This document shows positions 1 through 64,000 of a DNA stretch of 64,000 nt, piece after piece; position 1 is the stretch's first letter, and every line of letters begins with the position of its first letter. A program made the translations under genes and the position numbers. A model generated the notes under the pieces. It had not been told where the DNA came from and did not search any database. It worked only from the letters and a program-made list of their open reading frames with translations. The stretch comes from Trueperaceae bacterium (GTDB lineage: Bacteria; Deinococcota; Deinococci; Deinococcales; Trueperaceae), in the NCBI GenBank assembly GCA_040905465.1, contig JBBDRK010000036.1, positions 73,244 through 137,243 on the forward strand, written 5' to 3'.

Positions 1-656
1 TGTTGGCAGGCGGCTGGTGGACGCGCCGCCGACCGGCGGAACTGCGCGCCGCTCCCGTGCTCTTCGCAGCCCTCGGTTCGGGCTTCATGCTGGTCGAGAT
101 AACGGTTCTGCAGCGAACCCAGCTCCTGATCGGACATCCGGCGCTGGCGCTGGCGGCGATCCTGGCCGCCCTCCTGCTGGGCGCGGCAACCGGTTCCGGT
201 TTGGCGAGCCGTGCCGCGGGCGGCCGCGAATACCCGTGGGTGGCGAGGGCCGCCGGAGCTACGGCACTCCTCGTGCTGGCATGGCTCTTCGCCTGGCCCG
301 CCGCCGCTGACGCGATGGGCTCACTGTCGCCTGTGTCGGCGTCCCTCGGCTCGGCGCTCTCGATACTGCCGCTGGCGGTGATGATCGGCGCGCCTTTTCC
401 GCTGGCGTTGCGCTCGATCGGCCGCCACGGTCCGCGCGAAGTGGCGCTCGCCTGGGCCATGAACGGCGTCGCCACGGTTGCCGGAGCGGTCGCCGCGACC
501 GCCCTCGCCATCGTATTCGGATTCTCGGCGGCACTGGCAACCGCGGCGATTATCTACGCCGTGACCGCCATGACCGCCTGGCTCCTGACCAGGCAACGCG
601 CTTCGCCGTCCGGCTACGGCTCTACCAGCACGCTGCCCGCCTCCAGCGACTTCTGA
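1..656 (+). CDS. C-terminal part of a multi-TM membrane protein (spermidine-synthase-like membrane family); 5' end outside the window
   Basis: Hydrophobic helices with GFMLVEI..LQR..L.IGHP and AWAMNG motifs; open at the window edge. Confidence 0.55.
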   Translation, partial: LAGGWWTRRRPAELRAAPVLFAALGSGFMLVEITVLQRTQLLIGHPALALAAILAALLLGAATGSGLASRAAGGREYPWVARAAGATALLVLAWLFAWPAAADAMGSLSPVSASLGSALSILPLAVMIGAPFPLALRSIGRHGPREVALAWAMNGVATVAGAVAATALAIVFGFSAALATAAIIYAVTAMTAWLLTRQRASPSGYGSTSTLPASSDF

Positions 657-1615
657 GCAGCCAGGCAGAGCGCCACCGCCGCACAGCCGTCCTCGGCCGT
701 GGCCGGCGTTGGCCCCCATCCGTAGATAGCCGCCAGGAACGCCCTGGTCTGCCGCGGCACGTCGAAGGCATGTCCGGTCTCCCGCGATAGCGGCACGACC
801 TCGGTCCCGCCAGAGTCGTGACGAGTGAGGCTCACCACCGGTTCCGGGTCCATGTCGGACTTACCGCGCCAGGAGGCGCGAAGAGCACCCTCCTCGGCTA
901 TCAGCATGAGCGTCACCTGGTGTCCGAACGCCGCTATCGAGCGCGTGACCCAGGAACGCCCGTCCGATTCGTGCTCGAGCCTTATCTCCAGGTTCTCCCA
1001 CAGGTCCTCGCGGCCGGCCCGGCTGCTGCCCCATGCCTGCACGCCCGCGACCGGCCCTAGGTACCAGCGCGCCAGGTCGAGATAGTGGATCGGTTCCTCG
1101 AGTATCGTCGATCCCAGCTTGCCCGGGTCGGACTTCCAGCCCCCAGAACCGGAGCGGTAGGGCCGCCGCCACAGGTCGAGCTTCAGATGCAGCGGCGCCC
1201 CCAGGTCACCAGAATCCACGATCCGCCTTACCTCGGCGAAGAGACCGAAGACCCGCATCTCGTGGCCCACCGCAACCAGCCGCCCGGTCCTCTCGCCGGC
1301 GTCCAGGACCTCTCGACATTCGGCGTTGCTCAACGCCATCGGCTTCTCGATCAGCACGTGCCTTCCGCTCGCGAGGACAGCGAGCGCATGGCCGGCGTGG
1401 AGGTAGTTGGGGCTGGCGACGATAACGGCCTCGCTCGCTATCCCCAGGAAGGCGTCCAGATCGGTTTCCACGGGAACGCGCCACTCCTGGCGCAACCGCT
1501 CGGCGCTGCTCTCGCTCTCGACCAGGACTGCCGCGAGCTCGCCGCCGACGGCTCGCAACGCGTTGCGGTGAACGGCCCCCCAGCGTCCGCCGCCGATGAG
1601 CCCGACTCGGGTCAC
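614..1615 (-). CDS. Gfo/Idh/MocA family oxidoreductase
   Basis: GLIGGGRWG Rossmann motif; ASPNYLH and HVLIEKPMA motifs. Confidence 0.9.
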   Translation of the reverse strand: MTRVGLIGGGRWGAVHRNALRAVGGELAAVLVESESSAERLRQEWRVPVETDLDAFLGIASEAVIVASPNYLHAGHALAVLASGRHVLIEKPMALSNAECREVLDAGERTGRLVAVGHEMRVFGLFAEVRRIVDSGDLGAPLHLKLDLWRRPYRSGSGGWKSDPGKLGSTILEEPIHYLDLARWYLGPVAGVQAWGSSRAGREDLWENLEIRLEHESDGRSWVTRSIAAFGHQVTLMLIAEEGALRASWRGKSDMDPEPVVSLTRHDSGGTEVVPLSRETGHAFDVPRQTRAFLAAIYGWGPTPATAEDGCAAVALCLAAQKSLEAGSVLVEP

Positions 1616-2682
1616 GGCGACGGCGCCCCATCAGCCGGAGTGAGCGAACCGAGCAGTTCGGGATGCACGTCGCAACGCCCTTCCACCGAACCGAGAACGG
1701 CCAACGAGATACGCAATGCCGCTATGCCGTCGTCGATCGTCGCCAGCCTGCCGAACAGCGGGTCGCCGCTATCGGCCGCTGCCGGATCTCCCCTGATCTC
1801 GGCGGCGAAGGCGTCGATCTCGGCCCGCCACGGATCCAGGTCCCCGCTGCTCCATCTGGTTACGCCGTCGGCGCCGTGCAGGCTTACCTCATCGGGCCAG
1901 TCCACGCTCAGCAGTCCGTTTGGCCCAATATAGCTGTGGCGCTCGATCGGAACGATCCCGCTGGGCAACCCCCACGAAACCTGCACCTGCCCCACTCCGC
2001 CGCAGGGATACGCAAGCGTCAGGTGGGCGCTGTCGAGAGCCTTGCGCGCGATACTGGCCACCTCGGGCTTCTGTTCGCTGAACGTGTAGCCGTGCGCTCG
2101 GACAACCAGCGGCGGCTCGCCGAAGAGCAGGCCCCACTGATCGAAGATGTGGCAGCACATGTCGATGATGGGACCGCCGTTGGCGGCGGCGTCGTGCATC
2201 AGCAGCTTCGGGCGCACCCCGGCGGCGATAGTGGCCTGGGCCAGGAGCGGCCGGCCGATGCTTCGGCTGAATGCCAGAATCCGCTGCCAGGCGGGATCGA
2301 AGCGGCGCATGAATCCGATCCGCAACACTGTGGCGGAGTCCGCCGCCGCTTCCTTCATAGCCAGCGCCTCCTCCAACGTGAGGGCCGCCGGTTTCTCGCA
2401 CAGCACATGCTTGCCGGCTTGCAGGGCGGCTATCGTGTGCGCGGCATGCAGGAAGGTGGGGGTGCAGACCGATACCGCCTCTACCTCGGCCAGGGCCAGA
2501 CCATCCTCGATCTGGCCGAGCGCTCGGGCACCGTGCCGGGCGGCCAGGACTTCCGCCCGAATGCGGTCGGGGTCGAATACCGCAGCTATCCGGCCACCGC
2601 ACTCCTTCCAGTGTCGGGCATGCCGCGTTCCCATCTCGCCGGCGCCAAGCACCATGACCCCCGGGGAAGCCGGACCGGTCAT
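1612..2682 (-). CDS. Gfo/Idh/MocA family oxidoreductase
   Basis: LGAGEMG, CTPTFLH, HVLCEKP, GFMRRFDP; start at the ATG overlapping the upstream stop (ATGA). Confidence 0.9.
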   Translation of the reverse strand: MTGPASPGVMVLGAGEMGTRHARHWKECGGRIAAVFDPDRIRAEVLAARHGARALGQIEDGLALAEVEAVSVCTPTFLHAAHTIAALQAGKHVLCEKPAALTLEEALAMKEAAADSATVLRIGFMRRFDPAWQRILAFSRSIGRPLLAQATIAAGVRPKLLMHDAAANGGPIIDMCCHIFDQWGLLFGEPPLVVRAHGYTFSEQKPEVASIARKALDSAHLTLAYPCGGVGQVQVSWGLPSGIVPIERHSYIGPNGLLSVDWPDEVSLHGADGVTRWSSGDLDPWRAEIDAFAAEIRGDPAAADSGDPLFGRLATIDDGIAALRISLAVLGSVEGRCDVHPELLGSLTPADGAPSP

Positions 2683-3755
2683 GAGCCGTACCTGCGGTGC
2701 CAGCCGCGGCCGCCCAGCTCCAGTGCGGCCGCACCACGGTAGCGCGGATGGGAGAACCATGGTCGTCCCGAGTCCGCCAGGCCGGCGATCGAGCGGAGGA
2801 ACGGCAACGACTCGCTCTCCAGCTTCGCGCGCACGGCCGGGAGGTCGGGGTACGGTTCGAGCGCGCCGAACCAGACCGCCCGGCCGGCCAGGAAGCCGCT
2901 CGCTCCAGCGGCGATGGCGAGCTCGATATCGACAGCGAACTCGCGTTGGCCCACGCCGGCCGACAGCAGCACCCATGGAACGGGACAGGACTCGTCCAAC
3001 TCGCGCAGGCACGCTTCCACTTCGGCAAGCCGGTATGCGACCGGCCGCTCGCGGCCGTCGAAGGCGCCTCCGGCGAACTCACGGGTGTGCTTGAGGTCGG
3101 CCGGGAACTCGAGCTTGAAGAGATCCACGCCGAAGCGGTCCTCGGCGAAGTGCCGTAATGATGCCAGCACCCGCTGCGGCTTGAGCCTGGCGTAGTCGAG
3201 CCCGTCGCTGCGCTCGTCTCCCTTGGGGTAGAGCAGCAGTTCCAGGATGAACGGGATGTCGTGCTCTCGGCAGGCCGCACCTACGCCTTCGACGAACGCG
3301 TCCTGGTGTGCGGCCGCCGCGGCGGACAGGTCGGGCCGGTGATAGGCGAGCACCTTCACCCCCGACGCTCCGCTGCGCTTTATCTTGGCCACGCTCCAGC
3401 CCTCTATCGGCACCGAGTAGCGCTCTCCGCCCTTTTCCTCGAATGCGTAGTCCTCCAGGGTCGAGACGAGCCCTACCCGACCGGGGATGAAAGCCAGGGC
3501 GTCCGGGTGCGCCCAGATGGGATCAACCAGGATGGCGCTGGCGTGGGAAGCGAGTCCGGCGACCAGCAGCGTCTTGACGGCGGCGATCTCCTCGTCGCGA
3601 ACGTCCTCGAGGCGCCTCTCGCCGTGGCGGGCAAGGGCCCGGAACAGGGGCGGACGCTGATCGACGGCCACCATCTTGAAGAGCCCGCGGTCGTCCGCGA
3701 GCGTCTGCAGGCAGCGGAATTTGCCGGCGCTCAGAAGCGCCTTCGGCTGGCTCAT
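2679..3755 (-). CDS. Class I aldolase, tagatose-1,6-bisphosphate (LacD) / sulfofructose-phosphate aldolase family
   Basis: AVDQR, FILELL, DLFKLEFP, PWVLLSAGV, GASGFLAGRAVW; GAGGAG RBS before ATG 3755. Confidence 0.85.
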   Translation of the reverse strand: MSQPKALLSAGKFRCLQTLADDRGLFKMVAVDQRPPLFRALARHGERRLEDVRDEEIAAVKTLLVAGLASHASAILVDPIWAHPDALAFIPGRVGLVSTLEDYAFEEKGGERYSVPIEGWSVAKIKRSGASGVKVLAYHRPDLSAAAAAHQDAFVEGVGAACREHDIPFILELLLYPKGDERSDGLDYARLKPQRVLASLRHFAEDRFGVDLFKLEFPADLKHTREFAGGAFDGRERPVAYRLAEVEACLRELDESCPVPWVLLSAGVGQREFAVDIELAIAAGASGFLAGRAVWFGALEPYPDLPAVRAKLESESLPFLRSIAGLADSGRPWFSHPRYRGAAALELGGRGWHRRYGS

Positions 3756-3792
3756 GGTGCTCTCCTCGGTTTCGCCTGCGCAGCGCGCGAAG

Positions 3793-4770
3793 TCATCGGG
3801 CACGCCTCGGCGCTGAAGCCTGAGTCGGTCGGGCCGGGCGCTCCTTCAGCGCCTGCTCGACCTCGACCAACGTGGGTATGGCGGAGCGCCCCACCCCGGT
3901 GCACGACAGTGCCGCGCAGACGAGCGCCAGCTCGGCGCAGCGCTCCGGTCCCCAACCCGACGCCATCCCGAACGCGTAGGCGCCGTGGAACACGTCACCG
4001 GCGCCGGTAGTGTCGACCGCCTCGACCTCGTGGGCGGGAAGGTAGTGCACTCCGGCGCCGGCGTCGTAAAGATACCCTTCCGTGCCCAGCGTCACTCCCA
4101 CGTACTGACCAGGCCGCCAGCGCATTGCGGCCAGGGCGGACTCGGGATCGGACCGGCCCAGCACCTCGCGCGCGCACTCTTCCGAGGCGATGACCACGTC
4201 CAGCCCCTCGCTTTCCTCCCAGTAGCGGGCGGTTCCCAAGTCGCCGATGCTCGGTACGCCTCGTGCGGCGGCCCAGTCGAGGGCCGCCCGGCACAGGTTC
4301 GGATGCCGGAAATCGACCAATAGCGCGCCCGGCGGCGGCGAAGTCACGGACGCCGGCGGCCGGTCGTCGAGGCCGGAACCGCGATAGGGAAAGATGTAGC
4401 GCTCGCCGTCGGGGGCCACCAGCACTCCGCTGACCCAGGAGACCGCTCCGGGCGTCACCCGTACGCCGCTGGTGTCCACTCCCAGCCGCTCGAGCTCCGC
4501 CAGCGCGAACCGTCCGGCCGGGTCGTCTCCGTGCAACGCCCACAGGTGCGGGCGTCCCCCCAGCCTGGCGACAGTCACGGCCGCCGTGGCAGCCGGACCG
4601 CCACCCTGCAAGCGATATCCGCTCGCGTCGGTCCGCGATCCCGCCGGCGGAAATCTCTCCACCTGCCAGATGTGATCCACACAGGAGAGTCCGGCGCAGA
4701 GCACGACCGGGGAGGCGGCTTCGGGCACAATCGCGTTTCGCTCAGCGGGAGTATCCACCGTTGCCGCCAC
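3793..4770 (-). CDS. PfkB family carbohydrate kinase (YihV/sulfofructose-kinase-like)
   Basis: GGGPAATAAV..ARLG and DTTGAGDVFHGA PfkB signatures. Confidence 0.88.
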   Translation of the reverse strand: MAATVDTPAERNAIVPEAASPVVLCAGLSCVDHIWQVERFPPAGSRTDASGYRLQGGGPAATAAVTVARLGGRPHLWALHGDDPAGRFALAELERLGVDTSGVRVTPGAVSWVSGVLVAPDGERYIFPYRGSGLDDRPPASVTSPPPGALLVDFRHPNLCRAALDWAAARGVPSIGDLGTARYWEESEGLDVVIASEECAREVLGRSDPESALAAMRWRPGQYVGVTLGTEGYLYDAGAGVHYLPAHEVEAVDTTGAGDVFHGAYAFGMASGWGPERCAELALVCAALSCTGVGRSAIPTLVEVEQALKERPARPTQASAPRRAR

Positions 4771-4967
4771 GATACCAGTGCCGCGGCCCGAAACCCTTGC
4801 CCGCCCACCGGCGGCGTGCTAGTTTCATGCCATCGACAATCGAAATGGCCCGTACTCGCCGAGACGCGGGTGCGGATCGCCATCTGCGCTCAAGTAGCCG
4901 CCGGCAACACACCGGCCTTCAGCGACCGCCCCACAGGATCGCGTGGCCGGCACGAGAAGGAGGAACG

Positions 4968-6227
4968 ATGAGACGACGACAGTTCACCATTGTGGCGATG
5001 CTGATCCTCGTGCTGTTGGTCCCGCTGGCGTCGGCCCAAGCGCTCCGGGTTTTCATCGGCTCGACGCTGAGGCCCGACGTGATCGGTCCCATCCTCGAAC
5101 AGTTCACTGCCGAGACCGGCATCGACACCGAACTCGAACTGGGCGGAGCGACGACCGACGTTCGCCAGCAATACCTCTCAACTGTGCTCACCAGCCGCAG
5201 TGGAGAGATAGACGTGTTCCTGTTCGACGTGATCGATCCGCCCCAGTACGCCGCCACGGGCTGGGCCGAGCCGCTCAACGATTACTTCGATGGCGAGGCG
5301 GAGATGCGGGAGTTTCTCGACCCGTACCTCGACGGCACCGTGCAGGCGAACCTGGTCGACGGCACGCTCTACGGCATCCCTGCCTGGACCGACGCCCAGT
5401 TCCTCTACTACCGGACCGACCTGCTGGAGAAGTACGGATTCGAGCCGCCGAGCACCTGGAGCGAGCTGAAGCAACAGGCGCTGGTCATCCAGGAGGGCGA
5501 AGGCGATCCGAACCTGCAGGGCTTCAACTACCAGGGCGCGGCCATCGAGGGCGCCAACTGCACCTTCCTCGAGCCGCTGTGGAGCGCCGGCGGCGACTGG
5601 CGCGACAGCGACGGGAACATCACCGTCGACAGCCCGGAGGGGCGAATGGTGCTCGACTGGTATCAGGAGACCATGGACTCCGGCATCACTCCGAGCAACA
5701 TCGCGGAAGTGGCCACAGACGACTCGCGCCAGCAGTTCCAGGCCGGCGACGTTGTGTACATGCTGAACTGGGGTTACGCCTGGGCGCACTTCCAGGGCGA
5801 GGAGAGCCCGGTCAGGGGCATGGTCGGGGTGGCGCCGTTGCCCGCCTTCGAGGGGGGCCAGTCGGCCACCTGCGTGGGCGGATTCCAGTGGGCAATGAAC
5901 CCGTTCAGCGACAACAAGGCGGATGCGTTCGAGCTCATGAAGTACATGGCCAGTGAAGACAGCCAGCGCACCCTGGCGGTCGAAGCCAGCCACATCCCGG
6001 CGCGCGACAGCCTCTACGGCGACGACGCCGTACTCGAGGCCGCGCCGCACTTCGAGCAGTTCCATGACGTCATCGTCAACGCCCGGCCGCGACCGCAGAC
6101 CGAGTTCTACAGCGAGGTGAGCGAGCTGATTCGCACCACCATGAACGCCTTCCTGGCGCAGGCGATGGACGCCGACGAAGCGCTCGACACCATGCAGACG
6201 GGCCTCGAAGACATATTCGGACTCTGA
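4968..6227 (+). CDS. Sugar ABC transporter substrate-binding protein
   Basis: AAGGAGG RBS; signal peptide MRRRQFTIV..ASAQA; LYYRTDLLEKYG..PPSTW motif. Confidence 0.9.
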   Translation: MRRRQFTIVAMLILVLLVPLASAQALRVFIGSTLRPDVIGPILEQFTAETGIDTELELGGATTDVRQQYLSTVLTSRSGEIDVFLFDVIDPPQYAATGWAEPLNDYFDGEAEMREFLDPYLDGTVQANLVDGTLYGIPAWTDAQFLYYRTDLLEKYGFEPPSTWSELKQQALVIQEGEGDPNLQGFNYQGAAIEGANCTFLEPLWSAGGDWRDSDGNITVDSPEGRMVLDWYQETMDSGITPSNIAEVATDDSRQQFQAGDVVYMLNWGYAWAHFQGEESPVRGMVGVAPLPAFEGGQSATCVGGFQWAMNPFSDNKADAFELMKYMASEDSQRTLAVEASHIPARDSLYGDDAVLEAAPHFEQFHDVIVNARPRPQTEFYSEVSELIRTTMNAFLAQAMDADEALDTMQTGLEDIFGL

Positions 6228-6243
6228 GGGCAGCACCCGGAGT

Positions 6244-6268
6244 CGGGGGCGCGGCTTCCGCGCCCCCG
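6244..6268 (+). terminator. Intercistronic GC-rich hairpin after the binding-protein gene
   Basis: CGGGGGCGCGG-CTT-CCGCGCCCCCG, perfect 11-bp stem. Confidence 0.6.
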
Positions 6269-6273
6269 TTCTG

Positions 6274-7374
6274 ATGGCGGCTACGTCGGCACCCTACCGC
6301 CGGCCCGGCCCCTTGCAGCGGTTGCTGCGTGGCAACCCGAGCGAGACTCAACTCGCCTGGCTGCTGCTGTTGCCGGCACTGCTGACCCTGGCAGTGGTGA
6401 TGCTCTACCCGGTACTCAACGTAGTCTGGCAATCGCTCCACTTCGAACGGCTGAACCTGCCACAACGAGGCACGCCGTTCATCGGGCTGGAAAACTTCCG
6501 CGACATGCTGTGGGGCCGGAGCATGACCTGGGGCCCCGGTCACCTGTGGGGCTGGCGGATCGCCGGACTGGCGGCGCTTGCTCCGGTCTGGTGGGCGCTG
6601 CCTTGGCGCCGGGCGCTGCCGTGGACGGTGCTGATCCTCCTGGTGTTCGCCCTCCTGCTCGGCTTCCACCCCGGCGAGGACGGCCGCTGGAACGACCGGC
6701 GTTTCTGGGGCTCCTTTCGGATCACCATGCTGATAATTATGGTCAGCGTGATCGGCTCGTTCCTGGTGGGCCTGCCGCTGGCGCTGCTGGCTAACGTGTC
6801 GTCGCGCTGGCGCTGGCTGGTTCGGGTGGCGCTGCTCCTGCCCTGGGCGATGCCGCGGGTGTTCGCCGGGCTCACCTTCGCCTGGCTGTTCCAGAGCCGC
6901 TACGGGGTGGTAAACGACCTGATCGGCCAGATCGGCCTGACCGGGCCCCTGTGGCTCGCCCGGGTGACCCCGGCGGTGATCGCCGTCAACCTGGCGATAG
7001 TCTGGAAGACCTCCTCGTTCGTGGGCCTGATCCTCCTGGCCGGCCTGCAGTCGATCGACCGCAGCCTCTACGAAGCCGCCACCGTCGACGGCGCCAACGC
7101 CTGGCAGCGCTTCTGGCGCATAACTCTGCCGCTTTTGCGGCCGGCCATCGCAGTGGCCCTGATCTTCCGGACGCTGACCGCGGTGCAGACCTTCGACATT
7201 CCCTACGCCATGACCCGAGGCGGGCCCGGCAGGTCGCTGGAAACCCTCGGAATCTACATCTACAACAGCACGCTGGCGCTCAATATCGGCTACGCCGCGG
7301 CCCTCTCGGTGGTCTTGTTCCTGCTCAGCCTCTCGATCACCGTCATCTATCTCCGCTGGCTCTACCGCGAATGA
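6274..7374 (+). CDS. Sugar ABC transporter permease (MalF-like)
   Basis: FIGLENF; EAA loop LYEAATVDGA..WQRFWRITLPLL. Confidence 0.92.
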   Translation: MAATSAPYRRPGPLQRLLRGNPSETQLAWLLLLPALLTLAVVMLYPVLNVVWQSLHFERLNLPQRGTPFIGLENFRDMLWGRSMTWGPGHLWGWRIAGLAALAPVWWALPWRRALPWTVLILLVFALLLGFHPGEDGRWNDRRFWGSFRITMLIIMVSVIGSFLVGLPLALLANVSSRWRWLVRVALLLPWAMPRVFAGLTFAWLFQSRYGVVNDLIGQIGLTGPLWLARVTPAVIAVNLAIVWKTSSFVGLILLAGLQSIDRSLYEAATVDGANAWQRFWRITLPLLRPAIAVALIFRTLTAVQTFDIPYAMTRGGPGRSLETLGIYIYNSTLALNIGYAAALSVVLFLLSLSITVIYLRWLYRE

Positions 7375-8237
7375 ACCGCCCTCCGTCCCGCTTCGCCCGG
7401 CTTCTCCTCGGATTCGGCCTGCTGCTGGTGATCGTAAACGGGCTGTTCCCGCCGTTGTGGCTCATCCTCACCTCGTTCAAGCGCGAGAACGAGCTTACCC
7501 GGCTGCCGATAACCTACTGGCCCGCCGACCCGACCCTTGCCAACTACGCAGCGGTTTTCACCGAGAACCCCTTCGGGCGGTTCATGCTCAACTCGGCAGT
7601 GGTCTCGGTTGCGGCCACGCTCGTCTGCGTGCTGTTCGCGGCGCTTGCGGGCTATGCGCTGGCGCGGCTGCGCCTGCCGGGACGGCGGGGCATCCTCACC
7701 GGGATAGTGGTGACCAGCATGTTTCCGGCCCTGGTGCTGCTGGTTCCGCTCTACCGGATGTTCGTGGGTTTCGAGATTCTGGGCCTGGGCTGGTTTACGC
7801 CCAACCTGCTCAACAGCTACTGGGCGCTGATCATCCCCTACGTCGCGCTGTCTTTGCCCATCGCCACACTGATCCTCACCAGCTTCTTCCAACTTATTCC
7901 CGACGAGCTGGAGAACGCCGCGGTAGTCGACGGTTGCAGCCGGCTGGGCGCCCTTTTTCGGGTAGTGGCGCCACTCTCCGCACCGGGCGTGGTTACGGCG
8001 GCCATCATCGTCTTCGTGAACTCCTGGAACGAGTTCCTGCTGGCGCTCACCTTCAACAGCGCACTGAGCATGCGGACCGTCCCGGTCGGCATCACCCTCT
8101 ACCAGGGCGAGTACTCTTTTCCCTGGGCGGTCATCAGCGCCGCCGTGACGCTGGGCATCCTGCCGCTGGTGGTGCTGATCATCTTCTTCCAGCAGCGGAT
8201 CATCAGCGGGCTGACCGCCGGCGGGGTGAAGGGGTAG
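7371..8237 (+). CDS. Sugar ABC transporter permease (MalG-like)
   Basis: IPDELENAAVVDG, SWNEFL, GLTAGGVKG C-terminus; ATGA overlap. Confidence 0.92.
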   Translation: MNRPPSRFARLLLGFGLLLVIVNGLFPPLWLILTSFKRENELTRLPITYWPADPTLANYAAVFTENPFGRFMLNSAVVSVAATLVCVLFAALAGYALARLRLPGRRGILTGIVVTSMFPALVLLVPLYRMFVGFEILGLGWFTPNLLNSYWALIIPYVALSLPIATLILTSFFQLIPDELENAAVVDGCSRLGALFRVVAPLSAPGVVTAAIIVFVNSWNEFLLALTFNSALSMRTVPVGITLYQGEYSFPWAVISAAVTLGILPLVVLIIFFQQRIISGLTAGGVKG

Positions 8238-8298
8238 CGGTTCCGATGCGACCCCGCTCCATTGTTGTTGCTCGAGGCGGACACAGCCCTGCCGAACA

Positions 8299-8333
8299 TG
8301 ATACCATCGACTCGCCATGACTGATACCATCAG
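8299..8333 (+). promoter_or_regulatory. Putative autoregulatory operator of the TA operon
   Basis: TGATACCATC at 8299-8308 and 8322-8331; the second copy is palindromic (CTGAT-ACC-ATCAG). Confidence 0.5.
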
Positions 8334-8889
8334 CGGTGGCGTTAGCCCCTCCGGCCGCTTCATGTTGAGGATCGCCCCGAGCCTGCACGCCAGCTTGCGC
8401 AAGGCTGCCCAGCAGGCTGGACTTTCACTCAACGACCTTTGCGCTCGCAGACTGGCGGCGCCCATAACCGACGCCGGCGGTCCGGGCGCGGCCATCGCCG
8501 CCCGCGCGGCCGGTCAGTTCGGCGATTCGCTATGCGGGGTAATCGCCCACGGTTCCTGGGCGCGGGACGAGCTCGCCAGCGACTCCGATGTCGACGTGCT
8601 GATCGTGGTGGACGACGAGGTGCGGATAACCCGCGATCTCTACCGAGCATGGGACGACCGGACCCTCACCTGGCACTCCCGTGACGTAGACGTTCACTTC
8701 GCGCACTCGCCGGGCAGCGGCGAGCAGCCTGGAGGGATATGGCTAGAGGTCGCGATCGACGGAGTCGTACTGTTCGACCGCGACCTGCGCCTGTCCCGTA
8801 CGCTTGCCGAAATCCGGTCGCTGGTAGCCGCCGGCAGAATAGCCAGGCACCGCGCCCACGGTCAGTCGTACTGGGTGGAGGCCCGCTGA
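8317..8889 (+). CDS. HicB-like RHH domain fused to a minimal nucleotidyltransferase (MNT antitoxin)
   Basis: SGRFMLRI.PSLH.SL...A...GLSLN RHH motif; HGSWAR....DSDVDVLIV nucleotidyltransferase motif. Confidence 0.8.
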   Translation: MTDTISGGVSPSGRFMLRIAPSLHASLRKAAQQAGLSLNDLCARRLAAPITDAGGPGAAIAARAAGQFGDSLCGVIAHGSWARDELASDSDVDVLIVVDDEVRITRDLYRAWDDRTLTWHSRDVDVHFAHSPGSGEQPGGIWLEVAIDGVVLFDRDLRLSRTLAEIRSLVAAGRIARHRAHGQSYWVEAR

Positions 8890-8891
8890 CG

Positions 8892-9311
8892 ATGCGCAAC
8901 CCCGACCTGGCTCGTGACCACCTGCGACGCGCCGAAGCGAGACTACGCGCCCTCGACGTCCTTTACGAGGCCGAAAGCTGGGCCGACGTAGTACGCGAGT
9001 CCCAGGAGATCGTCGAACTCACGCTCAAGGCCCTGCTCAGGGCTTCGCTCATCGAACCTCCGCGAGTCCACGACGTTTCCGACGTGCTCCGCGCCCATCG
9101 CGACAAGCTGCCGCATGCGCTCGCACACCAGATAGAAGCCCTGGCCGCGATCTCTCGTGACCTGCGCCGCGACCGGGAGCTCGCTTTCTGTGGGGCAGAG
9201 GACCTTACCCCCTCAGACTTCTATTCCCGCGAAGACGCCGAGAGCGCACGCGCCGGTGCCCGCAAGACCGTCGAGCTGGTAGCGCCTCATGTGGCGGGAG
9301 GTCCGGCGTAG
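8892..9311 (+). CDS. HEPN domain protein (toxin of an MNT-HEPN pair)
   Basis: SQEIVELTLKALL, PPRVHDV, RDRELAF; directly follows the MNT gene. Confidence 0.85.
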   Translation: MRNPDLARDHLRRAEARLRALDVLYEAESWADVVRESQEIVELTLKALLRASLIEPPRVHDVSDVLRAHRDKLPHALAHQIEALAAISRDLRRDRELAFCGAEDLTPSDFYSREDAESARAGARKTVELVAPHVAGGPA

Positions 9312-9420
9312 GCGGTAAAGCCATCGGCCAGGGAGGTGGTTGGCTTGGGAGGACCCGAAACGAAACCTTCGGTTCTCTCGCAAAGTCCCGCCGGCAATGA
9401 GGCGCACGGTAGTCTGAGGC

Positions 9421-10845
9421 ATGTCGGTACGCATCGGATTCGTGGCGGTAATACGTCCGCTGTTCAAGGGGCACTCCCCGGATGCGGCCGAGCGAAGCCG
9501 CCAAGGGCTCCTCCGGCTCGGTAGGGAGCTCGGCTTCGAGCTGATGACGCCGGCCCTGGCCCAGGACGTGACCCACATTGCGACGGGAACTCCGTTGCCG
9601 GCCTTCGCGATCCACGACCAGGAGAGCGCTGAGCATGCGGCCGCACGATTGAACGATGCCGACCTAGACCTGCTGCTGGTCCAGCACACTACCTTCGCCA
9701 CCGGCGAGCTGCTGGCGCCGCTTCTGCGGCTGCCGCTGCCGCTGGCTTTGTGGGCGCTGCCCGAAGCGGCGGGCGGACGTGGAGAGCAGGGTCCGCTGCC
9801 ACTCAACTCGCTTTGTGGCGTGAACATGACCGTGAGCTTCTCCGGCCGCGAGCCGGTGGGCCGCGAACTGCCGGTCAAGTGGCTGTACGGCGAGGCCGAC
9901 TCCTCGTGGTTTCGTAGTCGCCTGCAACCGACGCTGGTGGCGTTGCGCGCGCTACGGGCGCTGCGGGGCGCCAGCGTGCTGCAGATCGGCGGCACGGCAC
10001 CTCACTTCTACGGCCTGGAAGAGGATCCGGTCGTCGCCGATGTGCGCGTGGAACGAATGGCGCTGGCCGAGCTGTTCGACGAAGTGGCGCGCGTGCCGGC
10101 AGCCGACGCCGCGGCCCTGGCACGGGACTGGCGCGAGCGCGAAGCCGTGGCGGTCGATCAGGAGCAACTCGAGCGCGCGGCGGCACTCGAGCTGGCGTTA
10201 GGCGAGCTGGTAGCCGGCAATGGCCACGCAGCGGTAGCCCTGCGCTGCTGGCCGGAGCTTCCGGACCGCTGCGCAACTATGGCCTGTTCGACTCTGGCGC
10301 GTCTCGGTGACGGGCGCGTGGCGGCAGCCTGCGAAGGGGACGTGATGGGAGCGGTCTCGATGCTCGCCCTGCAGGGAGCGACCGGCGACGGGGCGCTGTT
10401 GCTCGACCTTTCCGACCTCGACGACGAGCGCGGCGTTCTCTTCTGGCATTGCGGGAACAGCCCGCTCAGCTGGGCCGGCGAGTCAGGCGCCCTTCTGGCG
10501 ACACACTTCAACCGCGACGGCGTCGGTACCGTGCGCGACATGGTGATCAGGCCGGGACCGGCGACCGGTTTCCGGCTGCTGGACGGCGGCAGGCGAGCCC
10601 TGCTGTTCGGCGGCAGCTTCACCGGGGAGGTCATCGGCTTCGACGGCGTGCGCGGCTGGCTGCGCGACATCAGTTGGGACGGCAGGGCGCTGACACCGCG
10701 GCGGTTCCTCGGCAACGTGCTGGACCAGCGAGTACCGCACCATTTCGCGTTCGGCAGCGGCGACGTGAGCGAGGGCCTGCGGGAGCTGTGCGGCTGGCTC
10801 GGCAGCGCGCCGCTGCCGGCGGGGCCGGAGCGCAACACGCTCTGA
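9421..10845 (+). CDS. L-fucose/L-arabinose isomerase family protein
   Basis: NSLCG, ALRCWPE, ACEGD, FWHCG and HH motifs; leaderless -10 TAGTCT at 9410-9415. Confidence 0.75.
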   Translation: MSVRIGFVAVIRPLFKGHSPDAAERSRQGLLRLGRELGFELMTPALAQDVTHIATGTPLPAFAIHDQESAEHAAARLNDADLDLLLVQHTTFATGELLAPLLRLPLPLALWALPEAAGGRGEQGPLPLNSLCGVNMTVSFSGREPVGRELPVKWLYGEADSSWFRSRLQPTLVALRALRALRGASVLQIGGTAPHFYGLEEDPVVADVRVERMALAELFDEVARVPAADAAALARDWREREAVAVDQEQLERAAALELALGELVAGNGHAAVALRCWPELPDRCATMACSTLARLGDGRVAAACEGDVMGAVSMLALQGATGDGALLLDLSDLDDERGVLFWHCGNSPLSWAGESGALLATHFNRDGVGTVRDMVIRPGPATGFRLLDGGRRALLFGGSFTGEVIGFDGVRGWLRDISWDGRALTPRRFLGNVLDQRVPHHFAFGSGDVSEGLRELCGWLGSAPLPAGPERNTL

Positions 10846-10861
10846 CCCGCCGCACGAAGCT

Positions 10862-12358
10862 CTAAACAGCGCCTGCGTCCGGCTGCCGCTGGTCGTTCTC
10901 GACCCGCCGCCGCAGCGCCAGCGTGCCCCCGCGGAACGAATAGGCCTCGTAACCCAACTGTTGCAGCACCTCGGCGGCGTGAGCGCTTTGCATGCCGTGG
11001 GCGCAGTACAGGACGTAGCTTCGCCCCTTGTCGAGACTGCGAGGAGACCGCACCAGTTCGGCCGGGTCGCGGTGCAGCGAGCCGGGCAGGTGCCAGGCGC
11101 GGCGGTGGTGCTCGCTCTGGCAATCGAGCACCACGGCGGCGTCCGGAATCGAGTCGACGAACAGGTAGGGCAGCATCAGGTCGGACGGCTCCAGGGCACG
11201 TAGCTTGAGCTCCCGTGCCCTGTCCACGGCGCGGGTCGCCAACTGCCCATCGAGCCGGCTCTCCTGCCGGTCCACTACGTCCGGATCGGCTGCGACCACC
11301 GGTCGACCGGAGGCGATGGCGCAATACTCGTGCACGCGAGCCGACAGCACCTCGGTGCCCACCAGCTCCGCCTGCTTCATGATCTCGCGCTTGTCCACTC
11401 CCACCAGTGGTCGGAGCACGGGCAGTCCGGAGGCGCCCTCGATCACTCGCAGGTTCGTGAGCGTCTGCGACGACACCTGGCCTATCGACTCGCCGGTTAC
11501 CAGCGCCTCGCACGCCAGCCGCCCGGCCAGCTGCGACGCGGCTCGGTACATGAGGCGCTTGAGCAGAACCTGCCAGTAGTCCTCGCGAGCGTTGGCGCGC
11601 AGGTCGTCCAGCGCGGGAGCGAAGTCGACGACGTAAAGGCTCGGCCGCGCCCCGTGACACCACCTGTCTGCGAGGAGCTTCACGACCTGGGCAACCATCC
11701 GCTCGTATGCTGCGCCACCGAGGTTGAACAACACGAATTCCAGCTCCACCCCGCGCCTTAGCACCTGCCACGACGCCACCGCCGAATCGTAGCCCCCAGA
11801 GATCAGGGCCAGCGCCCGCGATTCGGTGCCCGCCGGCAGGCCACCCGGCCCCGGCAGCCGAGCCTCGAACAGGTACGCCCGGTCGTTTAACACCTCCACC
11901 CGCACCTCGAACTCCGGGGTGTCGAGATCGACCGGCCCATAACGGACGAGCGCGGCGCCGAGCTCCCTGGCCACGTCCATCGAGGAGAAGGCGTGCTGGC
12001 CAAGCCGTTTGGCCCGCACCGCGAAGCTGCGTCCCGCGATCAGATGGGCGAAGGCGGCGTGACCGGCCTCGGCTATCGCAGCGGGATCGGCGGTGCAGGT
12101 GGCGCGCACCGGCGAATACGTGCCGACCCCGAAGACCCGGCCGAGGGCTTCCTCTGCGACCTCCAGCGGTCCCTCCTCGATATACACGAAGAGCCTGCTG
12201 GGCCTGCGGCGCACCCGGCACCGCAAGCCGTTGCGCTGAAGCGCGTCCTGAACCGAACTCCGCAACGCTCTCATGAAGCGCTCCCGAGTGCGCTTAGACT
12301 TCAGCGTCACCTCGGCGGCGGGCCGGACGACTATCAGGCGCTCAAACAGATCGGCCAT
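10862..12358 (-). CDS. thiI: tRNA 4-thiouridine synthase ThiI (THUMP + PP-loop + rhodanese)
   Basis: GPGGLPAG, LISGGYDS, TGESIGQVSSQTL.NL, LRPL; C-terminal rhodanese YCAHGMQS. Confidence 0.93.
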   Translation of the reverse strand: MADLFERLIVVRPAAEVTLKSKRTRERFMRALRSSVQDALQRNGLRCRVRRRPSRLFVYIEEGPLEVAEEALGRVFGVGTYSPVRATCTADPAAIAEAGHAAFAHLIAGRSFAVRAKRLGQHAFSSMDVARELGAALVRYGPVDLDTPEFEVRVEVLNDRAYLFEARLPGPGGLPAGTESRALALISGGYDSAVASWQVLRRGVELEFVLFNLGGAAYERMVAQVVKLLADRWCHGARPSLYVVDFAPALDDLRANAREDYWQVLLKRLMYRAASQLAGRLACEALVTGESIGQVSSQTLTNLRVIEGASGLPVLRPLVGVDKREIMKQAELVGTEVLSARVHEYCAIASGRPVVAADPDVVDRQESRLDGQLATRAVDRARELKLRALEPSDLMLPYLFVDSIPDAAVVLDCQSEHHRRAWHLPGSLHRDPAELVRSPRSLDKGRSYVLYCAHGMQSAHAAEVLQQLGYEAYSFRGGTLALRRRVENDQRQPDAGAV

Positions 12359-12414
12359 CGCCTCACGATACGGCGTCGCGCACCGTCGCGCTGTCGGCCG
12401 CGTCCGAGGTCAGA

Positions 12415-12557
12415 GCGGTGAACTCACGGCGACACTGTCAATGCGACATGTCAAGGCAACTCGGTAAAGGCGACTGGGTCAAGTCGACTGGGGTTACGGC
12501 GACTGGGTCACGACCACGACAGGGTCAAGCCGACTGGGTCAAGCCGACTGGGTCACG
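12415..12557. repeat. Degenerate ~14-bp tandem repeat, about 10 units (consensus SCGACTGGGTCAMG)
   Basis: Units such as GCGACTGGGTCAAG (12470), GCGACTGGGTCACG (12499), CCGACTGGGTCAAG (12530), CCGACTGGGTCACG (12544); more degenerate leftwards. Confidence 0.85.
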
Positions 12558-13641
12558 GTGCCTGGCCGGGGAGCAGAAGCGGGCCGTCCATGCCAGGCAA
12601 TACCGTAAACCCATCGAACTGAGTCACCAGCGACCCGGCGGCCTCGCCGACCTGCACGTCCGACTGCCGGCCCGCGGGGAGGTAGATGAGGAGGTGTCCC
12701 GGACCTATCTCGGCGTTTCGGTAGTGGTTGCCGTTCACGAACACCACCAGGTCAGCAGGACCGGCGTCGTACTCGAGCTCCAGCCGGACGATCTGGCCAC
12801 GTGCCTCGCTGGCGCTCACGCCGGCAATCGTCAACGACGAGCGCGGCATGCTTCCGTCGGCGCGCCAACTCCCGGTCTCCGGTGTGATCCAGCCGCCGTC
12901 CTGAATCACATAGTGACCGGCGTCGTCCAGTGCCGTGGCCATGACCAACTGCTGCGCTTCGCTGCTGTCGGTGTGCAGTACCAGTTCGCTCGTGCCGGGC
13001 TCCAGCGTGAGGACCTCGCCGGTGGTGCCGGCCAGCCGTGGCAGCACCGTGAGCCTGGTGGGCACCTCCAGCAGGACGTTGAGCTCGAATCCGCCGCGCG
13101 GCTCACGGTTCACCGTGGCACGTCGCAGCGTCCGGGGCAGACGGCCGAACACCTGAGCCACCAGCGTCTCGCCCCCGGCTCCTGTCGCCACTCCGAATCC
13201 GACATGGGTGTAGCCGGTATGCAGGAGCGCCGCGCGATGTCCCGGGCTCTCCAGCCAGCCCTGGACCGCCGCCGTAGCCACGTCCTGGGGTCCCCGCAAC
13301 AGTGCCAGGTTCTCGCCGGCCGTCACGCTGGGCACACCGGCGCGAGCCAGTCGGCGCGAAAGCGAGGAGCTTTCGGGGCTGGGGCTGCTGTGTGAGAAGT
13401 AGGCGAGGTTTGCCATCTCGATGGCGTGGGCGCGCGCCGCTCGCGCCAGCCCTTCGTCGTGGCCGAGGGGCGGCAGGCCATGCCGGGCTCTGGCTTCGTT
13501 AGTGGTCACGAGCAACGCAGCTTCCGCTGGCCCACTGCTTGGTGGGTCGGTCACAACCGGAAGACCGTTGGCGGCGGCGACCGACAGGAACAAGAGCAGA
13601 ACGACGAGGCGGGCCACGAGGCAGTGTACGGCCGGCTCCAT
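12553..13641 (-). CDS. Secreted CAP (SCP/cysteine-rich secretory) domain protein
   Basis: Signal peptide; NEARARHGLPPL, AHAIEMA..YFSH, GENLA, WLESPGHRAALL. Confidence 0.85.
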   Translation of the reverse strand: MEPAVHCLVARLVVLLLFLSVAAANGLPVVTDPPSSGPAEAALLVTTNEARARHGLPPLGHDEGLARAARAHAIEMANLAYFSHSSPSPESSSLSRRLARAGVPSVTAGENLALLRGPQDVATAAVQGWLESPGHRAALLHTGYTHVGFGVATGAGGETLVAQVFGRLPRTLRRATVNREPRGGFELNVLLEVPTRLTVLPRLAGTTGEVLTLEPGTSELVLHTDSSEAQQLVMATALDDAGHYVIQDGGWITPETGSWRADGSMPRSSLTIAGVSASEARGQIVRLELEYDAGPADLVVFVNGNHYRNAEIGPGHLLIYLPAGRQSDVQVGEAAGSLVTQFDGFTVLPGMDGPLLLPGQAP

Positions 13642-13718
13642 GGGGCGCAGCGAGAGGTATTTCGCGTCGGCCGCGCAAACCCGCCCCGATGTGCGGCGCC
13701 CGTCGTCGCGTTGCGCTC

Positions 13719-13748
13719 TTGACAGCCGGGGTCCCGCCCCACTATCGT
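13719..13748 (+). promoter_or_regulatory. Sigma70-type promoter of the RIO kinase leader
   Basis: TTGACA (13719-13724), 18-nt spacer, TATCGT (13743-13748). Confidence 0.6.
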
Positions 13749-13778
13749 TGCCGCAACCTCAGGAAAGGTGGTGGTGTC

Positions 13779-13856
13779 ATGGGCATCCCGAAGATTGTCT
13801 TCTTACGTTTCGACAGGCACGCGCGCCTTTCCGTACCGTCCAACCCTCACAACTGA
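13779..13856 (+). CDS. Putative 25-aa leader peptide MGIPKIVFLRFDRHARLSVPSNPHN
   Basis: AGGAAAGGTGGT SD-like element just after the promoter, then ATG; lies inside a structured leader. Confidence 0.55.
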   Translation: MGIPKIVFLRFDRHARLSVPSNPHN

Positions 13857-13970
13857 CGGCCGAGCCGAACTGCTCGATCTGAAAGGCGGCGCCCCGCATC
13901 GGGGCGAGTGGCCCGATCTGTCGCGGCCTCCGCGTGTCCCCCTGCCCGACCCATTCATCGGAGGACACGC
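13811..13970 (+). promoter_or_regulatory. Structured 5' leader with an SD-sequestering helix (putative translational attenuator)
   Basis: Complementary pairs 13811-16/13918-23, 13824-31/13881-88, 13836-40/13855-59, 13861-65/13872-76, 13890-96/13900-06; GCGTGTCC 13932-39 pairs with GGACACGC 13963-70, overlapping the GGAGG SD. Confidence 0.55.
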
Positions 13971-14834
13971 TTGAAGCGAGTTGATTACGAGTTCGGCGAC
14001 AGCGAGGAACGCTTCGCCCGCCGCAAGGACCGGCGCGTTCCGCGCGGGCACGTCCGGAAAAACGACCTGCTGGTCGACGAGGAGTACGCCGTTGCCAGCG
14101 GCCGGCGATTCACCGATCCCGAGTTGCAGCACCTCTACGAGCGACGCAAGATCGACGAGTTGCTCGGCGAGGTCAAGGGCGGAAAGGAGGCGACCGTATA
14201 CCTGGTCAGTGGCCCCGAGGGTCTCATGGCGGCCAAGGTCTATGCCGACCTGCGAGTGCGCGCGTTTCGAAACGACGGCGTCTACCGCAACGGGCGCTGG
14301 ATCGGCGACCCACGCATCGAGAAGGCGATCAGTCAGCGTAGCGCTCAGGGGCTCGCGGCTCAGCAGGACCTGTGGGTACTGCACGAGTACGTTCAGTTGT
14401 GGGAGCTCCACGACGCGGGGTTGCCGGTGCCGAAGCCGATGATCGGACCGGACAAGGTGGACCTGGCCGACGCCGGTCGGGTAGTCCTGATGGAATACGT
14501 CGGCGATGACAGCGGCCCTGCCCCGCGACTGTCCGACGTTCGCCTCGAGGCGGCCGAGGCGCGAGCTGCGTTCGCGCAGAGCGTCGAAATCGCCGCCTCG
14601 CTGAATGCGCTGGGAAAGGTGCACGGCGACCTGTCGACCTACAACCTGCTTTGGTGGCAGGAAAAGGTGGTGGTTATCGACTTTCCGCAGATGGTAGACC
14701 TGACCGAAAACCCCGACGCGCTGAAACTGCTCGAGCGCGATGTCGTCAACCTGTGCCGGACGTTCCGGTCCCTGGGTATCGACGCCGACGCCAGACATAC
14801 CCTCGACACGGTTCGACGCGAAGGTGCCGGATGA
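13971..14834 (+). CDS. RIO1-family atypical Ser/Thr kinase, copy 1
   Basis: GGKEATVY, AAKVY, VHGDLSTYNLL, VIDFPQ, LLERDV; GGAGG plus TTG start. Confidence 0.9.
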   Translation: MKRVDYEFGDSEERFARRKDRRVPRGHVRKNDLLVDEEYAVASGRRFTDPELQHLYERRKIDELLGEVKGGKEATVYLVSGPEGLMAAKVYADLRVRAFRNDGVYRNGRWIGDPRIEKAISQRSAQGLAAQQDLWVLHEYVQLWELHDAGLPVPKPMIGPDKVDLADAGRVVLMEYVGDDSGPAPRLSDVRLEAAEARAAFAQSVEIAASLNALGKVHGDLSTYNLLWWQEKVVVIDFPQMVDLTENPDALKLLERDVVNLCRTFRSLGIDADARHTLDTVRREGAG

Positions 14835-14949
14835 CGCTGGCCGGACGACGGAAGCGGTTCGACCCGGTCCGCCAGCGGCTCCCCGGGCAGGCGGCAGACC
14901 GCGACCCCGCTCCCGGTGATCGGCCGGCGGCGACCCTATGGTGAAGACG

Positions 14950-15405
14950 ATGAGCGACAGAGCTGAACGCAAGTACAACCAGGAGGAGCGGGACCTGTTG
15001 ATGGACGCCGCAGCCACGGTACTGTTGGCCACCGTAGCTGCGGATCGTTCGGGACCGGTAGAGTACTTCGCCGAGATGACGGCCGCCGGAACATTCCTAT
15101 ACGAGGCTCGGGGCCGTTACCGGGACAACGCCTTGGTGCAGGAGCTCTACGGGCGCCAGGAGGAGAATGGCACGGCGCCGGAGCCCGAGAGCGTTACCCA
15201 GGAGACGCTCCTGAGCAACATCGACAGGGTCTCCGGGCTGCTGAGACGAGACCGGGAAGGAATCGAGTTCCGGCGCTTCCTGCTCGAGCTGGCGGAACGG
15301 GTGGCGAAGGCGTCGAGAACCGGCTGGTTCGGTCCCCGCGTTTCGGCAGAGGAAGAAAAGTTCCTGGCCGACTTGCGACACCGGCTGGGCCTGCCGGAGC
15401 AGTGA
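14950..15405 (+). CDS. Hypothetical helical protein, possibly TerB-like
   Basis: C-terminal AERVAKAS..GWFG.RVSAEE..FL..L...LG pattern; leaderless -10 TATGGT at 14937-14942. Confidence 0.6.
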   Translation: MSDRAERKYNQEERDLLMDAAATVLLATVAADRSGPVEYFAEMTAAGTFLYEARGRYRDNALVQELYGRQEENGTAPEPESVTQETLLSNIDRVSGLLRRDREGIEFRRFLLELAERVAKASRTGWFGPRVSAEEEKFLADLRHRLGLPEQ

Positions 15406-15454
15406 AGGGCAACTGCCCCACCTGCCGCCCGCCTGGCGGAGCCTATACTGCGGC

Positions 15455-16327
15455 GTGAGCGACGACGACTTCGACGGTAGCGAGGAGCGCTTCGGTGGCC
15501 GCAAGGACCGCCGGCGTCCCAAACGTGGCCGGCAGCGCAGTGAGTTGGTCGGCACCGGCGAGGCCGGCGACCGCTCCGACTTCGCCGACGCGGGACTTAG
15601 CGCGCTCCATGCCCAGGGAGCCCTGGTGTCGCTGGGGCGTCAGGTCCGCGGCGGCAAGGAAGCCACCGTCTACCGGGCCGAGGGTCCGGAGGGCCCGCTG
15701 GCGGCAAAGGTCTACAGCGACGACGAGGTGCGAGGCTTCCAGGCCGACAAGGCGTACCTGGAGGGTCGCCGGGTGTCCGACCGGCGAGTACGCAAGATGC
15801 TCGGCGACGCGCGCCGTCGGGGACTGAGCCCGCGACTCGCTCACTGGGTCTTTCACGAGTACGTGATGCTATGGCGACTGTTCGAGGCCGGCTTCACGGT
15901 GCCGCGGCCGGCGGTAGGTCCGGAAGCGGACCGGCTGGTTGCGGCCGGCCGGGTAGTGCTGATGGAGTGGATCGGCGACGACGAGCCGGCCCCGCGCCTG
16001 GCGGACACTCAGCTGGACCCCGCCGAAGCGGAAGCGGCATGGGCACAGTCACGAGGTCTCCTCTTGGATCTGCTGAAGGAGGGACTGGTTCACGGCGACC
16101 TTTCTACCTTCAATCTTCTCTGGTGGCGGGAAGGGATCGTGCTGATCGATCTGCCGCAGACGGTCGAGTTCGAGCGTAACCAGCACGCGGCCGAGCTCCT
16201 CGAACGCGACGCTCGCTCGCTGTGCTCTTCGTTCCGCTCGTTCGGCATACAGCAGGACCCGGTACAGCTCCTCCTCGACGTTCGGCTGGCGGCCGGTCTG
16301 CCGCCGTCCGGTCCGCTGACCCGCTGA
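15455..16327 (+). CDS. RIO1-family atypical Ser/Thr kinase, copy 2
   Basis: GGKEATVY, AAKVY, VHGDLSTFNLL, LIDLPQ; leaderless -10 TATACT at 15444-15449. Confidence 0.9.
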   Translation: MSDDDFDGSEERFGGRKDRRRPKRGRQRSELVGTGEAGDRSDFADAGLSALHAQGALVSLGRQVRGGKEATVYRAEGPEGPLAAKVYSDDEVRGFQADKAYLEGRRVSDRRVRKMLGDARRRGLSPRLAHWVFHEYVMLWRLFEAGFTVPRPAVGPEADRLVAAGRVVLMEWIGDDEPAPRLADTQLDPAEAEAAWAQSRGLLLDLLKEGLVHGDLSTFNLLWWREGIVLIDLPQTVEFERNQHAAELLERDARSLCSSFRSFGIQQDPVQLLLDVRLAAGLPPSGPLTR

Positions 16328-16405
16328 GGAGGGCCGCCGGTCCTCCAGAGACGATTGTCGTTGCGGTTGCGTCTCTCCCGCTTGACTCCACCTACGCTAT
16401 GTCCC

Positions 16406-17491
16406 ATGGTTAGCGAACCGAGGGCGGGGATTCGAGAAGCAGGACTTCGCTATGTGAGCGACGACAGAACCGGCATCAGCCGACGGCGACGCGGCAAGGG
16501 CTTCAGCTATCACCGTTCGGATGGAGAGCTCATTCGCGATCCCGACGAGCGCCGGCGGATCGATGGCCTGGCGATCCCGCCTGCATATCGCGACGTCTGG
16601 ATCTGCCCGGATGCGCGCGGCCACCTGCAGGCCACGGGCAGGGACGACAAGGGGCGCAAGCAGTACATCTATCATCCACAGTGGCAGGTGTTGCGCGGTC
16701 GGAACAAATTCGAACATCTGCTCACTTTTGCCGAGGTATTGCCTGGCATCCGCCACCGGGTACAGCGTGACCTCGGCCGCGAGGGGATGTCACGCGAGAA
16801 GGTGCTGGCCGCGGTGGTGACCCTGCTGGAATCGACGCTGGCCAGGGTCGGCAATACCTCTTATGCCCGCGACAACGGTTCCTACGGGCTCACGACCATC
16901 CGCAAGAGACACGTGGAGGTCGATGAGAATGCCGTGGTGTTCGAGTTTCAGGGCAAGGGCGGCCAGGAATGGCGGGTGCAGACGGACGACGAGCGGATCG
17001 CGGAGGTAGTGCGGCAGTGCGTCGAGATCCCGGGTTACGAGCTTTTCAAGTATTTCGACGACCAGGGCACGAAGCGCGACGTCGACTCCGGAGATGTGAA
17101 CGACTATCTGCGCGAACTTGCCGGGAAGGAGATCACTGCCAAGGACTTCCGGACCTGGGCGGGCACAGTGCTGTGCGCCGAAGCGCTCTGCGAACAACCG
17201 TTCGCGAGCGACAGCCAGGCGCGCAAGAACGTCGTGGCGGCGGTGAAGAGGGTTGCCGGCACGCTCGGCAACACCCCCAGTGTGTGCCGTGAGAGCTATG
17301 TGCATCCCGTCGTGATCGAGACCTATCTGGAGGGTGCGCTGGTCGAGTCGCTGCGAACCGAGGCGCCTCGGAAGATAGCGGCGGCCGATGAGCAGGCGCT
17401 CTCCGGCAACGGCAAGGCCGGCGGACGATTGCTCCGCGGGATCGAGGCGGGAGTCCTGCGGTTGCTCGGCCTGCGGGCCGGGAACAGTTGA
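16406..17491 (+). CDS. DNA topoisomerase IB (bacterial, poxvirus-like)
   Basis: LQATGRD.KGRKQY.YH, RVGN, KDFRTW, LGNTPSVCRESYVHP (catalytic Tyr); -10 TACGCT at 16393-16398. Confidence 0.93.
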   Translation: MVSEPRAGIREAGLRYVSDDRTGISRRRRGKGFSYHRSDGELIRDPDERRRIDGLAIPPAYRDVWICPDARGHLQATGRDDKGRKQYIYHPQWQVLRGRNKFEHLLTFAEVLPGIRHRVQRDLGREGMSREKVLAAVVTLLESTLARVGNTSYARDNGSYGLTTIRKRHVEVDENAVVFEFQGKGGQEWRVQTDDERIAEVVRQCVEIPGYELFKYFDDQGTKRDVDSGDVNDYLRELAGKEITAKDFRTWAGTVLCAEALCEQPFASDSQARKNVVAAVKRVAGTLGNTPSVCRESYVHPVVIETYLEGALVESLRTEAPRKIAAADEQALSGNGKAGGRLLRGIEAGVLRLLGLRAGNS

Positions 17492-17512
17492 GGCCGGAGC
17501 GGCCGCTGCCCC

Positions 17513-18604
17513 TCAACCCTGCACCAGCCCGCGCTCGCGTGCCCACACCACGGCCTCGGCGCGATTGGTGACACCGATCTTGCGGTAGATCCGGGTAACG
17601 TAGTTGCGGACGGTCTGCGGCGTGAGAGTCAGTTCGTCTGCAATGCGCATGTTGCTGTGCCCCGCACCCACCCTTATCACTACCTCGCGTTCACGCCGGG
17701 TCAACAGGTCGATTTCGCCGCTGACGACCGTCGATCGATCCGGCGCACGCAGGCGCTCGAGCTGCTGCACGACACTCCGGCTGAACACCGACGCGCTCTG
17801 GAGTACCACCTGCGTCGCCTCGCGCAGCTTGCGTTCCATCTCCTTCTGATCGCTGATATCGACGTACACCCCGAGAATGCACTCCTCACCGCTAACCTCG
17901 ACCCAGCGGTGCCACGAGAGCAGCGTCCGCGGCGCCTCGTCGCGCGCGCGCACCACCACCTCGAGCCGCTCGACCTCCTCGCCGCGGGCCAGCCGCTCGC
18001 TGGCAACCTGCAGGTGCTCGTCGTTCAGTACCATGGAAAGCTCCGGCACTGTATGGCCGACCACTTCCGAATGCTCGTAACCGAGCAATTCCAGGAAGGC
18101 CGGGTTCGCATCGAGCACGCACTGGTCGGCCCCCCTGACGAGCGTCACCGGTACCGGCCCCCGCTCGAAGGCGGTTCGAAAGAGACTGTCGCTCTCGTGC
18201 TTGGCGGTAACGTCTTCGATGAGCAGCATCATCAGGGGCTCGCCACTACCCTCTTCGGTGACGGTGAGCCCGGTGAACGATAGAACCGGTCGGCCCGTGG
18301 CCCAGCGCTCTTCTGCTCGCAACTCGTAATCACGGAACGACTCACCGCGCTCGAGCCGCGCCCAGGGAAGCTCTGTCCGATCGAGGGGCGATCCTCGAAG
18401 GCAGCGCAACGGCCCCACCAGGTTGGAGAGCGACGCGATGTCCTCGACAGCGGTTTGCGGCTGCCGATCCAGGACCAGCGACGCCGCCGCCCTGTTGACA
18501 AAACGCGCTTTTCCGTTGGCATCGAAAATCAGGATCGCCTGCGGTAGGTTATCGACGACTGCCCGAAAACCGTCCGGCACGTGGTGCCCGTTTTGCACGA
18601 ACAT
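17513..18604 (-). CDS. PAS-PAS-LuxR one-component transcriptional regulator
   Basis: Two PAS-like repeats (NRAA; ANPAFLELLGY); LTRREREV..G.SN..IA..L....TV..Y..RIY.K LuxR HTH; GGAGGA RBS. Confidence 0.88.
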   Translation of the reverse strand: MFVQNGHHVPDGFRAVVDNLPQAILIFDANGKARFVNRAAASLVLDRQPQTAVEDIASLSNLVGPLRCLRGSPLDRTELPWARLERGESFRDYELRAEERWATGRPVLSFTGLTVTEEGSGEPLMMLLIEDVTAKHESDSLFRTAFERGPVPVTLVRGADQCVLDANPAFLELLGYEHSEVVGHTVPELSMVLNDEHLQVASERLARGEEVERLEVVVRARDEAPRTLLSWHRWVEVSGEECILGVYVDISDQKEMERKLREATQVVLQSASVFSRSVVQQLERLRAPDRSTVVSGEIDLLTRREREVVIRVGAGHSNMRIADELTLTPQTVRNYVTRIYRKIGVTNRAEAVVWARERGLVQG

Positions 18605-18833
18605 TGGCTCTCCTCCACACCGTGGAAGGTTGGAACACACAAAGGACAGAGGAGCGTCGACTGCTGCCAGCGCCTCCCATACCTTCCCGAACTCCCCCAG
18701 GCGGTCCCGCCGAAACTAACACAAGGTCCCGGCGCTGGACAGGAGCAGACGCTTCTGCGGCAAGATAGCAGATGTCACCTCACGGGACCGAATTCCGCCG
18801 TACCCGGGGCCGGCATTGCCCCAGGGGCACCGG

Positions 18834-19628
18834 TCAACCCTGCAACAGCGACTGTCCGCCGTCGATGAAGACCTCGGCGCCGGTTATGTGCGACGCTGCG
18901 TCCGACACCAGGAACGCCACCAGCTCTGCCACCTGTTCCGAGCTCCCCGGAACCCCGTCGGTAAGCGGGATCTCCCCTTCCGGGTACTCGACCGGCTCAC
19001 GCGCCTCGCCGGCCGCCCCGCTGTCGGTATTCTCGTCGATTTCGGTCCTGATCGCCCCCGGGCACACGCTGTTCACCCGGATTCGGTACTTGGCCAGCTC
19101 GAGGGCCAGCATCCTGGCCATTGCGACCTGAGCCGCCTTGGTGGCTGCGTATGCTGTTGCCCCGGAGTTGCTGAACATGCGGGTGCCGTTCACCGACGAA
19201 GTCACCACTATCGCTCCGCCATGATCCTTGAGATGCGGGACGGCCAACTTGATCGTCGCGAAGGTTCCGAACAGATTGATGTCCACCGTCTTGCGGAATT
19301 CGTCGAACTCGAGACGCTCGATCGGCGCCCAGGTTCCGTTCACCCCGGCGTTGGCGAACACGATGTCGAGCCGTCCGTAATGGCCCGTAAGTCTCTCGAC
19401 CGCCTCACCCAGGGCGCGCGGGTCGGAGATGTCGGCCTCCAGTTCGAGCGCCTCGCCGCCTGCCTCCCTTATTTCCCGGGCCACCTCGCCGAGCTCCGCC
19501 CCGGTTCGCGACAGAAGACCTACCGCAACACCGTCGGCCGCCAGCCGTCGCGCGGCGGCGGCGCCGATTCCGGAACCGGCTCCAGTTATCAGTGCGACCC
19601 TGGATGCGACCTGTGAAACTCTCGCCAT
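18834..19628 (-). CDS. SDR family oxidoreductase
   Basis: TGAGSGIG, NAG, YAATK, RVNSVCPG. Confidence 0.93.
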   Translation of the reverse strand: MARVSQVASRVALITGAGSGIGAAAARRLAADGVAVGLLSRTGAELGEVAREIREAGGEALELEADISDPRALGEAVERLTGHYGRLDIVFANAGVNGTWAPIERLEFDEFRKTVDINLFGTFATIKLAVPHLKDHGGAIVVTSSVNGTRMFSNSGATAYAATKAAQVAMARMLALELAKYRIRVNSVCPGAIRTEIDENTDSGAAGEAREPVEYPEGEIPLTDGVPGSSEQVAELVAFLVSDAASHITGAEVFIDGGQSLLQG

Positions 19629-19689
19629 CAGCCTCCTCCGGCCGCCACTCTAGGGCGGCAGGCGCGCCGCGACAGAGGCGCGGCACCCG

Positions 19690-20868
19690 TTAGCCGGAGC
19701 TCCGGGCCGAGGCGCGCGCGAAGAACAGCAGCAGGCTGGCAAGCAGGAGCGCCGCGGTGAGCGCCGACAGGGCGAGCGGCACCGAATCCGAGCCCAGCCC
19801 CGCCACCATGGTGCCGATGAGCGGGGAGGTGACTACCGGACCGAGCGTGGCGCCGGCAAGCGCCAGCGGCGCCATCTGTTCCGCCCTGCGCGGGAAGGTC
19901 TCGTGCAACCAGGCGAGGGTGCTGGGGAATATCGGCGCGAATGCCAGGCCCAGGAGGATGTAGGCGTAGGGGGCGAAGGGCACGATCTGGGTGAGCAGCG
20001 CCGCCGCCAGCGCCAGGACGGACGCAGCCACCACCATGAGGCCGGGACGAACCACGGCGCTGATCGGGGCGGCCAGCAGCCGGCCGACGGTGATCGCCGT
20101 CCAGTAGAGCGACGTGAAGGTCGCAGCCTGCACCGCTCCGAAGTAAGGCGTCAGGTGGGTCGTTTCCCAGGAGGCGCCCGCGACCTCGGACGAGACGTAG
20201 AGGAAGTAGATGACGACGAAGGCGAACGCCCGACCGATCGAAACCCCCATCAGCGGATCGGGCGCTTGCTGGGCGGTCGGTTCGGGGAGTCGCAGCAGCA
20301 GGAGCGTGATCACCACGCCCAGCGCCGCTACTGCCAGGAACGCTCGTCCGACGTCGGGCACGGTGACGGCTACCAGGGCCGGACCGAGAATGGCGCCGAG
20401 GCCGAACATCGCGTTCAGCACACTCAGCACCGGGCCTATGCGACCCGCGAACGAGCGCACCACTAGCAGGTTCACGCCCACGTCCAGAACGCCGAAACCG
20501 AGACCGGCGGCGAACGAGGCGAGCAGCACGAGCGGCCACGACGAGCTCGCCCCGATCACCGCCACGCCTAGCGTCATGATCAGAGTCGAAAGGGCCAACA
20601 GCCTGGGATAGCCGAAACGGCGGATCAGCAGGCCGCTGCCAAGAATCGTGAAGAACGATCCGAGGAAGTGCAGGCTTACCGTCAGGCTCACCGATGCTGC
20701 GCTCAGGGTGAAGCGCTGCTGGAAGGTCTCGAAGGCGGGTCCGTACAGCGACTGCTCGGCGCCCACCAGCACGAAAGCCAGGAAGGAGGTCACGAGCAGG
20801 CCGCGGCGGCTGCTGGTCTTGAGTAGTCGATTCGCCACGAGCGCCCATGATAAGCGAGCCGGTGCCAC
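19690..20868 (-). CDS. MFS transporter (FucP/sugar-permease-like); true start may be GTG 20838
   Basis: About 12 hydrophobic segments; FGLGAILGP, FLYVSSE, APIFP. Confidence 0.85.
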   Translation of the reverse strand: MAPARLSWALVANRLLKTSSRRGLLVTSFLAFVLVGAEQSLYGPAFETFQQRFTLSAASVSLTVSLHFLGSFFTILGSGLLIRRFGYPRLLALSTLIMTLGVAVIGASSSWPLVLLASFAAGLGFGVLDVGVNLLVVRSFAGRIGPVLSVLNAMFGLGAILGPALVAVTVPDVGRAFLAVAALGVVITLLLLRLPEPTAQQAPDPLMGVSIGRAFAFVVIYFLYVSSEVAGASWETTHLTPYFGAVQAATFTSLYWTAITVGRLLAAPISAVVRPGLMVVAASVLALAAALLTQIVPFAPYAYILLGLAFAPIFPSTLAWLHETFPRRAEQMAPLALAGATLGPVVTSPLIGTMVAGLGSDSVPLALSALTAALLLASLLLFFARASARSSG

Positions 20869-20972
20869 GGCCGGCGTAGGAGCCGACCGGTCTGCGAAGG
20901 TAGGGCCCGCCGCGGGGAGAGGGCCGCTATCTCCGTTATAATCGGGGTTCGGTGCAGCAGGAGGCGTTCCCG

Positions 20973-23705
20973 ATGATCAATGAGCTGAGGCGCAGATACC
21001 TCGAGTTCTTCGAGCAGAAAGACCATCTCGTCCATCCGAGCGCTTCGCTCCGGAGCGAAGACCCGTCGCTGCTCTTCACCAGCGCCGGGATGGTCCAGTT
21101 CAAGCCCTACTTCCTGGGCGCCACCCCCAAGTTCGCCGGCGTCGAGGGGGTCTGGCACCGGGTGACGACCGCCCAGAAGTGCTTGCGCATCAACGACATC
21201 GAGAACGTGGGGCGGACCTTGCGCCACCACTCTTTCTTCGAGATGATGGGCAACTTCTCGTTCGGCGACTACTTCAAGAAGGAAGCGGCCCAGTGGGCGT
21301 GGGAGTTCCTTACCTCCGACGAATGGATGGGTCTCGACCCGGAGCGGTTGTACGTCACCGTCTATCTCGACGACGACCAGGCCTTCGACGTATGGACGAA
21401 AAACGTAGGTGTGCCGGCCTCACGGGTCTCCCGCTGGGGCGAGGACGAGAACTTCTGGCCGGCCAACGCGGTCACGGCCGGCCCCAACGGCCCGTGCGGG
21501 CCGTGCTCGGAGATCTTCTACGACCGCGGTCCCGAATACGGCAGCAGCGACGAGACCGGCCCCAACACCGGTTCCGGCGACCGCTACATCGAAATCTGGA
21601 ACCTGGTGTTCACCCAGTTCAACCGCCAGGACGGCGGCGTGCTCGAGCCGCTGCCCCAGCAGAACATCGACACCGGGCTGGGACTCGAGCGACTAGCAGC
21701 GGTGATGACCGACGCCGAGGACGCCTACGGGACGGAGCTGTTCGGACCTACCATCCGCCGAGTGGCCGAGCTCTCGGGCAAGCCCTATGAGGGCGTGCCG
21801 AGCACTTCGCACCGGGTCATAGCCGACCATTTGCGGGCGGTCGCCTTCTGCATAGCCGACGGAATAATGCCTGCCAACGACGGCGCCGGCTACGTGGTGA
21901 AGATGCTGCTGCGGCGGGCCTCTCGGCACGCCTGGCTGCTCGGTCTGCGCGAACCGGTACTGTGGCGCCTGATCGAGCAGGTAGTCGAGGCAATGGGCGA
22001 GGCGTACCCGGAGCTCGCCGGGGGCGCGGAGAGACTCCAGGGAATCGTCCGCGCCGAGGAAGAGCAGTTCCTGCGAACGCTCGAATCCGGGATCCAACGC
22101 GTGAACCAGTTGCTCGATGACCTGGGAGCGTCCTCGCGGACCGAAACGGCCTCCGGCGAAGCGGTCATGAGCGGGGAGGTCGCCTTCGATCTATGGCAGA
22201 CCTACGGCTTTCCGCTCGATCTGACCCGCGACATGGCGGCGGAGCGCGGTTTGAGTGTCGACAGCGTGGGTTACGAAGAGGCTCAGGAGCGCGCCCGCGA
22301 AGTATCGCGCGGGGTCCGCGAGGCGCAGGCGCTCTTCGGTGCTGCCAGCGACACGCTCGGCAGCGTGGCGCGCGAAAGCGGCGAGACCCGATTCACGGGC
22401 TACGACTCGCGCGAGGGCGAAGCCCGGGTAGTGGCACTGGCCGGCGACGACGGACTGACGGACTCGGCCGCGGAAGGGAGCGAGGTCGAGGTGGTCGTCG
22501 ACGCCAGCCCCTTCTATCCCGAAGGCGGTGGGCAGATAGGCGATTCCGGCAAGTTCGAATGGCCGGGCGGGGCGGCTCTGGTAGCCAATACTACGCGCTC
22601 GAGCCACGGGCTTCTGCTGCACCGCGCAAAGGTGGTGCGCGGCCGGCTCGACGTCGGCCAGCGAGTTCGTGCGCTGGTCGACCCGTCGCGGCTCGAGACG
22701 CAGAAGCACCACACCGCCACCCACCTGCTGCACGCGGCGCTGCGCTCGGTACTGGGTACCCACGTGGCCCAGGCCGGTTCGCTGGTGACTCCCGACCGGC
22801 TCCGCTTCGACTTCTCGCATCCTCAGGCGTTGAGCGTCCAGGAGACCGAGCGGATCGAACGACTGGTCAACCGCTGGATCCAGGCGGACCTGCAAGTCGG
22901 TTGGCGGACCGTACCCATCGAAACGGCGCGTGAGCGTGGGGCGATGATGCTGTTCGGCGAAAAGTACGGCAAGGACGTACGGATGGTGACCGTGGGTAGC
23001 GGTGAAAGCGGGGGTGGCGGCGCTGACAGCAGCGACCGCGGCGATGGCACGGCGGACATATCGGTGGAACTGTGCGGCGGCACCCACACGGACCGTACCG
23101 GCCAGATCGGCTCTCTGGTACTGACCGCCGAAGAGGCGGTGTCGGCCGGCGTGCGGCGGGTAGAGGCCAGGGTCGGCATGGCGGCCGTCGAGTACCTGCG
23201 CGAGTTGCGTGGCACGGTGTACGACCTGTCCCGCGATCTCGGCGCGTCCCCTGGCGAGCTCACCGCCCGGGTCGCCCGGCTGCAGGCGGACCTGAAATCG
23301 GCCCAGCGGGAGAGCGCCAGGTTACGCGACCGGCTGGCGGCGGCGCAGACTTCCGCGGGAGAGCGGCAGGAGGTGCGCGAGGCGGGCGGCTTCCGCTACC
23401 TGTCCGCGCAGTTCAGCGGTCTCGACGCGTCGTCGCTGAGGACGGCGGCCGACAACCTGCTGCGCAGTTCGGGAGCCGAGATCGTTGTCGTCGGCAGCGA
23501 CGGCCTGCTGGTGGTCAAGGCATCGGAGCAGGCACGACAGCGAGGCGCCCACGCCGGGAACCTGGTTCGCGAGCTGGCCCAGCGGGTCGGAGGCAACGGC
23601 GGCGGGCGGCCCGACATGGCGCAGGCCGGCCTGAAGGAGCCCGAGCGGCTGGCCGAAGCACTCTCCGCGTTGTCATCGGTTCTCACCGCGGCAACGGCAG
23701 GCTGA
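20973..23705 (+). CDS. alaS: Alanine--tRNA ligase
   Basis: LLFTSAGMVQFK, HHSFFEMMGNFSFGDYFK, HTATHLLH, ELCGGTH, GGGRPDMAQAG; TATAAT at 20937 and GGAGG RBS. Confidence 0.98.
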   Translation: MINELRRRYLEFFEQKDHLVHPSASLRSEDPSLLFTSAGMVQFKPYFLGATPKFAGVEGVWHRVTTAQKCLRINDIENVGRTLRHHSFFEMMGNFSFGDYFKKEAAQWAWEFLTSDEWMGLDPERLYVTVYLDDDQAFDVWTKNVGVPASRVSRWGEDENFWPANAVTAGPNGPCGPCSEIFYDRGPEYGSSDETGPNTGSGDRYIEIWNLVFTQFNRQDGGVLEPLPQQNIDTGLGLERLAAVMTDAEDAYGTELFGPTIRRVAELSGKPYEGVPSTSHRVIADHLRAVAFCIADGIMPANDGAGYVVKMLLRRASRHAWLLGLREPVLWRLIEQVVEAMGEAYPELAGGAERLQGIVRAEEEQFLRTLESGIQRVNQLLDDLGASSRTETASGEAVMSGEVAFDLWQTYGFPLDLTRDMAAERGLSVDSVGYEEAQERAREVSRGVREAQALFGAASDTLGSVARESGETRFTGYDSREGEARVVALAGDDGLTDSAAEGSEVEVVVDASPFYPEGGGQIGDSGKFEWPGGAALVANTTRSSHGLLLHRAKVVRGRLDVGQRVRALVDPSRLETQKHHTATHLLHAALRSVLGTHVAQAGSLVTPDRLRFDFSHPQALSVQETERIERLVNRWIQADLQVGWRTVPIETARERGAMMLFGEKYGKDVRMVTVGSGESGGGGADSSDRGDGTADISVELCGGTHTDRTGQIGSLVLTAEEAVSAGVRRVEARVGMAAVEYLRELRGTVYDLSRDLGASPGELTARVARLQADLKSAQRESARLRDRLAAAQTSAGERQEVREAGGFRYLSAQFSGLDASSLRTAADNLLRSSGAEIVVVGSDGLLVVKASEQARQRGAHAGNLVRELAQRVGGNGGGRPDMAQAGLKEPERLAEALSALSSVLTAATAG

Positions 23706-23744
23706 CGCCGTGGCCAGGGGCGGCCAGAGGCATAGAAGTCGGTA

Positions 23745-24233
23745 ATGGCTGAGATCGTGATCGCCCTCGACGTGGGCGAAGCCCGCATCGGACTGGCGCG
23801 TGGCGAGCTGGGCTCCCCGTTCGCCTTCGGACGCGGCTACCTTGAGCGCACGGGCGACGTCGACGCCGATGTCGGGGCCGTTGCCGAGGTCGTCCTCCGC
23901 GAGGGCGCGGAACGCCTGGTGGTGGGCCTGCCCCGTCGGACCGACGGACGCGACTCCAGGCAGACCCAGCGAGTCCGCGAGTTCATCGCCTCCCTGAAAC
24001 AGGCCGGACAGAAAGTCGACGTGGAAGACGAGCGCTTCACCACCCGCCTGGCCACCAGCCAGATACTGGGCAGCGGGCGCAGCCGAAGCAGCCGCCGTGA
24101 AAAGGGGCGGGTCGATGAAGCCTCCGCCGTTCTGATCCTTGAGACCTATCTGACGAGGTTGGCTCGAGGCGCTGCTGACAACGAAAGTGACAACGAGAAT
24201 GGCAGCGAGAATGGCAGCGAGAATGAATCCTAA
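23745..24233 (+). CDS. ruvX: RuvX/YqgF pre-16S rRNA nuclease family
   Basis: ALDVGEARIGLA, VVGLP, DERFTT, VDEASAVLIL; follows alaS. Confidence 0.93.
   Translation: MAEIVIALDVGEARIGLARGELGSPFAFGRGYLERTGDVDADVGAVAEVVLREGAERLVVGLPRRTDGRDSRQTQRVREFIASLKQAGQKVDVEDERFTTRLATSQILGSGRSRSSRREKGRVDEASAVLILETYLTRLARGAADNESDNENGSENGSENES
24180..24227 (+). repeat. 12-bp coding tandem repeat x4 in the ruvX 3' end
   Basis: AACGAAAGTGAC AACGAGAATGGC AGCGAGAATGGC AGCGAGAATGAA. Confidence 0.8.
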
Positions 24234-24236
24234 AGG

Positions 24237-25385
24237 ATGAAAGAGCACGACAAGGAATGGGCGCCGCAAGACGGCGAAGAGGCCCGCCGGCACCGGCAGA
24301 CCGAACCCGACGCAGACGCCGTCGCCGGCCCAGCGGGCTCTCCCGCCCGCAGCCGTAGCAGGCACGCATGGCGAGCGCTGTTGGCCGTCATGTTGCTGGC
24401 TGCCAGTGGATTTGGCCTGCTGGTGGCCTGGGGCCTGACTCCGACCAGCCAGACGCCCGAACTCGTGGAGTTCGAGGTGCTACCGGGATGGGGCGCGAGC
24501 ACCGTTTCGCGCGAGCTGGAGAGTCGGGGGCTGGTGCGCAACTGGCAGATCTTCAGCGCTTACCTGCGCATTCGAGGGCTGGACCGGTCGGTGGGAGAAG
24601 GCATCTACGACCTCGACCGCTCGTGGACCGCTCCCGAGCTGGCTGCCACTCTCGTGCGCGGTGGCCGCCCACGGACGGCGGAGGTGGTGTTTCCCGAGGG
24701 AATCCGCGGGCGCGACCTCGCCCAGCGCCTCGCCGCCTCCGGCCTTGCCGAGGCCGAGTCGTATATGGAGCTGATCGACGAACCCGGCGACCTGCGTCCG
24801 CCGTACCTCCCTCCGGACGCTACCCTCGAGGGTTATCTGTTCCCCGCCTCGTATGAGATCCCTCTTTCCGACAAGCCGGAACAGACGCTGGGCCGCCTGC
24901 TGAACCGCTTCGATGCGGAACTGACCGAAACGGTGAACGAGGGGCTGGACGAGCTCGACCTGAGCGTGCACGAGTGGGTCACTCTCGCCTCGATGATTCA
25001 GGCGGAAGCCGGCAGCGACCAGGAGATGCCGTTGATCGCCGGTGTCTTCCTCAACCGGATGGAGATCGGAATGGCGCTGCAGTCCGATCCCACAGTGGCC
25101 TACGGCCTCGGCAAACGCTTGCCGGAACTCGACGCCTCGGCCGGAGACCTTCGCACCGACCACCCCTGGAACACCTACACGAGGCCGGGACTGCCGCGAG
25201 GACCGATAAGCAATCCGGGCCGTGCAGCCCTGTTGGCACCCTTTACCGCCGTCCGGAATAATGAGCAGGGCCAGGAGTACCTCTACTTTCTGCACGGGAC
25301 CGATGCCGGCACGCCCGTCTTCCGGCTGAACACCGGCCTGGACGGACACAATCAGGACGTCGTGCGCTACTTGCGGAGCCAGTGA
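24237..25385 (+). CDS. mltG: Endolytic transglycosylase MltG (YceG)
   Basis: N-terminal TM; PEG, LEGYLFP, LASMIQAE, LQSDPTV, WNTY..PGLP.GPISNPG. Confidence 0.93.
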   Translation: MKEHDKEWAPQDGEEARRHRQTEPDADAVAGPAGSPARSRSRHAWRALLAVMLLAASGFGLLVAWGLTPTSQTPELVEFEVLPGWGASTVSRELESRGLVRNWQIFSAYLRIRGLDRSVGEGIYDLDRSWTAPELAATLVRGGRPRTAEVVFPEGIRGRDLAQRLAASGLAEAESYMELIDEPGDLRPPYLPPDATLEGYLFPASYEIPLSDKPEQTLGRLLNRFDAELTETVNEGLDELDLSVHEWVTLASMIQAEAGSDQEMPLIAGVFLNRMEIGMALQSDPTVAYGLGKRLPELDASAGDLRTDHPWNTYTRPGLPRGPISNPGRAALLAPFTAVRNNEQGQEYLYFLHGTDAGTPVFRLNTGLDGHNQDVVRYLRSQ

Positions 25386-25577
25386 CCGCTGCCGCCCTGG
25401 CGGCCGCCCGTGACTTCGTCGCCGGCCCGACCGCAGTGGCCGGCCAGTAGCCGAATAGAAAGCGATGCGCGCCGAGAAGCGCTGTCGGCGCTGTACGCGC
25501 GTTGACGCTCCCTACCCGAAAAGCTACGATGCTTGAGGCAGCAGACAGCCTTTCAGTACCTCGGAGGGAGTGAGTCC

Positions 25578-26147
25578 TTGAAGTTCTTCCTGGCGGTATC
25601 TCACGGTATCGACGCCGTTACGACCGTTGTCGGGAAGGTGGCCTGGTGGACGACCCTGGTCATGGTCCTTATCGGCGTGCTGAACGTCGTGACCCGGTAC
25701 GCCGGTCGAGCACTCGGTATCTCGCTGGGAGGAACTCTCTACATAGTCCTCCAGACCTACGCTTACGACTTCATATTCCTGATGGGCGCGGCTTACGTCT
25801 TTCGCAAGGACGCGCACGTTCGTGTCGACATCATCTTCTCCAACCTGAGTCAGCGCGCCAAGGCGATAATCGACGTCCTCGGGGTGCTCCTGTTCCTGTT
25901 GCCGTTCTCCTTCATGGGCCTCTACTTCGGCCAGCGCTACGTGGCCACCTCCTGGCGCGCGGGCGAGATCAACCTCAACGCCGGCGGCATTCCGGTGTTC
26001 CCGGCCAAGACGCTGATCCTGATCGCGTTCGGGCTGTTGGTCGTCCAGGCGGCCAGCGAGCTGATCAAGAACATCGCCTTCCTGAGCGGCCATGCCGAGT
26101 CCGGCAGTGTGCACGAATCGGTGACGTCGCAAACGGAAGCGATCTGA
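25578..26147 (+). CDS. TRAP transporter small permease (DctQ family)
   Basis: VVTRY, GAAY....HVRVDI; GGAGGG RBS plus TTG. Confidence 0.88.
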   Translation: MKFFLAVSHGIDAVTTVVGKVAWWTTLVMVLIGVLNVVTRYAGRALGISLGGTLYIVLQTYAYDFIFLMGAAYVFRKDAHVRVDIIFSNLSQRAKAIIDVLGVLLFLLPFSFMGLYFGQRYVATSWRAGEINLNAGGIPVFPAKTLILIAFGLLVVQAASELIKNIAFLSGHAESGSVHESVTSQTEAI

Positions 26148-26148
26148 G

Positions 26149-27510
26149 ATGGAGTACATCTCGCTGTGGATGTTCCTGGCGGCGGTGGCGCTGCTGCTGA
26201 TCGGGTTTCCTGTCGCCTTCACGCTCGGTGGAACCGCCGTGCTGTTCACGCTCATAGGCAGCGACCTGCTCGGGTTCCTGCCCTGGGAGCCGGTTTTCAG
26301 GATGGCCCGGCTCAACATCCTGCCGCAGCGGATGTACGGCACGATAATGGAGAACTACACACTCGTGGCCGTGCCGTTTTTCGTGTTCATGGGAGTGATG
26401 CTGGAGAAGTCGGGACTGGCCGAGGAGCTCCTGGAGACGATGGGGATCCTGTTCGGCCGCCTGCGCGGCGGACTGGCGATCTCGGTCGTTGTGGTCGGCG
26501 CACTGCTGGCCGCCTCGACCGGCGTGGTGGGCGCGTCGGTCGTGACGATGGGCGTGCTGGCGCTGCCGGTGATGCTCAAATACCGCTACGACAGGTCGCT
26601 CGCGTCGGGGGTGGTCGCCTCGTCCGGCACCCTGGGACAGATAATTCCGCCCAGCATAGTTCTGGTGATACTGGGCGACCAGATAGGCGTTTCGGTCGGG
26701 CAGCTCTTTCTCGGAGCGCTCGTCCCGGGGCTCGTCCTGGCGGGCCTGTTCGTGCTGTGGGTGATCTTCGTGGCGATCACCCGCCCGGCCAGCGCCCCGG
26801 CACTGCCGCCCGAGGCACGCCAGTACAGCGCTCGCGCCCTGACGGTACGCGTGCTGCTCAATCTCATTCCTCCGCTGTTCCTGATCCTGGTAGTCCTCGG
26901 CTCGATCTTCTTCGGTATCGCCACGCCCACCGAAGCTGGCGCCATGGGCGCAATCGGCGCGATGCTGCTGGCGGCGGTGAACCGCAAACTGAGCCTGAAG
27001 AACCTGAACGACACCATGGATCAGACGGTAAAGCTGACCAGCATGGTCTTCATCATCCTGGTCGGTGCGACCGCCTTCTCGATGGTGTTCACGGCGCTGC
27101 ACGGCGACCGGGTGGTCGAGAACTTCCTGCTCAACCTGCCCGGCGGCCAGTGGGGTTTCCTGTTCTTCACGATGCTGGTGCTTTTCGTCCTCGGCTTCTT
27201 CATCGACTTCATCGAGATAACCTTCATCGTGGTCCCGTTCATCGCTCCCATCGCACTTCGCTTCTTCGGTCCGGAAATGATGACCTGGTTCGGGGTGATC
27301 ATCGCCATGAACCTGCAGTCTTCGTTCCTCACGCCTCCTTTCGGTTTCGCCCTGTTCTATCTCAAAGGGGTAGCGCCGCCGGAGGTCCGCACCACCGACA
27401 TCTACCGCGGGATAGTGCCGTTCATCGCGCTACAGCTGCTGGCGCTCTTCCTGATCATCGTGTTCCCGAACCTGGTGACCTGGCTGCCCTCGGTGTCGTT
27501 CGCCAGGTAG
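26149..27510 (+). CDS. TRAP transporter large permease (DctM family)
   Basis: AVPFFVFMG, SGTLGQIIPPS, ATPTEAGA, LTPPFG. Confidence 0.95.
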   Translation: MEYISLWMFLAAVALLLIGFPVAFTLGGTAVLFTLIGSDLLGFLPWEPVFRMARLNILPQRMYGTIMENYTLVAVPFFVFMGVMLEKSGLAEELLETMGILFGRLRGGLAISVVVVGALLAASTGVVGASVVTMGVLALPVMLKYRYDRSLASGVVASSGTLGQIIPPSIVLVILGDQIGVSVGQLFLGALVPGLVLAGLFVLWVIFVAITRPASAPALPPEARQYSARALTVRVLLNLIPPLFLILVVLGSIFFGIATPTEAGAMGAIGAMLLAAVNRKLSLKNLNDTMDQTVKLTSMVFIILVGATAFSMVFTALHGDRVVENFLLNLPGGQWGFLFFTMLVLFVLGFFIDFIEITFIVVPFIAPIALRFFGPEMMTWFGVIIAMNLQSSFLTPPFGFALFYLKGVAPPEVRTTDIYRGIVPFIALQLLALFLIIVFPNLVTWLPSVSFAR

Positions 27511-27556
27511 CTATGCCCGGCGGCGGCTGCCGCCGGCACCACACTCCAACACGAAG

Positions 27557-27580
27557 GGAGCCGCCCAAACGGGCGGCTCC
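27557..27580. terminator. Hairpin between convergent genes (probable bidirectional terminator)
   Basis: GGAGCCGCCC-AAAC-GGGCGGCTCC. Confidence 0.65.
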
Positions 27581-27615
27581 TCGGTTCCTGCCGGGCTCGT
27601 CGGCTCAGGCAGGTC

Positions 27616-28698
27616 TTACTGTTCGCGGTAGATGTAGCTGTTGTAGGCGTGGTCTCCGGTACGGTGCCACTCCCGCACACTCGCCTGAAACGCCTGGTAG
27701 CTCTCCAGCGTGCGCCGGTAGAGCTCGTTGCCGCTGGCGTTCTGCTCGTGGATCTCGTTGGTGGCACTCTCCAGCGTCGAGAGGATGTCGTTCGACATCG
27801 TACGCACCTCGGTGCCGCCGGCGATCAACCTCTGCAGGGCCGGCTCGTTGCGGGCGTTGTACTTCGCCAGCATCCGCTGGTTCGCTTCTGCCGATGCAGC
27901 GCGGATGGCACTCTGGATGTCGGCGGGAAGCCCGTCGTAGAGCGACTTGTCGATGTACGCCGAGAGCGAGGCACCGGGCTCTGCCCAGCTCGGAAAGTAG
28001 TAGTAGCGGGCGGCGTTCTGCAGGCCCAGGATCTCGTCGTCGTACGGTCCAACCCAGTCCGCGGCGTCGATCACACCGGTATCCAGGGCGAGGAAGATCT
28101 CGCCGCCCGGAAGGTTCTGGACATTGGCGCCGACGCGGCTCAGGACCTGGCCGCCGAAGCCCGGGAAGCGGATGGTCAGGCCCCGAAGGTCGGCCGGAGT
28201 GTTGATCTCCTTGTTGTACCAACCGCTGGTCTGTGGGCCGGTGTTGCCTGCCACGAACGTCTGCACGTTGTCCGGGTGGGTCAACTCGTCGGCCAGTTGC
28301 TGGCCGTCGCCCGAGATCATCCAGGCATCGAACTGCTGCGCGGTCATGCCGAACGGCACGGCAGTAAAGAACGCGTGCATCGGGTCCTTGTTGATGAAGT
28401 AGTACGGTGCGGCGTGCGCCATCTGGAAGGCGCCGCTCGACACGGCGTCATAGACTTCGAAGGCTCCCACCTGGGCGCCGGCCGGGAAGACCTCCACCTG
28501 GACGTCCCCATCGGTCAACTCGCCTATCAGGGCGGCGGTGTCCACGGCCCCGCCGTAGATGGTGTCGAGGGCGGTCGGCCAGGAGGTGACCATTCCCCAC
28601 TGGTAGGTGCTTCTCTGGGCGCTGGCGAACATCAGCGGCGATAACGATGCACTCGCCGTCACCACACCGGCCTTCTTGAGGAAATCACGACGCTTCAT
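27616..28698 (-). CDS. TRAP substrate-binding protein (DctP/TakP-like), Tat-exported
   Basis: MKRRDFLKK twin-arginine signal; VTSWP, GNTGPQ.GW, IRFPGFGG, WVGPYDD. Confidence 0.92.
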   Translation of the reverse strand: MKRRDFLKKAGVVTASASLSPLMFASAQRSTYQWGMVTSWPTALDTIYGGAVDTAALIGELTDGDVQVEVFPAGAQVGAFEVYDAVSSGAFQMAHAAPYYFINKDPMHAFFTAVPFGMTAQQFDAWMISGDGQQLADELTHPDNVQTFVAGNTGPQTSGWYNKEINTPADLRGLTIRFPGFGGQVLSRVGANVQNLPGGEIFLALDTGVIDAADWVGPYDDEILGLQNAARYYYFPSWAEPGASLSAYIDKSLYDGLPADIQSAIRAASAEANQRMLAKYNARNEPALQRLIAGGTEVRTMSNDILSTLESATNEIHEQNASGNELYRRTLESYQAFQASVREWHRTGDHAYNSYIYREQ

Positions 28699-28882
28699 GC
28701 GTACCTCCAGTAGTGGATTTTCAGGTCGAAACCGTCCCGATTATATACGTACGTGCCTCTTCGCCCGCAAGGAACGGCGTCGGGAGGGACACAAGCGGCG
28801 CGACAGGCGAACCGCTGCCGGGCGGGGCGAACCGCTGCTCTCGCCGTCGGGCTCGCTTTTGCCGCTCCGGGTCGCGCTCCGC

Positions 28883-30577
28883 TCAGTAGCGCCCCAGTCG
28901 AACGAGAAACTCGGCGCCGCTGGCGGCAGTGTTCACCACGTCGGCCGCAGTCAGTCCAGCCTTGCGCGCCATCGTGACCCCGTAGCGAAGATCGTCGAAA
29001 CCGTCGCCGCTGTGGGCGTCCGGGTCTATGGAAAAGGTGCAACCGAGCTCCTTGGCGCGAATCACCCAGCGCCAGTCGAGGTCCAGGCGGCGCGGGTTGG
29101 CGTTGATCTCTATTACCGTGCCCGTTTCGGCGCAGGCGGCTATCACCCGCTCCAGGTCCACGTCGTACCCTGGTCGCCGCAGCAGCAGCCGGCCGGTAGC
29201 GTGACCGAGAATGTTCACGTGCGGATTGGCCACCGCCCGGACGATACGCTCGGTCTGCTCATCGCGCGTCAGGCCGAAGTTCTGGTGGACGCTCGCCACG
29301 ACGTAGTCGAGCCGCGACAGCACCTCATCCGGGTAGTCGAGCGTGCCGTCGCCGCGAATGTCCACTTCGATGCCGTGGAGGAGCTCGAACGCCGACCCCT
29401 CGCTCGCCAGCTCGGCGCGGAGCGACAGTACCTCGCCGCTCTGTGCCTTGACCCGTTCCTCCGACAGCCCGTTGGCGACCGCCGAGCTCTGCGAGTGGTC
29501 GGCCATCGCCAGATAGGCGAAGCCGAACCGGCGGGCCATGTCCAGCATCTCGCGCAGCGAGAGGGCGCCGTCGGACCAGGTCGAGTGGTTGTGCACCAAG
29601 CCCCGCACCTCGCCGAGCTCCAGCAGCTCCGGAACCGGATCCGGTCTTCTCGTTTCGCGCAGTTCGGGTGGCGCCGCCGGGAGCCCGAGCCAGACCAGGA
29701 AATCCGCCTCCTCCTCGAAGTCCAGTGACTCCAACGCCGCTCGATCGTGCAGGTCGACGCCCTCAAACTCGGCACGTAGGGCGATCTCGGCGGCGAACTC
29801 TTCGCTTCCGGTGCGCAATGCCAGGACGGCGCCGAAAGCGCCCGGTGCCGTCGGCCGAAAGCCGATCCGGCGTCCCATCAGCGTCCCGAGCACCGCGCCG
29901 TCCGGCGACTCCGCATCTACTGCGTCGAGCAGGCGCGCCGCGAGATCGGCGAGTTCGGCAGCGTCTATGCCGGTAAGCACCAGCTCGATTCCGGCGACCG
30001 TCTCCAGTCCCCGGCGGTGCTCGCCCGCCACCGCTGCCCTGGCGGCGGGGAATTCGCTTATGACCGCCGCGAGTATCGCCTCGGCGAGCCGATCGGCTTC
30101 GTCGAGGCGCATCCGCGCGCGCGACTCGATCGCGAAGCGGGCCGATTCGAGAATCTTGGCGGCACTCTTGGCACCGAAGCCGGGCATGGCGGCCAGCCTT
30201 CCGCTCTCGGCCGCTTCCAGCAGCCCGTCGACGCCGGCGACACCGCTGCGCCAGAGGTTCCCGATTCTCTTGGCGCCGAGGCCCGACACTGCGAACATCT
30301 CCTTTACCTCGTCCGGCACTCGTGAGCGCAGGTCGGCAAGCGTGGGCAGGACACCGCTCTCGAACATCACCTGCAGCTCGGCGGCGGTCCCCGCACCCAC
30401 GCCACGCACTTCGGTGAAGCGTCCTTCCCGGTGCAGGGCAGTGACGTCGCCGCCGTACGACTCGAACGCTCGAGCCGCTGTCTGGAACGCACGGGCCCTG
30501 AACGGGTCCTCGCCGAGAACGTCCAGGAGCCGGGCGGCTTCGCCAAGCTGGGCCGCTACATCCTTCCTCGTGAACAC
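28883..30577 (-). CDS. polX: Family X DNA polymerase/PHP 3'-5' exonuclease with non-canonical polymerase site
   Basis: HhH motifs; GEHRRGLETV; PHP motifs HNHSTWSDG, DHS, EVD, HATGR, DAH; -10 TACACT 6 nt before GTG 30577. Confidence 0.9.
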   Translation of the reverse strand: MFTRKDVAAQLGEAARLLDVLGEDPFRARAFQTAARAFESYGGDVTALHREGRFTEVRGVGAGTAAELQVMFESGVLPTLADLRSRVPDEVKEMFAVSGLGAKRIGNLWRSGVAGVDGLLEAAESGRLAAMPGFGAKSAAKILESARFAIESRARMRLDEADRLAEAILAAVISEFPAARAAVAGEHRRGLETVAGIELVLTGIDAAELADLAARLLDAVDAESPDGAVLGTLMGRRIGFRPTAPGAFGAVLALRTGSEEFAAEIALRAEFEGVDLHDRAALESLDFEEEADFLVWLGLPAAPPELRETRRPDPVPELLELGEVRGLVHNHSTWSDGALSLREMLDMARRFGFAYLAMADHSQSSAVANGLSEERVKAQSGEVLSLRAELASEGSAFELLHGIEVDIRGDGTLDYPDEVLSRLDYVVASVHQNFGLTRDEQTERIVRAVANPHVNILGHATGRLLLRRPGYDVDLERVIAACAETGTVIEINANPRRLDLDWRWVIRAKELGCTFSIDPDAHSGDGFDDLRYGVTMARKAGLTAADVVNTAASGAEFLVRLGRY

Positions 30578-30846
30578 GTATCGAGTGTACCCATCGGCGC
30601 CGAGCGTTAGCCTGTTTCCGGCGCCCGAGGATGAGCCGACGGTGAAGGTCCGGCCCGTCGTCAACATGCCGGCCACGTGTTAAATTCGTCACAGGGAGAC
30701 AAGCGCGGCTCGTACAGACGGCCGAGGCCAGGGAACGAGTACCGGAAGGCGAGCCTCCGCTCCGATGCGGTCCGGCAGCCCGAGGCACAAGTACCTGAAG
30801 CCGTGGCGCTGGCTGGGTGCGCGACCCGACCACGAAGGAGGAAATC

Positions 30847-31710
30847 GTGAAGCTAAAGCTATTGGTGACCATCATCCTTACGGCACTGCTGCTGGTACCG
30901 GCCTCCGGCGCCGCCCAGGGCGAGATTCCCGACACCCTGACATTGGGCATGGTGCCCAGCCGCGAAGCCGACCGGATCGTCGACTCGCTCGATCCGCTGG
31001 CAGACATGCTGAGCGAGCGCCTGCTCATACCGGTCGAGACGTTCGTTTCGACGAACTACGTCGGTCTGGTCGAGGCGATGGGTACCGGCCGCGTCGACAT
31101 CGGACTGTTCGGCCCGGCGGCACTGGTGCAGGCGATGGACCGTCACGGCGCAGAAGTGATCCTGGCTTCCGTGCGTTTCGGATCGAACACCTACAAGTCG
31201 CAGTTCACCGTCCGTTGCAACAGCGGCATCGAGAGCTTCGAGGATCTGCGCGGCAAGAGCATCGCGTTCGTCGAGCCGGGTTCGACCTCGGGATACCAGT
31301 TCCCCTACGTTTTCCTCAAGAACGAGCACGGCATCGACCCCAACACCGACATGGACCCGATCAACGCCGGTAGCCACGACGCCGCCGTTCTCGCTGTCTA
31401 CAACGGCGACGTAGACGTGTCCACCACCTTCAACGACGCGCGCACCGCCATCGAGGGCGACTACCCCGACGTGATGGACAAGCTGTGCGTGCTCGGCTAC
31501 ACCCGAGACATCCCCAACGACGGCGTGGTGGTCCGTCCCGACCTCGACGACGACCTCAAGCAGCAGATCCAGCAGGCGCTCATCGAGATCGCCGAGACCG
31601 AAGAGGGCAAGGCGCTGACCGACGAACTGTTCAACGTCACCGGCTTCGCTCCCATCGATCCTTCCGCTTACGACGTAGTTCGTGACGTGTCACGGGAATT
31701 CCAGCGCTGA
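30847..31710 (+). CDS. phnD: Phosphonate/phosphite/phosphate ABC substrate-binding protein
   Basis: Signal peptide; GSTSGY, AGSHD, IPND; AAGGAGG RBS. Confidence 0.88.
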   Translation: MKLKLLVTIILTALLLVPASGAAQGEIPDTLTLGMVPSREADRIVDSLDPLADMLSERLLIPVETFVSTNYVGLVEAMGTGRVDIGLFGPAALVQAMDRHGAEVILASVRFGSNTYKSQFTVRCNSGIESFEDLRGKSIAFVEPGSTSGYQFPYVFLKNEHGIDPNTDMDPINAGSHDAAVLAVYNGDVDVSTTFNDARTAIEGDYPDVMDKLCVLGYTRDIPNDGVVVRPDLDDDLKQQIQQALIEIAETEEGKALTDELFNVTGFAPIDPSAYDVVRDVSREFQR

Positions 31711-31728
31711 GCTGATCGAGTTTCGGCT

Positions 31729-31763
31729 GCGGGGCCCGGGTGATCCCGGGTCCCGCTGCTTTT
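31729..31763 (+). terminator. Hairpin with T tract after phnD
   Basis: GCGGGGCCCGGG-TGAT-CCCGGGTCCCGC followed by TGCTTTT. Confidence 0.6.
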
Positions 31764-31844
31764 GGCCATCTCGTTGACGACGCTCGATCGGTACCGGTAT
31801 GTGGTGCCACCGAACGCCTCGATGGGCTAGACTCGTTACCGCAC

Positions 31845-32615
31845 ATGATCGAATTTCACGACGTAGAAGTCGTTTACCCGAACGGATTCAAAGCCCTGAA
31901 GGGGATCAACCTCGAGATACCGCGCGGCCAGTTCGTCGTCATAGTCGGCCTGTCCGGTGCCGGCAAGTCCACCCTGATACGCACCGTCAACAACCTGGTG
32001 GTTCCCGTTGCCGGTGACGTCCGCGTGGACGGCAAGTCGGTGACCAAGGCCACAGGCGGCGAGTTGCGGCGGTTGCGATCCGGTATCGGAATGATCTTCC
32101 AGACCTTCAATCTGGTCAAGCGCAGCACGGTGATCAGGAACGTGCTGGCGGGCAGGCTGGGCGACAACAACGCCCTGCTGAGCCTGCTGGGGATCTTCGC
32201 GAAGAGCGACGTCGCCCTGGCACACGAGTCGCTGCAGCGGGTCGGCATTCCGGAGAAGGCGTTCGTTCGGGCCGACGCGCTATCGGGCGGCCAGCAGCAA
32301 CGTGTCGGAATCGCCCGCGCGCTCGCTCAGCGACCGAGCATCATGCTGGCCGACGAGCCGGTAGCGTCGCTCGATCCGCCCACGTCGCACTCGGTTATGC
32401 GCGACCTCAAGCGCATCTCGCGGGAGGATGGAATCACGACCCTGGTCAATCTGCACTTCATCGACATGGCTCGGGAATATGCCGATCGGATCGTCGGCAT
32501 GAACGGCGGGGAAATCGTCTTCGACGGCACGCCCGACGAAGCCACTGACGATGTCTTCGAGCGCATCTACGGACGAGAGATCGACGAGGAGCACGACATT
32601 CGTGGGGCAGCCTGA
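31845..32615 (+). CDS. phnC: Phosphonate ABC ATP-binding protein
   Basis: GLSGAGKST, IGMIFQTFNLV, LSGGQQQRV, LADEPVASLDP. Confidence 0.92.
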   Translation: MIEFHDVEVVYPNGFKALKGINLEIPRGQFVVIVGLSGAGKSTLIRTVNNLVVPVAGDVRVDGKSVTKATGGELRRLRSGIGMIFQTFNLVKRSTVIRNVLAGRLGDNNALLSLLGIFAKSDVALAHESLQRVGIPEKAFVRADALSGGQQQRVGIARALAQRPSIMLADEPVASLDPPTSHSVMRDLKRISREDGITTLVNLHFIDMAREYADRIVGMNGGEIVFDGTPDEATDDVFERIYGREIDEEHDIRGAA

Positions 32616-33384
32616 CGCCGCTCCGGCGATCGCCGGTCGCTTACGGACGATCGGAACGGCGGCTATCTTCCTGGCGCTGCTATGGGTCGCGGGAAGGCAG
32701 ACCGACTTCTCTTTCGTCGACCTGTGGACCGGGGCGAACGACTTCTTCGGTTTCTTCCTCCGGCTGAACCCCGACTGGCGGGCACTGTCGCAAATCTGGG
32801 CGCCGCTTCTGGAGACGCTGCAGATCGCCTACCTGGGGACCGTGTTCGGCACGCTCCTGGCTGCTCCCTTAATCTTCCTGGCGTCGTTCAATACCACCGC
32901 GAACGCCCCGGTGATGTGGATCGCCCGCACCATTCTCACGCTCATCCGCAGCATCCCCGATCTGCTCTACGCCGCGATCCTTGCTCCGATACTGTCGATA
33001 GGACCGCTGCCGGGCGTGGTCGCGCTGACGATCTTCACCATGGCGGTGCTCGCCAAGCTGGCGTCCGAGACGGTGGAGGCGGTCGATCCGGGACCTTTGG
33101 AGGCCTTGCGGGCCACAGGAGCCGGTCGTAACCGCATGATCGTCTACTCGGTGCTTCCGCAGATCGGCGCCACCATGACCTCCTATATCCTCTACGTCTT
33201 CGAGATCAACGTTCGCGCTTCCACGGTGCTGGGCCTGGTGGGTGCCGGCGGACTGGGACAGTTGCTGGTCACCTATCTGAACTTCTTCGACTATGAAGGC
33301 ATCGCCGTCCTGATCATCGTGATCTTCGCCGTGGTGCTCCTCATCGACGCGGCCTCGGTCTACATTCGCACGAGGCTGCTCTGA
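32602..33384 (+). CDS. phnE: Phosphonate ABC permease
   Basis: ETLQIA, RSIPDL, FEINVRASTVLGLVGAGG. Confidence 0.9.
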   Translation: MGQPDAAPAIAGRLRTIGTAAIFLALLWVAGRQTDFSFVDLWTGANDFFGFFLRLNPDWRALSQIWAPLLETLQIAYLGTVFGTLLAAPLIFLASFNTTANAPVMWIARTILTLIRSIPDLLYAAILAPILSIGPLPGVVALTIFTMAVLAKLASETVEAVDPGPLEALRATGAGRNRMIVYSVLPQIGATMTSYILYVFEINVRASTVLGLVGAGGLGQLLVTYLNFFDYEGIAVLIIVIFAVVLLIDAASVYIRTRLL

Positions 33385-34208
33385 TGGCGGACGAGCGCGC
33401 CAGCGGCCGCGCGGCAAGCGTGCCGCCACTTCCGGATCGAGCCAGGCGCAGCATCGTGCTGCAGTACGTCATCGTCATCGGCATCCTCGGTTTGGCGATT
33501 CTCTCCCTCTACGCCCTGGACCTGCCTTCGTGGAGCCGTGTCGTGCGTGGGTTGGAGAACAACATGCTGCGTCTTCTGCGCGGCTTCATCGACCCGGAGT
33601 GGGGCACCGCGCCACTGGCCATCACGGCCATGACGGAGACCTTCTTCATGGCCGTCATCGGCACCACCATAGGAGCCTTCCTCGCCTTCCCCCTCTCCTT
33701 CCTCGGCGCCGCCAACCTGGTCGGAGGCACGCGCTGGGCGTTTCCCGGGAAGACCCTGCTGGTTGCAATCCGCACGTTTCCGGAGATCCTCCTGGCCATC
33801 ATCTTCGTGCTCGCCGCCGGTCCCGGCCCCACCGCCGGAATAATGGCGATGGGCATCCACTCGATCGGCTTCCTGGGCAAGATATTCGCCGACATCATCG
33901 AGTCGATCGACCCTGGTCCCAACGAGGCGATTCGCGCCGCCGGCGGCAACCAGCTGCACGTCTTCTTCTATTCGGTGGTGCCGCAGGTCCTTCCGGAGTT
34001 CGCCTCCACCACGCTATACCGCTTCGAGATCAACCTTCGCGCCGCAACCATCCTCGGCCTGGTCGGCGCCGGCGGTATCGGGCTGCCGATGATCCAGCGC
34101 ATCCAGTTCCGCCGCTGGGACGAGGTTTCCATGCTGCTCATCGTGATCGTCTCGGTGATCATCGTGGTGGACGCGGTGAGCTCGAGGATCAGGCGCCGGC
34201 TCGTGTGA
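33384..34208 (+). CDS. phnE: Phosphonate ABC permease (second)
   Basis: RTFPEI, YRFEINLRAATILGLVGAGGIG. Confidence 0.9.
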   Translation: MADERASGRAASVPPLPDRARRSIVLQYVIVIGILGLAILSLYALDLPSWSRVVRGLENNMLRLLRGFIDPEWGTAPLAITAMTETFFMAVIGTTIGAFLAFPLSFLGAANLVGGTRWAFPGKTLLVAIRTFPEILLAIIFVLAAGPGPTAGIMAMGIHSIGFLGKIFADIIESIDPGPNEAIRAAGGNQLHVFFYSVVPQVLPEFASTTLYRFEINLRAATILGLVGAGGIGLPMIQRIQFRRWDEVSMLLIVIVSVIIVVDAVSSRIRRRLV

Positions 34209-34390
34209 CCGGGACGTGAGCCGGCCACGCCGGGTGTTCGACGTATCGGAGCGGCCCTGACGGTCCTCGCTGCCGCCTCCGGTAATACCGAACCTTCGGT
34301 CGGGCGCCGCTCACAGCGGTGAATCTCACGTTCGCGGCACGACCTCACTGGCTAGACTGCCGTCCGTAGCTGGCTCTAAGGAGGCCCACA

Positions 34391-34849
34391 ATGTTGATCC
34401 GACGCGTGATTCCCGTCGCCCTGCTGCTGATGCTCCTTTTCGGCTCGACCCAGGCGCAGAACTGGATCGGGGTTCGCTCCGGCTTCCCTTGGGGAGCGAA
34501 CGTCCACTACGGCCTGGGCGACGCGTTCGGCGCCGGATCTCATGGCCGGGTGAGCCTGGCGTTGCGGGGCAGTGACTTCGGTGTCGGATTCGACTTCCTG
34601 AATACCCTCTCGGTCGAGCCGCCTTTCGAAATCTACGTTGGCGGGGGCCCGCTGCTGCTCATCGGCGGCAACGGGCTGCTGGTGGATCTTCATGCGTTCC
34701 TGGGCGGCGAGTTCGTGCTCAGCGACCTCGACCTCGAGGAGTTGGGCATCTTTGCCGAACTCGGCCTTGGTGGTGGTATCGGCTTCGGCAGCCGTGCGCA
34801 TGAGAACGCGACAGTACGCGGCGCACTTGGCTTCAACTACCGCTTTTGA
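34391..34849 (+). CDS. Small outer-membrane beta-barrel-like protein
   Basis: TAAGGAGG RBS; signal peptide; alternating Gly/aromatic strands; C-terminal GFNYRF. Confidence 0.7.
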   Translation: MLIRRVIPVALLLMLLFGSTQAQNWIGVRSGFPWGANVHYGLGDAFGAGSHGRVSLALRGSDFGVGFDFLNTLSVEPPFEIYVGGGPLLLIGGNGLLVDLHAFLGGEFVLSDLDLEELGIFAELGLGGGIGFGSRAHENATVRGALGFNYRF

Positions 34850-34918
34850 GAGTCAGCCGGCGGCCCATGCCGCACGGCCTGGATCAAAGGCGATCTCGGT
34901 AGCGCCCGGGGCCGCTGT

Positions 34919-35695
34919 TCAGATGCCCAGCTTGTCGGCTATGCGCCGCAACCCCTGCAGCGTGAGCAGCGGCTCGAAAGTGTCGACGTTGCGGCAGTGG
35001 CCGCGCACTACCTCGGCGAAACCACCCGTGGCGATCACCTCCACCGTACGGAACTCCGGGTCTATCTCGCGCTTTATCCTCGTCACCATGCCGTCGACCA
35101 TCTCGGCGTAACCGAACACCAGTCCGGACTGAAGCGCGCTCACTGTGTTCTTTCCCACGGCCTTGGCCGGCGCCACCAGATCGACGCGTGGCAGCTTCGC
35201 CGCCCTCGCGAACAGTGCCTCGGCGGCAACCATCGGCCCCGGCGCGAGGGCGACACCCAGCAGCCGGTTCGGCTTGACCATCAGGTCGAAGTTGGTGGCG
35301 GTCCCGAAGTCGACGATCACGAAGGCGTCGGCAGCCGGGCGCTCGAGCGCGGCGATTGCGTTGACGAGCCGATCGGCGCCCACCTCGCGAGGGTTGTCGG
35401 TCTCGACCTGCAACAGCCCGTCAAGCATGGCGCTGTTGACGAGCGCGCTCTCCGCCCGCCAATAGCGCTTCAGTGCGTAGGAGAGCTCACGCTCCACCGG
35501 AGGAGCCACGGACGACACTATCGCCCGGTCGGGCGGCGGCAGATCCTCCAATTCGAGAAGACTCTTGATGAGCACCGCATACTGGTCGGCCATGCGGATG
35601 CGGTCGGTGGCCACGCGCCAGTGGGCGGCGAGCCGCGGTCCGTCGTAGAGGCCCATGACGGTGGAGGTGTTGCCTACGTCGACGGCCAGGAGCAT
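34919..35695 (-). CDS. coaX: Type III pantothenate kinase
   Basis: [29 protein letters not shown]; -10 TATAGT 6 nt upstream. Confidence 0.95.
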
Positions 35696-35859
35696 GCGGT
35701 AACTATACCGTTGGAGTCGCTGCGATCCGAGCGCCCTCCGGCGTTGCCGCCCCGACTCGCCGCGAGGCAATGTCGCTGGCGCCGCGCTCTGTCACGGCGG
35801 TCTCGGCGATTCCCCGGGCCGTAAGCGGCGGCATTGGAGCCGCTTGGTACACTCTTCGT

Positions 35860-36408
35860 ATGACCATCCAGCCCGACCGGTGGATTCGCGAGCAAGCCCT
35901 GAAGGGGATGATCGAGCCCTTCAGCGACAACCTGGTGCGAGAGGGCGTGATCTCATACGGCCTCTCCAGCTTCGGTTACGACCTGCGCGCCGCGCCGGAC
36001 TGGCGCATCTTCGTCAACGCCTTCAATACCGTGGTCGACCCCAAGCACTTCGACACCGATTCGCTGGTCGAGGCGCACGGCGACACCTGCGTGATCCCGC
36101 CCAACTCGTTCGTGCTGACCCGCTCGCTGGAGTACATGCGGATTCCCGAAGACGTCATGGTCGTGGCGCTGGGGAAAAGCAGCTATGCAAGGTGCGGGAT
36201 CGTAGCGAACGTAACGCCGCTGGAGCCGGGTTGGGAGGGGCACGTGACGCTCGAGTTGTCGAACACCACGCCGCTGCCCGCCAAGGTGTATGCCCACGAA
36301 GGCATCGTCCAGCTGCTGTTCTTCAAGGGCGAGAGGCCGGAAACGACCTACGCCGACCGGAAGGGCAAGTATCAGGGCCAGCGGGGGGTGACTCTGCCGA
36401 AGCTCTGA
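35860..36408 (+). CDS. dcd: dCTP deaminase
   Basis: [39 protein letters not shown]; -10 TACACT at 35848-35853. Confidence 0.95.
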
Positions 36409-36617
36409 TGGACATCCTCCAACCAACGGGCCGTCGACGAGTCGCGACTCCGATGTCCTCTCTACAGGAAATAACCGTGGCGGATTTAACATCGACTGAG
36501 CAGCACTATCAGTTCTTGGCCGGCCGAAGTCTGCCGGCCGAGTCGGTCAAGGAGAAGGTGCGCTTTCACCTTCCCCTCGTGAGGAAGAATTCCTTCCTAG
36601 ATGAGCGTTCTGGATGA
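36408..36617 (+). other. Short ORF coupled to the dcd stop (TGATG); possibly a gene remnant
   Basis: ATG overlaps the dcd TGA; 69 aa; no recognised motif. Confidence 0.25.
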
Positions 36618-37350
36618 TGTCAGCTGCCAACGCGTACATCTCGCCTCGGGTGAGTCGCAGACCAGGTTCGAAGCCCGACGGCAGAAACCCGGCGTCCAAT
36701 TCGCAGTCCTCAGTAGGGCACATACCCAACTCGATAACGGCGGCCCGCGTCATCGACAGGGCCAGTTCAGGGGAGAGCGGGGCTTGGCCGACGTCGAAGC
36801 TCGCTAGCAGAGTCTGGCCGAGAGCGTGCTCGGCAAGGAAGCGAGTGCCGACATTACTCAGGAGGTAGATGTAGTCAATAGCCCGCACAAGCTCATCGAG
36901 GCGCGGTTCGTTGTCGTAACCGCCAACCGCCAACCCGCGCGATAGTAGCAGCCGGTACGCATCATAGGACATGTGCTCACGGGGACCGACCGGCTCCCGG
37001 TTCGTGATGTCCGGCAGGTAGGCGCCGCGTTGCTCCAGCACCGTTCTAATCAGGTCAATCAGCTCGTAATCCGAGACGAGATCAAGAGGACGGACGCCCA
37101 ACCGCTCTGCTTGCGCCGCCGCAACTCCGACCGCCTCTCCCACAACCATGCCGAGCGGTACGACTCGCGCGCTCGACGCCGCTATCGGGTCGTATCCAGC
37201 CGTCTTGCCCACTACCCAAAGGTTGTCGACACCCTTTGGAACGCTGATGCAAAGGGGTACCCCGTAGATATCGGGGACACCGAATACGAAGCCGTTATCG
37301 GACGGCGTGAGCGTCTGCACGTCCAAAGGGTAGCCCCCTGCGGTGACGTC
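36547..37350 (-). pseudogene. 5'-truncated FAD-dependent oxidoreductase (C-terminal part only)
   Basis: GGYPLDVQ...YGVPL...PKGVDNLWVVGK...SSARVV..GMVVGEAVGVAAA; no N-terminal GxGxxG; visibly more AT-rich than flanks. Confidence 0.75.
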
Positions 37351-37536
37351 AGGGCGTTGGACGCTCTGAGCGAAAAGTTGAAGATATCCCGCGCCGCATT
37401 GGTAAGAGAGGCCATCAGTGAGTACCTGGATCGCAATCGGACAGCGCGGCTCGATGATACTTTCGGCCTGTGGAAACACAGCCAGGTCGACGGCGTCGAC
37501 TATCAGCGGACCCTCCGAGACGAGTGGGGCGAGTGA
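37345..37536 (+). pseudogene. RHH/CopG antitoxin (VapB-like) lacking its N-terminal start
   Basis: DVRALDALSEKLKISRAALVREAISEYL...FGLWK...DGVDYQRTLRDEW. Confidence 0.75.
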
Positions 37537-37562
37537 GGGCGGTATTCGACACCAATATTCTT
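37533..37562 (+). pseudogene. First 10 codons of a PIN/VapC toxin
   Basis: GTGA overlap with the antitoxin stop; reads (M)RAVFDTNIL, then runs into unrelated sequence. Confidence 0.7.
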
Positions 37563-37651
37563 ACCCGGGCACGTCGGCCAAAGGCAGCCGTACTCCGGAA
37601 CTCGGTGAAACCGGGCCGGCTCTCCAGGTCGACCCACCCACCGTGAGCCTC
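37561..37651 (-). repeat. Diverged second copy of the last 30 codons of the histidine kinase (38076-38165)
   Basis: Aligns end to end with 12 substitutions and one 1-nt insertion; ends ..ADVPG-TAA versus ..ADVPE-TGA. Confidence 0.9.
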
Positions 37652-37679
37652 AGTGGCGCACCAGTTCGCGGCGCTTCAT
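37650..37679 (-). pseudogene. First 9 codons of a HicA-like toxin
   Basis: ATGA overlap with the hicB stop; MKRRELVRH then stop at the repeat boundary. Confidence 0.7.
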
Positions 37680-37894
37680 CGAGAATGTACGACTAACTTC
37701 TCCTTGATCACGTCCCGACCGCGAAGGTGTTCATCGGCAAGCGCTCTGTTCGCCTCGAGTACAAGCTCCACCGCTTCGGCCAGGTTCTCACGAGCCTCCT
37801 CGAGCGAAGTCCCTTGGGTATTGGCGCCGGGCAGCTCCTGGATGAACGCCAGATAGCCCTCCGGCACGCGCTCGAAAACAGCCGTCCATGTCAT
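37676..37894 (-). CDS. HicB-family antitoxin (short form)
   Basis: TAVFERVPEGYLAFIQELPGANTQGTSLEEARENLAEAVEL; GGAGG RBS. Confidence 0.85.
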   Translation of the reverse strand: MTWTAVFERVPEGYLAFIQELPGANTQGTSLEEARENLAEAVELVLEANRALADEHLRGRDVIKEKLVVHSR

Positions 37895-38075
37895 CACCTG
37901 TTCCTCCATGCCGATATTATGGGCCAGATCGCCGAGACGAGAGGGGGTACAGGCGGCAGAACACCCCGCGGCGCCGTCGAAAGCCGACCGAGTGACCACG
38001 CATTCTACGAGCCTGGCGGCTACGAAAATTCGAATCGAAGGATACCAAAGACGAGCGCACTAAAGCTTTTCCAGT

Positions 38076-39551
38076 TCACTCAGGCACGTCTGCCAGAGGC
38101 AGCAGTACCCGGAACTCCGTGAAGCCGGGCCGGCTCTCCAGGTCGACCCGTCCGCCGTGCGCCTCGGCGATCTGCTGCACGATCGCCAGTCCCAACCCCG
38201 AGCCGCCACCCGGTCCCTTGTAGAACTTCTCGAAGATGCGGTGCCTAAGGTCTTCCGCTATGCCGGGGCCGGTGTCGCGGACCAGCAGGCCGATCTCGCC
38301 GGCGCTGCGCTCGACATGGTCTCCGCCGTGCTCGGCAGCTCCGCCTCCACGAGCGCCCAGGTCCCCGCCGTGGTCGAAGTCTTCTCCGCCCCGCCCGCCG
38401 CGCTCTCGGCGGCCACCGCCCCGCCCGCCGCGGTCCCCGCCGTCATGGCAGACATCCAGGGCAAGCGTCACCGCCGCCGGCTCCCCCGCGGCACGCACCG
38501 CGTTGGCCGTCAGGTTGCGCACCAGTTGGCGCAGGCGCTCGGGGTCGCCGAGGACCATCGCCGTTGCCGGCCTCCCCTCGAGCCTGACTCCAGGAAACTC
38601 CTCGGCGATCGGCGCCAGCACATCGGCGACCGGATCGACCAGGTGGAGGGTCAGCTCCTGCACCAACTCGCCCCGCGATAGCTGAAGCAGGTCGCGTATC
38701 AGACGGGCCATGGCGTGCGAGATGCGCCGCGCGTCGCGAAGCTCACGCGCTACCTCGGGCGAGGCCTTGCGGGTTGCCCGGTCCAGGTATCCCTGCAGGC
38801 TGGTCAGCGGCGTGCGCAACTCGTGGCTGGTTTCGGCCAGGAACTGGCGCTGCGAGTCCAGCGACTCCTTGAGCCGGCCGATCAGTTCGTTCAGGGAGGT
38901 TGCCAGTTGCCCGACTTCGTCCCGCGGACCGCGGTAGCGGATCGGCTCGAGCCTCTCCGGGCCCAGGCGCGACGCCTGCCGGGCAAGATGGCGGATGGGC
39001 CTGATGGCTGCCGCCGCGATCAGGTAGGCGACCAGGGCGCTGAACATCACCAGTACGAGCGCGGTCACCAGCAGCGCCCGACCGAGCTGGCCGAGTGCCC
39101 GGGCGATGAAGGCCGTCTCCGCAATGACGACGGCGCTGCCGAACTCGAAAGGTGCCACGGCGGCGCGAGCCGGCCGTCCCAGGAGCTGGCCGCTCCAGTC
39201 GCGAACCCCGGCCTCGATGCGAACCGTCGCCGCCGGCAGGTTCGCACCGGATTGCTCGAACTCCTCGGTCGAAGCCGCCAGGAGCGACCCCTGCGAGTCG
39301 TACAGCTGAACGATCACGCCGCCGGTGGGCCCGGCCAACGACGCTCCGGCTACCCCGGGACCACCTGCTGCATACAGGGCGGCCACCTTGCGGACATCGG
39401 CGCGCAGAGACTGCTGCAGATCTCCGAGCAGGCTTCGCCGTACCACCCAGAAGGCGGTCAGCGATGCCAGCACTGCCAGCAGAGCGATGGCCACGCCGGC
39501 GAGCGCCGCGATTCGCCAGCGCAGGGGCAGGCCGGCGAGCGAGCGCGTCAT
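38076..39551 (-). CDS. HAMP-domain sensor histidine kinase
   Basis: Two TMs, HAMP, ETSHELRTPL H-box, NLTANA, DTGPG, GSGLGLAI. Confidence 0.95.
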   Translation of the reverse strand: MTRSLAGLPLRWRIAALAGVAIALLAVLASLTAFWVVRRSLLGDLQQSLRADVRKVAALYAAGGPGVAGASLAGPTGGVIVQLYDSQGSLLAASTEEFEQSGANLPAATVRIEAGVRDWSGQLLGRPARAAVAPFEFGSAVVIAETAFIARALGQLGRALLVTALVLVMFSALVAYLIAAAAIRPIRHLARQASRLGPERLEPIRYRGPRDEVGQLATSLNELIGRLKESLDSQRQFLAETSHELRTPLTSLQGYLDRATRKASPEVARELRDARRISHAMARLIRDLLQLSRGELVQELTLHLVDPVADVLAPIAEEFPGVRLEGRPATAMVLGDPERLRQLVRNLTANAVRAAGEPAAVTLALDVCHDGGDRGGRGGGRRERGGRGGEDFDHGGDLGARGGGAAEHGGDHVERSAGEIGLLVRDTGPGIAEDLRHRIFEKFYKGPGGGSGLGLAIVQQIAEAHGGRVDLESRPGFTEFRVLLPLADVPE

Positions 39552-39568
39552 TGCATCAGCCGCTCAGC

Positions 39569-40237
39569 CTAGCTCTTGATCGCGTAGCCCACGCCGCGGA
39601 CAGTACGGATCACGCCGTAGCCGCCGGCGTCGCGCAGCTTGCCCCGAATGTTGGCGATGTGGACGTCCACTACGTTCGATGACGGCGGCAGCTCCTCGCC
39701 CCAGACGTTCGCCTCGATCTCCTGGCGGCTATAGACGCGTCCCGGCTGCGAGCACAGGTAGAGGAGCAGGTCGAACTCACGCGGCGACAGGCGCAGCTCC
39801 TCCTCCGCCCAGAAGGCCTGCCGGCGAGTGGCGTCCAGAGACATATCCCCGACCTTGCGCGCCATCGCCCCATTGCGCTTGCGAAGCTGAACGTTGATGC
39901 GTGCTATCAGCTCGTCGCTGTGGAACGGCTTCGCCAGGTAGTCGTCGGCGCCGGCGTTGAGCATCTCCACCTTGGTGCCCACGTCGTCGGCCGCGGTAAG
40001 GATGATGATAGGTGTGTCGTCGGTATGGCGGATGCGACGAGCGATCTCCGCCCCGTTCAGGTCCGGCAGGCCGAGGTCCAGCACCACCAGGTCCGGAGAG
40101 TCCTCGCGCACGGCCGACAGGCCACGCATTCCGGTGTCGTAACTGCTCACCTGGAATCCCGCATCTTCGAGCTCGAGCGTCAGGAAGCGGTTGATGTCGT
40201 GGTCGTCCTCCACGATCAGTATGTGCTTCCTCGTCAC
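39569..40237 (-). CDS. OmpR-family response regulator (resembles Deinococcus DrRRA)
   Basis: EDDHDI, LDLGLPD, GADDYLAKPFH, QPGRVYSRQEI, SNVVDVH, RTVRGVGY. Confidence 0.93.
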   Translation of the reverse strand: MTRKHILIVEDDHDINRFLTLELEDAGFQVSSYDTGMRGLSAVREDSPDLVVLDLGLPDLNGAEIARRIRHTDDTPIIILTAADDVGTKVEMLNAGADDYLAKPFHSDELIARINVQLRKRNGAMARKVGDMSLDATRRQAFWAEEELRLSPREFDLLLYLCSQPGRVYSRQEIEANVWGEELPPSSNVVDVHIANIRGKLRDAGGYGVIRTVRGVGYAIKS

Positions 40238-40629
40238 GGCTCCCTCCTGTTCTCGTCGGAGATGGGCAGGACCAACACTATCTCACGCTCCTCCGCAAGC
40301 CACTTACGCAGCGATAGCGGACCATCAAGCTCGGGAAACTCCACCAGGACGTCCTGCCCGTCCTCGGAGATTCGGCCCGTCAGTGCCTGCACGCCGGCAA
40401 GCGCCTGGGCTCGTTCCTGGTCGCTGGCGTCGGGCGGAAAGATCAGCAGCCGCAACTCCTGGTTAGGCGCCAGCGGGTTAGCGAACTCCAAGGTACCGTC
40501 GGACACGGTTGCCCTGCCGTATATCGTCAACAAATCGTGCGACACGAGTTGGACCACGGTGCCCGGCGGCATCTGGGGAAGCCCGGCGAGTGTCTGGCTG
40601 ATCAGGAACCAGAAGAGAAGATCGGTCAC
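40234..40629 (-). CDS. Hypothetical protein, first gene of the two-component operon
   Basis: GGAGGA RBS plus GTG 40629; GTGA overlap with the regulator start. Confidence 0.7.
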   Translation of the reverse strand: MTDLLFWFLISQTLAGLPQMPPGTVVQLVSHDLLTIYGRATVSDGTLEFANPLAPNQELRLLIFPPDASDQERAQALAGVQALTGRISEDGQDVLVEFPELDGPLSLRKWLAEEREIVLVLPISDENRREP

Positions 40630-40941
40630 TGGTCCTCCATCTGCTGGTGAGGTCGGCGGACCGTTGCAGCTACAACCATGGCGACATGCTACCAACGGCC
40701 CAATTAGCGTACCGACCGGTTGTCTGAAGGAGTCTTCATGGTCCCGCCGAATTTCGAACTCGGCAGCGGCTTCAGGCGCACTCCGCACCAGGCTGCCTCC
40801 GTCGCTGTGCGCCGAAGTGAATGACCTAACCCTCGGCACGGCATCGCTCTTCCATTATGTGGGTATTGCCTAACCTGCCCCAAAAGGTCGGACAAGCGAT
40901 CCGCTGCACAACGGGGCAGCACGAGCACCTACGAGGCCAAC

Positions 40942-42588
40942 ATGCGCAAAATGCCAGTCCCCCAACATCGCACCCAGGCAGGTCGCCTCACGTTCGCGCT
41001 CGTGGCGCTGCTGTGGCTCCTCTTTGCCACTGCCGCGGCCCAGACTTTCGACCCCGACCGATACCACCGGCAATGCCTGGCATTCGAGCAAGGCGGCGAC
41101 TACGAGACGGCCCGCGAGAGCTGCCTGAACGCCCTGGCGGCCGATCCAGCTCATAGGCAGGCCCGTCTCTCGCTGGCCCGAATCGAGCTGGCGCTGGGCA
41201 ATCTCGCGGCGGCCGAAAATGCGCTGATGCAGATCGGCAACACAGTCACGACGGCGGAGCCCCAACTCCTGCTGGCGGAGCTGCTGATACGAGGCGCGCG
41301 CTATCCGGAGGCCGAGGCGGCGCTGGCTGAAGCCGGACGACGCATCACCGCCGGGGGGGACCGGTCGGCGGCCGGACGGCACTCGTATCTCCTCGGAGAC
41401 CTGGCCGAGAGGCGGGGCCGGTTCACCGAGGCCCTCGACCACTTCCGGAGCGCCGTACGGCTGGAGCCCGGCGAAAGGCGCAACAGAGTTCGTCTGGCGT
41501 CTCTCCTGTTCGAGATGGGAGACGCCGACGCGGCTCAGCGAGAGCTGCAAACGTACTTGGCGGGAGCCGGTGATACCGGCGACGTCGAGGTCAGCAGCCT
41601 GTTGGGATGGACGTTGTGGGCACAGGGAGACCTGACCGGAGCGGCTCGCGAGTTGGAACGTTCACTGGCACTGCGAAGCGCCAGAGACGGTGAGGCTCAG
41701 GCACGGGACCTGCGCGCGCTCGGCCTGGTCTACTACGGGCTGGGAGACGGCCGCGCCGGTGGGCTGGCGCTGCGCGAGGCGACGCGCCGCGGCAATCTGT
41801 TTACGACGTTCTTCTCGGGCAACCTCGCCTGGCTGCTCCTGCTGCTGCTGCTGTTGGCGGTGCATCTGATCGGGGAGAGCCGTATCGGCGTCACCTCGGG
41901 CGTGGACACCACCGACGGTCCGCGCCCGTGGAACGTAGGGCAGGTCTACGGGATCGTCTGGGCAGGACTCCTGACCGGCCTGCCGCTGGCAGTGCTCTAC
42001 GGCGCGTATCGCTACGACAATCTGCTCGCCCTGCTCACGCCGATTCAGAGCAGCGACACGCGCGCCATATTCTTCATCGTGTTCTCGGTGATGGTGGCCT
42101 GGGGCTCGTGGCGGCGCGCCGCCCTCAACGGTTGGCAGCCTGGCGGGGTATTGCTCTCCGGCGGGGAGCGGGCGGCGCTAGGCATTCTGCTCGGCGCGGC
42201 AATGCTGGCGCTCACGCTGGCCTACCGCATCTACATGCCCGATGGTCCATGGCGGGGAGACTTCTTCCTCGACCTCGCCCACCTCACTCCGGCGGTGGCG
42301 GTGGCCATGGCGTTGATTCCGCTAAGCGAGATCTTCTTTCGGGCGTTCGCGTTCCCGGCTTTCGAAAACCGCTACGGTACCTCGTTCGCGGTGCTGATCT
42401 CGGGGAGCTTGTCGGCGCTGGTGTTCGCCACGCCGGCGCTGCTGCTGCTCGCCCTTGGACTCGCGCTCGCCACGATCTACCGAGGCAACCGCAGCGGGGC
42501 GATGACTTTCGCCGCGCAGCTCACCTTGCACCTCGGCCTGCTGTTGGCGGTAGCCCTGTTGCCCTGGGCACGAAGCCTGTTCGTCTGA
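40942..42588 (+). CDS. Exported TPR domain fused to a multi-TM region with degenerate CPBP (CAAX-protease-like) motifs
   Basis: Signal peptide; TPR repeats; C-terminal TMs with SEIFFR and ..LHL. Confidence 0.7.
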   Translation: MRKMPVPQHRTQAGRLTFALVALLWLLFATAAAQTFDPDRYHRQCLAFEQGGDYETARESCLNALAADPAHRQARLSLARIELALGNLAAAENALMQIGNTVTTAEPQLLLAELLIRGARYPEAEAALAEAGRRITAGGDRSAAGRHSYLLGDLAERRGRFTEALDHFRSAVRLEPGERRNRVRLASLLFEMGDADAAQRELQTYLAGAGDTGDVEVSSLLGWTLWAQGDLTGAARELERSLALRSARDGEAQARDLRALGLVYYGLGDGRAGGLALREATRRGNLFTTFFSGNLAWLLLLLLLLAVHLIGESRIGVTSGVDTTDGPRPWNVGQVYGIVWAGLLTGLPLAVLYGAYRYDNLLALLTPIQSSDTRAIFFIVFSVMVAWGSWRRAALNGWQPGGVLLSGGERAALGILLGAAMLALTLAYRIYMPDGPWRGDFFLDLAHLTPAVAVAMALIPLSEIFFRAFAFPAFENRYGTSFAVLISGSLSALVFATPALLLLALGLALATIYRGNRSGAMTFAAQLTLHLGLLLAVALLPWARSLFV

Positions 42589-42631
42589 GCGCGACAACAG
42601 TGCTTGCCGGCCGAGCACGCTAATCTGAAGC

Positions 42632-43000
42632 ATGACCGGTGAAGTCCTTTCCATGTGGGACGTACTGGATGGCGATTGGCTCTATCTCGGCCGGCCATTG
42701 GAAGGGGTACTGGATGTAGCCACCCTGGTTGGGCAGGCCGGCAGGGTGGCGCCTCTGTTCGGCGACGAAGCCAGCGGTGAGCCGTTTCGCGCCAAGGGCC
42801 CGGCCGGTCTCGAACTGCTTCCGGTAGCGGCGGCGGATCTGCGGGGCAAGGAGGAGTGGCTACGCGCCGCTCTCGCTCAAGGCGCTACCGAGATCGCCTT
42901 CGATCCCGATCCCGTTTCGCTCGCGCCCACGCTGGCATTTCCTATCGACAAGGGGCTCTGGTACGTGCTCTCGCACCGGCGCGAAACCGCCTGCCTGTAG
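42632..43000 (+). CDS. Hypothetical protein
   Basis: ORF fills the gap; leaderless -10 TAATCT at 42621-42626. Confidence 0.6.
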   Translation: MTGEVLSMWDVLDGDWLYLGRPLEGVLDVATLVGQAGRVAPLFGDEASGEPFRAKGPAGLELLPVAAADLRGKEEWLRAALAQGATEIAFDPDPVSLAPTLAFPIDKGLWYVLSHRRETACL

Positions 43001-43061
43001 CCGGGCGGCGGCTGGAAGCAGGCATGCTGCTGGTGTCCGACGGCGCACCCGACAGCGCATG

Positions 43062-45851
43062 CTAGAGGGGGAGGCGCAAACCGAGGCGGTACCACCAGCG
43101 GTCGGCGTATCCCACCGTGGCGCCCACGCTTACCGGCGCGCCGTAACGAACCATCGTGTCGGCCCAGAGCGAGAGCTCGGCGCCTCCGGCCAGTTGCCCG
43201 TCGTACCAGCCGTGCACGCGTCCCTCAGCGGTCAGGCGTTCAAGCGCCAGTACGCCATCGCCGTACCGCCAGCCTACCGGCAGATGCCGGCGCACGCCTA
43301 GCGTGCCGAATACCACCCAATCGGCTGTCTGCACCTGGACCGGCGGCGCCGGGCGGTATCCCGCCCTCACGGAAAAGTCTACGGTCAGCGGCAATTCCAC
43401 CGACAACCCGGTAACCGCCAGGACCGTCGACGCGTCGAGCCATGCGCCGATCGAGGCGGCGGTGGGGCCGGCACTCCACACCGCGTGCAGCGACAGCCTT
43501 GGCCCACGGACGCCGTAGCCCCAGAGATCGACGTAACGACGGCTCACGAGCGCGTCCACCCGAGCATCCGGCTGTAGGCCGCCGTGCGAGGGGAGATGCA
43601 GCGCCGCGGCGCGCAGTCGCCCCAGCGCGGTCCAACTTCCGACCGCCGATCTCAACCACAACTCCGCGCTACCTCCGACGGCGACCTCACTCCTGTCGCC
43701 CAGGTGCTGCGTGTGGGGCCAGGCGCCGGCCTGGACACCGAAACCGAGCGGCGGGGGGCGTTGGAAGAGGTCGAACACGTCCACGCCTCGGTAGTCGTAA
43801 CGGCCGACCAGCCAGCCGCCATCGATCGGACCTGCGAGCGCCGGATCGTACCCGATGGAGAGTCGGTAGGAGTGGTCCCCACTGCTGTCTTGACCGAGCA
43901 CGTTCGCAGCCGCCGACAGCCTGAACGGCGCCCACGACACGAGGCCAACCTCAGGCAACCAGCCGAACGGAGCCAAGGACTCCTCGGGCCGGTAGGGGCG
44001 GACCGGATAATCGACCGGGAATCCGGGCGGTGGCGGCAACGGCTCTGTCTGCAACGTAGTTCGCTCCAGCGACCGCTCGACCGGGACGGCGGCCAGGTCG
44101 TACCCTCGGCCACCGAGCCGGGCGTACACGACGCTGCCTTCGGCCGCGCTGGGCGCGAATGCCCCGCCCGGGGCGGCCGTCAGCCGCCGCACCGTCCGCT
44201 CGCCGGGTCGCAATGCGAACAACTCGAACACCTCGCCGCGGTCCGAGCGAAACACCAGCTCGTCCTCACCCGACCACCAGGGATCGAGGTCCTGGCTGGC
44301 ATCCTGAGTGAGCCAGCGGAGCCGCTCGCCGGACCGGACGCCGGCGAGCAGCGCCAGATCGACGAAGCCGTTTCGCCAGACCGACAGCGCGATACGGCCT
44401 TCACCGCTCACCGCCAGCCCGACGATATGCATGCCCGCCGGTGCCCTGAACAGCCGCAGGGGATCGCCGCCCGGGCAGACCCGCCGCAGTTGTGAGCCCT
44501 CGCCGATCACGTCGCGAACGTACAGGACGCAGCCGTCCGGCGCGGCGCGCGGAAACCTCACTCGCTCACCGTGGGTGAGCCTGGTTTCACGTCCACTGCC
44601 GAGATCGAGCGCGAACAGGTCGATGAAGCGCTGATCGGATCCGGGCGCCAGGCGCGAGTAGATCAGCCGTTCCGGTCCCACCCAGGCCAACGACAGCGGC
44701 CGCAAATTTGGCGGCAGCACGGCTTCGCCGTTTCCCAGTCCCGGGTCGCCGGCAGGCGAAGCCGCCTCCGCCGCTATCGCCGATGCACTTCGAGGTGTTT
44801 CGGTCGCCGCCACGGTCGCCGCCACGGTCGCTGCAACCGGCACCGTTACCGGAGCCACCATCAGCCCGGCGCCCGATGCCGGCCTCCACGCCAGCCGACG
44901 CCCGGATGGGTCCAGTGCCAACGTGGTGCTGGCCCGTCCACCCACGGTCCACCGACCGGACGGCTCGAGCCCCTCACCCGCCACCCGCGCCAGAGCGTGC
45001 TCGAACACCTCCCGGCCCCACTGCCGCCAGAGCGTATCGAGGTCGTCACCGGTGGCGCGGCGCCACGCCTGGGCGAACGATCCCGTATGCCAGCCGGCGT
45101 TCGCCTGGCGCAGGGCGGCCAACATGGTGTCCCAGCCGTAGCGGTCGATCAGCGTGCCGACGAACGCTCCGCCGAGCAGATATCGGGCCTCTCCGCCCGG
45201 CCACTCCTGGTGACTGAGCAGCGAAACGTCCGCGAGACTGGGCCACTCCCCTTCGAGGGCGAGGGCCGCCAGGGCGCCCCGGGTACGGGCGTCGAAGGGA
45301 AGATCGTCATCGAGCCCGGCCGCCAGCCGGTCGGCCGCCCACACAGCGAGCCCTTCCAGCAGCCAACCGGGAGGTACAGGCGCTACCGTTTCGCCCACCA
45401 GCCCCACACGCGGAAGCACGGGAGTGCCGGCCGGCAGCTCCAGGAAGGTGAGTTGAACGCTGTGCGTCAGCTCGTGCGTCAGGAGCGCATGGAGGGGATC
45501 GGCCGTACGGAGATCGATCTCCGTAATCGCTGGGAAGAGCGCGGGCAGAGTCACCCGCGGCCTGGGCAGTGGAGGGGCGATGGCGTTGTAGAGGTCGGTT
45601 CTGCCGTCCACGGTGATAGTTACCAGCGGGGGCGCGCTCTCGAACAGTTCCGTCAGGTCGACAAGGGCCACCTCGGCCCGGCCGGCCACTCCGAGGGCGT
45701 ACCGCTCGAGAACAGGATCGGCGTACAACACCCGCACGTGGGGAGCAACTACCTCGTGCCAGCCGGACTCGGGAGGCTCGGCAGCAGCAACGTGGCAAGC
45801 CGCCGCCAGGGCGATCGAGGTCAGGATGGGAACGATGCCTAGACGGAGCAC
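43062..45851 (-). CDS. Large exported protein: gluzincin-like peptidase domain, TolB-like propeller, putative C-terminal beta-barrel
   Basis: HELTH...PGWLLEGLA; ETRLTHG, QDLDPWWS..LVFRSDR repeats; -10 TACAAT 5 nt before GTG 45851. Confidence 0.7.
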   Translation of the reverse strand: MLRLGIVPILTSIALAAACHVAAAEPPESGWHEVVAPHVRVLYADPVLERYALGVAGRAEVALVDLTELFESAPPLVTITVDGRTDLYNAIAPPLPRPRVTLPALFPAITEIDLRTADPLHALLTHELTHSVQLTFLELPAGTPVLPRVGLVGETVAPVPPGWLLEGLAVWAADRLAAGLDDDLPFDARTRGALAALALEGEWPSLADVSLLSHQEWPGGEARYLLGGAFVGTLIDRYGWDTMLAALRQANAGWHTGSFAQAWRRATGDDLDTLWRQWGREVFEHALARVAGEGLEPSGRWTVGGRASTTLALDPSGRRLAWRPASGAGLMVAPVTVPVAATVAATVAATETPRSASAIAAEAASPAGDPGLGNGEAVLPPNLRPLSLAWVGPERLIYSRLAPGSDQRFIDLFALDLGSGRETRLTHGERVRFPRAAPDGCVLYVRDVIGEGSQLRRVCPGGDPLRLFRAPAGMHIVGLAVSGEGRIALSVWRNGFVDLALLAGVRSGERLRWLTQDASQDLDPWWSGEDELVFRSDRGEVFELFALRPGERTVRRLTAAPGGAFAPSAAEGSVVYARLGGRGYDLAAVPVERSLERTTLQTEPLPPPPGFPVDYPVRPYRPEESLAPFGWLPEVGLVSWAPFRLSAAANVLGQDSSGDHSYRLSIGYDPALAGPIDGGWLVGRYDYRGVDVFDLFQRPPPLGFGVQAGAWPHTQHLGDRSEVAVGGSAELWLRSAVGSWTALGRLRAAALHLPSHGGLQPDARVDALVSRRYVDLWGYGVRGPRLSLHAVWSAGPTAASIGAWLDASTVLAVTGLSVELPLTVDFSVRAGYRPAPPVQVQTADWVVFGTLGVRRHLPVGWRYGDGVLALERLTAEGRVHGWYDGQLAGGAELSLWADTMVRYGAPVSVGATVGYADRWWYRLGLRLPL

Positions 45852-45965
45852 GCCCGATTGTACGAGTGACAACGCTCGGCAGGCGGGCGATTTAGCGCAT
45901 GGACGCCGGCCTGCCGGACGGCCGGCGGGTCGCGGCCAACGCACCGGCGCCGGTAGAATGTCCGG

Positions 45966-46907
45966 ATGCCCGTATATGTGGTCGACAAGCCTCTGCACGC
46001 GACCTCGCACGACGTCGTCGCACAGGCGCGCCGCCTGCTGGGCACACGCCGTGTCGGTCACGGGGGCACTCTCGACCCGTTGGCGTCCGGGGTGCTTGCG
46101 CTGCTAGTGGACGACGGCACCAAACTCTCGCCATTCCTGACCGACTCGCGCAAGCGCTACGTTGCCTGGGTGTCGTTCGGGGCCACGACCGCCACTCTCG
46201 ATGCGGAAGGGCCGTTGCTGGCAGGCCCATCCGGCAAGGACGTCGACGGCGAGTCGATAGAGAGGGCCCTGCCGGACTTCCTCGCGTTGAGTGAGCAGGT
46301 GCCGCCGCAGTACTCGGCGGTAAAGCGGCAAGGGGTCAAGGGGTACGAGGCCGCCCGCAAAGGCGAGCGGCTCGATCTTCCCGCCCGGCCCGCCGGATAC
46401 CACCGCATCGACTTGCTGGCGTTCGCCGCCGAGCGGGACGCCTTGCCCGACAGGGTCGCCTTCAGCCACGATCGCTGGCTGCCGCACCGCCAGGGGCGCG
46501 CCGTGCCGCTGCCCGATCCGCTGGGAGTCTTCCCGACAGCGCTCATATCGTTGGAGGTACGTGCCGGCACCTATGTTCGCTCCTTCGCACGCGACCTGGG
46601 CGAAGCCGTGGGTGCGCCCGCTTTCCTCAGCGGCCTGCTTCGTACCGGCGCAGGACCGCTGGACCTGGCCATGGCCGTGCCGCCCTCGCGGATGCTCGAA
46701 TCGTCTCCTGTCGCCGCGGCAGACGCCCTCTCCTATCCCCGGATCACGCTCGACAGCCAGCAGGTCGGCAGGGTGCGGCAGGGTCAGCGCTTGCCAGTGC
46801 GGTTGAACGGGCGAACCGCACTGGTCGATGGCGGCGGCGACCTCGTGGCAGTGGCCGAGATTAAGGACGGCCGCATGACCTTCCTGCGCGTCTGGGGTGG
46901 GCACTAG
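45966..46907 (+). CDS. truB: tRNA pseudouridine(55) synthase
   Basis: DKP..TSHDVV, VGHGGTLDPLASG, QVPPQYSAVK, GTYVRS; -10 TAGAAT at 45954-45959. Confidence 0.95.
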   Translation: MPVYVVDKPLHATSHDVVAQARRLLGTRRVGHGGTLDPLASGVLALLVDDGTKLSPFLTDSRKRYVAWVSFGATTATLDAEGPLLAGPSGKDVDGESIERALPDFLALSEQVPPQYSAVKRQGVKGYEAARKGERLDLPARPAGYHRIDLLAFAAERDALPDRVAFSHDRWLPHRQGRAVPLPDPLGVFPTALISLEVRAGTYVRSFARDLGEAVGAPAFLSGLLRTGAGPLDLAMAVPPSRMLESSPVAAADALSYPRITLDSQQVGRVRQGQRLPVRLNGRTALVDGGGDLVAVAEIKDGRMTFLRVWGGH

Positions 46908-47065
46908 ACGCAACCGCAAGCGTCTGTCGGCCCGAAGAATGGCCACGACGCGGCGACGACGGAACTGGGGAGACTGCTACGAGACTGTTATCGTCCGACT
47001 GCTCTAGACTGGAGTAAACGCAATAACCCACGGGCTCGCGGGGCCCCTAACGGAAAGAGGGATAG

Positions 47066-48193
47066 ATGAACATCGGGATTCCGAAGGAGACGAAGACCCA
47101 CGAGTACCGTGTGGCCGCCACGCCGGGAGCCGTACGGGCGCTGGCCGAAGCCGGACACGAGGTTTTCGTCGAGGCCGGCGCGGGCGTGGGCAGCGGCTTC
47201 GGGGATGAAGATTATCGCGAACAGGGCGCCACCACGGTCGACAGCGCGGAGCAGGCGTGGGCTCACCAGCTGGTGCTGAAGGTCAAGGAGCCGGTAGCGA
47301 GCGAGTACGGCTATCTGCGCGACGACCTCCTCCTGTTCACATTCCTCCATCTGGCTGCCGATCAGCCGCTTACCGACGCACTCTTGAATGCCGGTACCAC
47401 CGCCGTGGCTTACGAGACCGTGCAACTCGACGGCGGCGGGCTTCCACTACTCACGCCGATGAGCGAAGTTGCCGGGCGCATGGCCAGCCAGGTGGGTGCT
47501 CACTACCTCAGCCGCTTCCTGGGCGGACGCGGCCTGCTGCTCGGCGGGGTTCCAGGAGTACCGGCAGGCAATGTAGTGATACTGGGCGGCGGCGTTGTCG
47601 GCATCAACGCCGCCAAGATCGCGCTTGGCCTGGGCGCCAGGGTCACCATCCTCGACGTGAGCCACTCGCGGCTGCAGTACCTCGACGACGTCTTCGGTGG
47701 CCGCATCCAGACGCTCGCCAGCAACGTCGCCAACGTAGCCGATATGACTCGGCAGGCGGACCTGCTGATCGGAGCGGTGCTGATTCCGGGTGCCCGCGCG
47801 CCCCGGCTGGTGCGCCGCGACATGCTCGCCGAGATGAAGCAGGGCAGCGTCATCGTCGATGTCGCCGTCGATCAGGGGGGCTGCATCGAGACGATCCGGC
47901 CGACCACCCACGATCGGCCGACCTTCGTCGTGGACGGCATTGTCCACTACGGGGTCGCCAACATGCCGGGCGCGGTACCCAATACCAGCACTACCGCCCT
48001 GTCGAACCAGACCCTTCCCTACACGCTGCGGCTGGCGAGCAAGGGCTCGGCAGCGCTTCTGGAGGATCGCGCGCTTTTGCGCGGGCTCAACGCGCACCAG
48101 GGCTTGTTGACCCACAGGGCGGTTGGGGAAGCGTTCGGGATCGATGTCACGCTCCCGGAGACCGCCCTGGAGCAGAGACCGGTTCCGGCCTGA
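47066..48193 (+). CDS. ald: Alanine dehydrogenase
   Basis: [48 protein letters not shown]. Confidence 0.96.
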
Positions 48194-48201
48194 ACCGGCC
48201 T

Positions 48202-48795
48202 TCAGCGAAGCCGGCCCAGTGCCTTGCGTATCAGGGTCTCGGCCGCCTCGTCGGGGTTGGCGAGGGCCAGTTCGGCGACCGCTTGCTTGACCTGCCCCTC
48301 GCGGTAGCCGAGAGCCAGCAGGGCCTGGACGGCGTCGTCGCCGGCGCCCGAAAGCACCGACTGGGGACGGTGTCCCCCGGCTGTAACCGTTAGCGCCTCC
48401 GGCAGCTTGCTGCCCAGTTCCAGGACGATACGCTCGGCAGTGCGCTTGCCGACCCCCGGCGCGCTCGCCAACAGGCCGGCGTCCCCCTCGATGATCGCGC
48501 CGGCCAGGACCGTCGACGGTATGGCGGACAGCACCGCCAGCGCCAGCTTGGGACCGATCCCCGCCACGGAGATCAGGTGCCGGAACAGCTCGAGCAGGTC
48601 CTTTTCGTGAAACCCGTAGAGGGCCAGCAGGTCCTCCTTGACAACCAGATGAGTATGGAGCCGGACGGCGTCCCCTTTGCTAAGGTTCACCAGGGTGGAT
48701 TTGGCTGCGAAGAGCTCCAGGCCCATCGGACCCGCCTGTACGATCACGCTCGCTTCGCGTATCTCCGCGACAATTCCGTCGACGAAGGCGATCAT
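48202..48795 (-). CDS. ruvA: Holliday junction branch migration protein RuvA
   Basis: MIAFVDG, LYGF, LISVAGIGPKLAL, PGVGKRTAERI..EL, ALLALGY. Confidence 0.95.
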   Translation of the reverse strand: MIAFVDGIVAEIREASVIVQAGPMGLELFAAKSTLVNLSKGDAVRLHTHLVVKEDLLALYGFHEKDLLELFRHLISVAGIGPKLALAVLSAIPSTVLAGAIIEGDAGLLASAPGVGKRTAERIVLELGSKLPEALTVTAGGHRPQSVLSGAGDDAVQALLALGYREGQVKQAVAELALANPDEAAETLIRKALGRLR

Positions 48796-48878
48796 CTCGG
48801 GCGCCGATGGCGTGCGGGGTGAGGTGGTCGACTGGCGCACGACGGCCGCAGGGCACGGGAAAAACCGAATTGCTCCAT
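48792..48878 (-). CDS. Putative leaderless 28-aa uORF coupled to ruvA
   Basis: TACAAT (48885-48890), 6 nt, ATG; stop overlaps the ruvA ATG; no clear SD before ruvA. Confidence 0.45.
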   Translation of the reverse strand: MEQFGFSRALRPSCASRPPHPARHRRPR

Positions 48879-48891
48879 GACGCCATTGTAG

Positions 48892-48990
48892 CTGCCGGCG
48901 AGATTCCGCAGCCGGCGAGTATCCAGGACGCGCGAGTCCGCCGCGGGCGAGTCTCCGCTCCGGCGAAGCTGCACTGCCGGCGAAACTCGG
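48892..48990. repeat. Degenerate 15-17-bp tandem repeat, 6 units, core (C)CGGCGAR
   Basis: CTGCCGGCGAGATTCCG / CAGCCGGCGAGTATCCA / GGACGCGCGAGTCCG / CCGCGGGCGAGTCTCCG / CTCCGGCGAAGCTGCA / CTGCCGGCGAAACTCGG. Confidence 0.65.
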
Positions 48991-49011
48991 CGGCCGGAAC
49001 AAGGTATGCCG

Positions 49012-50100
49012 TCAGGCGCGCTCCCTGGTGGAATCGCCGCGGTACCAGGAACTGGTGAGGTAGTAGTCGCGGTAGGCAAGGCTCAGTAGCACCGCCACAG
49101 GTACGGCAGCGACCGCTCCCCACAGGCCGAACAAGACTGAGCCGAACAGAATCGCCATCAGCACGGTTACGGGGTCGAGCGAAATGATTCGCGAGTAGAC
49201 CATCGGTGTGAGGAGGTTGCCGTCGATGATGTTGACGAGCAGCAGTACTCCGATGGCAACGAGCGCATGGACCCAGCTCTCGGTGAGCGCGAACAGGAAG
49301 GTCGGAACCGAAGCGACTATCGGCCCCACGAACGGGATCAAGTTGCCCACCCCCGCCAGGAGCCCCAGGCCGGCGGCCAGCGGTATCCGCAGCAACGCCA
49401 GGCCGGTACCCACGAGCAGTCCCACGATCGCGGCGATGACCAGCTGACCGCGGATGTAGCCGCCCACAGCGAAGCCGACGCTATCGAGCACCTCGAGAGC
49501 GGTCCCGCGGTGGCGCTCGGGGAACGCTTGCAGGATCGTACGGTTGTAGCGGGGAAAGTTGTAGACGAGATAGAGCGACAGCACCATCACGATCACGACC
49601 TGCAGGCCGCCGCTGGTAACGACAGTGAGACTCTCCACCAGTCCGCCGCGAAAGGCGGCCAGGGAGGGCAACACCTCTTCGGTCAACTGGCGGGCGGCAG
49701 CGGTGAGGTTCTGGAACACCTGCTGGAAGGTGGTCCCAAAGCTGGGGTCGATCGCCCGCGCCATGATGAACGGCAACTCCTCGAGCGTGGAGACGAGTTG
49801 CGGCAACTCCTCGACGAATAGCGAGAGTTGGGCCGCTATCTGGATGCCGAGAAACCACAGTCCGGCCAGCAGGGCGATAAGCAGTAACGCCACCAGGGCC
49901 ACGCCGGTAGCCCGGTTGGTGCGGCGCTCGGCCCAGGCCACCAGCGGATGGAGGATGAATGCGATCAGGTAGGCGGCCAGCACCGCCCCCCAGACCGGTC
50001 TGGACCAGTACAGGAAGCGGTAGAGCAGATAGAGGATCAGCAGTCCGACGGCGACCCGCACGTAGGGATTGCGCCATACCTGTTGCGCCGCGTGCAGCAC
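49012..50100 (-). CDS. AI-2E family transporter
   Basis: IAFILHPLV, GGYIRGQL, NLIPFVG, LFGLWGAVAAVP. Confidence 0.9.
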   Translation of the reverse strand: MLHAAQQVWRNPYVRVAVGLLILYLLYRFLYWSRPVWGAVLAAYLIAFILHPLVAWAERRTNRATGVALVALLLIALLAGLWFLGIQIAAQLSLFVEELPQLVSTLEELPFIMARAIDPSFGTTFQQVFQNLTAAARQLTEEVLPSLAAFRGGLVESLTVVTSGGLQVVIVMVLSLYLVYNFPRYNRTILQAFPERHRGTALEVLDSVGFAVGGYIRGQLVIAAIVGLLVGTGLALLRIPLAAGLGLLAGVGNLIPFVGPIVASVPTFLFALTESWVHALVAIGVLLLVNIIDGNLLTPMVYSRIISLDPVTVLMAILFGSVLFGLWGAVAAVPVAVLLSLAYRDYYLTSSWYRGDSTRERA

Positions 50101-50103
50101 GCT

Positions 50104-51138
50104 TCAGTGCCTCACGGACAACAGCAGGTCCACGGCAGGAATCAGCCTGAGGTAGTTGTCTTCCGGCTCGCGCACCAGGAACAGGGTATAGACGCCGCCG
50201 GCTTCAATCGTCAGCGCCGGGATCTGGGCGAGGATGGCGTCCGTGCCCGCCAAGCGAATCTGCAGAGTGAACTCGCGGCCGGGCAGACGGGTGTAGGCGC
50301 TGGCGTTGGGAAAGGAGAGCCCGGTCGCCAGCACCACCGGTTCGCCGCCGCCATCGCTGGCAATCGCCAACAGGTCTACCGACAGGGTCGTGGGCGAAAG
50401 GTGGATGAGCCGAACGCGCGAACCACCGGGAGGGGGCGCAGCGCTCAGATCGTCGCGAAACGCATGGAGTTCGACCGGCCTCCAGGCGGCTGCCGCCCCT
50501 CCACTGGCGACTTGAGGTCCGGCGTCGGTCAAGTCGCCTTCTCCCTCCTGCAAGCTGATGCTCACGGTGGCGACCTCGGCCTCACGAACGGAAATTTCGA
50601 AGGTGGCCGCGCGGTGGCCCTCGTGCTCGGCGCGGATCCGGTAGTCGCCGGGCTCCAGCCCGTCGAGCATCTCTTCACCCTCGAATCGTCGGCTGAAGCC
50701 GCGAGGACCGCTCACCACCAATGTCGCATCGCTGGGCTCGACGGCGATCGCCAGCGCTCCTGTGGCGGCTGCGCCGGACGTCCGTTGGTAGAACCCGGAT
50801 ACGGCCAGCGTGTAGTACATTCCCTCATCCAGTTCCACGAGGATGGTGATGGGCTCGAGGCTCCGCGGACCCTCGTCCTCAGCCTGCGCCGCCGCGTCCG
50901 GTAGCCGGTGCGGAATCACACTGATCTCATGCTGACCGGCCGGTAACGAGCTGTACGGTGTTACCTGGCCGTAGGCCACATCGCGCAAAAAGAGACGGTG
51001 GTCGATCACCAGGTCCATCCGAGGAGCGTCAGGCGAAAGATGTGTCAGGCGCAGGGCAGCCAAGGGCTGTGCCACCGCCGAGCAGACTGCCAGCAGCGCA
51101 AGTATCGCCAGGATGACGCGGCGCACCGACGGGCTCAT
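50104..51138 (-). CDS. Secreted DUF4397-type protein with a central PEGA-like domain
   Basis: Two RLxHLSP repeats; GLEPGDYRIRAEHEG; signal peptide. Confidence 0.7.
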   Translation of the reverse strand: MSPSVRRVILAILALLAVCSAVAQPLAALRLTHLSPDAPRMDLVIDHRLFLRDVAYGQVTPYSSLPAGQHEISVIPHRLPDAAAQAEDEGPRSLEPITILVELDEGMYYTLAVSGFYQRTSGAAATGALAIAVEPSDATLVVSGPRGFSRRFEGEEMLDGLEPGDYRIRAEHEGHRAATFEISVREAEVATVSISLQEGEGDLTDAGPQVASGGAAAAWRPVELHAFRDDLSAAPPPGGSRVRLIHLSPTTLSVDLLAIASDGGGEPVVLATGLSFPNASAYTRLPGREFTLQIRLAGTDAILAQIPALTIEAGGVYTLFLVREPEDNYLRLIPAVDLLLSVRH

Positions 51139-51602
51139 TTGGCCTGCCCTTGCCGCCCCGGTCCACTACTCGACTGCAACGCGGCTATGAGCCGCTCGAT
51201 GCGCGCCCTGGCGGCCCCTCGGTTGCGAGTGAGATCAGGCAGCAGCTCGGTCATCTCGGTGCGCAGGGCAGCACGTATCTCGGGTTCCTCGCGCGCCAGC
51301 ACCGATTCGAGCTTTTCCTCGATGAGTCGGTAGCTGGGTCGAAGCGCCGCCGAGCGCCGACCATCGGCGATCGCCGCTTCGAGCTCCTGCAACCGCAATC
51401 TCGCCTCGATGCGTTGGCGATGGTCGACCAGAGCGGTCTTGCCGGCATCCAGCCGCTGCGCCAGGGACTCGCGCTCCGGAGCGAACGGCCACGGATCTGC
51501 CGCGAGCAGCCACCACGTCAGAACGGACAGCAGCAAGACGGCAAGCACGATAGCGATCCGACGCCTTTCGGCAACGAACCGGCGAACCCCCCACTGGCTC
51601 AA
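51135..51602 (-). CDS. Hypothetical membrane-anchored helical protein
   Basis: GGAGG plus TTG; single N-terminal TM; ATGA overlap downstream. Confidence 0.65.
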   Translation of the reverse strand: MSQWGVRRFVAERRRIAIVLAVLLLSVLTWWLLAADPWPFAPERESLAQRLDAGKTALVDHRQRIEARLRLQELEAAIADGRRSAALRPSYRLIEEKLESVLAREEPEIRAALRTEMTELLPDLTRNRGAARARIERLIAALQSSSGPGRQGQAK

Positions 51603-51697
51603 CCCGACCTCCCTGGTCCCAGTCTAGGCCAGTTTCTTCGGCTAATAGGTGACTGCTACACGGGTACGAACGCACTCTAGTCGAATCCGACGCCGTA

Positions 51698-52474
51698 CTA
51701 GAGTTCACCGAACAACGGCGCATAGATGCTCTCATAGCCGATGTCCGCAAGCGTCTCGCAACCCGTAAGACGCATGGCGTAGTGCAGCTCGGCCTCCAGG
51801 TTAGCCATCGACCGATCGCTCTCCACCACAACCGCTTCGGCCCCCACCGCCAGGTAGCGGAAGACGTCCACGCCGCTGCGAACGCCGCTACCGACATACA
51901 CCCCGGTCATGCCGGCCACCGCGTCGAGGATTTCCGGGAGCACCTCGATAGCTGTGGGTCCGCCCACGTGGGTCCCGAGGGTGGCGTTCACCACGACGCC
52001 TTCCAGGCCAGCTTCGACAACGACCTCGGCGTCGGCGGCGCTATTCACTCCGAAAATCCACAGCGGGCAGCCGGCGGCCGCCCGCAACTCGGCGAGGTCT
52101 TCACGCGTTCTGGGCCGCCACTGGCCCGAGCCGAACGGCGGCGTCTGCGCAAGCGCTCTCAGATCGAGCGCCAGGGCCGGAAAGCCGAACCCGGCGAGGT
52201 GCTTCACCCGCGGCATCAGCACGCCCATCTTGTCGTTTTCCAACAGCGGAATCGTCGTCTCCGGCCGGTACTCCTCGGCCCTGTCGATCACCCGGCTGCC
52301 AGCGGCGAGCGCCAATGCGGCGGCCGGAACGGCGCTGGCAGCGGTGAGAGGCACGATGGGGCTGGCCAGGTCGACGTCGAGTAACTGGAAACGGCTGTCG
52401 ACGTCATCCACGTCGTGAAGCACTCGCGCCACCAACGCATACTCGTCGAGAGCGGCGAATTCGCGCTCGGTCAT
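51698..52474 (-). CDS. Degenerate FMN-dependent alpha-hydroxy-acid dehydrogenase-like protein
   Basis: LVARVL.DV, GSGVRSGVDVFRYLAVGAEAV, ELHYAMRLTGC; -10 TATCAT 7 nt upstream. Confidence 0.7.
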   Translation of the reverse strand: MTEREFAALDEYALVARVLHDVDDVDSRFQLLDVDLASPIVPLTAASAVPAAALALAAGSRVIDRAEEYRPETTIPLLENDKMGVLMPRVKHLAGFGFPALALDLRALAQTPPFGSGQWRPRTREDLAELRAAAGCPLWIFGVNSAADAEVVVEAGLEGVVVNATLGTHVGGPTAIEVLPEILDAVAGMTGVYVGSGVRSGVDVFRYLAVGAEAVVVESDRSMANLEAELHYAMRLTGCETLADIGYESIYAPLFGEL

Positions 52475-52601
52475 TGCCCGGATGATACCAGCCGGCCCGA
52501 CCGGCACCCCAGGTAACGCGGCAAGTGGTCGCACTACCGGGTTACACTCCACCCGAAACCGAAGAAAGGCCGCTTCAGGATTACGGAAGGGCAGAATTCG
52601 A

Positions 52602-53342
52602 TTGATACAGGTATCCGGACTTTCGAAAGCTTTCGGCCGAGTTCAAGCCATAACGGGACTCGACTTCTCGGTGCCGGCCGGAGAGATATTCGGGCTGCTT
52701 GGCCCCAACGGCGCTGGCAAGACCACCACCTTGCGCATCCTCGCCACCCTGCTCCGGCCGGACTCCGGTACCGCCAGCGTGGCCGGCCACGACGTGGTGG
52801 CTGAACCCGAACGGGTTCGCCGCGCGATCGGGGTGGTCAACGGCGGAATGGGGCTCTACGACCGTCTGACCGGACGCGAGGTACTGCACTACTTCGGCCG
52901 GCTGTACGGCATGAGCAACGCCGCGATCGCGGCACGCACGGAGGAGCTCGCCACCGTGCTCGAGCTCGGCGATGCGCTCACCAGGCAGGCAGGCGGCTTC
53001 TCGAGCGGCATGAAGCAGAAGATCGTGATCGCCCGGGCGGTGCTCCATGATCCGCCGGTGATCTTTTTCGACGAGGCGACCAGCGGGCTCGACGTGATGG
53101 CGCGCCGTGCAGTCCTGGACATGGTGCGGCGGTTTGCTGATGGCAAGAAGGCGGTCGTCTACTCCACACACGTGATGACCGAGGTGGAGGAGTTGTGCGA
53201 CCGGTTGGCAATCGTCTACCGCGGTGAGCTGGTAGCCGTGGACAGCGTCCAGGGGCTGTACGAGTCGACCGGCACCGATTCGCTGGAGAAGGCGTTTTTC
53301 GCCACGGTCCGACGCGTTGGCCAGCCGTTGGTGGCGGCATGA
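52602..53342 (+). CDS. ABC transporter ATP-binding protein (NatA-like)
   Basis: GPNGAGKTT, FSSGMKQK, FFDEATSGLD, YSTH. Confidence 0.9.
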   Translation: MIQVSGLSKAFGRVQAITGLDFSVPAGEIFGLLGPNGAGKTTTLRILATLLRPDSGTASVAGHDVVAEPERVRRAIGVVNGGMGLYDRLTGREVLHYFGRLYGMSNAAIAARTEELATVLELGDALTRQAGGFSSGMKQKIVIARAVLHDPPVIFFDEATSGLDVMARRAVLDMVRRFADGKKAVVYSTHVMTEVEELCDRLAIVYRGELVAVDSVQGLYESTGTDSLEKAFFATVRRVGQPLVAA

Positions 53343-54565
53343 GAGCGGGAATCGTACGCCAGATCGCCGGCAAGGAGATAGTCTCCACCATCCGGGATCG
53401 GCGGGCGATCGTCTCGAACCTGGTAGTGCCGCTCGTGCTCCTCCCGACGATAATGCTGGGCCTGCCACTGGCGTTCGGCGGCCTGTTCACCCGTGAACAG
53501 GCGACGCAGACTCCGGTTGCGGTGCAGAACCTGGACGAGCTGCCACCCGCACTGTCCGAGCTGCTGTTGTCGGCGAACGTGGCGCCACAGGCCAGCGACG
53601 ACGCGGAAGCTGCCGTGACCAGCGATAGCGTGAGCCTCGGCCTGCTGGTTCCGTTGGCGATGTCCGACAGCGTGGCAGCGGGTGAGCGGGCCGAACTGAT
53701 GCTCTTCACCAAGAGGGGCAACCTCAGAGCCGAAGTGACCGCGTCCAAGGTGACGGGCGCGATCGAGGCCTATCGTCAGGGGCTGGTTTCCGAGCGCTTG
53801 CGCGACGCCGGACTCGACCCGGCGGTGCTCGAGCCGATAACCGTGAGTTCCGTCGACGCCTCCAGTGCGGCCGAGCGCAGCAGCGGCCAGCTCTCCTGGA
53901 TCATTCCGTTTTTCATCGCCATCTGGACTCTGGTTGGCGGGCAGATGACTGCGATCGACGCGACGGCGGGTGAGAAGGAGCGCGGGACGCTGGAGGCGCT
54001 GCTGGTCGCTCCGGTCAGACGAAGCGAGGTCGTGGCCGGAAAGTTTCTGGCCACATTGCTCTTCGGTCTGGCCGCCGCGGTCATGGCGATAGTCGGCTAC
54101 ATAGCCGGAGGTGCGATAGTTCGCTGGCTGGTGAGATCAAGGCTCAGTGGTGAAGCCGGCGACATGCTCGCCGAGCTCGGCGGTTCGCTGCAGATAACGC
54201 CGTCGTCGGTCGCCCTGCTCCTGGTCAGCACCTTGCTGCTGGCAGCCACGATGGCGGCGGTGCTGCTCTGCCTTACGATGTTCGCCCGGTCGTTCAAGGA
54301 GGCCCAGAGTTACGTCGCCCCTCTGAGCTTCCTGCTGATAGTTCCCGTCGTCGCCCTGCAGTTCAACGATCTGCTCGACCTCGGCCCGGCCGTCTATCTG
54401 GTCCCGGTAGTCAACGTGCTCCTGCTGATGGACGGAATAGTGACGGGAGCCTTCGACTGGGCGGCGATATTGCTTACCTTTGCTTCGCTGGCGGTGGTCG
54501 TCGCTCTGCTGCTGGCCTTCGCTCATCGAAACTTCTCCCGCGAGAGCGTGATCTTCCGGACCTGA
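53339..54565 (+). CDS. ABC-2 permease (NatB-like)
   Basis: KE....RDRR, AIDATAGEKERGTLEALL, FARSFKEAQSY. Confidence 0.88.
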   Translation: MRAGIVRQIAGKEIVSTIRDRRAIVSNLVVPLVLLPTIMLGLPLAFGGLFTREQATQTPVAVQNLDELPPALSELLLSANVAPQASDDAEAAVTSDSVSLGLLVPLAMSDSVAAGERAELMLFTKRGNLRAEVTASKVTGAIEAYRQGLVSERLRDAGLDPAVLEPITVSSVDASSAAERSSGQLSWIIPFFIAIWTLVGGQMTAIDATAGEKERGTLEALLVAPVRRSEVVAGKFLATLLFGLAAAVMAIVGYIAGGAIVRWLVRSRLSGEAGDMLAELGGSLQITPSSVALLLVSTLLLAATMAAVLLCLTMFARSFKEAQSYVAPLSFLLIVPVVALQFNDLLDLGPAVYLVPVVNVLLLMDGIVTGAFDWAAILLTFASLAVVVALLLAFAHRNFSRESVIFRT

Positions 54566-54665
54566 TTCGAGGGACTCCCGCCACCTGGCGGCACGGCACG
54601 ACTGTGCCGTGGCCCGGCGTATCGCCGAGTTCGCTGCCCTAGGCTCGACTGGAGTCGGAGGAGTG

Positions 54666-55388
54666 ATGGCAGGGAGAGTTCAACGCGCCAACGTCGGCCC
54701 GCTCGAGCGCGGGCTGTCGCTGATTATCGGAGCGACGACCGGCTCGGCGGCGGCCCGGCGGCGCTCGCCGGGCGCGGTTCTGCTGGGATTGACCGGAGCC
54801 TACCTGGTCTACCGCGGCCTTACCGGCCGCTGCGCTGTGTACCGGGCGCTGGGCGTGACCGGTTCCGAGGTCGGCCGCACCGTCAGTGCATGTAGCCAGA
54901 TAACCGTGCAGAGGCCCGCCGACGAGGTGTACTCATACCTCCGCGACCTGGGAAACCTGGCGCGCTTCAGCAAGCTGGTGAAGAGCGTAGAACCGCTCCC
55001 AGGCGGCTTGTGGCGGTTCCGGTCCTCCGCCCCGACCGTCGGCAGCCTGGTGTGGGACGCGCGGATCACGGTAGCGGAAGAGAACCGACGTATCGCCTGG
55101 TGTTCGGTCGAAGGTGCCGAGCTGCCGGGCGCGGTCGACGTCAGCCTGACCGAAACTCCTTTCGGCACCGAGCTCCACGTCGACGCCTGGCTGGTGCCGC
55201 CGGTAGCGCCGATAGTGACCGCGCTCGCGCGGCGAGCGGAGCGCTCGCGGCCGTTGCGTCGCGCCGGGCTGAGTCCGTCACGGTTGCTGCAGCAGGAGTT
55301 GCGGCGCCTCCGGCAACAGCTCGAGGCTGGCGAAATCGCGACGGTGAAGGGGCAGAGCGCGGCTCGCGCGCTGCACGGAAGCGGATGA
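54666..55388 (+). CDS. DUF2892/YgaP-like membrane region fused to an SRPBCC domain
   Basis: NVG..ER..S, RGLTGRC..Y..LG; WDARIT....[18 protein letters not shown]. Confidence 0.8.
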
Positions 55389-56551
55389 GGGCAGTCACCT
55401 GGCACGGTACCCACGACGTACGCGTGGAGCGCGTACCGGATCCCGAGCTGCTGCGGCCGAGAGACGCCATAGTCCGGGTTACCGCAACGGCCATCTGCGG
55501 TTCCGACCTTCACCTGTACGACGGGTTCATTCCCACCATGAAACGAGGCGACATTCTCGGTCACGAGTTCATGGGCGAGGTGGTGGAAGTCGGTCCCGAG
55601 GTTCACAACCTGCGGCCCGGCGACCGCGTGGTAGTGCCCTTTCCGATCGCATGCGGCCGCTGCTGGTTCTGCCGGCACGATCTCTGGGCCCTTTGCGACA
55701 ACTCGAACCCCAACGCGCCGCTGGCGGAGCTCTTCTTCGGCGAGTCGCCCTCCGGAATCTTCGGCTATTCCCATCTGATGGGCGGTTACGCCGGCGGCCA
55801 GGCAGAGCTGGTGCGCGTGCCCTTCGCCGACGTGGGACCGCTGACGGTACCAGAGGGCGTGTCCGACGACCAAGCTCTCTTCCTCAGCGACATCCTGCCC
55901 ACCGGCTGGATGGCCGCGGAAAACTGCGGCCTCGCCGGCGGCGAAACGGTGGCGGTCTGGGGATGCGGCCCGGTCGGACTTTTCGCGATAACCAGCGCCC
56001 TAGCCCAGGGCGCCGAGCAGGTGGTGGCGATCGACCGGGTGCCTGTGCGTCTGGCGCGAGCCGCCGAGCTGGGAGCCGTGACGATTCATTACGAGCAGGA
56101 AGATCCGATAGAGCGGCTGGCGGAGTTGACCGGCGGCCGCGGACCGGACGCCTGCATCGAAGCGGTGGGCATGGAAGCGCACGGCGGCGGTCTTCTGGGA
56201 CCGCTCGACCGGGTCAAGCAGGCGGCAAGGCTGGAAACCGGACGGCCGCACGCGCTGCGGCAGGCGATCCTGGCCTGCCGCAAGGGCGGCACGCTGTCTC
56301 TGGCGGGTGTCTTCGGTGGGTTCATCGATACCGTTCCAATCGGCGCCGCATTCAACAAGGGACTGACATTCCGAATGGGTCAGACACATGTACACCGCTA
56401 CCTGCGCCCGCTTCTCGAGCGCATCCAGAGGGGCGAGATCGACCCGACCAAGGTCCTGACACACAAGCTCTCCCTGGACGAGGCGCCGGGGGCCTACGAG
56501 ATGTTCCGGCGCAAGTCGGACGGTTGCATCAAGGTCGTACTTACGCCATGA
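55385..56551 (+). CDS. Zinc-dependent alcohol/formaldehyde dehydrogenase
   Basis: ICGSDLH, GHEFMG, CGRCWFC, SDILPTG, GCGPVG. Confidence 0.93.
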
Positions 56552-57594
56552 GGCGCGCGGCCAGACGGGGCCTTCTGCTGGGAGCCGGCCTGGCTGCTGC
56601 CGCTGCCGGCGCAGTCCTGTCGCGCCGACGCCGGGCCCTGGACTTTCGCGACCGGGTGGTGCTCATCACGGGAGGCTCGCGCGGACTGGGGCTGGAGCTG
56701 GCTCGCCGCTTCGCATCTCAGGGGGCGAAGCTCGCCCTGCTCGCGCGCAAGGGCACCGAGTTGGAACGGGCGACGGCGCACCTCGCAAGCGCCAATGGCG
56801 GCAGCCAGGACCACACCGAGGTGGAGTTGCTCGAGTGCGACCTTCGTGATCGGGAGCAGGTCGAACGTTCAGTGGCCCGAACGGTGCGGCGTTTCGGCCG
56901 GCTGGACGTGCTGGTAAACAACGCCGGCACCATCCGCGTGGGGCCGTTCGACAACCTCTCCTTGAAGGAGTTCCGCCAGGAGATGGACATCAACTTTTTC
57001 GGCGCGCTTCACGCCACCACGGCCGCCCTCCCGCACCTGAAGCGCAGCGGCCGGGGCCGGATCGTCAATATCACCTCGATCGGCGGCCGCCTGCCGGTGC
57101 CGCACCTGCTTCCTTACGCAGCTTCGAAATTCGCGTTCGTCGGGTTTTCCGAGGCTTTGGGCGCCGAGTTGGCCCGTGACGGCGTGCGAGTAACCACCGT
57201 CACTCCCGGGCTCATGCGCACCGGCAGCCCCTACCGGGCGATGTTCAGCGGACGGCGCGGCCGGGAGTTCCGCTGGTTCCTGCTGGCCAGCTCCCTTCCG
57301 CTGGTCTCCATCGGCTCCGAGCTGGCCGCCCGGCGAATCGTCGACGCCTGCCGCCATGGCGACGCTTCCCTGGTAGTTCCCGCCTACCTCCGGCTCCCCA
57401 TCGCCCTGCACGCCCTGGCGCCCGGGACGGTCTCACGTCTGGCCGGCGTCGTCAACCGGCTGCTCCCCGAACCCGCCACCGACCAGTTCCCCGGCCGTCT
57501 GCGCGAGGGTCGGGAGATTCTGCCTCCCGAGCAGAGCCCTGCCTACGCCACCCTGACGCGGAGGGCGGCTCTGCGTAACAACGAGTTGGAATGA
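56548..57594 (+). CDS. SDR family oxidoreductase
   Basis: [17 protein letters not shown]. Confidence 0.92.
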
Positions 57595-57923
57595 AGCTCG
57601 TCTCTACTCTCCGCTGGTTGACGGGGATGCCAGATGCGATGGGGCGAAACGATGTTGCCGGTGGCCCCCGCAGTATTCGGCCAGGGGGCTACAGTGTGCT
57701 CATGAGTGCACACGGCGGCGAGCGCAAGACCCGGGGACCGCGCGGACTGCGGGTTTCCGAATCGTTGGAGCAGAACATTCAGCGCGAGGCGGACTACTGA
57801 AAGCCCTGGCCGGACTGACAATTCCCGAGGATGTAGTGGTGCTATCGCCGGAGGAGTGGGAAGTTAAGCGACATCTTCCCGGAACGATTGCCTATCCAGC
57901 CGGCGTGGAGGGTCTCACGCTAT

Positions 57924-58889
57924 ATGCGATCTGAGGTGGACAAGGAAGCCGCGGACGGCGCAGCAATGACCTCCAGCAGCGTGGACCTGAGGCTTTGCTA
58001 CCAGCCACCGCTCGATTGGTCCTCGCTGCTCGGATTCCTGGCACTTCGGGCGACGCCGGGCGTGGAGCTGGTGGACGGAGATGCCTATCGCAGGAGCGTC
58101 CGACTGGGCGGCACGAGCGGAATCATCGAGGTGAGTCGAATCCGCGACGGAAACCACCTGCTCCTTCGTGCTCCGGCAGCATTCGAACCGTCGCTGCCGT
58201 ATCTCAGGAGTCGCATCGAACGGATATTCGACCTGACGACCGCGACGGCCGACATCGCTGCGCAACTGACCTCGGATGCAACTTTGGGTTCGGCGGTCAC
58301 GACGTTCCCGGGCATTCGCGTGCCCGGCAGTTGGGCCGGGTTCGAGACCGCGGTAAGGGCGATCCTGGGCCAGGTAGTCAGCGTCAAAGCGGCCACGGCG
58401 CTGGCCGGCAGACTTGTCGCCCGCCACGGCGAGGAGCTGGGCGCCCAGGCCGTGCCGGGCCTCAGCCACCTGTTCCCGACTCCGGAACGGCTGGCAGACG
58501 CGGACCTCACCGAACTGGGGTTGTCCGGCCAGAAGATGCGGTCGATCGGGGCGCTGGCGCGCGAGGTAGCGAGCGGCCGGCTCCGGCTCGACAGTCCCGG
58601 CGATACCGCGGCTACCGCCGCACGGCTCCTGACTCTGCCGGGAGTGGGGCCGTGGACAGTGCAGTACATAAGCATGCGCGCCCTGGGCGAGTCGGACGCC
58701 TTTCCGGCCGGCGATCTGATCTTGCGGCGCGCCGCCGCGCCTAAGCCGGGCGTTACCCTGACCGAGGCAGGACTCACCGCCCTCGCCGAGCGTTGGCGCC
58801 CCTGGCGTGCCTACGCGGCGATGCTGCTGTGGGCGTCGTACTCGGCGCCACGTCCGGCACCGGGATCGGTGGCGGGAGGAGGAGCATGA
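57924..58889 (+). CDS. alkA: DNA-3-methyladenine glycosylase II (AlkA_N + HhH-GPD); alternative start 57966
   Basis: RATPGVE, FETAVRAILGQ, FPTPE, LPGVGPWT, DAFPAGD, WRPWRAYA. Confidence 0.92.
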   Translation: MRSEVDKEAADGAAMTSSSVDLRLCYQPPLDWSSLLGFLALRATPGVELVDGDAYRRSVRLGGTSGIIEVSRIRDGNHLLLRAPAAFEPSLPYLRSRIERIFDLTTATADIAAQLTSDATLGSAVTTFPGIRVPGSWAGFETAVRAILGQVVSVKAATALAGRLVARHGEELGAQAVPGLSHLFPTPERLADADLTELGLSGQKMRSIGALAREVASGRLRLDSPGDTAATAARLLTLPGVGPWTVQYISMRALGESDAFPAGDLILRRAAAPKPGVTLTEAGLTALAERWRPWRAYAAMLLWASYSAPRPAPGSVAGGGA

Positions 58890-59395
58890 CTCGCTACACC
58901 TTCCATGAGACCCCCATCGGGCACCTCACCCTGGCAGAGAACGATGCGGGGCTCGCCTCGATCCGCTTCGAGGAGGCGGCGAAGCAGCGGCCACCGGAAA
59001 GCGATTGGCGCTTCGTCGACAGGCTCGAGCTGGACGCCGCGGCGCAACTGGACGCCTATTTCTCCAGAGAGCTCACCACCTTCGACCTGCCGCTGGCGCC
59101 GATGGGAAGCCGCTTCCAGTTGGCGGTGTGGCGCGCGGTGGGCCGAATTCCATACGGGGAGACCCGCTCCTACCTCGACATCGCCAACGAGCTCGGGCAG
59201 CCCGGGTCGGTCCGGTCGGTGGGCGCCGCCAATGGCGCCAACCCGCTGCCCATAGTGGTTCCGTGCCACCGGGTGCTAGGAAGCGACGGCTCGCTCACCG
59301 GCTACGCCGGCGGACTGGAGCTAAAGAGGAGGCTGCTCGAACTGGAGCAGCCTCACAAGTTCGGACTGGGTCCGCTGTTCGCGGACAGGGCCTAG
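58886..59395 (+). CDS. ogt: Methylated-DNA--protein-cysteine methyltransferase
   Basis: IPYGETRSY, NPLPIVVPCHRV, LTGYAGG. Confidence 0.95.
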   Translation: MTRYTFHETPIGHLTLAENDAGLASIRFEEAAKQRPPESDWRFVDRLELDAAAQLDAYFSRELTTFDLPLAPMGSRFQLAVWRAVGRIPYGETRSYLDIANELGQPGSVRSVGAANGANPLPIVVPCHRVLGSDGSLTGYAGGLELKRRLLELEQPHKFGLGPLFADRA

Positions 59396-59435
59396 AAACT
59401 TACCAGCGGCAAGAGTCGGTCTACGCGCCAACTGC

Positions 59436-59819
59436 TCAATCCCGACCTGGCCGCTGGCTGATGAAGGTTATCCAGGCCGGCTCGATCTCGAATCCCAACC
59501 TGCGGTTCACATGCTGCATGGCGGAATCGGCCCCTCCCCCGCCGGCGTTCAATTCGCGGCATCCCAACTCGCGAGCGGCTGCCGTGGTCCGCGACTTCAA
59601 GGCGGTCGCGATGCCGCGGACGCGGTAGGAGCGGGCCACGCCGGTGAAGCCGCACCCCAGACTGCGAGCGCCCGGCTCGCCGCAAGTGCTGGCAATGCCC
59701 ACGTAGGCGCCGTCGGTCCCGACCGCGACCGTGCAGGTGTCGAGAATCGTTTCGTCGTCGGTTACGTCCGGTCTCCTCCTGGGAATTATCGGCTCGAATC
59801 GGTGCGTCGACAGTATCAT
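59436..59819 (-). pseudogene. GNAT acetyltransferase C-terminal domain, probably 5'-truncated
   Basis: FTGVARSYRVRGIATALK and M..VNRRLGF; no convincing start. Confidence 0.55.
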
Positions 59820-59899
59820 GCATGCTGCTGCTGGTGATGGCCGGCGTGGCAATTCACAAGCCGCCCGGCTCGGTAGTCTAAGGCCGCCTTTGGCGGCTG

Positions 59900-59957
59900 T
59901 TGCAAAAGTGGATTCTGTTTCATTACAATGGCCGGCGTGATTCTACCGGCTGTTTGA
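59900..59957 (+). promoter_or_regulatory. Promoter plus leaderless hexapeptide uORF (MILPAV) ahead of the ABC exporter
   Basis: TTGCAA-18 nt-TACAAT; GTG ATT CTA CCG GCT GTT TGA starts 7 nt after the -10. Confidence 0.55.
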
Positions 59958-60250
59958 TACCAATCGCGAGATCGGCGGCGCCCATGTCCAATCGGAGCAA
60001 CGATCCGAAGCGCGTGTGCCGGCCTTTCTCGTCTTGAACAGTTGCAGCGCCTGACGCGCGCTGTCCCGAACCACCTCGACCCCAAATCACAATCGCCTGC
60101 AAGCCGACATCGATGGTCCCGTGCCTTCTGGCCGTCGGCAAGCGCAGCGGGTAATCCCCTCCCCCGTCCACTTTCGCTGGCTGTCTTCGACAACTTGGAG
60201 TTCGGACTGATGAAGTCCCGTCTGATTCACACACGCCGCCGGAGGGCCCG

Positions 60251-62041
60251 ATGACCGTCGAAACGATTCCGCTTCCGTCGGGCAATACCGAGTTCACCGT
60301 CACCGACGCGCCGCGCTACGACCGGTCCACTCCCGTGCGCTGGATCCTCTCGCACATCGCGCGCTACAAGCTGCTCGTCGGCGCGTTCCTGGTGGGCATC
60401 GTCATTACCCAGGTGCTGTTCTCCGCCGTACCCCGGCTGACCGGCCTGGCCTTCGACCTGGTCCTCCAGCCGAATCCGAACGGCGGTCGGCTGCTCACCA
60501 TCGCAGGCGTCATGCTCGCCATCCTGGCCGTACGGGTGGTGTTCGACCTGGCTGCTTTCTTCTCGATCGAGACCCTGGGCCAGCGGCTCGAGCGCGACTC
60601 GCGCGAGGAGCTTTACACCAGCCTGCTCGGCAAGAGCCAGACCTTCCACAACAGGCAGCGGGTCGGCGACGTGATGGCGCGGGTGACCAACGACGTGCGC
60701 CAGCTGAACGCGATGATGAATCCAGGCCTGGCGCTGATCGGCGACACCGTGATCGGAATGACTGTGCCGCTGGTGTTCATCGGCCTCATCGACCTGCGCC
60801 TGCTGGTGGCGCCCATCGCCTTCCTGGTGACGTTCGTGTTCGCCCTGCGCCGGTACATGCGGCAGCTCAATCCGGTTGCCGGCGCCATGCGTCGCCAGTT
60901 CGGAGTGATGAACGCCGGCCTGAACGAGACCATTACCGGCATCGAGCTGGTCAAGTCGGCGGCCCAGGAGGAACAGGAGAAGGGCAAGTTCGTTACGACC
61001 GCGGCCACCTTCCGCGATTACTTCGTCCGCCATGGCGAGGTCCAGGCCCGCTACCTGCCGATCCTGCTCTACGGCTTCATGCTGACCATCGCCTTCGCCC
61101 ACGGCTTGTGGCTGCTGTCGACGGGCGCGCTGAGCGTGGGCGAGCTGGTGGCCTATGTGGGACTGGTGGGGGCCCTGCGCGGCCTGGCCGACATCTCGAT
61201 CTTCTCCTTCTCCCTGGTTCAGTTGGGTCTCGCCGGTGCAGAGCGAATTCTGGAGTTGATCAGGGAGGAGACGGAACTCGACGAGAACCCGGCCGGCTTC
61301 AGCGACCGGGTGAAGGGCGAGATCGTGTTCGAGGACGTCACTTTCGGCTACCACGGCGCCGACGGTAAGCCTGCTCTCAGGAACGTCTCGTTCCGAGCGG
61401 TTGCCGGCCAGACGATCGCGATCGTGGGGCAGACCGGATCGGGCAAGAGCAGCCTGGTGAAACTGGTCAACCGGGTGCACGACGTGGACACCGGTCGGGT
61501 TCTGGTCGACGGCGTAGACGTGCGCGACTGGAAACTCGAGTCGTTGCGGCAGCAGATCTCGGTGATCGAACAGGACGTCTTCCTGTTCTCGCGCTCGGTA
61601 GCGGACAACATCGCCTTCGGCCTTACCGGCGCCTCACGCGAGGCCGTCATCGACGCCGCCAGGGCCGCTCAGGCCCACGACTTCATCACAGGCTTCAGCG
61701 ACGGTTACGACACGGTGATCGGAGAGCGTGGAGTAACACTCTCGGGCGGTCAACGCCAGCGACTTGCGATCGCCCGCGCTCTGCTTACCGACCCGCGCAT
61801 CCTGATACTGGACGACAGCACCAGCGCCATCGACAGCGCCACCGAGGACGCCATCCAGAAGGCCATCAACAAGGTCCTGGAGGGCAGGACCACACTTATG
61901 ATCACCCACCGCCTGTCTCAGATAAGGCGAGCGGACAAGATCCTGGTGATCGACCGCGGCGAGATAACCGACCAGGGCAGCCACTGGGAGCTGCTCGAGC
62001 GCAGCCCGCTCTACGGGCGCATCTTCGCGAGGTACGACTAG
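60251..62041 (+). CDS. Heterodimeric ABC exporter subunit 1 (TMD+NBD)
   Basis: GQTGSGKS, LSGGQRQ, degenerate Walker B LILDDSTSAID. Confidence 0.93.
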   Translation: MTVETIPLPSGNTEFTVTDAPRYDRSTPVRWILSHIARYKLLVGAFLVGIVITQVLFSAVPRLTGLAFDLVLQPNPNGGRLLTIAGVMLAILAVRVVFDLAAFFSIETLGQRLERDSREELYTSLLGKSQTFHNRQRVGDVMARVTNDVRQLNAMMNPGLALIGDTVIGMTVPLVFIGLIDLRLLVAPIAFLVTFVFALRRYMRQLNPVAGAMRRQFGVMNAGLNETITGIELVKSAAQEEQEKGKFVTTAATFRDYFVRHGEVQARYLPILLYGFMLTIAFAHGLWLLSTGALSVGELVAYVGLVGALRGLADISIFSFSLVQLGLAGAERILELIREETELDENPAGFSDRVKGEIVFEDVTFGYHGADGKPALRNVSFRAVAGQTIAIVGQTGSGKSSLVKLVNRVHDVDTGRVLVDGVDVRDWKLESLRQQISVIEQDVFLFSRSVADNIAFGLTGASREAVIDAARAAQAHDFITGFSDGYDTVIGERGVTLSGGQRQRLAIARALLTDPRILILDDSTSAIDSATEDAIQKAINKVLEGRTTLMITHRLSQIRRADKILVIDRGEITDQGSHWELLERSPLYGRIFARYD

Positions 62042-62075
62042 TGTCCGCCGCGTTGCAAGAACAGAGGGAGTTGTC

Positions 62076-63902
62076 ATGGGATTCCTGATGGACGGCCTCA
62101 GCGGCGAGGCCTACGACCGCACATACAGCGACGGCCAGCTCCTGGTCCGGATTCTGCGCTACTTTCGGCGCTACCTGCCGATGATGCTCCTGGTCGCAAC
62201 GATGATCCTGCTGGCGGCGAGCATGGGCGCGGCGCTGCCGATCCTGTTGGCGGGCGCCGTGGACCGGGTGGCAGGCTCGGTCGGCGCCGGGAACGAGCTA
62301 TGGCGGCGCGCGGCCCCACTGATCCTCGGCGTGCTTGTCGCGGGCGGGCTGGCCTGGACGTTCAATTTCGTGCGTCAGTGGTTTACCGCCAGGGCGGTGG
62401 GCAACGTTGTGCTGAACCTTCGCAAGGATGCGTTCGACGCGGTTCTCGCGCGCGACATGTCTTTCTACGACGAATTCCCCACCGGCAAGATCGTCAGCCG
62501 CGTGACATCCGACACCCAGGACTTCGCAACCGTCGTAACGCTGACGCTGAACCTCCTGGGACAGGTCCTGCAGGTGCTGATCCTGATCGGCATCCTCTTC
62601 TGGATAGACATCCGCCTGGCTCTCATCGCCCTTTCGATCGCACCGCTGATCGTCGCCGCGGCGCTCGGCTTCCGTCACATCGCCCGCCACACAACCAGGC
62701 ATGCCCGCAGGGCACTGGCAGACGTCAACGCCAACATCCAGGAGTCGGTGACGGGAATCTCGGTCGCCAAGGCGTTCCGGCAGGAGTCCTCGCTGTTCGC
62801 AGGCTTCAGCGAGATAAACCAGCGCTCCTACACGCTGAACCTGAACCAGGGCCTGGTGTTCAGCGGCATCTTCCCGGTGCTTGCCACTATCGCCGGCATC
62901 GGCACCGCTCTGGTGGTCTACTTCGGCGGCCACAGCGTTCTCGACGGTGTGACCACACCAGGCCAGTGGTTCTTGTTCGTTGAGAGCGTCGCCTACTTCT
63001 GGTTCCCGCTTACCAGCATCGCCTCGTTCTGGTCGCAGTTCCAGCTCGGGCTTTCGGCCAGCGAGCGCGTTTTCGCGTTGGTGGACGCCGAGCCGCGCGT
63101 GGTCCAGACGAACGATCGACCGGTTTCTGTGTTGGCCGGACGGATCGAGTTCCGGGCGGTCGATTTCCGCTACACCGACCAGGAACAGGTGCTGAGTCGC
63201 TTCAACATGGTGATTCCGGCCGGCCAGACGGTAGCTCTGGTTGGTCACACCGGGGCCGGCAAGTCCAGCCTCGGCAAGCTTGTCGCCCGATTCTACGAGT
63301 TCCAGGGGGGCCGGCTGTTGATAGACGGCGAAGATATCCGCGAGTTCGACCTTCCCAGCTTCCGCCGCCACCTCGGCATCGTCCAGCAGACCCCGTTCCT
63401 GTTCGCCGGAACGGTTCGCGACAACATCCGCTACGGCAGTCCGGACACGTCCGACAGCGACGCCGTGGCCGCAGCGAAGAGCATCGGCGGAGGCGACTGG
63501 CTGGACACTCTGCCGCAAGGCCTCGACACCGAGGTAGGCGAGGGCGGGCGCGGGATCTCGATGGGCCAACGTCAGCTGGTGGCACTGGCGCGGGTGCTGT
63601 TGCAGGACCCGCGCATCCTCATCCTCGACGAGGCGACCGCCAGCGTCGATCCTCTGACCGAGGCGCAGATTCAGGAGGGGTTGGAAGTAGTACTGCGAGA
63701 CCGAACCGCCATCGTCATCGCTCACCGGCTATCGACCGTCCGCACGGCAGATCGGATCGTGGTGTTGCGCCAGGGGGCGATAATCGAGGAGGGAACGCAC
63801 GCCGGTCTGCTCGAACGTGCCGGCCACTACGCTGAGTTGTACAACACCTACTTCAGGCACCAATCTCCCGACTACGACCCGACCAGACCGCTGGTCCCCT
63901 GA
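62076..63902 (+). CDS. Heterodimeric ABC exporter subunit 2 (TMD+NBD)
   Basis: GHTGAGKS, degenerate signature ISMGQRQ, LILDEATASVD, IAHRLST. Confidence 0.93.
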   Translation: MGFLMDGLSGEAYDRTYSDGQLLVRILRYFRRYLPMMLLVATMILLAASMGAALPILLAGAVDRVAGSVGAGNELWRRAAPLILGVLVAGGLAWTFNFVRQWFTARAVGNVVLNLRKDAFDAVLARDMSFYDEFPTGKIVSRVTSDTQDFATVVTLTLNLLGQVLQVLILIGILFWIDIRLALIALSIAPLIVAAALGFRHIARHTTRHARRALADVNANIQESVTGISVAKAFRQESSLFAGFSEINQRSYTLNLNQGLVFSGIFPVLATIAGIGTALVVYFGGHSVLDGVTTPGQWFLFVESVAYFWFPLTSIASFWSQFQLGLSASERVFALVDAEPRVVQTNDRPVSVLAGRIEFRAVDFRYTDQEQVLSRFNMVIPAGQTVALVGHTGAGKSSLGKLVARFYEFQGGRLLIDGEDIREFDLPSFRRHLGIVQQTPFLFAGTVRDNIRYGSPDTSDSDAVAAAKSIGGGDWLDTLPQGLDTEVGEGGRGISMGQRQLVALARVLLQDPRILILDEATASVDPLTEAQIQEGLEVVLRDRTAIVIAHRLSTVRTADRIVVLRQGAIIEEGTHAGLLERAGHYAELYNTYFRHQSPDYDPTRPLVP

Positions 63903-64000
63903 AAGGTTGTTGAAAGGTTGTGTCCCGCCAACGGGCTATGAACTGTCGCATGGAGCCCGACGGCGGAGTATCATCACCACACCCTTAGTGGGAAAAAATC

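Follow-up and report, generated by a model that had tools for sequence, protein, structure and literature searches.

A Putative Class of Translated Leaders with a Self-Masking Ribosome-Binding Site Upstream of Bacterial RIO Kinase Genes

Introduction

What is the role of the DNA that immediately precedes a bacterial RIO kinase gene? We know of no established function for bacterial RIO kinases, and a literature search found nothing on bacterial RIO proteins acting on small ribosomal subunits. Eukaryotic and archaeal Rio proteins do act on small ribosomal subunits, as described in PMC11045238, and by analogy with archaea and eukaryotes the ribosome may also be the target of the bacterial kinases. 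In Deinococcus radiodurans, the RIO gene DR2209 appears in Table 4 of PMC2225504 among the most strongly repressed genes of an oxyR mutant; its expression is therefore clearly regulated.

The window, by which we mean the entire 64-kb stretch of DNA analyzed here (Deinococcota, family Trueperaceae), contains a gene for a RIO1-domain kinase, referred to as RIO-A. A first-pass annotation of the region in front of this gene had described a promoter, a 25-codon open reading frame led by a Shine-Dalgarno (SD) sequence, several helices, a kinase SD, and a TTG start codon, and had read them as a translational attenuator of the ermC/cat type. Every one of these elements is present, to the exact nucleotide. 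On balance, we lean toward reading positions 13719 to 13973 as the RIO-A promoter together with the 5' leader of its mRNA, and as one member of a conserved class of translated leaders. This class is apparently undescribed: the first-pass annotation knew of no account of such a control element, and our own literature searches likewise found no paper describing one.

Architecture of the RIO-A Leader

RIO-A matches the Pfam RIO1 domain (PF01163) well above threshold, scoring 109.4 bits where the cut-off is 22 (E = 2.2e-31), and a RIO paralogue at 15455 to 16327 scores 92.7 bits with the same model. RIO-A does not reach the cut-off of either named NCBIfam RIO equivalog. The nearest solved structure is that of Archaeoglobus Rio1 (1zp9, E = 2.6e-15), with which the nucleotide-binding and catalytic motifs align; the motif alignment used Archaeoglobus Rio1 12ez, whose matched region equals that of 1zp9 in score and extent. 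Residues K89, D220, N225, and D237, which we take to be the nucleotide-binding lysine, the Asp and Asn of the catalytic loop, and the metal-binding Asp, are invariant in 13 RIO-A sequences. By the start-picking rule used here, TTG is the start codon at 38 of 49 RIO-A-type loci. The features of the leader and its gene are as follows.

13719 to 13748, + strand: sigma-70-type promoter (TTGACA, 18-nt spacer, TATCGT), matching 10/12 consensus positions
13762 to 13771, + strand: extended SD of the leader ORF (uSD), also the 5' arm of the candidate self-masking helix, matching 8/9 SD core positions
13779 to 13856, + strand: leader ORF (uORF) with ATG at 13779, 25 codons, and TGA at 13854 to 13856, encoding the peptide quoted in the first-pass annotation
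13816 to 13833, + strand: segment 1, an anti-uSD located within the uORF; the uSD and segment 2 are alternative partners for its core (13824 to 13832)
13881 to 13888, + strand: segment 2, an SD-like stretch just 3' of the uORF stop that pairs with 13824 to 13831 (8/8 helix)
13890 to 13906, + strand: G+C-rich hairpin of 7 bp with a 3-nt loop, directly 3' of segment 2 and without a U tract, present in all predicted states
13927 to 13939, + strand: pyrimidine-rich arm with two overlapping anti-SD options (13927 to 13932 or 13932 to 13939), exact complements of 13959 to 13964 and 13963 to 13970
13960 to 13973, + strand: kinase SD (GGAGGA, 13960 to 13965), a 5-nt gap, and the TTG start (13971 to 13973), read from the sequence
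13971 to 14834, + strand: RIO-A, a RIO1-domain kinase of 287 amino acids

The promoter call rests on the match to consensus, and a transcript start is predicted near 13755; between 13300 and 14300 there is 1 promoter-like site against 0.1 expected from 50 shuffles. The sequence GGAAAGG sits at 13762 to 13768, within the uSD. The canonical anti-SD terminates the 16S rRNA 3' end in 4/5 complete genomes of the family Trueperaceae, in which it was read; the assembly that holds the window does not include a 16S 3' end. The uORF stop is separated from the kinase start by a spacer of 114 nt that is mildly C rich (C/G ratio, 1.25).

The combination of a promoter, a strong SD, and a short ORF is rare in this genome. 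Scanning both strands for ATG ORFs of 8 to 50 codons with an SD match of at least 8/9 gave 32 candidates, of which 2 have a promoter, making only 2 such sites in 3.53 Mb, and the RIO-A leader is one of them. The other 31 strong-SD short ORFs fall mostly inside longer frames, and no second copy of the leader was found before another gene of this genome. Among Rfam families, none matched the leader at E values up to 10; two weak matches fall elsewhere.

Conservation of the Leader ORF

The uORF recurs in orthologues, a point that the first-pass annotation had singled out for checking. Among 49 distinct Deinococcota loci of the RIO-A type with at least 300 nt of upstream sequence, 43 carry an SD-led uORF (42 with an SD match of at least 7/9 and one with 6/9), and 6 are without one. 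A promoter lies just 5' of the uORF in 34/42 orthologous leaders, compared to 1.0 expected; the -10 box ends 22 to 43 nt before the uORF ATG, and the predicted 5' end is within about 5 to 15 nt of the uSD. The uORF is also present at no fewer than 23 Chloroflexota RIO loci, and 50/77 additional RIO loci, drawn from Deinococcota and a variety of Chloroflexota, satisfy loose uORF criteria; because the genomes are related, these leader counts are not independent. One narrow pattern scan gave 10 hits, 8 of them on contigs already recognized as carrying RIO loci.

The length of the uORF is 14 to 25 codons in Trueperaceae (median, 18; interquartile range, 16 to 20) and 39 to 52 codons in Deinococcaceae, and in one genus (g14) 5/5 leaders have exactly 18 codons with dissimilar peptides. 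The peptide itself is not conserved, differing even within the genus of the window and being unrelated between genera; similar peptides occur inside families f2 and f5. In 34 leader peptides, enrichment does not exceed 1.5-fold for any residue, and the residues that recur derive from codons of the anti-uSD segment. Judging from these sequence comparisons, translation of the uORF appears to count more than the peptide that it yields. The first-pass annotation had also noted that the N terminus of the peptide loosely recalls ErmCL. This N terminus is not kept in the closest orthologue, and we attribute the likeness to chance because the peptide is not conserved even at the genus level. The best-conserved block of the uORF between the genome of the window and a same-genus orthologue (G002) is 13811 to 13829, with 18/19 columns identical, and 13817 to 13829 is identical throughout.

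The distance between uORF and kinase varies by lineage. The spacer is long in most Deinococcota leaders. In members of Deinococcus and of family f5, by comparison, the stop of the uORF falls 15 to 21 nt before the kinase start, which is an ATG, and translational coupling is therefore likely in Deinococcus; there, the kinase ATG sits in a hairpin loop. In the window, uORF and kinase lie in one frame with a single TGA between them, and stop-codon read-through was considered as a separate idea; it was rejected because there are two stops in G002 and in G016, and the frames differ in G015.

Pairing within the Leader

The best-supported structure across the family is a predicted pairing of the uSD with the last third of its own uORF. 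The first-pass annotation had offered this helix, CCTTTCC (13826 to 13832) with the uORF SD (13762 to 13768), as a mere alternative, and it has become the central one. In the window, these two stretches are complementary at 7/7 positions, and the duplex of uSD and segment 1 has a predicted energy of -19.8 kcal/mol (p = 0.045). Across the family, pairing of the uSD with the uORF body has a mean z of -1.66, with p < 0.05 in 15 and p < 0.2 in 33 of the 42 leaders, and 18/19 genera fall below 0 (Wilcoxon p = 7.6e-6). For comparison, 150 ordinary strong-SD genes of the same genome gave a mean z of 0.06, with 4% at p < 0.05. Each uSD also fits its own uORF better than the uORFs of other leaders, by a mean of -2.37 kcal/mol and with the own uORF in the top quartile in 25/42 cases. 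The anti-uSD always lies 8 to 38 nt before the stop codon, where it overlaps the stretch complementary to the post-stop region. The same helix is found in Chloroflexota, with a mean z of -2.22 and p < 0.05 in 18/23 leaders.

Segment 1 has a second candidate partner downstream of the stop codon. Pairing of the uORF tail with the post-stop region has a mean z of -1.26 (p < 0.05 in 10/34 leaders; 14/17 genera below 0), and an alignment of genera g14 and g15 holds 3 pairs that have changed on both sides. In the window alone, the helix of segments 1 and 2 is no better than chance (p = 0.76), and the z of its genus is +0.86. Energy models place the state with segments 1 and 2 paired at -89.9 kcal/mol and the state with uSD and segment 1 paired at -86.2 kcal/mol, making them near-isoenergetic in the window. 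For transcripts that end at 13835, 13860, or 13910, the predicted fold of lowest energy has the uSD paired with segment 1, whereas the full-length lowest-energy fold contains the helix of segments 1 and 2; the two states would thus alternate as the transcript grows. The predicted minimum-energy fold contains 13824-13831/13881-13888 and 13836-13840/13855-13859 together with the SD-occluding helix of the kinase. The helices listed by the first-pass annotation are fully complementary (13811-13816/13918-13923, 6/6; 13824-13831/13881-13888, 8/8; 13836-13840/13855-13859, 5/5). The entire leader folds no better than shuffled versions of itself (z = -1.04; 29/200 shuffles equal it).

Intrinsic terminators are at the expected level in Deinococcota leaders (3/34 versus 2.6 expected), with none on the + strand in the window, whereas in the Chloroflexota relatives they follow the uORF in 18/23 leaders versus 4.3 expected. 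Pairing between segment 1 and the terminator 5' arm in Chloroflexota follows a weak trend (mean z, -0.52; 2/18 at p < 0.05). The genome of the window has a rho gene (581 bits) and an RNase J gene. Leader spacers are C rich, with a median C/G ratio of 1.30, and 17/34 exceed 1.3 compared to 11% of control upstream regions, a crude control drawn from one genome.

Alternative Readings

In an ermC/cat-type translational attenuator, a drug-stalled ribosome would free a segment able to pair with the anti-SD arm, thereby opening the kinase SD, and we consider this mechanism quite unlikely for the RIO-A leader. The kinase SD can be occluded in the window by GCGTGTCC (13932 to 13939) pairing with GGACACGC (13963 to 13970) or by CCTCCG (13927 to 13932) pairing with CGGAGG (13959 to 13964), and the first of these forms an 8-bp helix in the lowest-energy fold. 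An equivalent helix exists in G002; for the kinase start region against the upstream 60 nt, p is 0.04 in that orthologue and 0.085 in the window, and among 17 genera occlusion is most negative in genus g1 (z = -1.72). A modelled transcript ending at 13945 also has the conserved 5' part of segment 1 paired with the anti-SD arm, and in G002 a ribosome footprint at the uORF start codon raises predicted accessibility by 0.11. The occlusion described in the first-pass annotation is thus predicted in the window and G002, but across the family it is at chance (1/34 leaders at p < 0.05; mean z, -0.17; genus-level Wilcoxon p = 0.68), and local folding of the kinase start region has a mean z of -0.06. 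Pairing with the kinase-proximal region is not above chance for the uORF tail (1/24), the uSD (0/24), or segment 2 against the kinase-proximal segment 3 (mean z, -0.31; 3/32); a chain of pairings running from leader ORF to kinase SD is not supported. In the models, the 8-bp helix stays closed in every state, including every footprint model of the window, and a forced alternative is about 19 kcal/mol worse. Folding with and without a ribosome footprint, which the first-pass annotation had proposed, leaves the predicted accessibility of the kinase start unaltered in the window; a footprint forced onto the uORF at the start-codon position shifts it by more than 0.1 in just 3/34 leaders. The leader peptides are also without a conserved arrest motif.

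A constitutive 5' element that senses nothing, in which ribosome loading would protect or stabilize the message or drive coupled translation while self-pairing merely damps the uORF, strikes us as unlikely. It would fit a module that is self-contained and unpaired with the kinase region, a uSD so close to the predicted 5' end (about 5 to 15 nt) in a genome with an RNase J gene, and a uORF that abuts the kinase ATG (15 to 21 nt) in Deinococcus and family f5. However, a plain stabilizer needs neither an anti-uSD at a fixed place (18/19 genera) nor a competing segment after the stop codon, it does not require a conserved uORF length, and it does not account for the terminators added in Chloroflexota (18/23 versus 4.3 expected). 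We give little credence to an independent small-protein gene, encoding, for example, a kinase partner or substrate, that is merely co-transcribed. Such a gene could have the strong SD, the ATG, and the conserved presence beside RIO-A genes in two phyla, as well as peptides that are alike within families f2 and f5, but between genera and inside g14 the peptides diverge past recognition, in contrast to the maintained ORF length and RNA pairing, and the anti-uSD segment encodes the residues that recur. Chance, meaning that G+C-rich intergenic DNA has thrown up a false ORF and accidental helices, has hardly any likelihood: the whole-leader fold (z = -1.04) and the frequency with which a 25-codon open frame is expected at 65% G+C would allow it, but it is contradicted by the 43/49 loci, by the promoter in 34/42 leaders versus 1.0 expected, and by there being 2 such sites in the genome. 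An amino-acid-sensing attenuator was rejected, as there are no codon runs in the 34 leader peptides.

Proposed Mechanism and Implications

Our preferred reading is a translated leader that responds to ribosomes on its own uORF, and we infer that it reads ribosome occupancy. The self-masking helix would be blocked by a 30S subunit or 70S ribosome sitting at the uSD and start codon, or by a ribosome in transit over segment 1. Without ribosomes, the uSD would close onto segment 1 once segment 1 has been transcribed, and in most genera the SD-like segment 2 would compete for segment 1. Whichever pairing prevails would set the amount of full-length, translatable RIO message. Our best guess is that the output in the genome of the window would be transcript elongation or stability, through Rho-dependent termination or 5'-end protection, and not SD unmasking. 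We propose that the kinase start is constitutively weak there, with a TTG behind the predicted 8-bp SD-occluding hairpin.

The placement of a strong-SD, self-folding mini-ORF before a RIO kinase suggests that the kinase is adjusted to ribosome status. More tentatively, and with well under even confidence, we raise the possibility that the leader is a sensor dedicated to ribosome problems at initiation, either ribosomes detained on the start codon or too few 30S subunits whose mature 16S 3' end is free to bind the extended SD. Such a sensor would be common to the RIO genes of at least two bacterial phyla, each lineage having its own output (terminator, coupling, Rho, or stability). If this sensor reading is true, small subunits that are defective or stalled would induce bacterial RIO kinases and would also be what these kinases act on, as is the case for their eukaryotic relatives. 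A leader conserved across Trueperaceae, Deinococcaceae, and Chloroflexota provides a testable regulatory link of RIO kinases to translation. It would also add an architecture in which the ORF that does the sensing hides the ribosome-binding site from which it is translated, with an SD-like decoy beyond the stop codon; to our knowledge, textbook attenuators do not use this combination.

Comparison with Known Attenuators

Attenuators of the trp/his/thr type share with the RIO leader a translated leader ORF and competing hairpins; unlike them, the RIO leader is without regulatory codon runs, and Deinococcota leaders do not have terminators above chance. The ermC, cat86, and cmlA attenuators (mentioned in PMC6310831) likewise have a promoter-proximal, SD-led short ORF and alternative pairings that involve the ORF, and the SD of the downstream gene lies in a hairpin, as in the window. 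The RIO-A leader differs in having neither a conserved arrest peptide nor a supported chain to the kinase SD, and its conserved helix would mask the SD of the leader itself, a feature that the ermC model is not known to include.

According to PMC12121999, the toiL uORF of the Escherichia coli toiL-topAI system senses several classes of ribosome inhibitors, with ribosome-binding site occlusion and Rho-dependent termination. The RIO leader resembles it in having a generic uORF without need of one arrest motif and, in the window, an occluded start of the main gene, and a role of Rho is possible given the rho gene and C-rich spacers. Stalling on toiL remodels the structure around the main gene's ribosome-binding site, as described there, whereas no such link is detectable in the RIO leader. 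In Listeria, rli80-hflXr is a transcription attenuator that depends on the ribosome, as described in PMC6310831: its ORF of 14 codons lies over an anti-anti-terminator, and a stalled ribosome occupying this ORF determines which of the alternative structures forms. The RIO leader shares the short ORF, but its anti-anti element would be the SD of the ORF itself, and it has no RLR-type motif. The Chloroflexota RIO leaders are like rli80-hflXr in having intrinsic terminators, whereas the Deinococcota versions are without them. Finally, the same paper describes rli80-hflXr as controlling a ribosome-associated factor, and the RIO leader would control a RIO kinase with a putative link to the ribosome.

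Organization of the RIO-A locus

The first-pass annotation read the leader of the RIO1-family kinase gene RIO-A as a candidate translational attenuator of the ermC/cat type, in which a leader peptide and RNA switch would gate the kinase under ribosome stress. Its promoter, strong Shine-Dalgarno sequence (SD), and 25-codon leader ORF (uORF) were all found where it had placed them.

Features of the RIO-A locus
12553-13641, minus strand: CAP-domain gene, divergent from the leader and kinase
13719-13973, plus strand: leader region of RIO-A, between the CAP-domain gene and the kinase
13719, plus strand: promoter, TTGACA followed by an 18-nt spacer and TATCGT
13762, plus strand: strong SD of the leader ORF (uSD)
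13779-13856, plus strand: leader ORF, 25 codons
13971-14834, plus strand: RIO-A, RIO1-domain kinase (Pfam PF01163, E 2.2e-31)
14938-15405, plus strand: 155-aa ORF between the two RIO genes, without a Pfam or NCBIfam match
15455-16327: RIO-B, second RIO paralogue, downstream of the 155-aa ORF
16355-17491, plus strand: bacterial type IB topoisomerase gene, immediately 3' of RIO-B

Of 41 related genomes, 28 have the RIO-A kinase; the family counts are 19/24, 4/4, and 4/4, and two other families of the order score 0/4 apiece. A family-wide tally at E <= 1e-40 found it in 103 of 128 genomes, counting one unpublished genome whose sequence was not read. Distant relatives are chiefly from Chloroflexota; the nearest solved structure is Archaeoglobus Rio1, with which the catalytic motifs align, and RIO-A does not reach the cut-off for any named NCBIfam RIO equivalog. 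Two further genomes (L011 and L016) have a homologue of the 155-aa ORF 5' of a RIO-B-type gene, so the ORF and RIO-B seem to form a conserved pair. The uORF and kinase share a reading frame in the window, with one TGA between them (13779-13973), so that read-through would add 64 residues to the kinase; this arrangement is not conserved among orthologues.

A promoter, SD, and short ORF are conserved upstream of RIO-A

Conservation of the uORF at orthologous RIO loci, a check proposed in the first-pass annotation, was borne out. Each fetched locus was oriented on the kinase, and the upstream sequence was scanned for start codons behind a near-consensus SD. Of the distinct RIO-A-type Deinococcota loci whose upstream sequence spans at least 300 nt (n = 49), 42 carry an SD-led uORF and one more has a uORF with a weaker SD. 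A TTGACA-type promoter lies 22 to 43 nt 5' of the uORF ATG in 34 of the 42 leaders, versus 1.0 expected. Loose uORF criteria were satisfied by 50 of 77 RIO loci in a broader sample of Deinococcota and diverse Chloroflexota. The RIO-B-type loci (n = 2) have no uORF, and the homologue of the 155-aa ORF stands 5' instead. The window's own 3.53-Mb genome holds just 32 ATG ORFs of 8 to 50 codons with an equally good SD; the majority are nested in longer frames, and a promoter accompanies only two. Conserved across loci and nearly unique in its own genome, the arrangement is therefore not random and, in that genome, is specific to RIO-A.

Two of the six remaining loci (L012 and L010, both Trueperaceae) have SD-less mini-ORFs overlapping the kinase TTG by 4 nt; that of L012 begins a few nucleotides past a TTGACA/CATACT promoter and may therefore be leaderless. 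Four low-G+C loci of genus g2 (L006, L077, L068, and L070) have a second SD-led mini-ORF near or overlapping the kinase start, and L006 and L077 share a conserved hairpin and U-rich tract between uORF and kinase, with one compensatory change between them.

The leader ORF pairs with its own SD

The uORF peptide is not conserved: a same-genus orthologue has no N-terminus in common with the window peptide, five leaders of genus g14 are all exactly 18 codons long with dissimilar peptides, and residue enrichment never exceeds 1.5-fold. The alternative pairing of a uORF segment with the uORF's own SD region, noted first in the window, is kept across leaders. The uSD is complementary to a segment 8 to 38 nt 5' of the uORF stop (segment 1); scored against 200 dinucleotide shuffles per leader, this pairing has a mean z of -1.66 (p < 0.05 in 15/42 leaders and p < 0.2 in 33/42), with negative means in 18 of 19 genera, versus a mean z of 0.06 for 150 ordinary strong-SD genes of the window's genome. 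Each SD finds a better partner in its own uORF than in those of other leaders. The helix is stronger in Chloroflexota (mean z -2.22; p < 0.05 in 18/23 leaders), where bases from the SD core to the ATG covary with their pairing partners. Segment 1 is also complementary to an SD-like stretch soon after the stop (segment 2; mean z -1.26; p < 0.05 in 10/34 leaders; 14/17 genera negative), and both sides are altered in three pairs of the g14/g15 alignment.

In the window, all six pairings of the first-pass annotation are fully complementary, and three (13824-31/13881-88, 13836-40/13855-59, and the SD-occluding helix 13932-39/13963-70) appear in the minimum-free-energy fold. The overall stability of that fold is at shuffle level (z -1.04; equaled or bettered in 29/200 shuffles). 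The helix 13824-31/13881-88 taken alone is at chance level (p 0.76), and an Rfam search of the leader returned no family. The uSD:segment 1 and segment 1:segment 2 states are modelled as 3.7 kcal/mol apart and take turns during modelled transcript growth. The 16S rRNA 3' end was not found in the 81-contig assembly; since it is canonical in four complete genomes of the family, we read the uSD as a long complement to it, with one internal mismatch in the window.

Pairing between the leader and the kinase start is not supported

The tests run gave no support to an ermC-type chain reaching from the leader to the kinase SD. Pairing of the kinase start region with the preceding 60 nt is at chance level (mean z -0.17; p < 0.05 in 1/34 leaders; genus-level occlusion p 0.68), with the lowest value in the window's own genus (z -1.72). 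Local folds around the kinase start (mean z -0.06 across leaders), segment 2 against all downstream sequence, and the uORF tail or uSD against the kinase-proximal 70 to 80 nt likewise gave chance values. Folding with and without a footprint rarely altered the predicted accessibility of the kinase start, which shifted by >0.1 in 3/34 leaders with a ribosome at the uORF start, 1/34 on segment 1, 3/34 at the uORF stop, and 5/34 over the whole uORF. An 8-bp hairpin at the kinase SD of the window is closed in all modelled states, and TTG is the kinase start at 38 of 49 loci by our start-picking rule; the conserved TTG and the SD hairpin, which is genus-specific, suggest constitutive damping.

Elsewhere, hairpins enclose the start codon itself. 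In Deinococcus L026 to L028, the kinase ATG lies in the 6-nt loop of a 5- to 6-bp G+C hairpin, 15 nt past the stop of a 39- to 40-codon uORF, and in genera g14/g15 the TTG sits in the loop of a 7- to 8-bp hairpin.

A 5' module with proposed lineage-specific outputs

What is conserved is a self-contained module sitting at the 5' end of the RIO message: a short ORF behind a strong SD, with an anti-SD within the ORF and an SD-like decoy past its stop. The choice of pairing would depend on whether ribosomes occupy the SD and start codon, and segment 1, and the attached outputs would differ between lineages. In Chloroflexota the output would be terminators; canonical intrinsic terminators are common in leaders there (18/23 versus 4.3 expected) and at the expected level in Deinococcota (3/34 versus 2.6). 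Translational coupling is probable in Deinococcus and family f5, since the uORF stop lies 15 to 21 nt 5' of the kinase ATG. For the window, Rho-dependent termination and 5'-end protection are candidates. For Rho, the genome has a rho gene, and spacer C/G is 1.25 in the window (family median, 1.30), exceeding 1.3 in 17/34 leaders versus 11% of admittedly crude controls. Favouring 5'-end protection, the genome encodes RNase J and the uSD is near the predicted transcript 5' end. The rho gene (contig C66:22105-23334, minus strand) has a 606-aa open frame against a 415-position family model, which suggests a long N-terminal extension.

A literature search on RIO kinase leaders in bacteria and Deinococcus, including DR2209, found no description of such a leader. 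The erm/cat and trp/his leaders are among the nearest described systems; to our knowledge, the SD of the leader ORF itself is not a competing arm in any of them, and a RIO kinase is not the target of any. Also close are the ribosome-dependent attenuator rli80-hflXr (PMC6310831) and the multi-signal uORF toiL (PMC12121999), neither of which is described as having its own SD for a competing arm or as acting on a RIO kinase gene.
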